Assembly (NCBI GenBank): GCA_964418205.1
Contig: CAYQKO010000001.1
Coordinates: 1 to 36,099, forward strand
Source: an uncultured Muribaculaceae bacterium
GTDB lineage: Bacteria; Bacillota_I; Bacilli_A; RF39; UBA660
DNA length: 36,099 nt
Reading direction: 5' to 3'
How positions within the stretch are numbered: the first letter of the stretch is position 1; each line of letters opens with the position of its first letter. A program made the translations under genes and the position numbers. Shown here one piece after another: positions 1 to 36,099 of the stretch. Under the pieces are notes generated by a model. The model was not told the DNA's origin, ran no database searches, and saw nothing but the letters and a program-made list of their open reading frames with translations.

Positions 1-42
1 AAACAAAACAAAAACCCGATAAACATATAGTTTAAAGGGTTT
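1..42 (-). terminator. Putative rho-independent terminator downstream of rpsI
   Basis: The minus strand reads AAACCC, a 19-nt loop with inner UAAAC/GUUUA pairing, then GGGUUU followed by UUGUUUUGUUU. It starts about a dozen nt after the rpsI stop. Confidence 0.45.
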
Positions 43-54
43 AATAAGAAAATA

Positions 55-471
55 TTAACGTTTTGAAAATTGTGGTGCACGACGAGCTTTCTTAAGACCA
101 TATTTCTTACGTTCTTTAATTCTTGGATCTCTAGTAATCATTCCTGCAGATTTTAAAATCTTGCGATAAGCAGTATCAGCAGTTTGATCCGTATTTGCAT
201 CAAATTTTAATAACGCTCTAGTAATACCCAAACGAATTGCACCAGCTTGACCGGCATATCCACCACCTTTAACAGTAACTGAAATATCAAAACGATTTTC
301 ATTATTTGTTAAGGTTAAAGGTTGCTTCAAATCTAACACTAAGATTTTATCAGGCATATATTCATTCACATCTACACCATTAATTGTAATATTTCCAGTT
401 CCACTAGTTAAAGTAACTTGTGCAACAGCACGTTTTCTTCTACCTGTAGCACTCCAACTTTGTTTTGCCAT
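55..471 (-). CDS. rpsI: 30S ribosomal protein S9
   Basis: The translation has [29 protein letters not shown] and a C-terminal [25 protein letters not shown], all typical of uS9. It sits directly downstream of rplM, as in the conserved rplM-rpsI operon. Confidence 0.96.
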
Positions 472-483
472 AAACTATCCTCC

Positions 484-915
484 TTAATCTACTTTCATTT
501 CTATAGGTTTTTGAGCCATATGTTTATGATTTTCATCACGATAAACAAATAACTTCTTACCCATTTGTCTACCTAAAGGCCCATGTGGAAGCATACCTTT
601 AACTGCACGTTCCATCATTTCTTCAGGATAATTTTGGATCATTTCCTTAGCATTACGTTCTCTAAGTCCTCCTGGATAACCAGAATGATTATAATACATC
701 TTGTCCTCTAACTTATTCCCAGTTAATTTCACTTTAGATGCATTAATAATAATTACATAATCCCCACAGTCAACACTAGGTGTATAAGTAGGTTTATGCT
801 TTCCTCTTAAGATAGTAGCAGCCTTAGTAGCTACACGTCCTAAAGTTTTTCCATCGGCATCAATAACATACCATTTGCGTTCAACATTTTCTTTTTTTTG
901 TAAAAATGTACTCAT
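484..915 (-). CDS. rplM: 50S ribosomal protein L13
   Basis: [30 protein letters not shown]...D.GD.VIIINA is the uL13 signature. The ORF track extends to 933, but the ATG at 915 (MSTFLQKK) has an AAGGA RBS about 10 nt upstream and gives a typical length of about 143 aa. Confidence 0.93.
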
Positions 916-1003
916 ACTTTCAAATCCTTTCATCTAATCCGAAAAGAAAATTCACTTTCCCAAGGCAAACTTCTCTCAGATAAATAAAAATGTACCGATT
1001 AAA

Positions 1004-1032
1004 ATTATATGCGATTCCATCCATAAAGTCAA
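1004..1032 (-). promoter_or_regulatory. Sigma-A-type promoter for rplM-rpsI
   Basis: The minus strand reads TTGACT, a 17-nt spacer, then TATAAT. The -35 is at 1032..1027 and the -10 at 1009..1004. This leaves a 5' leader of about 80 nt before rplM. Confidence 0.5.
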
Positions 1033-1143
1033 ACAAAATCGAACGAAAAACAGTGGGTAAATGTACAAATTCTAACCAGTTATTTCGAAAAATAAATTTC
1101 CAACCGGCTTATTTGTAAAGTTAATTCCTTCATAATACTACTC

Positions 1144-2796
1144 CTAAAATTTCATTTTTCTATAACTATCCTTTTCTATATTAAGATCATAAAAATGTTC
1201 AACAGTTTTTCTATCATAATATGCTAGTTCACCACGAGGTAAAATTAAAGTTCTTTCTATACCTAAAAAATCTACAAATTCAGGATTATGCGATACCACT
1301 AGCATTGGTCCTTCAAATGTTTTAAAAGTTTCTGCAATAATCATTTGAGTTTCAGGATCTAAGTGGTTAGTAGGTTCATCCAAAATAAGCAAGTTTGCAC
1401 CCTTTAATGATAGTTTAGCTAACGCAACTCTACTTTTTTCACCCGGAGATAAAACTCCAACCTTTTTAAATACATCATCCCCATAAAACAAAAATCTTCC
1501 TAATACACTTCTAACTTGTCGTTGAGACATACATAAGTCTGAAAAATTATCTAAAACCGATTTGTTATTATCTAATAATTCATGTTCTTGAGCATAATAA
1601 CCAACATCTGTTTTATTACCAATTTGAATAATCCCATTATCAGGAATAAGCTCTCCAACAATTAATTTTAATAAAGTAGATTTTCCAACACCATTTTCAC
1701 CGACAATTAAAAACTTTTCACCACGTCTAATCTCAAAGGATAAATCTTTAATTAAACTTTTATCAGAAGCTTTATTATATTTAAATGATAAATCTGTTAC
1801 TCTAAGTGGAAAAGTGGAACTTTCCCTAGTCATTTCCATTTGCACTTGTACTGACTTTTGAGTAGGAGCTACCTCAATTTTATTTTCTAAAATTTTTGCT
1901 AGTTTTTTCTCACGATCTTGTGCCATTTTTTTACGTTTACCTGATACTGATTGATATTTGTTCACAATATCTTGTAATCTTTTTATCTCTTTTTCTTGTT
2001 GTTCAGCTTCTTTTAACAATGATTTTTCTCTTTCATCATGTAATTTTATAAAGTTATCATAATTACCATCATATAACTCCATTTTCTTTGTCCTTTTATC
2101 TAAAAACAATATTTTTGTTGAGATTTCATTTAAAAAATCAACGTCATGAGAAATAACATAAACACTGCCTTTATAATTCTTTAAAAAATTTATCACAAAA
2201 GATTTTGTTTCATTATCCAAATGATTAGTAGGTTCGTCTAATAAAATAATCTCAGGTTTTGAATATAGTAATTTAGCAAATGCAACTTTTGATTTTTGTC
2301 CACCGGATAATTCATTTAATTTCTGATTTAACATACTATCAGGAATAGCCATACCATGAATAATTTTCAATAAATCGGAATCGGAACTATAATAATCCCA
2401 ATAGTCTAATTGGTTTTGTAATTTTTCTGCTTTTTTAAAAAGACTACTTTGTTTTGTTTCATTTATTTCAAGGGCAATCTTTTCATAAACCTGTTGTAAT
2501 TCATAATTCAATTTTTCTATTGGCCTACCTGATAATAAGAAGTCAAAAACGGTAATACTCATAGAAGGAACTTCATCACGAATAACTTGGGGTAACCACC
2601 CTTTACGAGCATTATCTTTAAATTTAATACTTCCGCTATCTGGCACTAAAATTCCTAAAATAACTTTTAAAAAAGTTGTTTTACCAGCTCCATTAACACC
2701 AACTATTCCTACTTTTTCCTTATCACCAACAACTAAATTTATATCGTCAAATACATCCTGTGTTCCAAAGGATACAGTTAAATTCTTTATTTGCAT
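1144..2796 (-). CDS. ABC-F family ATPase (two ABC cassettes, no TM domain; ribosome-associated translation-factor type)
   Basis: There are two Walker A motifs (GVNGAGKTT, GENGVGKST), two signatures (LSGGQKSK, LSPGEKSR) and two Walker B motifs (ILLDEPTNHLD, LILDEPTNHLD). A charged coiled linker (EREKSLLKEAEQQEKEIKRL...) separates the cassettes. The start is set at MQIKNLTV (2796), which has an AGAGGTGA RBS. The 18 upstream in-frame codons lack an RBS. Confidence 0.9.
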   Translation of the reverse strand: MQIKNLTVSFGTQDVFDDINLVVGDKEKVGIVGVNGAGKTTFLKVILGILVPDSGSIKFKDNARKGWLPQVIRDEVPSMSITVFDFLLSGRPIEKLNYELQQVYEKIALEINETKQSSLFKKAEKLQNQLDYWDYYSSDSDLLKIIHGMAIPDSMLNQKLNELSGGQKSKVAFAKLLYSKPEIILLDEPTNHLDNETKSFVINFLKNYKGSVYVISHDVDFLNEISTKILFLDKRTKKMELYDGNYDNFIKLHDEREKSLLKEAEQQEKEIKRLQDIVNKYQSVSGKRKKMAQDREKKLAKILENKIEVAPTQKSVQVQMEMTRESSTFPLRVTDLSFKYNKASDKSLIKDLSFEIRRGEKFLIVGENGVGKSTLLKLIVGELIPDNGIIQIGNKTDVGYYAQEHELLDNNKSVLDNFSDLCMSQRQVRSVLGRFLFYGDDVFKKVGVLSPGEKSRVALAKLSLKGANLLILDEPTNHLDPETQMIIAETFKTFEGPMLVVSHNPEFVDFLGIERTLILPRGELAYYDRKTVEHFYDLNIEKDSYRKMKF

Positions 2797-2891
2797 AAAC
2801 TCACCTCTTATCGTGCAAAATGCAACTTTTAAATTATTATACACAAACATTAATTAGTGTAAAATTAATTTCTGCTTTTTTGCAAATAACA

Positions 2892-2943
2892 ATTCTAAAA
2901 TTAGAATAGCATGATTATATATTAATTTAACCTATAATTGCAA
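2892..2943 (-). promoter_or_regulatory. Candidate promoter of the ABC-F gene plus a 7-2-7 inverted repeat at the predicted transcript start
   Basis: The minus strand reads TTGCAA (2943..2938), an 18-nt spacer, then TATAAT (2919..2914). The inverted repeat ATTCTAA-nn-TTAGAAT (2892..2907) lies immediately downstream. Confidence 0.4.
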
Positions 2944-3023
2944 GCAAGTTATTTTTCAATTACAAATAATAAAGAATGAGGAAAAATCAGGAGTTTCAAA
3001 CAAAATATTTTACAAAAGAAAAA

Positions 3024-3743
3024 TCAATATTGAATTTCAGCCAAATACAATCCTTGAGCAGGCAACACCGAAAATCTATGATTATCACGACAACACAAAG
3101 AATCTAAAACGGCTTGAATAGAAGTTCTACCACATCCCACATCCAAAACAGCTCCAACGATACTTCTAACCATATAACGATAAAAACCTGGACCAACAAT
3201 TTCAAAAATATAAAAATCGCCTTCCTGAAATACATCAAAAGAAAGAATTTCAGAAATATAGCTTTCTCTTTCCCCACTCACAAAATTTCGAAAATCATGA
3301 CTACCCAAAAAAAGCTTACAGCATTCTCTCATAGACTCCAGTGACAACGGAGCATAACATGCACAACTATAATCAGCATAAAAGCAATTTTTCTCACCAA
3401 CATATATCTTATATATATATTTTTTCAATTTTACACTATATCTTGCATGAAAGGACTTATCCACAATTTCTACAGAATTTATAACCACATAATCACATAA
3501 CAAACGATTCATAGCATACTTAAGTTTATCTAAAGAAATGTTTAAATCCAAATCAAAATGTACACATTGATCCAGAGCATGAACTTTGGCATCCGTTCTT
3601 CCAGCTCCTTTCACACTCACAAAAGAACCATTTAAAATAGAAAGCACCCTTTCAAGTTCATTTTGCACACCCCTACTATTATTCAATCTTTGAAACCCTT
3701 GAAACTTACTACCATCATAACTTATTCTTACTAAATATCTCAT
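3024..3743 (-). CDS. truA: tRNA pseudouridine(38-40) synthase TruA
   Basis: The motifs YDGSKFQGFQRL and GAGRTDAKVHA (catalytic Asp) and the C-terminal PAQGLYL are typical of TruA. The position upstream of rplM-rpsI is the conserved Bacillota synteny. Confidence 0.93.
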   Translation of the reverse strand: MRYLVRISYDGSKFQGFQRLNNSRGVQNELERVLSILNGSFVSVKGAGRTDAKVHALDQCVHFDLDLNISLDKLKYAMNRLLCDYVVINSVEIVDKSFHARYSVKLKKYIYKIYVGEKNCFYADYSCACYAPLSLESMRECCKLFLGSHDFRNFVSGERESYISEILSFDVFQEGDFYIFEIVGPGFYRYMVRSIVGAVLDVGCGRTSIQAVLDSLCCRDNHRFSVLPAQGLYLAEIQY

Positions 3744-4384
3744 GACACACCTCGATAAATGGCCTTTAAAGTCTCATCAAAAGTAATCTCATGATCTACC
3801 TTATGACCACAACTTTCAAAATACTTAATTAACTCTACCGTAAAAGGCATAGAAACATACTTATAAATTTCATCATCATAAAAATCAGTTATCAACTTAT
3901 ATTTTCCTTTCACAGTAAACAAATAAAACTGTTTAACCGTTTCACAAACAAAATTCATATCATTTTCAATCAAAATAAACGATTTCCCCTGTTTATACAT
4001 AAGATTTCGAAAAAAACGTTTAAAATATTCTTTTTCAGAATAAATCAATTCTTCAAAAAAATATTCACAAACAATAACCTCAGACTGCAGCAATAAAACC
4101 TTAGCTAAAAGAACCTTCTTCACTTCCAATTTTGTCAAACAATCCATAGAAACAGTAAATAAACTAGCCTTAAGTTTTACCAATTGTAAAGCCATACATA
4201 TTTTTTCATCCAAACAATCTGTCTCACGCTTAAGATAATCATAAACACAAATTTTCTCTTTCATTTTACATTCCAAAACATAACCCGAATGAACATCACT
4301 TGTAACTCCCCTAATCTTAGATGGAAAATTAACCAAAATAGAAAAATGATTCGGATTTAAAAATTGACTCATTTTGATTGCCAT
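3740..4384 (-). CDS. Degenerate EcfA2-like ABC ATPase-fold protein (no Walker A; eroded signature, Walker B and H-loop)
   Basis: The segment CLTKLEVKKVLLAKVLLLQSEVIVCEYFFEEL...SFILIENDMNFV aligns by eye to LSGGQ..RVAIA..L....ILILDEPT..LD....TVI.VTHDM. The C-terminal VSMPFTVELIKYFESCGH resembles the EcfA-specific C-terminal helices. There is a 4-nt ATGA-type overlap with truA and a 16-nt overlap with the upstream ORF. Confidence 0.6.
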   Translation of the reverse strand: MAIKMSQFLNPNHFSILVNFPSKIRGVTSDVHSGYVLECKMKEKICVYDYLKRETDCLDEKICMALQLVKLKASLFTVSMDCLTKLEVKKVLLAKVLLLQSEVIVCEYFFEELIYSEKEYFKRFFRNLMYKQGKSFILIENDMNFVCETVKQFYLFTVKGKYKLITDFYDDEIYKYVSMPFTVELIKYFESCGHKVDHEITFDETLKAIYRGVS

Positions 4385-5040
4385 ATAGCTTCCTCCAACT
4401 CTTCCTTACTACAATATATCGCATCCACTAGTCCATAATATCCCAGTTGTTTAGACAAATTAACATAAAACGGTAAAGAATAACCAAGTAACTTCATTAA
4501 TTTTTCTTCCTTTAAAACCAAAGCAGTTTTTCCTTCAATCGCAACTTGATTATTTTTTAGTACGATTAAATAATCAAACAAAACTGTTTGCTCAATTTGA
4601 TTCGTCACATAAAACAACTTAATATTTTTCTTCCGAAAAAAATTCAATAAAATAGACATATCATTACGAGACAATTTTAATTGTTCACAAAACAAAAAAT
4701 CAGGATTTTCCATAATTTTTATACAAAGACCATACTTCATTCCCGTAGCATCTTTCAAAAAATTCTTTAAAAACTCTTGAGTATCAAAATCTAACTTTTC
4801 GAATGAAAAAAAAGTTTCCCAATTATCTAAATTTTTACTCTCCCCAAAATAAAAAGAAACCTTACCATTCGTCTGATACAAGTCAGAATGAGAAACAATA
4901 TATTTTAATAACATGGATTTCCCCGTACCGCTTTCTCCTAAAAGACAAACATTACAATCCAGCTGAATATCAAAAGAAGATATCATAACCTTATTATCAA
5001 ACATTAAATTACAATTTTTAAATAGAAAATACTTATCCAT
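4369..5040 (-). CDS. Degenerate EcfA1-like ABC ATPase-fold protein (Walker A retained; signature, Walker B Glu and H-loop His lost)
   Basis: Walker A GESGTGKS is at 4915..4938. The Walker B position reads DFLFCEQ and the H-loop position reads YVTNQ. The C-terminal GYSLPFYVNLSKQLGYYGL resembles the EcfA C-terminus. The ORF track starts at a TTG (5085), but the ATG at 5040 (MDKYFLFKNCN) matches the usual ABC N-terminus. Confidence 0.65.
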   Translation of the reverse strand: MDKYFLFKNCNLMFDNKVMISSFDIQLDCNVCLLGESGTGKSMLLKYIVSHSDLYQTNGKVSFYFGESKNLDNWETFFSFEKLDFDTQEFLKNFLKDATGMKYGLCIKIMENPDFLFCEQLKLSRNDMSILLNFFRKKNIKLFYVTNQIEQTVLFDYLIVLKNNQVAIEGKTALVLKEEKLMKLLGYSLPFYVNLSKQLGYYGLVDAIYCSKEELEEAIWQSK

Positions 5041-5085
5041 AAATACCACTAACAATAGTTTAAAGGAAAAAGAGAAAAAAAACAA

Positions 5086-5394
5086 CTAATCACTAGTTGG
5101 AATTTTAATAATATATTCACCTGGTAAAGAATACATGTATTTTTCACGTGCATAACGAGCAACATATTCATCATCATGTAGCTTCGTCACTTCACTAGTT
5201 AAGCTTTCTTCTTCTTCTAAAAGTTCGTCATAATAAACATTTAAAGAAGCAATTTGCTGTTTATTAGAAACAATAGCCATCCAATCCTTAAAAATAGATG
5301 CCACCGAAAAAGAAACAACACCAAAAAACAGAATTGTCAAAACAAAAAATCTTTTTCTAGCTTTAGAAGATTTATGCTTTTTCACACATGCCAC
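5086..5394 (-). CDS. divIC: Septum formation initiator family protein (DivIC/FtsB-like)
   Basis: It has a basic N-terminus, a single TM (FFVLTILFFGVVSFSVASIF), a coiled coil and a C-terminal ARYAREKYMYSLPGEYIIKIP, which is typical of DivIC/FtsB. It follows yabP-yabQ as in B. subtilis. The start is a GTG at 5394, or the in-frame GTG at 5385, which has an AGGTGG RBS. Confidence 0.75.
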   Translation of the reverse strand: MACVKKHKSSKARKRFFVLTILFFGVVSFSVASIFKDWMAIVSNKQQIASLNVYYDELLEEEESLTSEVTKLHDDEYVARYAREKYMYSLPGEYIIKIPTSD

Positions 5395-5417
5395 CTAATC
5401 TTTCACCAAAAATTATA

Positions 5418-5732
5418 TCACTTGTAAATATACTTTGCAATTTTACGAGGCAAAACTTTATTTAAGTTGACATTTTTATGTAAAAAGCCATAAGCAAAAA
5501 AGCCTAAAAAAACAAAAATTAGAAAATAAATATGAATAATTCCATTATTTAAATAATATAAACTCAAAACATACATCAAAACAATATCTATAACAAACAA
5601 CACCGTAGTAATATAACGCATCAATACGGAATAAGTATCCGTTATTTTAAAATGAAAATTTGTTAATATATGAAAGAAAAAACCAAAACAAAAAGAAACA
5701 AAAAAGGACAACAATTGAGTTACTTCATCCAT
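5418..5732 (-). CDS. yabQ: Spore cortex biosynthesis protein YabQ-like small membrane protein
   Basis: A 104-aa protein with three hydrophobic helices. It overlaps the yabP stop by 1 nt and precedes divIC, which is the conserved yabP-yabQ-divIC order. Confidence 0.7.
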   Translation of the reverse strand: MDEVTQLLSFFVSFCFGFFFHILTNFHFKITDTYSVLMRYITTVLFVIDIVLMYVLSLYYLNNGIIHIYFLIFVFLGFFAYGFLHKNVNLNKVLPRKIAKYIYK

Positions 5733-6025
5733 TATTTAAATAACTTAGCCATAAAGCTTTCTTCCTTGGCTTTTCCTCCATTTTTTTCTAAATACTGATA
5801 ACTATTGATTTTTCCTTTAATACGAACATTTCCATCATGAGTATCCAACTTTAATATTTCAAGTCCACTGCCCTTCAAAAGCAATACACCCATCGTTGTT
5901 TCAAGTAAAAATTCCTCATGATCAAAACTAGTAATTTTCTTTACTCCACTCAAATAAATTTCCCTTCGATCAATAATTTTAACTTCATGATTACTATGTA
6001 CTAATTCAATATTTTCTTGTTCCAT
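5732..6025 (-). CDS. yabP: Sporulation protein YabP
   Basis: IDRREIYLSGVKKITSFDHEEFLLETTMGVLLLKGSGLEILKLD....V.I.G.I matches the YabP/YqfC-family core. The synteny with yabQ also supports the call. Confidence 0.88.
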   Translation of the reverse strand: MEQENIELVHSNHEVKIIDRREIYLSGVKKITSFDHEEFLLETTMGVLLLKGSGLEILKLDTHDGNVRIKGKINSYQYLEKNGGKAKEESFMAKLFK

Positions 6026-6069
6026 ATAGATTCACCCAATAAAATATATGAATGATTCAAAGATTATAT

Positions 6070-7407
6070 TCAAAAATTATCCACATTTCCATAATTTTTA
6101 ACAATACAAAAAACAGCATATAAAGGAACAGATTTCATATTATTTTGAAATCCAAAATTTTTAGCAGAAATTCGAATCATAAAACTAGGATGAAATTTAT
6201 TACGATACACTTCCAGCGATTTTGATCTAGTATCCGTCCCTGCTTTTACCTCTATTGGAATTATGCAATTACCATTTTGAATAACAAAATCAACTTCAGC
6301 ATTACCACTATGATCATTTTTGTTGCTCCAATAATTCAAAGAAAAGCCGTTTTTTATAAGTTCACACGCTACATAATTTTCAACCAAAACACCTTTAAAA
6401 GGAAAATCATTATTCATCAAAATATCAATTTTATCAATATCAACCATTGAAACTAATATGCCTGTATCATTTAAAAACAATTTAAAATTATTATCATTAC
6501 GAAATGCCAATAAAGGATATATCGGATTACTTACAGCATAACAAGGCAAAACGAAATTACTTGCAATAAGCCAGTCAAGAGCTGTAACATAATTTCTTTT
6601 CCGATTATCTTTATTATCTATTTGTGCAAAAACAAATTTTTGATTTTCTTTAGCAAGTTGACTTGGAACATTTTGATAAACTCTTTCTATTCTAAGACTT
6701 TCCTTACTATTTGTATTATATTTGTTCATATCTTCAATATAAGAACGCATAATATTCTTAATGAATTTATTATTCACATTAGATAACTTTTGATTACAAT
6801 CTAAATAATTTTGAATAATCTTAGGCATGCCACCCAAAAAAAGAAAGTGTTTGAAGTCCTCCATTAATTCTTCATGAAACAAGCATTCAGAATTATTATC
6901 AAAAGAATATTTAATAGAATCAATGTATCTTTGCTTACCTATTGCTATCAAAAACTCCTCAAAATCCATAGGATATAAATATTCTTCATAAACTTTTCCA
7001 ACAGGATAGGAATGTTCAAATCTTTTTAATTTAATACCTAATAAAGACCCAGCACAAATGATATTTGTATAACCTTGCTCACAGAATGTTTTTAAACTTT
7101 CAATAAACTCTTCGCTTTCTTGGACTTCATCTACAAATAGTATAGTATTCTCGTCATCTAAATTAATATTGTATGTCATCTTTAAAACTTCAAGTTTTTT
7201 TTCAAATGTATCTAAATTTTTAAACCAGTCAATCAGTCTCTTATCAGAAAATAAATTTATATAGCAATAATTTACATAATTGTCTCTACAATATTTATCA
7301 ATAATATACGTTTTGCCAACTTGTCTTGCTCCAATAACAATTAGAGGCATTTTATTTTGATCACTTTTATCCCATTTTTCAATTGTATTCCAAAATTTTC
7401 TATACAT
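6070..7407 (-). CDS. AAA ATPase with C-terminal DUF4143-type domain
   Basis: The N-terminal P-loop is IVIGARQVGKTY and Walker B is ILFVDEVQ. The C-terminal part has a restriction-endonuclease-like EVDFVI...IPIEVK motif. This architecture is typical of the AAA_14/DUF4143 family. It is a monocistronic gene wedged between sporulation genes. Confidence 0.85.
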   Translation of the reverse strand: MYRKFWNTIEKWDKSDQNKMPLIVIGARQVGKTYIIDKYCRDNYVNYCYINLFSDKRLIDWFKNLDTFEKKLEVLKMTYNINLDDENTILFVDEVQESEEFIESLKTFCEQGYTNIICAGSLLGIKLKRFEHSYPVGKVYEEYLYPMDFEEFLIAIGKQRYIDSIKYSFDNNSECLFHEELMEDFKHFLFLGGMPKIIQNYLDCNQKLSNVNNKFIKNIMRSYIEDMNKYNTNSKESLRIERVYQNVPSQLAKENQKFVFAQIDNKDNRKRNYVTALDWLIASNFVLPCYAVSNPIYPLLAFRNDNNFKLFLNDTGILVSMVDIDKIDILMNNDFPFKGVLVENYVACELIKNGFSLNYWSNKNDHSGNAEVDFVIQNGNCIIPIEVKAGTDTRSKSLEVYRNKFHPSFMIRISAKNFGFQNNMKSVPLYAVFCIVKNYGNVDNF

Positions 7408-7483
7408 TAAAAATCACCACAACCTAATAATATAAATATTATCTATATTTGTCATCAGTTTTGGCGATTTTGCAACCATAAAT

Positions 7484-7563
7484 ATTTTTAACTTTATTAT
7501 ATTCATCTAAAAATGCACTAGTAAATTCTGTACATCATCAGAATTCATTGAATAAAAAACATC
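7484..7563 (-). pseudogene. Frameshifted relic of a second spoVG 3' end
   Basis: About 80 nt align to the last 26 or so codons of the intact spoVG (7609..7690) at roughly 80 percent identity, with a 1-nt indel. The relic encodes YKDVFYSMNSD, then after the frameshift TEFTSAFLDEYNKV. The intact gene reads YKDVCHPINPDVRTEFTNAILDEYNKA. No start codon or 5' part remains. Confidence 0.6.
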
Positions 7564-7577
7564 CTTATAAAATATAC

Positions 7578-7601
7578 AAAAAAAATCCTAGACAACTAGG
7601 A
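7578..7601 (-). terminator. Weak rho-independent terminator after spoVG
   Basis: The minus strand reads CCTAG-TTGT-CTAGG followed by A and a run of 8 U. It starts 8 nt after the spoVG stop. The stem is only 5 bp. Confidence 0.4.
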
Positions 7602-7608
7602 AATTATT

Positions 7609-7869
7609 TTATTCTTCAGCCTTATTATATTCATCTAAAATTGCATTCGTAAATTCTGTACGTACATCAGGATTAATTGGATGACAAACATCTTTATATT
7701 CTCCAGTAGCCGTTTTTCTACTTGGCATAGCTATAAAGAGCCCATTATCCCCTTCAATAATTCGAATATCATGAATAGCAAATGAATCATCCAATAAAAC
7801 AGATGCAATTCCTCTCAATCTTGAATTTTCTTTCGTAATCTTACGAACACTTACAGATGTAATCTTCAT
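7609..7869 (-). CDS. spoVG: Septation/sporulation regulator SpoVG
   Basis: MKITSVSVRKI....LRGIASVLLDDSFAIHDIRIIEGDNGLFIAMPSRKT..GEYKDVCHPIN matches the SpoVG family almost motif for motif. Confidence 0.96.
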   Translation of the reverse strand: MKITSVSVRKITKENSRLRGIASVLLDDSFAIHDIRIIEGDNGLFIAMPSRKTATGEYKDVCHPINPDVRTEFTNAILDEYNKAEE

Positions 7870-7910
7870 AATATTTTCTCCTCCTAAAGTTATATCTAAC
7901 TTATACCTAT

Positions 7911-7939
7911 ATTTTAAAACATACGTTACTAGAATTCAA
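7911..7939 (-). promoter_or_regulatory. Candidate sigma-A-type promoter for spoVG
   Basis: The minus strand reads TTGAAT (7939..7934), a 17-nt spacer, then TAAAAT (7916..7911). It lies about 40 nt upstream of the spoVG GGAGGAG RBS. Confidence 0.45.
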
Positions 7940-7944
7940 GCATT

Positions 7945-8157
7945 TTACGGCAATTTGACAACAACATCACCAATAATCACATCAGAATAATTAAAACTTT
8001 TCTGATTTCCATCAATCAAAACCGTAAAAACATAAGGGTAAATACCTGAAAGCGTACCATAATACTGATAATTTTTATTACGCATCCCATAAACCTCAAC
8101 AACTACCTGCTTATTCAAATACTTTTTTATCTCATCTCGAACAATATCTAGATTCAT
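7945..8157 (-). CDS. veg: Veg protein (biofilm/sporulation-associated small protein)
   Basis: IKKYLNKQVVVEVYGMRNKNYQYYGTLSGIYPYVFTVLIDGNQKSFNYSDVIIGDV resembles B. subtilis Veg (G.L.E.YPSVF.....SFSYADIL). The start is set at MNLDIV (8157), which has an AAGGAGG RBS. The ORF track extension to 8187 overlaps yabG. Confidence 0.85.
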   Translation of the reverse strand: MNLDIVRDEIKKYLNKQVVVEVYGMRNKNYQYYGTLSGIYPYVFTVLIDGNQKSFNYSDVIIGDVVVKLP

Positions 8158-8167
8158 ATATCCTCCT

Positions 8168-16212: not shown

Positions 16213-19200
16213 CCTTATCAACTCCTACCAACTTAACCAAACTAGAAGTCCCATTCTTAACATTCCAAGCATATTGATTACTTATTTTTTCACGATGATT
16301 CTTAGAAATATCAGAAATCTTAATAACACCTTGATCGACAACATTAGAACCTATCCACAAACCATTCACATTATTTACAGAAGATGTGTACCAAGCCTCA
16401 AACACATATTTCTTTAAAGAATAAACCTGATCAACATATACAAAGGAAACATTTGACATGCTAGAAACTTTATCTAATAATTTTTTAAATTTCAATTTAT
16501 CCACTGAATTCATAAACTTATCAACATTAATGATGAAAACCACTAATTCAAACTGTGTATTTAAAATACTATGATCAATAAAATTATCAAGACTATCTAA
16601 AAACCCATTTCCATTCGTAGCACAATAACCCTCAACATTTAAATTTTTTCCTTTAAATATCTGGCCTAAATCAATAACAACCGTGGAAATATTTTTCATT
16701 TTCTTGAACAATTGAAATAAAGAAGAAACAAATGGAATAATAGATTCAATATTTTGTGCGGAAAGAATACTTGCCTTAGCGGCCTTAAAATTAAACGTCG
16801 CAACACTCAAATTATTTTTATTAAGCCCAATTGGAACATGTTCCAAATCCATAGGAATTTCATCAATAAAATCAAAAGAAACTACTTCAGGCAAAACAGG
16901 AATCCTCTTTGGCTTATAAGTATTATGATTCAATAAATCACGAGACACCTCATTCACATAAGAAATAAGTTTGTCACTATCACAAACCGTGGCACATTGA
17001 AATTCATAAGCAATTTCCTTTTTAAATAAGCCACGTCCCTCAAAACTTGCCGGAAAAACATTACCAATCTTTCCTAAAAGTCCAACATAATCATCCTTAT
17101 TATTCATATCCATAACAAAAACATGATCAAAATTTCTAGTAAACCTACCAAACAAGCCACTAGAACTAGTAACCGTTAATATCATAATAATTCCATAACG
17201 TTTCCCATCACGAGAAATTTTTATAAAAATGTCATCCATATTAGAATAAGACTCTCTAAAAACATCTAAATTATTTAAAACAAAACATAATATAGGTATT
17301 TGTTCCCCAGTAGATTTACAATACGTACTATATTCCCCATTATAATCTGCAAACATTTTTTTTCTTAAACTAATCTCATTGAGCAAAAATGAAATCATTT
17401 TGGTTATTTTCTCATCATCCCCTTGAAAAGCTATATCAGCAACATGAGGAAGATGTCCAAACGCTCTTAACGATTCTGAGCCAAAATCAATAATATAAAA
17501 ATTTATTTGAGAAGTTGTATTAAGAATAGAAGCAGAGAAAATTAAAGATTTTAAGAACATTTCTTTTCCAACACCAGAAAGGCCATAAACAATTGTATTG
17601 CCAGTTTCATCTAAAGTTAATTTTAAAACACCCTGATATTGATTCGATGGATCATCATACTCACCAATAATAGCCTCAAAAGGTGCATGATCTTCATCTA
17701 CATGATATTTTTTGATGACTTTATCAAGATAAATAACTCCAGGAATATTATCAAACCACAATTGCTTAGATTTCAAATTTTCTTTTCTAGCTAAAGTACA
17801 TATATATTGCAAAACATTAGTTAACTGATCACCCTTACTCTCCAAAATTTTCTTTCCAAGCTCATTAGGAACATTTTTATAAGAATTCAAAAGTCGATCT
17901 ACAAAATCAATAGAACGATCATTTTGCTCTTCAACAATATCTTGAGGAATATAACTTGCACCAGCCCAACCAGATTGACCCAAAACGTAAACTTCATCCA
18001 TTCCAACTTGTAAATAGAATCGACCAGCATTTTTAATTAGTGCAGCATCTGGTTTTTTTAACATCTCACTACTATCAGATGTATTTTGTACCTTCAAACA
18101 AACACGAAATTTACTATTACTCCAAATTTGATCATTCACAACTCCACTAGGTTTTTGTGTAGCCAAAATCAAATGAACCCCTAAACTTCGTCCGATTCTA
18201 GCAGTACTAATTAAATTATCCATAAAATCTGGTTGTTGATTCTTAAGCTCAGCAAATTCATCACAAATAATAAACAAATGAGGCATTGCTTCTGTTAATC
18301 TACCTTCATGAAAAAACCTTTGATACTTATAAATATCCATAGTGCTCTCTCCAAGAATTTCTCGAGCTTCATTAAATCGAACTTGTCTTCTTTTCAATTC
18401 ACTATCTATACTAATTAAAGTACGATTTAACTCATTCTTATCAAGATTTGTAATCGTCCCAGCCAAATGAGGTAAATAAATGTTATTTTTAGCATTGGCA
18501 AAAGCACCAGCCAAACCTCCGCCTTTATAGTCAATTAAAATAAAAGAAACATCATTAGGGCTATAATTTAAAGCTAAAGATAATATATAAGTAATAATAA
18601 ATTCAGACTTACCAGAACCAGTGGTACCAGCAATCAGTCCATGTGGACCGTGTTTCTTTTCGTGCAAATCCAAATAAATAGGTTGTCCTAAATCATTTAC
18701 ACCAACTAACGAACGCAAGCTCTTGGTAGAATCATTTAATCTCCAACGATTCAACAAATTAAATTGTTCCACTTTTCCAATACGATACATTTCCAAAAAA
18801 TTAATCGATTCTGGTAAATTACGGCGATCAAATTCCATTTCAATAGGAATATTTGCCAAAACTCTAGCACAATTTATCATAGGATAATTTGTGTTACTAT
18901 CCAAAACAAAGTAAGTTTGATCTTGCCTATCGGGACCTATAGCTAAAATAGCAGAAGAATCACCACTAATATTAATAAAATCATTACATTCACTAGGCAA
19001 TCTCCTTAACCTAGCATCCCTGACAACCAAACTAAATCCCAAAGAAAGAGAACTATTTAAAATATTACTAATAATATCTAACTTACGAATACTAGGATAA
19101 TCATCCGTAAAAATAAGATAATAAGGTTTAAAAGTTTCAACACTTTTTGACTCATCACTATCAGATTCTTCTTTAGAAACCAATTCTTTTTCCTTATTCG

Positions 19201-20779
19201 CTCTCGAAACAAACTCTTGCATTAAATAATCATTAATCTCCATTGATTCTTCTTCATTTGTCGCAAAAAACCGAATCTGTTTATCATCACTAAATACATG
19301 AGGCAAATACTTAAAATAGTTCCAATTTTCTTCGTTTGATTGGTTTGTAAACACTACAAACTTTAATTCATCAAATCCATGATAAGCTATCAATTGTAAA
19401 ACAATATTATTTAAAACTGAATACAAAGAACTTTCTTGCCCAGTGATTGAAGTAACATTTTTATTATAGAAAGAGTAAGAAACAGGCATGTCTTTCATAA
19501 TCTTAGATCTCTTCAATAACTTGGTAGCTTCATTTTTGAGTTCATCTTCCACTAAAACAAAGTCATCTTCATTAAAAGAAACATCCACATCCAAAGGAAC
19601 ATCTCCAATTCCTAACCGAACAGTTAAAAAATCCTGTTGAGATATTTTTCTTTCCCACAATATTCTTTGCTTTTGCATGATGATATTGTAACACTCTTGC
19701 AAAGACAACAAGTTCTCCTTTAAAATTTGTTGTTGATTCACTATCTCTTGTTCAAAAGCCTTAGACTTATTAGCTAGATAGTCCGTATACTTTTCAACTC
19801 TTTCTTTATTCTTCTTAATTTTCTGCTTTCTTTGCCAACTTTTTGTCAAATTAGGCCACAGTAAAGTACCCATTAACATTAAAACTGACGTTAACAAAGT
19901 AGTCCAAGAACTAGATAAAGTCGTTTCTCCATTAGATAAACGAATAATTACATTAACAAGAGAAACAGAAGAGGAAATACCAGTTGTCAACATAGGTGCT
20001 AATAGCAAAATAAAAGGAACTTCTTCGAGTTTATTCTCTGCAGGAGGCGGAGTGATAGTAATAGAAAAAGTTTCAATAAACCTTCTAAGCCTCGGTGTTT
20101 TAATATGATAATCCTCATCACTATACAAATCCACTTCCTTTATCTCCTTGTAATTAGAAGAAGTCAAATTAAATTTAAGAGGAAGCAAATTATTCAAGTG
20201 GAGAGATACACTATCCATAGGATTATTAAGAAACAAATAATTTTGAAATAAAAGAACACGAATCCCGTACCAAAAAATTTCATCCCCATTTTTAACTAAG
20301 ATTTTAGAAGAACTATCACGATGAAAATTAATATAAACATACTCATCTCTATCTTTCAATAAATAAAAATTATTATCTATCCACTGCAATTTAATTTTGT
20401 TATCACAAATAAAAGGATTACGAATTGTAGCCACACATTGTTCGTCTTTTCCCATAGTAAACTCCAATAAATTAACACAACGATAAGCATGAAAAGTAAA
20501 ATCGAAATCATCTAAAACAAAAATATTCTTAGTTGCTTGATTAACTGGGGACTTTAAACAAATCATCATATCAACACACAATTCGCAAGAAGGAGTATAA
20601 GAAGATTTTTCAAAAATTTGATAAGAATTCACACCAAAAAGGTACCATTTTCCTTCATGAGCTTCAATCACAGCAACTTTTTCTTTTTCATCGTCTGCGT
20701 GCAACCAAAAAACCCCATCCACTTTTTTAGGAAGAGAAACTATATCAATTTGTTTTTCATTCAATATCAATGCCCTCAT
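16202..20779 (-). CDS. essC: Type VII secretion FtsK/SpoIIIE-family ATPase EssC/YukB
   Basis: The 1525-aa protein has two FHA-like N-terminal repeats and two TM helices (FILLLAPMLTTGISSSVSLV, LLTSVLMLMGTLLWPNL). Three P-loop modules follow. D1 is canonical, with GTTGSGKS (18605..18628), Walker B LFIICDEFAELK and the GRSLGVHLILATQKP motif. D2 and D3 are degenerate. The start ATG at 20779 has a poor RBS, and an in-frame TTG at 20764 is possible. Confidence 0.92.
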   Translation of the reverse strand: MRALILNEKQIDIVSLPKKVDGVFWLHADDEKEKVAVIEAHEGKWYLFGVNSYQIFEKSSYTPSCELCVDMMICLKSPVNQATKNIFVLDDFDFTFHAYRCVNLLEFTMGKDEQCVATIRNPFICDNKIKLQWIDNNFYLLKDRDEYVYINFHRDSSSKILVKNGDEIFWYGIRVLLFQNYLFLNNPMDSVSLHLNNLLPLKFNLTSSNYKEIKEVDLYSDEDYHIKTPRLRRFIETFSITITPPPAENKLEEVPFILLLAPMLTTGISSSVSLVNVIIRLSNGETTLSSSWTTLLTSVLMLMGTLLWPNLTKSWQRKQKIKKNKERVEKYTDYLANKSKAFEQEIVNQQQILKENLLSLQECYNIIMQKQRILWERKISQQDFLTVRLGIGDVPLDVDVSFNEDDFVLVEDELKNEATKLLKRSKIMKDMPVSYSFYNKNVTSITGQESSLYSVLNNIVLQLIAYHGFDELKFVVFTNQSNEENWNYFKYLPHVFSDDKQIRFFATNEEESMEINDYLMQEFVSRANKEKELVSKEESDSDESKSVETFKPYYLIFTDDYPSIRKLDIISNILNSSLSLGFSLVVRDARLRRLPSECNDFINISGDSSAILAIGPDRQDQTYFVLDSNTNYPMINCARVLANIPIEMEFDRRNLPESINFLEMYRIGKVEQFNLLNRWRLNDSTKSLRSLVGVNDLGQPIYLDLHEKKHGPHGLIAGTTGSGKSEFIITYILSLALNYSPNDVSFILIDYKGGGLAGAFANAKNNIYLPHLAGTITNLDKNELNRTLISIDSELKRRQVRFNEAREILGESTMDIYKYQRFFHEGRLTEAMPHLFIICDEFAELKNQQPDFMDNLISTARIGRSLGVHLILATQKPSGVVNDQIWSNSKFRVCLKVQNTSDSSEMLKKPDAALIKNAGRFYLQVGMDEVYVLGQSGWAGASYIPQDIVEEQNDRSIDFVDRLLNSYKNVPNELGKKILESKGDQLTNVLQYICTLARKENLKSKQLWFDNIPGVIYLDKVIKKYHVDEDHAPFEAIIGEYDDPSNQYQGVLKLTLDETGNTIVYGLSGVGKEMFLKSLIFSASILNTTSQINFYIIDFGSESLRAFGHLPHVADIAFQGDDEKITKMISFLLNEISLRKKMFADYNGEYSTYCKSTGEQIPILCFVLNNLDVFRESYSNMDDIFIKISRDGKRYGIIMILTVTSSSGLFGRFTRNFDHVFVMDMNNKDDYVGLLGKIGNVFPASFEGRGLFKKEIAYEFQCATVCDSDKLISYVNEVSRDLLNHNTYKPKRIPVLPEVVSFDFIDEIPMDLEHVPIGLNKNNLSVATFNFKAAKASILSAQNIESIIPFVSSLFQLFKKMKNISTVVIDLGQIFKGKNLNVEGYCATNGNGFLDSLDNFIDHSILNTQFELVVFIINVDKFMNSVDKLKFKKLLDKVSSMSNVSFVYVDQVYSLKKYVFEAWYTSSVNNVNGLWIGSNVVDQGVIKISDISKNHREKISNQYAWNVKNGTSSLVKLVGVDKDEE

Positions 20780-21085
20780 AAAAAACCAGTCGAGTAGACA
20801 GCCTCGATTCCCCTTTCTATTTATTCTAAGTAAAAAGCTTGTCTATCTGCCCTTCACATAAATTTATAAGTCTTTTCAAGTAATCTAGAATTTACTTAAC
20901 ATACTCTATCTAAAAAGATTATACCATAAACTCAGTGGAGGAAAAAACATTTTTCATAGTGAAAAAAAGAAAAAAAAGAGAAGAAAGAAATTCAAAATGT
21001 AAAAATGTGTAAAATAATAAGTTTTTTTCAAAAAAAACAGAAATATTTTATTATAATGTAGAGGAATAGGGAGGAAAAGTATGTT
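20780..21085. promoter_or_regulatory. Divergent control region between essC and the plus-strand helical-protein operon
   Basis: This 306-nt non-coding gap carries a minus-strand extended -10 TGgTATAAT (20926..20918) and a plus-strand TATAAT at 21052..21057 with no good -35. It also has an A/G-rich tract at about 20960..20995 and a direct repeat AAAATGT x2 at about 20995..21012. None of these sites is validated. Confidence 0.35.
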
Positions 21086-21409
21086 ATGAACAAAACAGTA
21101 GGAATTATAGTAGATGATTTTACTTCAATCACAAATGAATTAAAGAGTAAAAAAGACGAAATTGATTCATCACTAAATGAATTGCGGAAAAAATTTTATA
21201 GCATCAAAGAATTAATCAATGATAATTCCATTCAATTCTTAATTACTTCTTTAGAAAAAGACATAAACTGCATAGAAGATATGAAAAGTAATAGCCAAGA
21301 AGAAATTGATGCACTAAACAAAGTAAAACAACAATATGCTATCTATTCCAAAAGTCTAGTTCAAGCTTACAATAACTTTAATTCAAATAGAGAGGAAGGA
21401 ATAAAATGA
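21086..21409 (+). CDS. 107-aa all-helical protein (WXG100/Lap-sized helical hairpin, no W-x-G motif)
   Basis: It has a GGGAGGA RBS and an ATGA stop/start overlap with the next gene. The sequence has heptad character on both sides of a central NDNS turn. It contains no Trp and no TM segment. Confidence 0.6.
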   Translation: MNKTVGIIVDDFTSITNELKSKKDEIDSSLNELRKKFYSIKELINDNSIQFLITSLEKDINCIEDMKSNSQEEIDALNKVKQQYAIYSKSLVQAYNNFNSNREEGIK

Positions 21410-22158
21410 ATAGTCAAAGTGGATGGATTGGTTTTAATGATGAAAAGGTTCAAGCTTTAATAAACCAAATAGGAAAAAATTATGAAGAGCTAGCTGATAC
21501 AATCATCGACGCATGGAAACCAATGGTTAATACCCTAGACCTGTATTGGATTGGGCCTAACCAGAAAAATTTTCTAAAAACACTAGCCAAAATGGTAAGT
21601 ACAAATTATAAAAATCTTGAAACTGTGGTAAGAGGTCTAGAAGAACAGATAATGGCAGATTATGAAAGCTACGTGGATTATGTAAACGAACAAAAATTTA
21701 GCATAAACGATGTTGAAATAGATAACAAATCACAAATCTCAGTTGAGGTAGAAATTCAAACAATAAATTCAGTTAACCTAGAAACCATGCTAACAGTGTC
21801 AGAAGAGTATAGTGGGGATAAGATAGGCTTAAATGTCAATGAAAAAGATAAAATAACAGCTGCTATACAGACATACTATGATGCCATTACTGACAAGTTA
21901 AATGAATTATTTAGTAATGTAACAGCAGAAGGTGCTTTCTTTGGAAATTCTGTGCCTGAAAGTATGAACGAATACATAATAAGTGGTAAGAATTACATGA
22001 ATTCAGTTCTTACATATATAGAAAGCATTATTAATGTTATTGATAGTTGTCAAGAAGGAAGTACTACATTCGAAGAAACAATTAAAGGAATAATTGATAA
22101 TGCAACAGAAGAAATCAAGGGTATGACTACAACTTCATCCAATGCATCTATATCATAA
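21406..22158 (+). CDS. 250-aa protein with an N-terminal WXG100-like domain and a second WXG-like hairpin (candidate fused tandem Esx protein)
   Basis: Residues 10-95 form a helix, then LDLYWIGPNQKNF (W-I-G at 21547..21555), then a second helix, as in EsxA. Residues 148-235 repeat the pattern around AEGAFFGNSVPESM (F-F-G at 21937..21945). It has a GAGGAAGGA RBS and no TM segment. Confidence 0.6.
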   Translation: MNSQSGWIGFNDEKVQALINQIGKNYEELADTIIDAWKPMVNTLDLYWIGPNQKNFLKTLAKMVSTNYKNLETVVRGLEEQIMADYESYVDYVNEQKFSINDVEIDNKSQISVEVEIQTINSVNLETMLTVSEEYSGDKIGLNVNEKDKITAAIQTYYDAITDKLNELFSNVTAEGAFFGNSVPESMNEYIISGKNYMNSVLTYIESIINVIDSCQEGSTTFEETIKGIIDNATEEIKGMTTTSSNASIS

Positions 22159-22210
22159 AAACAAAAAATAATTTTTTGTTTTTAAGAAAACACTTATAGA
22201 AGCGTTTTCT
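22157..22210 (+). terminator. Two tandem hairpins between the 250-aa and 91-aa genes (possible attenuator or weak terminator)
   Basis: The first is a 12-bp, almost pure A-U hairpin, AAAAACAAAAAA-taa-TTTTTTGTTTTT (22157..22183). The second is AGAAAACAC-n8-GCGTTTTCT (22185..22210, one mismatch). Neither is a classical GC-rich terminator. Confidence 0.3.
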
Positions 22211-22236
22211 TAAAAGGAAAAAAGGAGAATCAAAAA

Positions 22237-22512
22237 ATGGCAAGAATATCTTATTTAGAAAAACTATATGATCTCTTAGACGATATGTATGTAGTAAAAA
22301 GAAAATCATATAATTGTAATCCAACGATAAACCAGACAATAGCCTTAATGAATGAAGCATTAGTAATCAATAACAAAACTTGTTATATAGAACTAATAGA
22401 AGATGTAAATACAAAAAATAATACAAACATTAACTTATTAGAAACAAGAATAATACCAAGAATCGATAGAGAAATAGAAGAATTAGAAGAAGACGAAGAT
22501 GATGACGACTAA
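22237..22512 (+). CDS. 91-aa hypothetical protein with a poly-acidic C-terminal tail
   Basis: It has an AAGGAGA RBS. The C-terminus reads EIEELEEDEDDDD. It has no TM segment and belongs to no family I recognise. Confidence 0.55.
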   Translation: MARISYLEKLYDLLDDMYVVKRKSYNCNPTINQTIALMNEALVINNKTCYIELIEDVNTKNNTNINLLETRIIPRIDREIEELEEDEDDDD

Positions 22513-22526
22513 AGAAGGGGAAAAAT

Positions 22527-23708
22527 ATGAAATTTGATATTAACATAGGAACATTAAAGAACAGGTTAAACGATTTTCAATCTATAAAAGAAGAATTAGA
22601 AGAAAAATATTCCATATATTATTCAAGTGCAAAAAAAATTGAATATTGTTGGAACGACAATCTAACAAAAAGTTACATCGAATTACTAATAAAAAATGAA
22701 GCAAAAGTCAATAATTACCTACAATCCATTACAGATTATATAGAAAAAATTAAATCATTCATTTCCTTAATTGAAAAAACAATAGAATTAAACGAAGTAG
22801 AAGTTTCCTACAACATAGAAAATCAACCAAGATTCCAATTTAATGAAAACAAAATGAAAGAAGTACTAAATAAATTAACATCGCTGAAAAGCGAACTTTC
22901 AATTTGCAAAACGAAAACAAATACAAGAATAAGTGAAGCATCACATAATATTGAAAAAACAAACAATAACTATCAAAAAATGATAGAAAATATAGACAAA
23001 ATAAGTTCAAAATACACAAAAACAATCAATTTAATCTTAACAGAAACGGCCATTTTAAAAGAAAAGATAAATGAAATACCACCAAACATAATAACTCAAA
23101 ATAATTTAAAATACCAAGCAAATGAAAATGTTAATTTTAATGTAAAAGATTTTCCAATATTGACACCAGAAATATTTAATACAAACATAAATGAGAAAGA
23201 ATTAGCAAAAATAGCAATAGAAGAAATAGAGAAACAAAACTTCAATCTTGACAATCAACAAAAAGAAATAGAGAAAAATACCATAGATAACATAAAATCA
23301 AAAGATTTGAATGCCTATAAAACAAACACCAAAGAGGAAGAAGAAAAGGAAGAGGAAGAAAGAAAAAGAGTTGAATTTTCAAATAAGAAACCTGAATCAT
23401 TTAGTAATCCTACAAGTGACACGGAACCTCCTATCCAACAAAACACTATTTCAAATGAAGAAAGTGATATCATCTTCCCTCAATCAGAAAAAGAACTAAC
23501 CCCAATAGAGGAAACAAATATGAAATATGAAAATCAAAATAACGAAATCAATAAGAACCAAAACATACAAACAATAAGCCAAAAAGGCTTAGAAGATATA
23601 AAAATAAACTATACGGCTCCGAAAGATGTTGAAAATAAGAATATATCAATAGAAGAAGTGTCTCAAAATGATTTTAGAATTGAAATGAATACAGAGAAAA
23701 AGACCTAA
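22527..23708 (+). CDS. 393-aa protein with an LXG/WXG-like helical N-domain and a low-complexity N/E/K-rich C-terminal half
   Basis: It has an AGGGGA RBS. The N-terminal 190 or so aa are helical with a W-N-D turn (YCWNDNLTKSY, 22650..22658) where WXG proteins carry W-x-G. The C-terminal half is compositionally biased (EEEEKEEEERKR, NQNNEINKNQN) with no recognisable enzymatic motif. Confidence 0.6.
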   Translation: MKFDINIGTLKNRLNDFQSIKEELEEKYSIYYSSAKKIEYCWNDNLTKSYIELLIKNEAKVNNYLQSITDYIEKIKSFISLIEKTIELNEVEVSYNIENQPRFQFNENKMKEVLNKLTSLKSELSICKTKTNTRISEASHNIEKTNNNYQKMIENIDKISSKYTKTINLILTETAILKEKINEIPPNIITQNNLKYQANENVNFNVKDFPILTPEIFNTNINEKELAKIAIEEIEKQNFNLDNQQKEIEKNTIDNIKSKDLNAYKTNTKEEEEKEEEERKRVEFSNKKPESFSNPTSDTEPPIQQNTISNEESDIIFPQSEKELTPIEETNMKYENQNNEINKNQNIQTISQKGLEDIKINYTAPKDVENKNISIEEVSQNDFRIEMNTEKKT

Positions 23709-23722
23709 TTGAAGGTCTTTTT
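23697..23722. terminator. Bidirectional rho-independent terminator shared by the plus-strand operon and metG
   Basis: AAAAAGACC-taattgaa-GGTCTTTTT has a U-run on either strand. It lies between the convergent 393-aa gene and metG. Confidence 0.6.
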
Positions 23723-23731
23723 AATTCTCCC

Positions 23732-25279
23732 CTATTCTTTTAAATTCTCTATTTCTTTTAACTTCTTTTCCACATCAATTCTCATAAAGATAGGTTCAGG
23801 ATTACATACTTCATAAGTATACATAGGATTGTAAACATTCTCCTTCTCCTTGTGATTCAACTGTTTTAAAATCTCATCCGATGTATCTGGTAAGAACGGA
23901 TATAACTCACTAGCACATACTTTAATACTTTCTAAAAGATTATATAAAACAGTTTCTAAACGATCCCTTTTAGTTTCATCTTTCGCCAAACTCCAAGGAA
24001 TTGTATCATCAATATACTTATTGGACTTACGTAATACATCAAATATAGCATCAATAGCTCGACCAATTTCTAAACGATTCATAGAAGAATCAACCTTATT
24101 AGGTAACTCATGAATAGCCTGAATAAATTCACTATCGAATTCATCCTCTTGTCCTTTATATAGAACTTTACCACCAAAATATTTTTGAACCATAGAAATA
24201 GTTCGATTTATCAAATTACCTAAAATATTAGCTAAATCACTATTAATCCTTTCAATAATAAGTTCATAAGTAATAGAACCGTCACTTTGAAAAGGAATTT
24301 CATGTAAAACATAATAACGTATAGCATCCACCCCAAATAAATCTACCAATTCATCTGCATACATAATATTGCCTTTACTCTTACTCATCTTATCATTTCC
24401 CATTAACAACCATGGATGTCCAAAAACTTGTTTTGGTAAAGGTAAATCAAGAGCCATTAAAATAATAGGCCAATATATCGTATGAAACCTTATAATATCC
24501 TTACCAATTAAATGTAAATCAGCAGGCCACCATTTCTTGAAATTATCATTACCACCATCTACATCATACCCTATATTAGTAATATAATTTGATAAAGCAT
24601 CAATCCAAACATACACAATATGCTTATCGTTAAAAGGAACTCGAATACCCCAATCAAAACTAGTTCTAGATACACACAAATCTTGCAATCCTGGCTTCAA
24701 AAAATTATTTATCATCTCATTCTTACGAGCTTCAGGTTGAATAAACTCTGGATGAGCTTCAATATATTCCATAAGTCTATCTTGATATTTTGATAAACGG
24801 AAAAAATAAGCTTCCTCACTTCTAGAATCCACTTCACGTCCACAATCAGGACACTTTCCATCTACAAGTTGAGATTCAGTCCAAAAAGATTCACAAGGCG
24901 TACAATATAATCCCTCATACTTACCCAAATAAATATCTCCTTGATGATATAACTTTTCAAAAATCCTACCAACAACTTCCTTATGATTCTCATCCGTAGT
25001 TCGAACAAACTTATCATAGCTAGTATTCATAACATCCCATATATTTTTTATTTCCCGGGAAATATTATCAACATATTCCTGAGGAGAAATTCCTGCTAAC
25101 CTTGCTTTCCCCTCAATTTTTTCTCCATGCTCATCCGTACCAGTTTGAAAATAAACATCATAACCTCTACTTCTCTTATAACGAGCAATTGCATCAGCTA
25201 AAACAATTTCATAAGTATTACCAATATGAGGCTTTGCAGAAGCATAAGCAATTGCTGTAGTAATATAATATTTTTTCAT
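23732..25279 (-). CDS. metG: Methionine--tRNA ligase (short form without C-terminal tRNA-binding domain)
   Basis: It has the HIGH motif (PHIGNTY), KMSKS (KMSKSKGN) and the zinc knuckles CTPCESF / CPDCG. The length is 515 aa. Confidence 0.95.
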   Translation of the reverse strand: MKKYYITTAIAYASAKPHIGNTYEIVLADAIARYKRSRGYDVYFQTGTDEHGEKIEGKARLAGISPQEYVDNISREIKNIWDVMNTSYDKFVRTTDENHKEVVGRIFEKLYHQGDIYLGKYEGLYCTPCESFWTESQLVDGKCPDCGREVDSRSEEAYFFRLSKYQDRLMEYIEAHPEFIQPEARKNEMINNFLKPGLQDLCVSRTSFDWGIRVPFNDKHIVYVWIDALSNYITNIGYDVDGGNDNFKKWWPADLHLIGKDIIRFHTIYWPIILMALDLPLPKQVFGHPWLLMGNDKMSKSKGNIMYADELVDLFGVDAIRYYVLHEIPFQSDGSITYELIIERINSDLANILGNLINRTISMVQKYFGGKVLYKGQEDEFDSEFIQAIHELPNKVDSSMNRLEIGRAIDAIFDVLRKSNKYIDDTIPWSLAKDETKRDRLETVLYNLLESIKVCASELYPFLPDTSDEILKQLNHKEKENVYNPMYTYEVCNPEPIFMRIDVEKKLKEIENLKE

Positions 25280-25731
25280 TTTTCACTCTCTTTTCTATAT
25301 ATTATTCCATTCAAATAATTTTGAATAATTTTTTTAGTAGGCTCACTTAAATTTTGAGGTAAATCATCTAACGCAAAAAAATCATATTTAACATGCTCCT
25401 CCGTTCTCCCTAATGAAATCTCGCCAGTATATGAAGAAGCAACAAAACCAATCGTAACAAAATGCGCATATGAATTAATATCATCAGCTACAGAAACCAA
25501 TTCAATATTTACTATATCTAAATTAGTTTCTTCTTTTACTTTCCGTATTGCAGCTTGAAACAATGTTTCATCTCTTTTAACTTTACCAGCAGGCAAAGTC
25601 CATGTTCCTTCTAAACGCATAAGACTATCTGCTTTTTGTGCATCATTATTACGAAGTAAAAATAGTACTTTGTTTTCAGAATTTATTAAGATTACCCCTA
25701 AACCAACTCCAGGAAAATCCATGCTTATCAA
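25276..25731 (-). CDS. NUDIX hydrolase
   Basis: The Nudix box is GKVKRDETLFQAAIRKVKEETNL (G-x5-E-x7-R-x-x-x-E-E-x). There is a 4-nt overlap with the metG start. The start is either M1 or M4. Confidence 0.85.
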   Translation of the reverse strand: MISMDFPGVGLGVILINSENKVLFLLRNNDAQKADSLMRLEGTWTLPAGKVKRDETLFQAAIRKVKEETNLDIVNIELVSVADDINSYAHFVTIGFVASSYTGEISLGRTEEHVKYDFFALDDLPQNLSEPTKKIIQNYLNGIIYRKESEK

Positions 25732-25756
25732 CTCCTAACATTACATATTTTCAAAA

Positions 25757-25955
25757 GAAAAAAATCATGAACAAAAGGACGAGTAAATACCCGTGGTACC
25801 ACCTTTATTCATGACTTCATCATGCACTTAAATCCTTAACGCAGATAACGTTTCAACTCCAGAACCATCTTCCATAATCTTCCTGTTTATTTTCACCAAC
25901 CACAAACTCTCTAAAAAGATTAAACTATGTACTCTTTCTTTCAACATTGAATAAT
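25757..25955 (-). promoter_or_regulatory. T-box riboswitch leader (predicted Met-specific) controlling nudix-metG
   Basis: The minus strand carries the T-box sequence AAUAAAGGUGGUACCACGGG (canonical AAnnnGGGUGGUACCGCG). It is enclosed by a terminator helix of about 13 bp, UCAUGAAUAAAGG...CCUUUUGUUCAUGA, followed by U7. Upstream are AGAGAG and GGUGAAA stem-I-like elements and AUG triplets (25873..25875, 25866..25868) where a specifier would lie. A possible extended -10, TGtTAGAAT, is at 25967..25959. Confidence 0.75.
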
Positions 25956-25972
25956 TCAATTCTAACATAAAA

Positions 25973-26488
25973 TTAGAGAATGTCAATTTTATTTACAAGG
26001 ATTTGCATTAAAAATTTAGCAAAATCTTTCATATAAGACAAGAACGGTTGTTCACTACACAATAGAACTAATCCAATAACATCCCCACTCATATTTATAG
26101 GCAAAACATAACCATAACATTCTTGTCCAAAAAAATTTTCTTTCAAAGAAGATTCATAACTTTCTCTACTTTCCAAAACACGATTCAACATTTCATCTAT
26201 TTTTCGATTCAAAAACTGTTTATCATAACTAGCAATAATTTTTTCACAATCAGTAAACATCAACTTTAATCCCATAGTATCCAACGATAATTGACACAAC
26301 AAAGAAGCTACATCTTGAATACTTAGTAATCGTGAGTATTTCTGTAAATAAATACCACTTTCTTTCAAAAAGATTTCTAAATCTTCACCATCCTTAATTC
26401 CCAATGTCTTACGAATTTCCTTTGGTAAAACTATCCTACCTAATTCATCTATTTTTCTTACAATACCTGTCTCTTTCAAAAGTTTCAC
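25973..26488 (-). CDS. spoVT: Stage V sporulation transcriptional regulator SpoVT (AbrB-type N-domain plus GAF-like C-domain)
   Basis: The N-terminal GIVRKIDELGRIVLPKEIRKTLGIKDGEDLEIF is the SpoVT/AbrB swapped-hairpin motif. The length is about 170 aa and the gene is adjacent to mfd, as in B. subtilis. Confidence 0.9.
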   Translation of the reverse strand: MKLLKETGIVRKIDELGRIVLPKEIRKTLGIKDGEDLEIFLKESGIYLQKYSRLLSIQDVASLLCQLSLDTMGLKLMFTDCEKIIASYDKQFLNRKIDEMLNRVLESRESYESSLKENFFGQECYGYVLPINMSGDVIGLVLLCSEQPFLSYMKDFAKFLMQILVNKIDIL

Positions 26489-26525
26489 TCCAATCTATCA
26501 TATAGTTTGAGCAAGCACGCAATTT

Positions 26526-29500
26526 TTATACTTCGAAATCATCATAAATTTTTTGAACTAACGGAACCAAAGAATAAACAAAATGTTTTTCTTGATTTAA
26601 AAGTGGTAAACTGATACCAATTTTTTTATTTTCATACTTAATTTGAAATTTTGGATTAATACTATATGCTTGCAAAAATAGTTTATCTCCCTTAATTTTT
26701 TCTGAAACTTCCTCTGGTAACCAAAATTGAATCATACGTGCATTTTGAATTACGTTCGTAATAGAAAGCTTCATTGCTAGTTTTTCAAACCACTCTTCAT
26801 ACATATATATTTCCATATCATCCGTAATTTTACCAAAACGGTCTACCAAAGTCTGCTTTACCTCCTCCAATTTCTGATAAGAATCAATTTCGTTAATCAT
26901 TTGATGAATTTCAATTTTAATAGATTCATCCGAAACATAAGTATCATCAATATGAGTTGCCACACGAATGAAAGAATCGTGTTGTTCTTCCTCTTCTACA
27001 AACTCCCCTTTCATACGTTGCATTTCTTCCTCAATCATCTTCATATAAAGACTAATTCCAACCGTATCTACAAATCCTGCCTGTTCACTTCCCAAAATAT
27101 CTCCGGCACCTCGAATAGATAAATCACGCATTGCAATTTTATAACCACTTCCAAGTTCTGTAAAATCCCGAATAGCTTGTAACCGTTTCACAGCAACATC
27201 ATTAAGCATTTTATTCTTAGCATATAACAAATAAGCATAAGCAACTTTATTACTTCTTCCAACACGTCCACGCAACTGATAAAGCTGACTTAAACCAAAA
27301 CAATCTGCATCATAAATAATTAAAGTATTTGCATTTGGAATATCAATACCCGTTTCAATAATCGTAGTACTTACTAAGACATCAAAGCCATAAGCAATAA
27401 AATCAGTCATAATATTATCAAGCTCTACTTTTGTCATACGACCATGTGCATATCTTATTCTTGCCTCTGGAACCAATTTTTGTAAACGAGACATCGCCTC
27501 TTCAATCGTATCAATACGATTATATAAAACAAATATTTGACCACTTCGAGCCAACTCTTTATAAATTGCATCTTTGACAAGCATATCACTTTCTGGAATA
27601 ACATAAGTTTGAATCGGATAGCGATTTACAGGTGCAGTATCAATAATCGATAAATCCCTAAGACCAGATAAACTCATCTTTAAAGTCCTCGGTATGGGAG
27701 TTGCAGATAAAGTGAGAACATTCACATCACTTTTAAGCTTCTTAATCTTTTCCTTATGTGTAACTCCAAATCTCTGTTCCTCATCAATAACCAAAAGTCC
27801 AAGATGTTTCGGTTTAATTTCAGGAGATAACAATCGATGAGTTCCAAACAATATATCTATCTTCCCATTTTGGAAATCCTCAATAATCTCCTTTGCTTCC
27901 CGATTTGTCGTAAAGCGATTAAATAAACGAATTTCAACAGCAAAATTTTTAAATCTATCCAATGCCGATTCATATTGTTGCTTCGATAATATGGTCGTTG
28001 GACATAAATACATTACTTGACGATTATTACAAACAGTTTTAAACATAGCTCGAAAAGCAACTTCGGTTTTTCCAAATCCTACATCTCCACACAATAAACG
28101 ATCCATTGGAACAGGAGAATCCAAATCTTTCAAAATATCCTCAATTGCTCGCAGTTGATCTTTTGTTTCTTCATATATAAAATCTTGAGCAAATAGTTCT
28201 TCCTCGGGAAAATCCCGATATGCTTCTCCTACAACACTTTGACGTTTTGCATACAACTTAATCAATTCCCCAGAAATATCTTTAATCTTTTTTTGAACTG
28301 CTTGCTTCTTTTTTTGCCATGCTGTAGAATTTAATGAATTAATCTGTGGCTTTAAACCGTCCTTATCACTATACTTATAAATACTAGTAATTTTCTCCAC
28401 TGGAACATATACTTTATCATTGTCTAAATAGGATATTTGTAAAAAATCTTTCTGTACACCACTAACAGTAAGCGTTGTTACACCACAATAAATACCAATT
28501 CCATGACTTCGATGCACAACATAATCACCAGTTTTTAAAGAATCCAAATCACGAACTTTTTTACCCATATGCAAATTATTCTTATATTTTATCTCTTGTT
28601 TCACTTCTTCAATATCATACGCACTAATGACCACATTATCTTCCCATACAAATCCCTTATTTAACTTACCTTGAACTACATTAATCACATTTTTATGAAT
28701 ATTATCTTTTTTTGTTAAAACAATATTTGACTCAAACAACTCTCGAATTTCCTCTATCTGATTTGTTAAAGAAAGAACAAAAATAACCGTTTTCTTTTTT
28801 AAAATACACCCTTCCACAAAATCATGAAGTTTAGAAAAATCACCTCTAAAATTGTCAATTTCCCGTGTTTCAAAACGACAAATCTTCTTTTTCCTTAATT
28901 CATTTGCAATACTATTTACATAAACAACATGCAATGGTTGCATTTCTTCCAACAAATAAAAATACTTTTTCTTTTCTAAAGGTTGTTCCTTTTGATAATT
29001 TAACGACTCCTCAACAAGCTTTTTATAAGAAAATTCAATCTGATTATAGTCAAAATAAATCACATCAGGACTTTCCATATAATCTAATATAGAACTAGAA
29101 CTATTTGTTGCAATTTCATCTATAGGTTTACAAATTATTTCTGAAACGGATTCAATAGTTCGTTGAGTATTCTCATCAAAATATCGTATATTTTCAATCG
29201 TATCACCAAAAAACTCAATACGAATTGGATGCGTTTCATCAATTAAAAAAATATCTAAAACAAAACCACGTACAGCATATTCTCCAGTCGATGTAACCAT
29301 AGAATCTCTATGATATCCTTGTTGTTCAAACTTAGCAATCAATTCATCTCTAGAGATTTCTAAATTATGTTTCAAAGTTAATTTTAAAGACATTTGAACT
29401 TCCCGATTTGGTAATAAATGTAAATATCCCATCAAATTTGTAATCACAATACAAGGCCCTTGACTCAATTTTTCTAAAGTTTCCAATCTTTTCAATTTTA

Positions 29501-29741
29501 ACTCTGGAGAAATAGCTAAAGCAACTGAGGTTAAAAAATCATCCATCGGAAATAAAAAAACTTTATCAGAATAAGTTGTCAAAGATCTATGTAACTTATT
29601 TGCTTCATACAAATTAGATGTCACGACCAAAACAGAACGATTACAATTTTTTAAATACTCTAATACATAAAAACAGGATAACTCATGCGTTAATCCTTCC
29701 ACAATAATTCCATCATCAAACTGAAATTTTTCAAAAATCAT
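26526..29741 (-). CDS. mfd: Transcription-repair coupling factor Mfd
   Basis: It has the RNAP-interacting domain (GDYVVHRSHGIG), helicase motifs (GDVGFGKTEVA, VIDEEQRFGV, LSATPIPRT, QLRGRVGRS) and the TRG motif region. The length is 1071 aa. Confidence 0.95.
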   Translation of the reverse strand: MIFEKFQFDDGIIVEGLTHELSCFYVLEYLKNCNRSVLVVTSNLYEANKLHRSLTTYSDKVFLFPMDDFLTSVALAISPELKLKRLETLEKLSQGPCIVITNLMGYLHLLPNREVQMSLKLTLKHNLEISRDELIAKFEQQGYHRDSMVTSTGEYAVRGFVLDIFLIDETHPIRIEFFGDTIENIRYFDENTQRTIESVSEIICKPIDEIATNSSSSILDYMESPDVIYFDYNQIEFSYKKLVEESLNYQKEQPLEKKKYFYLLEEMQPLHVVYVNSIANELRKKKICRFETREIDNFRGDFSKLHDFVEGCILKKKTVIFVLSLTNQIEEIRELFESNIVLTKKDNIHKNVINVVQGKLNKGFVWEDNVVISAYDIEEVKQEIKYKNNLHMGKKVRDLDSLKTGDYVVHRSHGIGIYCGVTTLTVSGVQKDFLQISYLDNDKVYVPVEKITSIYKYSDKDGLKPQINSLNSTAWQKKKQAVQKKIKDISGELIKLYAKRQSVVGEAYRDFPEEELFAQDFIYEETKDQLRAIEDILKDLDSPVPMDRLLCGDVGFGKTEVAFRAMFKTVCNNRQVMYLCPTTILSKQQYESALDRFKNFAVEIRLFNRFTTNREAKEIIEDFQNGKIDILFGTHRLLSPEIKPKHLGLLVIDEEQRFGVTHKEKIKKLKSDVNVLTLSATPIPRTLKMSLSGLRDLSIIDTAPVNRYPIQTYVIPESDMLVKDAIYKELARSGQIFVLYNRIDTIEEAMSRLQKLVPEARIRYAHGRMTKVELDNIMTDFIAYGFDVLVSTTIIETGIDIPNANTLIIYDADCFGLSQLYQLRGRVGRSNKVAYAYLLYAKNKMLNDVAVKRLQAIRDFTELGSGYKIAMRDLSIRGAGDILGSEQAGFVDTVGISLYMKMIEEEMQRMKGEFVEEEEQHDSFIRVATHIDDTYVSDESIKIEIHQMINEIDSYQKLEEVKQTLVDRFGKITDDMEIYMYEEWFEKLAMKLSITNVIQNARMIQFWLPEEVSEKIKGDKLFLQAYSINPKFQIKYENKKIGISLPLLNQEKHFVYSLVPLVQKIYDDFEV

Positions 29742-29751
29742 AGTACCTCAC

Positions 29752-30303
29752 CTACCTCGTATTATATATGTTCATAGTTTTATGAATTCCTTGAACGATA
29801 AAAGATTCTATAATCTCTTGAAACAAGGAATAATGTTCTTGAAGAAATTGAATTTCACTTTTAGAAAACTTTCCCAACACATAATTTATAGTATCTCCAT
29901 TTTCATCATGAGAAATACCTATCTTCAAGCGACAAAAATGCTCCGTATTTAAAGAGTTTATAATAGACTTAATACCATTATGTCCCCCAGAAGAACTATC
30001 CATCTTTAATTTATAATGTTCAAAAGCTAAATCCATATCATCTTGAATTACCAATATATCCTCGGGAAGAATATCATAATATTTAGCAATTTTTGCAACA
30101 CTAAAACCACTTTCATTCATAAAAGTAAAAGGTTTTACAAAAATACATTTATTTCCTTGTATATTGTCTTCCTTAATGGCAGCTTCAAATTTCTTTTCCA
30201 TATGAAAATTAGGAACAAAAGAATCCAAAACCATAAAACCAACATTATGACGGGTATTTTCATACTCTTTACCAGGATTTCCTAACCCAACTATCATTTT
30301 CAT
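29752..30303 (-). CDS. pth: Peptidyl-tRNA hydrolase
   Basis: MIVGLGNPGKEYENTRHNVGF, GGHNGIKSI. Confidence 0.95.
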   Translation of the reverse strand: MKMIVGLGNPGKEYENTRHNVGFMVLDSFVPNFHMEKKFEAAIKEDNIQGNKCIFVKPFTFMNESGFSVAKIAKYYDILPEDILVIQDDMDLAFEHYKLKMDSSSGGHNGIKSIINSLNTEHFCRLKIGISHDENGDTINYVLGKFSKSEIQFLQEHYSLFQEIIESFIVQGIHKTMNIYNTR

Positions 30304-30310
30304 AACATTC

Positions 30311-31021
30311 CTACTTTCTAAAAATTTTTTTATAACTATTCAAGTTTTGTACATTCAAAGGTGGATAAACTTTCGTTCCAAACTTAGCTCCCTTAACACA
30401 AGTTACTAATACCATCGTTGGATTATCACCTTCTTTAGATTGGATAATCTGCAACTCTTTTACTTCCATACCATACTGATGTGCAAAAACAAATATTTCA
30501 TCTATCCTATCTGGAATATGTACCAAATAAAACCTTCCCTTATTTTTTAACAAATAACTCACCATTTCAAAAATTTCAGGTAAAGTAATAGCAATTTCAT
30601 GACGTGCTATACTTTTTACTTGATTTTTATTAACATTGCTTGTTTCATTATACTTAAAATAAGGCGGATTGCACAAAATAACATCAAAATTATTTCCCGG
30701 GAAATAATTTTTTAAGTTTAATATACTATCATTTATTAATGATATCGCTTCTTGCATGCAATTATATATTACTGAGTCGACCGCTAAATCATAAATGACT
30801 TTTTGATATTCTACTCCTATTACAGATTTATGATATTTATAATGAATCAAAATTGGTATTACCGCATTTCCTGTACAAAAATCCAAAATTTTTAAATCAT
30901 CCTTTTTTATCTCAGCAAATTCAAACAATAAAATCGAATCTAATGAGAATTTAAAAGCTTCTTCATATTGATAAACCTTTAAATTTGGATAATCAAACAA
31001 CCAATTAAGAGATTTGTTCAT
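30311..31021 (-). CDS. yabB: SAM-dependent N6-adenine methyltransferase, YabB/TrmN6-like (tRNA m6A37 type)
   Basis: It has the SAM loop ILDFCTGNAVIP and the catalytic NPPY (LCNPPYF). It follows yaaT as in B. subtilis. The start is probably MNKSLNW (31021); the ORF track start at 31042 overlaps yaaT further. Confidence 0.8.
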   Translation of the reverse strand: MNKSLNWLFDYPNLKVYQYEEAFKFSLDSILLFEFAEIKKDDLKILDFCTGNAVIPILIHYKYHKSVIGVEYQKVIYDLAVDSVIYNCMQEAISLINDSILNLKNYFPGNNFDVILCNPPYFKYNETSNVNKNQVKSIARHEIAITLPEIFEMVSYLLKNKGRFYLVHIPDRIDEIFVFAHQYGMEVKELQIIQSKEGDNPTMVLVTCVKGAKFGTKVYPPLNVQNLNSYKKIFRK

Positions 31022-31817
31022 GATCCAAATGTACCTCTTCAAGTTGATTATCCACTAAAACTTTATAAGAACGATTTAAAATATCTATGCTAACTACATT
31101 ACCATTTCCTTTATCTGTATCTATTTTATCTCCAACATTAGGCATTCCATCAGAGCAACAAATATACGCTTCATCTTCATAAGCCAAACAACAAAGCAAA
31201 CGACCACAAGCACCATTAATTTTAGAAGGATTCAAAGCCAAATTTTGATTTTTAGCCATTTGCATAGTAATAGATTCTGGTTTCTTTAGACAACTAGCAC
31301 AACACAATTTACGTCCACATACTCCAATACCCCCTATTTCAGAAGCTTTATCTCGTGCACCAATTTGTCTTAACTCAATTCTAGTCTTATAAATACCCGC
31401 TAAAATTTTAGCCAGCTCTCGAAAATCTACCCTTTGATCAGCATAAAAATTAAATAGTAATTGTTTACGATCAAAAGTAAAACTAGCTTCTAAAAAATTC
31501 ATACCTAAGCCCAATCGTTCATTTTCTTTCTTCGCAATTCTAAGAGCTTCATCCGCATCCTTCAAATTTTTCAAATATTGTTCATAGTCTTTTTTAGTAG
31601 AAATTCGAATCACTTTTTTTAATTCATCAATATCCGAAACTTCTTTTGAAGATACCTTTCTAACAACTCTTCCAAATTGCAGTCCCTTTTCAGTTTCAAC
31701 AACTACGGTTACTCGATTAGGAATCTTTAAATTTTCTCCATTAAAATAATAACCTTTTCCTTTATCTTTAAAAACTACCTCATAAATATTCAAAATATCA
31801 CCTGCTTTCCAAAACAA
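31005..31817 (-). CDS. ricT: PSP1-domain stage 0 sporulation protein YaaT/RicT
   Basis: It has the PSP1 core (FKDKGKGYYF, RELAKILAGIYKTRIELRQIGARD) and the Cys cluster GVCGRKLCC....CGRLLCCLAYE. Confidence 0.9.
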   Translation of the reverse strand: MFWKAGDILNIYEVVFKDKGKGYYFNGENLKIPNRVTVVVETEKGLQFGRVVRKVSSKEVSDIDELKKVIRISTKKDYEQYLKNLKDADEALRIAKKENERLGLGMNFLEASFTFDRKQLLFNFYADQRVDFRELAKILAGIYKTRIELRQIGARDKASEIGGIGVCGRKLCCASCLKKPESITMQMAKNQNLALNPSKINGACGRLLCCLAYEDEAYICCSDGMPNVGDKIDTDKGNGNVVSIDILNRSYKVLVDNQLEEVHLDHEQIS

Positions 31818-32634
31818 AACGATCCAATAAAAAATTCATATTCAAATTATAATTCATTTCATCCAATAGTCCTGCTACATAATTCATTTGCCTAGAAAAA
31901 TAATCAACATCTTTCTTTAAAACAAACGTTAAATCTCCATACAAAGAATTCAAGGTACCAACACCTATTTTAACACAATATAAATTGTAATAAATTTCAA
32001 AAATACATTGAAACAAAAATAACAATTCTTTTTTATCATGAATCAGAGGACTTAAAACACTTTTATTATATAAAATTGCTTCTCCCAAAACAAGTTCATA
32101 TTCTTTTACATAATTTACAGCAATGGATTGCCAAACATTAGGGATTGTTAAATAAGAAAATCCCGCATAATAATCTAATATAATTTGACAACGACTTCGA
32201 ATTGTATCAATGATATTTTCCTTATTATTTGTTAAGAAAAATCCCAAAATATCATCTTCTGGTTCTTCTAAGAATTTTAGTATAGTATTGGCACTTGAAG
32301 GATTTAAATCCTCAGCGCTTAAAACAATATACATATTAAATTTTGAAAAAGTTGGTTTTGTTTTAAAAGCTTGTTTTAAAGCCAAAATTTGCTCTTTTTT
32401 GATTGTATTAGCATCTGGACGAATTACAAAAAGACTTGGAAGACTCTCATTTTCAATTAATTTTGCAAGTTTCAAATTTTCATTTTCATCTTCACCAGCA
32501 TTAATTTCACTCAAAAATTTCAACAAATTTTGTAAGCACTCCTCTTGATTGTTTGTTTCAAGTAAAAAAGCATGAGATAATTTGTTCTCATGAAATTCAT
32601 GAATTAATTGCTGCATACCTTTACTATTTTGCAC
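31798..32634 (-). CDS. holB: DNA polymerase III delta-prime subunit
   Basis: LSHAFLL, ANTILKFLEEPE and TIRSRCQ (sensor-2-like) are in the expected order. The gene lies upstream of yaaT as in B. subtilis. Confidence 0.85.
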   Translation of the reverse strand: MQNSKGMQQLIHEFHENKLSHAFLLETNNQEECLQNLLKFLSEINAGEDENENLKLAKLIENESLPSLFVIRPDANTIKKEQILALKQAFKTKPTFSKFNMYIVLSAEDLNPSSANTILKFLEEPEDDILGFFLTNNKENIIDTIRSRCQIILDYYAGFSYLTIPNVWQSIAVNYVKEYELVLGEAILYNKSVLSPLIHDKKELLFLFQCIFEIYYNLYCVKIGVGTLNSLYGDLTFVLKKDVDYFSRQMNYVAGLLDEMNYNLNMNFLLDRFVLESR

Positions 32635-32650
32635 TTTGCTTCACCTAAAC

Positions 32651-32845
32651 TTATTTTACTATAAAAAACAAAATAATTAAAGATGAAAGACCCGGAATAC
32701 CTAATAAAGTAACAATACCAACCGTAATTAAATTAATGGGAATATAAATTTGCAAAGACGAAATAAAATAGTTCATCCCATATAACAACAAAAATGAAAC
32801 AACAACTTTCTTTAAACCTGCAATTATTTTCTTTATCATAAGCAT
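32651..32845 (-). CDS. bofA: Pro-sigma-K processing inhibitor BofA
   Basis: A 64-aa two-TM protein with the conserved LLGIPGL motif near the second TM. It lies downstream of recR as in B. subtilis. Confidence 0.78.
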   Translation of the reverse strand: MLMIKKIIAGLKKVVVSFLLLYGMNYFISSLQIYIPINLITVGIVTLLGIPGLSSLIILFFIVK

Positions 32846-32881
32846 TGTCCTCTATGAAATAATATGAAAAAAATTCAGATT

Positions 32882-33490
32882 TTATTCTGAAATAACCTTT
32901 CTATCACTCAAGGCCTTATCCAAAGTAGTCGTATCCAAATAATCAATTTCCGCCCCAATAGGAAGACCATAAGATAAACGAGAAATCTTAACTTTTTTAT
33001 TTTCAAAAATTTTTTTAATATATAAAGTAGTTGTTTCTCCTTCAATAGAACTTTTTAAAGCCAGTATCAACTCCGGATTTTCCAAAGATTCCACTCTTTT
33101 CACCAAAGAAGACAAATTTATATCTTCTGCTCCCATGTCATCAATAGGTGAAATTAGTCCATTTAACACATGATACACACCTTGGTAATTACCAGCTCTT
33201 TCTAAAGCAAAAGCACTTTTATAATCCTCAATCACACAAATTAAATTATGATTTCGATGATCATTGCTACAAATCTTACATTTTTCCATATCCGTAAGAT
33301 TACCACAAACGGAGCAAGCATGCAATTTTTGTTTCGCATCTACCAATGCACGACTAGCAAACTCAATATCATCAATATTCAAATTAAGAGTTGCTAATGC
33401 CATTCGTTCAGCACTTTTTTCCCCAACACCTGGTAATTTCTTATAAAATTCTATTAATTGTTCTAAACTTTCAGGATATAAAGAATTCAT
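32882..33490 (-). CDS. recR: Recombination protein RecR
   Basis: It has the helix-hairpin-helix LPGVGEKSAERMA, the Zn finger CSVCGNLTDMEKCKIC and the Toprim segment ICVIEDYKSAFALERAG. Confidence 0.95.
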   Translation of the reverse strand: MNSLYPESLEQLIEFYKKLPGVGEKSAERMALATLNLNIDDIEFASRALVDAKQKLHACSVCGNLTDMEKCKICSNDHRNHNLICVIEDYKSAFALERAGNYQGVYHVLNGLISPIDDMGAEDINLSSLVKRVESLENPELILALKSSIEGETTTLYIKKIFENKKVKISRLSYGLPIGAEIDYLDTTTLDKALSDRKVISE

Positions 33491-33491
33491 A

Positions 33492-33788
33492 TTACATCAA
33501 TCCATCAAGCATCCCAGCATATTGTCCCATTTTCTTTTGCAATTCTTCATCTATTTTTTTAATCGCGTCTTTATGAGCCAAGACAATAAAATCCTCTAAC
33601 ATTTCAATATCATCCTGTTCTAAAGCATCTTTATTAATTTTAATAGAAACCACTTCTTTCTTGCCATTTAAAGTAATTTCTACAAATTCATATTTCCCGG
33701 GAAATAATTCTGCATTAATTTCTTCCTTCTTTTTTTGCAAATCACGTTGCATCTTTTGAGCTTGAGCCATAATACTCTGCATATTCAT
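33492..33788 (-). CDS. ybaB: Nucleoid-associated protein YbaB/EbfC (YaaK)
   Basis: The N-terminus MQSIMAQAQKMQRDLQKKKEE and a 98-aa length fit the family. It lies between dnaX and recR, which is a universally conserved order. Confidence 0.93.
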   Translation of the reverse strand: MNMQSIMAQAQKMQRDLQKKKEEINAELFPGKYEFVEITLNGKKEVVSIKINKDALEQDDIEMLEDFIVLAHKDAIKKIDEELQKKMGQYAGMLDGLM

Positions 33789-33805
33789 AAATTTTCCTTC
33801 TTTCT

Positions 33806-35431
33806 TTATACAATTTCTATTTTATCACAATCAAAGACATTTGTTGAAATTTCTTCTATTTCTGTAACTTCTTTTGGTTTTAATTCATTTAAAATATCTT
33901 CAGGAATAAATTCATAAACATATTTGTTTTTTAAATTTTGCACATATTGCTTTTTTTCAGCTTGCCATTCATTTTGACTCAAAGCAACTAAATGAATTGG
34001 ACAGGAAAAATAATTTTTAACATTTGCTTCAATTTCAGTCAATTTAGTATTCATAATATTAGCGGTACTATCTAATTTTGTTGTAACAATAAGGTAATCT
34101 TCAGAAGCCGCCACAATGGAAGAATCTACTACAAAAGCCAATAAATCAGGTGATAAATTAATATCATCAGCTATTTTAATCCAAGTATCTTGATATTTTA
34201 AAAGCCAATCTTTTTTAGCTCCATAAAAACAATTATTCACTCGAATTTCTTTCAATTTTTGTAAAAATTTCAAAGAAATTTCCCCATTTTCTGATTGTTT
34301 ACTATCTGTAATCACCACAGGAGATGCAGATATATTTTTAGAGGAAACATCTAACTTTTTATCCACAGTCTTTGAGGATATTTCACTTACTTGAAAATCT
34401 TGTTTTACATCATCCAAAGAATTTAAAAGAACCAACTGAATTAAATGATAAGGATTAATATTAATATTTATTTTATTTAAAATAGAATTAAACTCAAAAA
34501 TCATATCTTTCACTTGCTTAAATTGAAAAGCACCATTATAACTTCCAACTTTTATTAAAACCGCAATATGACTCAGTTCTTGAACAATTTTTTTAATAAA
34601 AATTTTATAATCACTTGATGTATTTTCTAAACTTTGAATACGCTGAATAACCTTATCAATATTTTTTTCTCCTAAATCATTAAGTAAATCTTTAATAAAT
34701 TTAGATGAAATAGAGCCATAATTTTCTAAAATTTTATCTACGGTAATCTCTTCTCCATTACTAGAAAGTTGATCTAATAAACTTAACGCATCACGCAGGC
34801 CACCTTCTGATAAATATGCAATTTCTTCTATAGCAGCTTCTGTAATTTGAATTTTTTCTTCACTACAAACATAAGATATTTGTTTTTTTAAATTATCTAG
34901 CGAAATTTTTTGAAAATTAAATCGTTGACATCTAGAAAGAATAGTAATTGGAACATTTTCCACATTTGTTGTGGCCATAATAAAAATAGCATGTTTAGGG
35001 GGTTCTTCTAAAGTGAGTAATAAAGCATTAAATGCACTAGTAGTCATCATATGAACTTCATCTATGATATAAATTTTATATTTACTTTCTGAAGGTGCCA
35101 CTTTAACGTTGCTTATTAATTCTCTAATATCATCTACTCCATTATTAGAAGCAGCATCAATCTCAATAATATCAGGACTATTTGCAAAAGATAAACAATT
35201 TTTACATTCACCACAAGCTTCTCCATCAATTGGATTTAAACAATTAATTGTTTTTGCAAATACCCTAGCTGTTGATGTTTTTCCAGTACCACGAGGACCA
35301 GTAAATAAATAAGCATGCGAAATTTTATCATTTATAATAGCATTTCGAAGCATTTGAATAGAATAATCCTGCCCAACTATATTAGAAAACCTATCTGGAC
35401 GATATTTGCGATAAAGTACCTTATAATTCAT
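33806..35431 (-). CDS. dnaX: DNA polymerase III subunit tau (DnaX)
   Basis: YRP..F..IVGQ, Walker A GPRGTGKTS, Zn module CGECKNC, Walker B IIDEVHMMT and SRCQRFNF. Confidence 0.95.
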   Translation of the reverse strand: MNYKVLYRKYRPDRFSNIVGQDYSIQMLRNAIINDKISHAYLFTGPRGTGKTSTARVFAKTINCLNPIDGEACGECKNCLSFANSPDIIEIDAASNNGVDDIRELISNVKVAPSESKYKIYIIDEVHMMTTSAFNALLLTLEEPPKHAIFIMATTNVENVPITILSRCQRFNFQKISLDNLKKQISYVCSEEKIQITEAAIEEIAYLSEGGLRDALSLLDQLSSNGEEITVDKILENYGSISSKFIKDLLNDLGEKNIDKVIQRIQSLENTSSDYKIFIKKIVQELSHIAVLIKVGSYNGAFQFKQVKDMIFEFNSILNKINININPYHLIQLVLLNSLDDVKQDFQVSEISSKTVDKKLDVSSKNISASPVVITDSKQSENGEISLKFLQKLKEIRVNNCFYGAKKDWLLKYQDTWIKIADDINLSPDLLAFVVDSSIVAASEDYLIVTTKLDSTANIMNTKLTEIEANVKNYFSCPIHLVALSQNEWQAEKKQYVQNLKNKYVYEFIPEDILNELKPKEVTEIEEISTNVFDCDKIEIV

Positions 35432-35490
35432 ATTTCAAACCTCCTAATAATAGCAACAATATAAATAATTATAGCATATTTTCTACTGTA

Positions 35491-35901
35491 TTATCTCTTT
35501 TTCTTAAAGAAATCTGACAAAAAAGAAGCGTACATTTGTTCGTTTTTGCTAGAATGATGTTTAAAATCTGTCTTATAATAATCCTTCTTATATACTAATT
35601 TTGGTAACAAATAGTAAACATTTGCTATTTTAGATTGTTTTATAACTTCCTTACACATATTACAAGGTTCTAATGTAACAAAAAGCGTACAATCTGAAAG
35701 GTTCCAGCGACGTAAAGCTTTCGAAGCTTCTAAAATAGCATTAATCTCAGCATGGCCTAGTATACTATCCTCAAGTTCACGTGTATTATGCCCTCGAGCA
35801 ACTATTTTCTCATCACAAACCAATACTGCACCTATTGGTACATCATCATGCAAAATGCTCTTCTTAGCCTCTTCAATACATATATCAAAATACTTATCCA
35901 T
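35491..35901 (-). CDS. tadA: tRNA-specific adenosine(34) deaminase TadA
   Basis: It has the CDA zinc motifs HAEINAI and PCNMC. The start is set at MDKYFD (35901), which has a GGAGA RBS. The ORF track start at 35928 lies inside the SRP RNA terminal helix. Confidence 0.9.
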   Translation of the reverse strand: MDKYFDICIEEAKKSILHDDVPIGAVLVCDEKIVARGHNTRELEDSILGHAEINAILEASKALRRWNLSDCTLFVTLEPCNMCKEVIKQSKIANVYYLLPKLVYKKDYYKTDFKHHSSKNEQMYASFLSDFFKKKR

Positions 35902-35915
35902 AAATTCATCTCCAT

Positions 35916-35996
35916 AAAAAAAGTGCACACAAACAGGGAATGACGTGGCTGCTATCTTCCGATTCTGACCAATTTACACTATATTTGTTGCACGAC
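35916..35996 (-). ncRNA. ffs: Small (4.5S-type) signal recognition particle RNA
   Basis: The minus strand reads GUGCAACAAAUA...GGUCAGAAUC-GGAA-GAUAGCAGCC...UGUUUGUGUGCAC-U7. The centre matches conserved SRP domain IV (E. coli 4.5S has GGUCAGGUCC-GGAA-GGAAGCAGCC). A closing helix of about 12 bp is followed by a U-run. The position beside tadA and dnaX parallels B. subtilis scr. Confidence 0.72.
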
Positions 35997-35999
35997 TTA

Positions 36000-36028
36000 A
36001 TAATAACAAATTATTAATTTAAAATCAA
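36000..36028 (-). promoter_or_regulatory. Sigma-A-type promoter for the SRP RNA
   Basis: The minus strand reads TTGATT (36028..36023), a 17-nt spacer, then TATTAT (36005..36000). This places the transcript start at about 35996..35993, at the base of the SRP hairpin. Confidence 0.45.
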
Positions 36029-36099
36029 CAATGTTTCACGTGAATGTTAATCCTTTTTAGAAATGTTACCATATCATTAATTAAAATGTTACCAAACTT

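Follow-up and report, generated by a model that had tools for sequence, protein, structure and literature searches.

A conserved, motif-eroded EcfA1/EcfA2 pair upstream of truA in a gut bacterium in which EcfT was not detected: a probable pseudo-ATPase heterodimer

In this report, we describe two adjacent open reading frames, ORF1 and ORF2, that lie immediately upstream of truA in an uncultured gut bacterium, on a 36,099-nucleotide stretch of DNA that we refer to as the window. The source genome is a 1.2-Mb MAG of 145 contigs that is 90.8% complete. The genes run in the order divIC-ORF1-ORF2-truA, with an ABC-F gene between truA and rplM-rpsI, and a terminator scan of the coding strand from divIC to truA returned no terminator-like site. 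The features of the locus are as follows:

5086..5394, minus strand: divIC (septum formation initiator), directly upstream of ORF1; Pfam DivIC, E 6.9e-17.
4369..5040, minus strand: ORF1 (223 aa), putative EcfA1-derived pseudo-ATPase, from its best NCBIfam, profile and fold matches.
4915..4938, minus strand: GESGTGKS, Walker A of ORF1, the sole canonical nucleotide-binding motif remaining in the pair.
4681..4701, minus strand: DFLFCEQ, degenerate Walker B of ORF1, placed on VIILDES by profile alignment to 8bmr_A.
4597..4611, minus strand: YVTNQ, H-loop position of ORF1, aligned to ITHDLE of EcfA1 (His to Asn).
4372..4515, minus strand: C-terminal EcfA-type helices of ORF1, LKEEKLMKLLGYSLPFYVNLSKQLGYYGL...WQSK, aligned to EcfA1 residues about 225-278.
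4392..4396, minus strand: GGAGG, ribosome-binding site of ORF2, read from the sequence.
3740..4384, minus strand: ORF2 (214 aa), putative EcfA2-derived pseudo-ATPase that lacks the P-loop and its helix through deletion, from NCBIfam, profile and fold matches.
4124..4138, minus strand: LTKLE, LSGGQ-signature position of ORF2, aligned to LSGGE of ABC ATPases.
4061..4078, minus strand: VIVCEY, Walker B position of ORF2 (catalytic Glu to Tyr; His in many relatives).
3959..3973, minus strand: LIEND, H-loop position of ORF2 (His to Asn).
3743..3886, minus strand: C-terminal EcfA2-type domain of ORF2, DFYDDEIYKYVSMPFTVELIKYFESCGH...TLKAIYRG, with many invariant columns.
3024..3743, minus strand: truA; Pfam PseudoU_synth_1, E 1.5e-28; its start overlaps the ORF2 stop (ATGA).

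The original prediction had described a 16-nt overlap between ORF1 and ORF2, a 4-nt overlap between ORF2 and truA, and two shortened proteins of ~215-225 aa; the sequence bears out both overlaps, and the proteins measure 223 and 214 aa. The GGAGG of ORF2 falls within the 3'-terminal part of ORF1, an arrangement that implies coupled translation of the two. The start of ORF1 at ATG 5040 is backed by relatives. A longer, 238-aa version from TTG 5085 was rejected, since relatives align only from residues 12-16 and several carry upstream stops. Annotation pipelines label such proteins hypothetical (HIR74926.1).

Profile, fold and gene order each connect the pair to the ATPases of ECF transporters, which take up vitamins. 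The best NCBIfam match of ORF1 is TIGR04520 (ECF_ATPase_1; E 4.4e-11, 42.7 bits, cut-off 315) and that of ORF2 is TIGR04521 (ECF_ATPase_2; E 1.1e-5, 24.6 bits, cut-off 330), scores that come to ~13% and ~7% of equivalog cut-offs that neither protein reaches; a Pfam search of ORF2 gave no match. Profiles of the ORF1 and ORF2 families match the sequences of solved EcfA1/EcfA2 chains (8bmr_A, 5jsz_A and 4huq_B; 4huq_A and 9kym_B). AlphaFold2 models (pLDDT 91 for ORF1 and 88 for ORF2) had as their best Foldseek PDB matches 8bmp_A (EcfA1; E 8e-12) and 4huq_A (EcfA2; E 8e-9), respectively, and the ABC nucleotide-binding-domain fold is present in both predicted models (TM-scores of 0.59-0.71 normalised to the query). 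The orthologous position is also kept, with A1-A2 directly upstream of truA and rplM-rpsI downstream, the same order and position as the canonical ecfA1-ecfA2-ecfT-truA of relatives L055, L059 and L046. EcfA ancestry of ORF1 and ORF2 is well beyond chance, and the descent from EcfA1 and EcfA2 proposed originally is supported by HMM, fold, synteny and, in the same bacterial family, continuous intermediates to canonical EcfA1/A2/T: the two proteins are shortened, motif-eroded descendants. Scores far under the cut-offs of curated EcfA models, and an ORF2 that matches nothing in Pfam, might instead be taken to mean that these are generic or chance ABC-like ORFs, or that the motif loss is an artefact of alignment by eye, but the independent lines of profile, fold and synteny evidence all indicate EcfA1/EcfA2, and the placement of the motifs is confirmed when the sequences are aligned by HMMER to solved structures. 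We give such spurious similarity a negligible chance, and the profile, fold and family-alignment evidence has already effectively refuted it.

HMMER profile alignment to solved EcfA chains, together with family alignments, confirmed the register of the nucleotide-site motifs. For ORF1 this upheld every assignment made earlier by eye (GESGTGKS at 4915..4938, DFLFCEQ, YVTNQ), and ORF1 has no LSGGQ. Across 40 homologues of ORF1 that are 33-62% identical, its Walker A shows no variation at G40 and K41 and almost none at G35 and G38. At Walker B, Asp has become Glu and the catalytic Glu has become Gln (FLFCEQ where hhhhDE is expected), a position that reads CED, CDD or IDD in relatives. ORF1 has also lost much of its helical subdomain. 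For ORF2, the assignments of LTKLE, VIVCEY and IEND hold, but GVTSDVHSG, thought to stand in place of the P-loop, is no replacement for it: some 55-60 residues comprising the P-loop and its helix have been deleted, and alignment and DSSP place GVTSDVHSG immediately before the strand that bears the Q-loop in canonical relatives, into which it extends. Within LTKLE, E87 is invariant and L83 and T84 are nearly invariant across homologues. The complete catalytic set is absent from the pair; ORF1 retains Walker A alone and ORF2 retains none of it. Judged by these motifs, both proteins are probably catalytically dead.

In ECF ATPases, the Q-helix motif X-P-D/E-X-Q-hydrophobic forms the groove for the coupling helices of EcfT (PMC6828968). 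In the family alignment this motif is lost in both ORFs; at the Q-helix columns, canonical relatives read NPDNQF or SPEEQF and the window reads YFGESKNLD (ORF1) and VTSDVHSGY (ORF2). The C-terminal helical extension of group II EcfA proteins, which mediates A-A' dimerisation (PMC6828968), is present, with ORF1 profile residues 103-227 aligning to EcfA1 149-278. Conservation in both proteins is highest in the C-terminal motifs, and in the ORF1 helices E178, E179, K180, G186, P190, F191, L199 and Y202 are invariant. The EcfA-specific C-terminal helices recognised in the original prediction are thus evident from the alignment of ORF1 to EcfA1 and from the conserved C-termini of both ORFs.

There is no EcfT between ORF2 and truA, as had been noticed from the outset; because the two genes overlap, no polytopic ORF lies between them. 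Elsewhere in the 90.8%-complete genome, a Pfam CbiQ search returned no match, and three EcfT HMMs built from relatives (two from the window's bacterial family and one from outgroup sequences), run with filters off, returned best E-values of 0.015-0.1; the family-specific HMMs pick up even divergent EcfTs that are Pfam-negative. Across 24 genomes of the genus, Pfam CbiQ gave two sub-threshold matches and none above the cut-off, compared with 16/16 outgroups. The search for ecfT that would follow from the original prediction therefore detected none. A parallel search for S-components was likewise negative in the window's genome for five Pfam families (PF12822, PF07155, PF02632, PF09515 and PF06177), but two of these models, PF12822 and PF07155, are also negative in relatives with canonical modules (G062 and G187), so that the check does not discriminate and S-component absence is weakened as proof of ECF loss.

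Within the genus, ORF1 was found in 23 of 24 genomes and ORF2 in 22 of 24. Two genomes that lack the pair also lack truA, and we rejected them as natural knock-outs, since the missing truA indicates an assembly gap. The order divIC-ORF1-ORF2-truA occurs in 19/19 sister-species loci fetched. ORF2 is intact in all of these that have its full length on the contig, and ORF1 is intact in 18/19; in the remaining genome (G010), an in-frame TAA in ORF1 adjoins an N-gap and a foreign-looking insert and, given that coincidence, is unreadable as a true pseudogene. Among unsaturated close pairs, dN/dS is 0.11-0.25 for ORF1, 0.04-0.12 for ORF2 and 0.10-0.21 for truA: selection keeps ORF1 and ORF2 about as tightly as truA. 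For the C-terminal halves, dN/dS is 0.09-0.15 for ORF1 in five of six close pairs (the sixth, at dS 0.015, gives 0.48) and 0.03-0.15 for ORF2; evolution is faster in the N-terminal halves, where dN/dS reaches 0.8. ORF2 identity exceeds truA identity in many genus loci (e.g. 73% vs 59% in L010). A mirror-tree comparison of ORF1 and ORF2 gave r = 0.77 and a partial r of 0.48; partials with truA and divIC were similar (0.35-0.52), so the value does not discriminate co-evolution of the pair.

These data bear on the two options originally left side by side, recent relics of ECF loss or pseudo-ATPases with a new role. Relatives keep the ORFs intact, with dN/dS of 0.04-0.25 against 0.10-0.21 for truA, and the idea of a recent relic finds no support in the gene order in 19/19 loci, in the truA-like dN/dS or in a T-less clade of many genera. 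Pseudo-ATPases with a new role are the better supported of the two options.

The bacterial family to which the window belongs comprises at least 86 genera of small-genome uncultured bacteria, and across it the slot holds a graded series: canonical EcfA1-A2-T, eroded ATPases with EcfT, modules with a divergent EcfT missed by Pfam, and T-less pairs, the shortest members of which are 145 aa (ORF1) and 183 aa (ORF2). Recognisable EcfT stands beside dead or half-dead ATPases in L062 and L066-L068. The T-slot ORFs of L049-L051, L069 and L071-L073 are EcfT homologues without a Pfam CbiQ match where tested, and that of L070 matches the outgroup-built EcfT HMM weakly. For this reason we rejected the Pfam CbiQ count (39/151) as a gauge of how often the family has lost EcfT; it underestimates EcfT presence, many "negatives" carrying a divergent EcfT. 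In about 22 of the 151 sampled genomes, the best matches to the EcfA2 profile are of no more than generic ABC strength. On a tree of truA+rplM+rpsI, the T-less state needs at least four changes, and the window falls in a T-less clade of 15 taxa drawn from many genera. At least four losses of EcfT took place, and the A1/A2 pair was retained in each case. Throughout the family, K207 and Y210 of ORF2 and P190, F191 and W220 of ORF1 are invariant, and the overlapping starts and stops of the pair are ancestral and kept. Some lineages are apparently in transition: between L045 and L062, dN/dS for the pair is 0.94 and 0.71, compared with 0.11 for truA. Values this near 1 mean that real relaxation or decay contributes to the family-wide pattern. 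The upstream neighbour varies among T-less genera, WhiA/CofD-type genes replacing divIC in L038-L042, and a functional link to divIC was accordingly rejected. An obligatory link to truA is weakened by L048, in which the pair is followed directly by rplM-rpsI.

We propose that ORF1 and ORF2 are EcfT-less orthologues of EcfA1 and EcfA2 that form a constitutive pseudo-ATPase heterodimer and act independently of EcfT, which we consider probable. The lineage would have lost EcfT, so that the pair no longer powers a transporter and persists as a cytoplasmic, constitutive heterodimer held together by its C-terminal helices of group-II EcfA type, where both proteins are best conserved. In the window's genus, one residual composite nucleotide site would remain, the ORF1 Walker A facing the LTxxE signature remnant of ORF2; the second composite site would be gone. 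With no catalytic Glu, H-loop His, Q-loop or A-loop, the residual site would be expected to bind nucleotide and to hydrolyse little or none. The pair may therefore act as a scaffold or switch-type pseudo-enzyme, and we infer that a new, or previously hidden, function exists. In other T-less genera (L036, L038-L040, L042 and L044), the ORF1 P-loop is deleted altogether, and so nucleotide binding cannot be the core of any function shared among them.

One alternative keeps the pair in a transporter. ORF1 and ORF2 would dock on a membrane protein that is encoded at another locus and has escaped recognition, whether as a very divergent EcfT or as a protein unrelated to EcfT, perhaps together with S-components that have also diverged strongly; energy or gating would come from the single residual nucleotide site. 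Strict conservation of the ORF1 Walker A in the genus would fit such a role, family EcfTs can diverge past the reach of Pfam (L049-L051, L069, L071-L073), the genome is ~91% complete, and absence of S-components proves little when their Pfam models miss whatever canonical-module relatives use. However, the groove motif for the coupling helices is lost in both proteins together with much of the ORF1 helical subdomain, the sole remaining site lacks the catalytic Glu and the H-loop His, canonical and divergent family EcfT HMMs run with filters off find no match in the genome (best E 0.015-0.1), and 0/24 genus genomes have a CbiQ match above cut-off. We consider continued transport unlikely.

It is similarly improbable, in our estimate, that the ORFs are slowly decaying relics without protein function, with frames kept open solely by the polar effect that nonsense mutations would have on the coupled truA (and on rplM and rpsI in loci where they come next), while in-frame shrinkage and motif loss are tolerated. 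Decay of this kind would account for the continuous erosion series with in-frame shortening to 145 and 183 aa, for the retention of the ancestral overlaps, for the faster N-terminal halves (dN/dS up to 0.8) and for dN/dS of 0.7-0.9 in some lineages. Polarity, however, would protect frames and not residues, yet dN/dS in the genus (0.04-0.25 for whole ORFs, mostly 0.03-0.15 for C-terminal halves) equals or beats that of truA, long motifs are invariant across 36-40 homologues, and K207 and Y210 of ORF2 and P190, F191 and W220 of ORF1 are invariant family-wide. Moreover, a T-less clade of many genera would appear to have outlasted expected neutral survival in a 1.2-Mb genome.

A retained heterodimeric pseudo-ATPase, the reading we favour, also has a bolder form, that EcfA/EcfA' may hold an EcfT-independent function already in canonical Bacillota, possibly tied to truA-rplM-rpsI, the operon for ribosomal proteins and tRNA modification in which the two genes are always located. 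We regard this as doubtful; if true, T-less lineages would expose that function, and it would account for the survival of the pair through at least four independent EcfT losses and for a C-terminal dimerisation module that is retained in canonical and minimal forms alike.

Interest in ECF transporters is twofold, as targets for antibiotics and as a model for the mechanism of ABC importers, and we know of no role ascribed to ECF ATPases apart from EcfT. In our searches of the literature, we found neither T-less nor dead EcfA pairs described. An EcfT-less, catalytically eroded pair under selection of housekeeping strength would be a bacterial ABC pseudo-enzyme undescribed in the literature searched, and its retention would hint at a second function for EcfA/EcfA'. 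The family series provides a natural experiment on the dismantling of a multi-subunit transporter, and points to the C-terminal dimer module as the surface that stays indispensable. It also has a practical consequence: since Pfam CbiQ misses the divergent EcfTs of the family, metabolic reconstructions of these gut bacteria are an unreliable guide to whether they have ECF transporters.

Several known systems resemble the pair in part. With group II EcfA1/EcfA2 (L. delbrueckii ECF-FolT2 5JSZ, 5D3M and 8BMP-8BMS; L. brevis 4HUQ), ORF1 and ORF2 share the ABC fold, the C-terminal helices, the A1-then-A2 order, the overlapping start and stop and the slot immediately upstream of truA. They differ in being about 55-70 residues shorter, in having both lost the catalytic Glu, H-loop His, LSGGQ and Q-helix, in the deletion of the ORF2 Walker A, and in that EcfT was not found in the window's genome. 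TM287/288, CFTR (site 1) and TAP1/2 are heterodimeric ABC proteins with one degenerate nucleotide site. Asymmetric composite sites, one of which may bind nucleotide but not turn it over and so have a structural or regulatory use, are common to these proteins and to ORF1/ORF2, but the former keep one fully catalytic site and their transmembrane domains, whereas by motif neither site of ORF1/ORF2 appears catalytic and no membrane domain was found for them. Soluble ABC ATPases (ABC-F/EttA, ABCE1 and SufC) are likewise ABC-fold, cytoplasmic and non-transporting, and ABCE1 and ABC-F chains are among the ORF2 profile matches, over the signature and Walker B region. These, however, are active ATPases with intact motifs and accessory domains of their own; the likeness of ORF2 to ABC-F and ABCE1 is generic to ABC proteins, and its specific ancestry is EcfA. 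A parallel in process is offered by the motif-dead A1-A2-T modules of other genera of the same family (L062 and L066-L068; L049-L051 and L071-L072), which have undergone the same erosion; compared with these, the window's lineage is further along, its EcfT gene gone and both of its ATPases shortened.

ORF1 and ORF2 are descendants of EcfA1 and EcfA2, respectively, an ancestry first proposed by eye and on which NCBIfam ranking, profile comparison with solved chains and predicted folds now agree. In Pfam, ORF2 had no match, and ORF1 matched ABC_tran at its P-loop end only, with 24.7 bits, slightly below the cut-off. The top-ranked NCBIfam models were ECF_ATPase_1 (the EcfA1 model) for ORF1 (E 4.4e-11, 42.7 bits against a cut-off of 315) and ECF_ATPase_2 (EcfA2) for ORF2 (E 1.1e-5, 24.6 bits against a cut-off of 330). 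The C-terminal 125 positions of a profile of 40 ORF1 homologues align to the EcfA1 chains 8bmr_A, 5jsz_A and 4huq_B, and an ORF2 profile built from 36 homologues hits the EcfA2 chains 4huq_A and 9kym_B. AlphaFold2 models of both were confident (pLDDT 91.0 for ORF1, 88.1 for ORF2), and among PDB folds both match ECF ATPases best (8bmp_A, E 8e-12, and 4huq_A, E 8e-9). The genes of the run, all on the minus strand, are as follows.

yabP and yabQ, minus strand, 5' of divIC in transcription order: first genes of the run
5086..5394, minus strand: divIC, directly upstream of ORF1
4369..5040, minus strand: ORF1, with ATG 5040 as the supported start
3740..4384, minus strand: ORF2, between ORF1 and truA
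3024..3743, minus strand: truA, 3' of ORF2
ABC-F gene, rplM and rpsI, minus strand, in this order 3' of truA

A longer, TTG-initiated ORF1 was dropped in favour of ATG 5040, since alignments of relatives begin only at residues 12-16 of the TTG version. The ABC-F gene (1144-2850) encodes 568 aa with two intact ABC cassettes, and no gene resembling it lies in the truA-rplM gap of the family loci checked. Sporulation genes at 5418-6025 and 7609-8941 (YabQ, weak and under the Pfam cut-off, YabP, SpoVG, Veg and YabG), together with a full Spo0A elsewhere in the host genome (G000:C14:15602-15913), suggest a spore-former with a genome of merely ~1.2-1.3 Mb.

Alignment with HMMER and, across the family, a MAFFT series give a motif register that matches the one originally read by eye.

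Walker A: GESGTGKS, kept, in ORF1; deleted in ORF2
Signature (LSGGQ): none in ORF1; LTKLE in ORF2
Walker B (hhhhDE): FLFCEQ in ORF1 (Asp to Glu, catalytic Glu to Gln); VIVCEY in ORF2
H-loop: VTNQ in ORF1; IEND in ORF2

That ORF2 lacks a P-loop stands, but GVTSDVHSG is not its replacement; it lies just upstream of the former Q-loop strand and extends into it. The P-loop and its helix were removed by a deletion of ~55-60 residues rather than by point mutation. ORF1 is also missing ~45 residues of its helical subdomain.

EcfT, originally noted as missing from the locus, was not detected in the host genome either, a metagenome-assembled genome of 1.21 Mb in 145 contigs that is 90.8% complete and of which the window is one entire contig. 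Pfam CbiQ, the EcfT family, had no match there, and across 24 genomes of the genus it gave just two, both sub-threshold; EcfT was present in 16/16 outgroups. Pfam misses the divergent EcfTs of the family, and we therefore built three EcfT HMMs: the first used the full set of 23 EcfT-slot proteins from relatives, the second was restricted to the divergent members of that set, and the third drew on EcfTs of outgroups. The divergent-only HMM picks up every canonical EcfT (E 1e-9 to 1e-21), and the three, run with filters off, found nothing better than E 0.015 in the host genome. Five S-component Pfam families were likewise unmatched there; this search is uninformative, since two relatives with canonical modules were also negative for the two families tried.

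Across the family (at least 86 genera, genomes of 0.6-1.6 Mb), the slot forms a graded series. Fully canonical A1-A2-T modules (L055, L059, L046) grade into loci that keep a recognizable EcfT while erosion has reached one ATPase or both (L057, L056, L058, L062, L066-L068), then into loci with dead ATPases and a divergent EcfT (L049-L051, L069-L073), and finally into loci where EcfT is absent and lengths fall from 267 to 145 aa for ORF1 and from 270 to 183 aa for ORF2. By their motifs, the three-gene modules of L062 (G088) and L066-L068 (G120, G095, G137), where EcfT sits beside ATPases lacking the P-loop, catalytic Glu or H-loop His, look catalytically dead or single-site. The divergent EcfTs mostly have 4-6 TM segments (3 in L050), hhalign gives them 68% probability end to end, and our own HMMs confirm their homology to EcfT. 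As ORFs between ecfA2 and truA (L049:4897-5556, L050:5829-6470, L051:4990-5526 and L069-L073), they range from 178 to 250 aa and have 3-6 predicted TM segments; CbiQ matched none of the three put through Pfam, and Pfam-based ECF calls thus undercount EcfT in this family. In G077 (L060:6076-6886), EcfA1 is split into ORFs of 111 and 162 aa beside intact EcfT and EcfA2, either a frameshift/pseudogene or an assembly error. A broad EcfA2-type profile matched at full length in most of 151 sampled genomes, and in about 22 its best match had merely generic ABC strength (E near 1e-19 to 1e-22). A search of 1.84 billion representative proteins with the genus-type ORF2 profile yielded only 14 clusters at E <= 1e-30, rising to 101 at E <= 1e-10, so the phenomenon is narrow. 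The ORF2 homologue of Candidatus Ventrenecus avicola is annotated as a hypothetical protein.

The original prediction had allowed for recent relics of ECF loss; retention in the genus argues against this. Of the 24 genomes, 23 yielded ORF1 and 22 yielded ORF2, and the order divIC-ORF1-ORF2-truA is kept in 19/19 fetched loci, in several of which ORF2 is better conserved than truA. Two genomes without either ORF were rejected as real losses because truA is also absent, indicating an assembly gap. Among close pairs with unsaturated dS, dN/dS was 0.11-0.25 for ORF1, 0.04-0.12 for ORF2 and 0.10-0.21 for truA. C-terminal halves gave 0.03-0.15, except one ORF1 pair at 0.48 (dS 0.015), and N-terminal halves 0.09-0.8. 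In a sister species (G010, L023:955-1420), ORF1 has an in-frame TAA together with 10 consecutive Ns and a foreign-looking insert, probably a mis-scaffold and not a true disruption.

On a rough truA+rplM+rpsI tree, the EcfT-less state requires at least four changes, and we estimate that EcfT was lost at least four times. The window falls within a 15-taxon EcfT-less clade (SH-aLRT 82) whose sister is G146 (98). Two species of one genus (L045 of G168 and L062 of G088) differ in EcfT presence, in what looks like an ongoing transition; dN/dS between them is 0.94 and 0.71 for the EcfA1/A2 homologues and 0.11 for truA. In an older EcfT-less pair (L037 and L043) the values are low again (0.24 and 0.13). 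This shift fits relaxation followed by renewed constraint, with dS partly saturated.

The second half of each protein, chiefly the group-II C-terminal helices, is the part that persists all the way from canonical to minimal forms. Since these are the helices that join EcfA and EcfA', we infer that ORF1 and ORF2 would form a constitutive heterodimer. In this genus, the Gly and Lys of the ORF1 Walker A do not vary among 40 diverged sequences, and LTxxE is nearly invariant among ORF2 homologues; as read from sequence, these suggest one residual site, devoid of catalytic residues, where nucleotide would be bound and not turned over. The P-loop of ORF1 is deleted in other EcfT-less genera, so any core function that the pairs share cannot be nucleotide binding. 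ORF1 overlaps ORF2 by 16 nt and contains its GGAGG site, the ORF2 stop overlaps the truA start in a 4-nt ATGA, and a scan of the coding strand from divIC to truA found no terminator-like site. We consider it unlikely that the frames stay open solely through polarity on truA.

Docking of the pair on a hidden membrane partner is similarly doubtful. Our literature search found no paper on EcfT-less or dead EcfA pairs. In known ECF transporters, the ECF-specific Q-helix, X-P-D/E-X-Q-hydrophobic, forms the groove that receives arginines from the coupling helices of EcfT (PMC6828968). Both ORF1 and ORF2 have lost this motif, which reads NPDNQF and SPEEQF in canonical members of their family.

Follow-up and report, generated by a model that had tools for sequence, protein, structure and literature searches.

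A probable fused pair of WXG100-like modules encoded beside essC in an uncultured low-GC bacterium

The open reading frame at 21406-22158 (+) of the window (the whole 36,099-nt stretch of DNA analysed here) encodes a protein of 250 aa, designated p250, exactly where the first-pass annotation had placed it. This protein of an uncultured low-GC gut-type bacterium is probably an EsxA-type fused Esx pair, in which two diverged WXG100 modules connected by a linker of ~48 residues would form a single-chain pseudo-heterodimer. The same interpretation had been put forward in the first-pass annotation, and it is supported by the profile matches of each half, the conservation across the family, a single confident structural model and the linkage to essC. 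Since p250 is encoded beside EssC in genomes that lack an ordinary EsxA, it probably represents a natural fused version of the dimeric EsxA.

The p250 locus

In the window, essC is transcribed divergently from the operon that contains p107 and p250. The features of the locus are as follows:

15952..16221, minus strand: YukD/EsaB-like protein of 89 aa, in a conserved position, no Pfam match
16202..20779, minus strand: EssC (TIGR03928, 957 bits, above the cut-off)
21086..21409, plus strand: p107, helical partner gene, 107 aa, with homologues at other loci
21406..22158, plus strand: p250 ORF, 250 aa by translation, member of an unnamed ~245-aa family
22172..22223, plus strand: strong RNA stem-loop (-18.7 kcal/mol, z -5.85)
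22237..22512, plus strand: p91, helical protein of 91 aa, with homologues at other loci
22527..23708, plus strand: WND protein, 393 aa, with a WXG100 profile match and a W-N-D turn

The p250 protein is acidic (pI 4.2), has a molecular mass of 28 kDa and contains neither a hydrophobic segment nor a signal peptide. Its ATG overlaps the TGA stop codon of p107, the product of which resembles WXG100 proteins only weakly (P 0.0011) and lacks a WxG. The stem-loop, which lacks a U-tract, is situated in the 78-nt gap 3' of p250, with its 3' arm abutting the ribosome-binding site of the next gene. The WND protein consists of an N-terminal WXG100-like domain (Prob 77%) with the conserved W-N-D turn and a variable low-complexity tail.

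Domain layout and predicted structure

The following elements were delineated within p250, all on the plus strand:

21406..21690: module 1, residues 1-95, WXG100-like (AlphaFold2, hhalign)
21427..21438: conserved N-terminal 'IGYN' motif, I8-G9-F10-N11 in p250 (family alignment)
21547..21555: W48-I-G50 turn, aligned on the WxG of canonical WXG100 proteins (family conservation, hhalign)
21670..21684: residues 89-93, Y-V-D-Y-V in p250 versus W-x-x-F-Q in the family
21691..21834: linker, residues 96-143, ~48 residues (AlphaFold2, family alignment)
21835..22131: module 2, residues 144-242, WXG100-like (AlphaFold2, hhalign)
21934..21945: A177-F178-F179-G180 turn, aligned on the W-E-G of canonical WXG100 proteins (family alignment, hhalign)
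22060..22074: residues 219-223, S-T-T-F-E in p250 versus Y-x-x-x-D/E in 28/69 members

The layout of two helix-turn-helix units separated by a linker, originally read from the sequence, recurs in the AlphaFold2 secondary structure, and the coordinates of both turns, W48-I-G50 and F178-F-G180 (the latter at nt 21937-21945), agree with those given earlier. Module 1 is modelled as a helix (residues 12-47), the W48-x-G50 turn and a second helix (51-95), while module 2 comprises a helix (144-170), the A177-F-F-G180 loop, a helix (185-213), a kink and a further helix (220-242). The linker, which ends at the conserved G141-L142, is partly structured, with two short strands and two short helices (block pLDDT 64-92).

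AlphaFold2 supplied with a family alignment of 27 sequences returned one confident model (pLDDT 83.3, pTM 0.80); the single p250 sequence gave an uninformative result (pLDDT 38). The C-terminal half, on whose hairpin fold the original proposal depended, is modelled as a helical hairpin. As for the proposed packing of the halves into one bundle, independently tumbling hairpins should not reach a pTM of 0.80, and this value therefore points to a fixed arrangement of the two halves; it is from the pTM that the four-helix packing may be deduced. When the model was compared with PDB structures in Foldseek, nothing matched at E<=1e-3, and the TM-scores with four-helix bundles were low (0.2-0.35), so a compact canonical bundle is only presumptive.

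Similarity of both halves to WXG100 proteins

The halves were compared separately, as the first-pass annotation had suggested, with a profile of 27 canonical WXG100 proteins of the same class. The N-terminal half matched this profile in hhalign with Prob 92.3% (E 5.5e-7) and the C-terminal half with Prob 82.5% (E 9.9e-6); both alignments are full length and have the motifs in register, with the turn of each half falling on the WxG, and the reversed and shuffled controls were clean (P 0.001-0.57). When the two halves were compared with each other, they aligned in register at a P of only 0.006, which fits the fusion of two different hairpins and not a recent duplication.

A search of p250 against the WXG100 models of Pfam and NCBIfam (PF06013, TIGR03930) yielded no match at E<=1. 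Weak matches to these models, the commonest weak matches of the family, were detected in 19-20 of the 69 aligned members, with Pfam WXG100 matching the N half in some and the C half in others, and the best member scored 27.0 bits against the Pfam cut-off of 27.3. The p250 family, with its length of 235-255 aa outside the ~100 residues of WXG100 proteins, is a separate, diverged family undetected by Pfam. PDB searches with p250, the family profile and each half retrieved only designed or viral coiled coils and helical bundles; in the half-by-half HMM search, EsxB of B. anthracis (4j7j) appeared at a non-significant E of 0.36.

Conservation within the p250 family

An exhaustive homologue search revealed 77 representatives at E<=1e-3, nearly all of them full length, whereas the word-indexed search with the single p250 sequence recovered p250 itself only. 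Almost all homologues are 235-255 aa long and are matched end to end. Homologues devoid of the second half had been named earlier as a finding that would speak against the fusion; the short matches proved to be either truncated at contig ends or distant single-hairpin relatives. The protein P0015 (326 aa) is the sole member with an extension, which is C-terminal and Gly/Ala-rich.

Conservation was counted in 69 aligned homologues. Both W48 and G50 are invariant (69/69 each), and the second turn is nearly so (A177 in 66/69, F178 in 67/69, G180 in 68/69). Because they are conserved across these homologues, the turn motifs of p250 go beyond chance. The 'IGYN' motif is retained as well (I 50/69, G 68/69, Y/F 67/69, N 61/69). 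A third W-I-G triplet, recorded in the first-pass annotation, is indeed present at residues 7-9; as a WxG motif it was rejected, W7 being unconserved (M, A, G or N in the homologues) and the triplet coincidental.

Among the family members p250 itself is a divergent outlier that no longer carries D52, E53, E57, W89, F92, Q93, N96 and Y219, each at least 81% conserved elsewhere. Between the window and contig L001 the identity is 49% for EssC and 25% for p250.

Putative export-motif positions

A conserved C-terminal export motif, for which the first-pass annotation had recommended a search among homologues, was found in part. In module 2, Y219 is present in 64/69 members and an acidic residue at position 223 in 31/69, p250 itself having S219 and E223; position 223 (+4 from 219) coincides with the Asp that WXG100 proteins conserve in their ΦxxxD export motif. 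A strict YxxxD/E signal is only partly conserved, and its Tyr is absent from p250. In module 1, W89 (67/69) and Q93 (65/69) correspond to Y89 and V93 of p250. In the alignment with WXG100 proteins, position 93 coincides with the conserved Asp and position 89 with the hydrophobic residue four places before it, so that, judging by the sequence, residues 89-93 look like a degenerate export-motif position.

A mechanism may be proposed on this basis. The two hairpins of the chain would pack against each other in the antiparallel manner of Esx dimers to give a single-chain pseudo-heterodimer, the linker of ~48 residues having the length needed to run back along the bundle. At one end of the bundle, the W48-x-G50 turn of module 1 would lie beside Y/S219-x-x-x-E223 of module 2, forming a canonical composite export signal, and at the other end the F178-x-G180 turn would lie beside W/Y89-x-x-x-Q/V93, forming a degenerate one. 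The protein would thus carry a single functional signal, resembling in this respect EsxA-EsxB heterodimers and EspB, and EssC would recognise and export it, so that it would stand in for the homodimeric EsxA missing from these genomes. We infer the antiparallel packing, the secretion and the EsxA-equivalent role of p250.

Other loci and genomes

Six contigs of other samples (L001, L006, L041, L043, L055 and G102) have a family member immediately downstream of essC and a ~84-aa YukD-like gene, preceded in some of them by a gene of 95-97 aa. Contig L004 begins just upstream of the family member with a cut gene, and L042 begins at the family member. The YukD-like homologue follows essC in all loci, and the gene order, where all the genes are present, is essC, yukD-like, ~97 aa, p250-family member. 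Homologues of p107 (95-97 aa) are found immediately upstream of the family member in 5/8 contigs read, and homologues of p91 (78-83 aa) follow it in most loci. The ~97-aa neighbour and the downstream WND protein are conserved alongside p250, both being WXG100-like as well (p107 weakly), and a DUF4176 gene is present in the loci of the family. The p250-family gene stays beside essC while the downstream cargo genes vary.

The idea that p250 replaces a missing esxA fits the genomic data. In the window's genome no PF06013 match was detected at E<=10, i.e. there is no stand-alone WXG100 protein, and EssB was not found; in genome G468 the sole WXG100-like (PF06013) match is the C half of the p250 homologue. 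We infer that p250 is the best candidate for the core substrate, a role that three other conserved helical proteins of the operon could share or hold. A bolder version makes the p250 family the obligatory Esx of a naturally minimal T7SS (EssC and a YukD-like protein, no EssA, EssB or EsaA), with one canonical and one decayed signal; it is put forward only tentatively, its chances being clearly below even.

In a sister genus (L044/L045), an EssC 37% identical to that of the window is directly followed by a different double-WxG protein of 219-220 aa, the C half of which passes the Pfam WXG100 cut-off. Despite the EssC identity, it could not be demonstrated that this protein and p250 belong to one family (hhalign P 0.011, partial alignment). 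The proposition that a double-length Esx occurs at every EssC locus of the bacterial family was rejected as well: the G165 and G148 loci have only helical genes of 62-76 aa after yukD, and the loci G102:C2 and G148:C2 encode a 94-aa WxG protein or none.

Comparison with known secretion systems

The EsxA-type proteins of T7SSb are homodimers (S. aureus 2VRZ/2VS0, S. intermedius EsxA). Like the EsxA/YukE-type WXG100 proteins of these systems, p250 has the helix-turn-helix fold with a central W-x-G and, in partly conserved form, a hydrophobic-xxx-acidic position late in the second helix, is acidic, lacks a signal peptide and is encoded beside essC, with both halves in register. Unlike these ~100-aa proteins, it comprises 250 aa arranged in two non-identical modules and a linker of ~48 aa, its second turn is F-x-G, and the family has Q (V in p250) at the export Asp position of module 1. 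The bipartite WxG and ΦxxxD signal of EsxA is required for export, and the export of EsxA is a prerequisite for toxin export (PMC13355648).

In the EsxA-EsxB (ESAT-6/CFP-10) pair of T7SSa, there is one functional composite signal, with WxG and YxxxD/E contributed by different partners (PMC13355648). Two different hairpins form one four-helix bundle in this pair, and the signal asymmetry of p250 appears to be the same. However, EsxA and EsxB are two gene products and not one chain, and they are served by the actinobacterial EccC instead of an EssC with FHA domains. A heterodimer-type arrangement in a single chain, as in p250, is provided by EspB of the mycobacterial ESX-1, a fused PE-PPE-like single polypeptide in which WxG and YxxxD/E are combined with an extended loop between the modules (PMC9811218). 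The two proteins are alike in architecture only. EspB has 460 aa and a long C-terminal region, forms heptamers and belongs to another phylum and machine subtype; moreover, no PE/PPE Pfam match was found for p250, and neither family is one of the 25 that the 69 members match most frequently.

The double-WxG protein of the sister genus also contains two WXG-type hairpins in one chain and is encoded beside essC in a stripped-down T7SS of the same bacterial family. In contrast to p250, both its turns are true W-x-G, it is shorter overall, and the gene order is yukD-like, essC, double-WXG. Neither full-length profile similarity nor shared words connect it to the p250 family.

Alternative explanations

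LXG domains are ~200 aa long and their first hairpin is WXG100-like. The LXG/Lap systems share with p250 a helical WXG-superfamily N-terminal module of ~200 aa, flanking small helical genes and DUF4176/Ltc, and p250 could alternatively be a toxin-less carrier or stalk of the LXG kind. It would then combine with p107 and p91 (acting as Lap1/Lap2) into a rod-shaped targeting complex that escorts other cargo, for instance the WND protein (393 aa) or the effector of 1393 aa, without being an EsxA equivalent. In contrast to LXG proteins, p250 has no toxin domain, the helical modules taking up all of its 250 aa. The operon layout (small helical, ~250 aa, small helical, larger WXG-headed protein, DUF4176/Ltc, large effector) recalls the lap-LXG-ltc modules (PMC13355648), the extension of P0015 shows that a double module can carry cargo, and the N half of the sister 219-aa protein matches LXG weakly (E 0.0019). 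The small helical neighbours of p250 (95-107 aa and 78-91 aa) are conserved, although in Pfam they do not match the Lap families DUF3130/DUF3958. Nevertheless, this explanation seems unlikely. In the profile alignment the C half of p250 covers a whole WXG100 hairpin and has a turn motif of its own, a feature missing from LXG domains. LXG (PF04740) was matched neither by p250 nor anywhere in the window's genome at E<=1 or in G468 at E<=10, it is outside the 25 most frequently matched families across the 69 members, and a bona fide 215-aa LXG protein of the same phylum gave a P of 0.11 against the family profile. In addition, it is the p250 gene that remains beside essC when the cargo genes change.

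Even less probable is that p250 stays in the cytoplasm as a helical scaffold or chaperone of the secretion system, for example as a holder of substrates or a regulator of EssC, and resembles WXG100 proteins through common ancestry only. Secretion of p250 being a prediction, such a role would be compatible with the absence from p250 of a number of residues that the family conserves, among them Y219 of the putative export motif, and with the weak DivIVA-like matches of six members. On the other hand, a WxG turn without variation and export-motif positions aligned in both modules would hardly be expected unless the machine recognised the protein. Known substrates, too, are acidic, free of a signal peptide and encoded next to essC, as p250 is. 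The chaperones described for T7SS (EspG, EsaE, Ltc/DUF4176) have a globular shape, and a DUF4176 gene is already part of the loci. Finally, that the WXG100 resemblance is an artefact of helical low-complexity composition and p250 an unrelated coiled-coil neighbour of essC is highly improbable, for although the PDB HMM and Foldseek searches yield generic helical bundles and many spurious coiled-coil Pfam matches appear at weak E-values, the true halves outscore the reversed and column-shuffled controls by 3-5 orders of magnitude, both halves align over their full length, W/F-x-G coinciding with W-x-G and the +4 residue with the conserved Asp, and the linkage to essC is kept (eight contigs read, essC visible in six).

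Significance of the p250 family

All described T7SS subtypes (a to j) are reported to possess a ~100-aa WXG100 protein, TsxA/EsxA, that acts as a homo- or heterodimer (PMC11217815). Since the p250 family falls below the Pfam and NCBIfam thresholds, the loci described here appear to have no Esx protein. All members found come from uncultured low-GC Bacillota with small genomes, and the role of the family, if any, therefore most likely lies in competition between bacteria. With both hairpins in one chain and a presumed canonical signal at one end, it may serve as a natural experiment on the number of signals required by EssC, and it also bears on whether the bundle is exported folded and on how far a T7SS can be pared down. 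If the reading of these loci as a minimal T7SS is true, export would need neither the assembly and disassembly of a dimer nor two symmetric signals, and p250 would provide a monomeric, genetically simple substrate for dissecting cargo recognition by EssC.

The p250 protein and its family

21406-22158, plus strand: p250, an ORF of 250 aa

The product of this ORF is an acidic protein (pI 4.2, 28 kDa) with no hydrophobic segment fit for a signal peptide or a membrane helix. It is recognised by neither Pfam nor NCBIfam, no sequence relative was found among solved structures, and a word-indexed homologue search returned nothing. When 1.8 billion cluster representatives were searched exhaustively with phmmer, 77 homologues emerged at E<=1e-3, almost all of them 235-255 aa long and matched over their full length at 18-29% identity; 69 of these were taken into the family alignment.

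The aligned members share an N-terminal I-G-Y-N motif (G9 in 68/69), and W37 is among the best-conserved positions. The first turn reads E-W-V-G-x-D-E, with W48 and G50 in 69/69 and D52 in 68/69, while helix 2 ends in W89-x-x-F-Q93-x-x-N96 (W in 67/69, Q and N in 65/69, F92 lower, in 56/69). The end of the linker is marked by conserved G141-L142, and the second turn, A177-F178-x-G180 (66-68/69), is followed by a conserved Q183. Y219 is found in 64/69, and a [KR]-W dipeptide, absent from p250, occurs within the last ~10 residues of 35 of the 69 members. By its sequence p250 is a divergent member of the family, which retains both turns and deviates from the alignment at N52, Q53, L57, Y89, Y92, V93, Q96 and S219. 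The turns W48-I-G50 and F178-F-G180 are located in the translation exactly where the first-pass annotation had placed them, and their conservation across the alignment indicates that both are under selection. The third W-I-G, claimed for residues 7-9, is present as well, but W7 varies and conservation is limited to I-G-(Y/F)-N.

Several relatives depart from this pattern. A remoter member of 241 aa (L054, G102:C5, 5572-6297; E 4e-21) keeps the second turn as A-F-L-G and has E-W-Y-T-P-E-G in place of the first, the WxG Gly being lost; hence the first-turn Gly is not universal beyond the 69 aligned members. P0050 and P0066 (152-160 aa, E about 1e-5 to 1e-4) are distant single-hairpin relatives with an A-F-K-G or G-x-G turn and a C-terminal E-E-A-W-x-x-Y-Q resembling the end of module 1 (residues 1-95), and are perhaps relatives in unfused form. 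Meanwhile P0015 (326 aa) bears a Gly/Ala/Val-rich C-terminal extension of ~80 residues reminiscent of glycine-zipper membrane toxins, so that the double-hairpin module is evidently able to act as a cargo carrier.

Similarity of the two halves to WXG100 proteins

WXG100 is the commonest weak Pfam match in the family (19/69 members, best E 1.7e-5) and TIGR03930 WXG100_ESAT6 the commonest NCBIfam match (20/69). The Pfam matches occur in either half: the N-terminal one in P0078 (residues 2-84) and P0004 (15-94), the C-terminal one in P0082 (150-221) and P0023 (154-216). Each half was also compared separately, by hhalign, with a profile built from 27 canonical WXG100 proteins of ~100 aa, encoded in genomes of the window's class. 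Family residues 1-100 matched with 92.3% probability (E 5.5e-7, 90 columns) and residues 136-250 with 82.5% (E 9.9e-6, 83 columns), the reversed or column-shuffled control halves giving P 0.001-0.57; the resemblance suggested earlier for both halves is thus upheld. In these alignments the W and G of WXG100 are matched in register by W48/G50 and by F178/G180, and its conserved C-terminal Asp (23/27 in the reference set) is aligned with position 93 in the first half and with 223 in the second, four residues after positions 89 and 219, respectively. The two halves of the family show a weak, in-register similarity to each other (P 0.006), which fits the fusion of two different hairpins and not a recent internal duplication.

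Predicted structure and export signals

AlphaFold2, supplied with a 27-sequence alignment, returned a model of p250 with pLDDT 83.3 and pTM 0.80. Module 1 is modelled as helices 12-47 and 51-95 joined by the turn, the linker (residues 96-143) as partly ordered, with a pair each of short strands and short helices, and module 2 (144-242) as helix 144-170, a 14-residue loop with AFFG, helix 185-213, a kink at ~214-219 and helix 220-242. The whole-chain pTM implies a defined mutual arrangement of the two modules in the model. Foldseek gave no significant match for it in the PDB; the matches below significance were led by single-chain designed four-helix bundles and ferritin/Dps, at low TM-scores. 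In Esx dimers the two hairpins are antiparallel, and the linker of ~48 residues would have the length required to return along a bundle of ~65 Å and so connect the open end of hairpin 1 with that of an antiparallel hairpin 2.

Esx dimers, including EsxA of S. intermedius, carry a composite signal that joins the WxG turn of one hairpin to a hydrophobic-xxx-Asp situated close to the partner's C-terminus; the D87A substitution in it abolished export of both EsxA and LXG toxins (PMC13355648). Two such signals, related by pseudosymmetry, are found in homodimers, against a single one in heterodimers and in EspB (PMC13355648; PMC9811218). If the p250 modules are antiparallel, the invariant W48-x-G50 would meet Y219-x-x-x-(D/E)223 at one end to form a canonical signal, while at the other end F178-x-G180 and W89-x-x-x-Q93 (pair in 64/69) would form a decayed one, lacking both the turn Trp and the acid. 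One canonical and one decayed end would be the asymmetry predicted by the 'pseudo-heterodimer' of the first-pass annotation, and would liken the family to EsxA-EsxB-type heterodimers and EspB with their single signal. The C-terminal export motif expected in homologues is seen only in part: position 219 is aromatic in 65/69 (Tyr in 64), but 223 is acidic in only 31/69, both hold in 28/69, and p250 itself, without the Tyr, has S219 and E223.

Locus organization

15952-16221, minus strand: YukD-like gene (89 aa)
16202-20779, minus strand: essC (TIGR03928, 957 bits)
21086-21409, plus strand: p107, with homologues of 95-97 aa
22172-22223: AU-rich RNA hairpin between p250 and p91 (-18.7 kcal/mol, z -5.85)
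22237-22512, plus strand: p91
22527-23708, plus strand: p393, the W-N-D protein

A 306-nt gap separates essC and the YukD-like gene from p107, p250, p91 and p393, the stop codon of p107 overlapping the start of p250 (ATGA). This strong hairpin lacks a U-tract and extends with its 3' arm into the p91 RBS; a possible effect is that expression of p107-p250 is uncoupled from that of the genes downstream. Eight contigs, taken from other samples or genomes (L001, L004, L006, L041, L042, L043, L055 and G102:C5), were compared for gene order, which runs EssC (~1520 aa), ~84-aa YukD-like protein, 95-97-aa protein, family member, ~78-83-aa protein, W-N-D protein (250-520 aa), DUF4176 (Ltc) and large effector. 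Two of the eight do not show essC: L042 opens with the family member itself, and L004 with a cut gene lying just ahead of it. In L043 (2501-3975) essC and the yukD-like gene are followed immediately by two paralogues in tandem (246 and 239 aa), with the ~95-aa partner gene shifted downstream, and the G102 locus is without the upstream 97-aa gene. Between the window and L001, EssC is 49% identical and p250 about 25%.

The neighbours of p250 are, judging by their profiles, distant WXG100 relatives too: the N-terminus of the W-N-D protein matched WXG100 with 77% probability (hhalign), and the 95-97-aa family more weakly (P 0.0011). In the W-N-D family (the window, L004, L006, L041, L042, L043, L054) a W-N-D (WxD) turn replaces WxG, and the ~105-aa WXG100-like N-terminal domain is followed by a tail of 80-370 aa that is rich in Asn and Glu, of low complexity and highly variable. 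The W-N-D proteins possibly constitute a second class of substrates for the p250-linked system.

The window genome (1.2 Mb, 91% complete, 29.5% G+C) contains no PF06013, LXG or YukC/EssB match, in agreement with the first-pass annotation, which took a stand-alone esxA to be missing. The only recognisable machine parts, at window positions 15952-23708 and in the whole genome, are EssC and the YukD-like protein, and none of p107, p250, p91 and p393 has a membrane segment. The sole WXG100-like match in genome G468 falls on the C half of its homologue of p250.

The main alternative sees p250 as a toxin-less LXG-like stalk that would need two Lap-like partners, p107 and p91, and escort other cargo. 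In its favour are the operon layout and the Gly/Ala-rich extension of P0015; however, p250, the window genome and G468 all lack an LXG HMM signal, the p250-family profile showed no relation to a genuine LXG protein from the same phylum, and the C half of p250 forms a full hairpin that has a turn motif of its own. It is less likely that p250 is a non-secreted scaffold, or that the WXG100 likeness, controlled for with reversed and column-shuffled halves, is a compositional artefact.

Distribution and alternative EssC loci

Among 150 genomes of the window's class, 18 have EssC above the cut-off, and the p250 family is confined to the window's own GTDB family, where it occurs, besides the window genome, in 2 of 13 other genera sampled; within the window's genus, 1 of 24 other species gave a partial match. 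One of the copies in those two genera, with an in-frame TAG (L049, G076:C2:24244-24891), lies in a 98% complete genome with no EssC at E<=1e-30; it probably survives, in decay, from a T7SS locus that has been lost.

Two loci of the same bacterial family (L044, L045) encode a 219-220-aa protein directly after an EssC 37% identical to that of the window. Like p250, it is a single chain with two WxG-type hairpins beside EssC, but both its turns are true W-x-G, whereas the second turn of p250 is F-x-G; its C half scores above the Pfam WXG100 cut-off (36-46 bits). The two families show no full-length profile similarity. Other EssC loci there have only 62-76-aa helical genes, and one has a 94-aa WxG protein. 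With L050-L053 (G165, G148 and second G102 loci), at least four T7SS locus designs surround closely related EssC in this family: the p250 type, the 219-aa double-WxG type, 62-76-aa helical genes only, and a 94-aa W-S-G protein with very acidic small proteins.

According to a survey of T7SS variants a to j, every subtype has a TsxA of ~100 aa, and fused forms are not mentioned there (PMC11217815); a phrase search for tandem or double WXG100 proteins found none in the collection of papers searched. The proposed fused Esx pair is favoured by the WXG100 likeness of both halves, the conserved turns and the linkage to EssC. Secretion of p250, an intramolecular bundle and an EsxA-equivalent role are putative; the best description is of a strongly diverged protein of WXG100 type, with two hairpins in a single chain and linkage to a stripped-down EssC system. 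As the EssC loci with 219-aa, 62-76-aa or 94-aa proteins indicate, the double-length Esx solution is recurrent, not universal, in the window's bacterial family.
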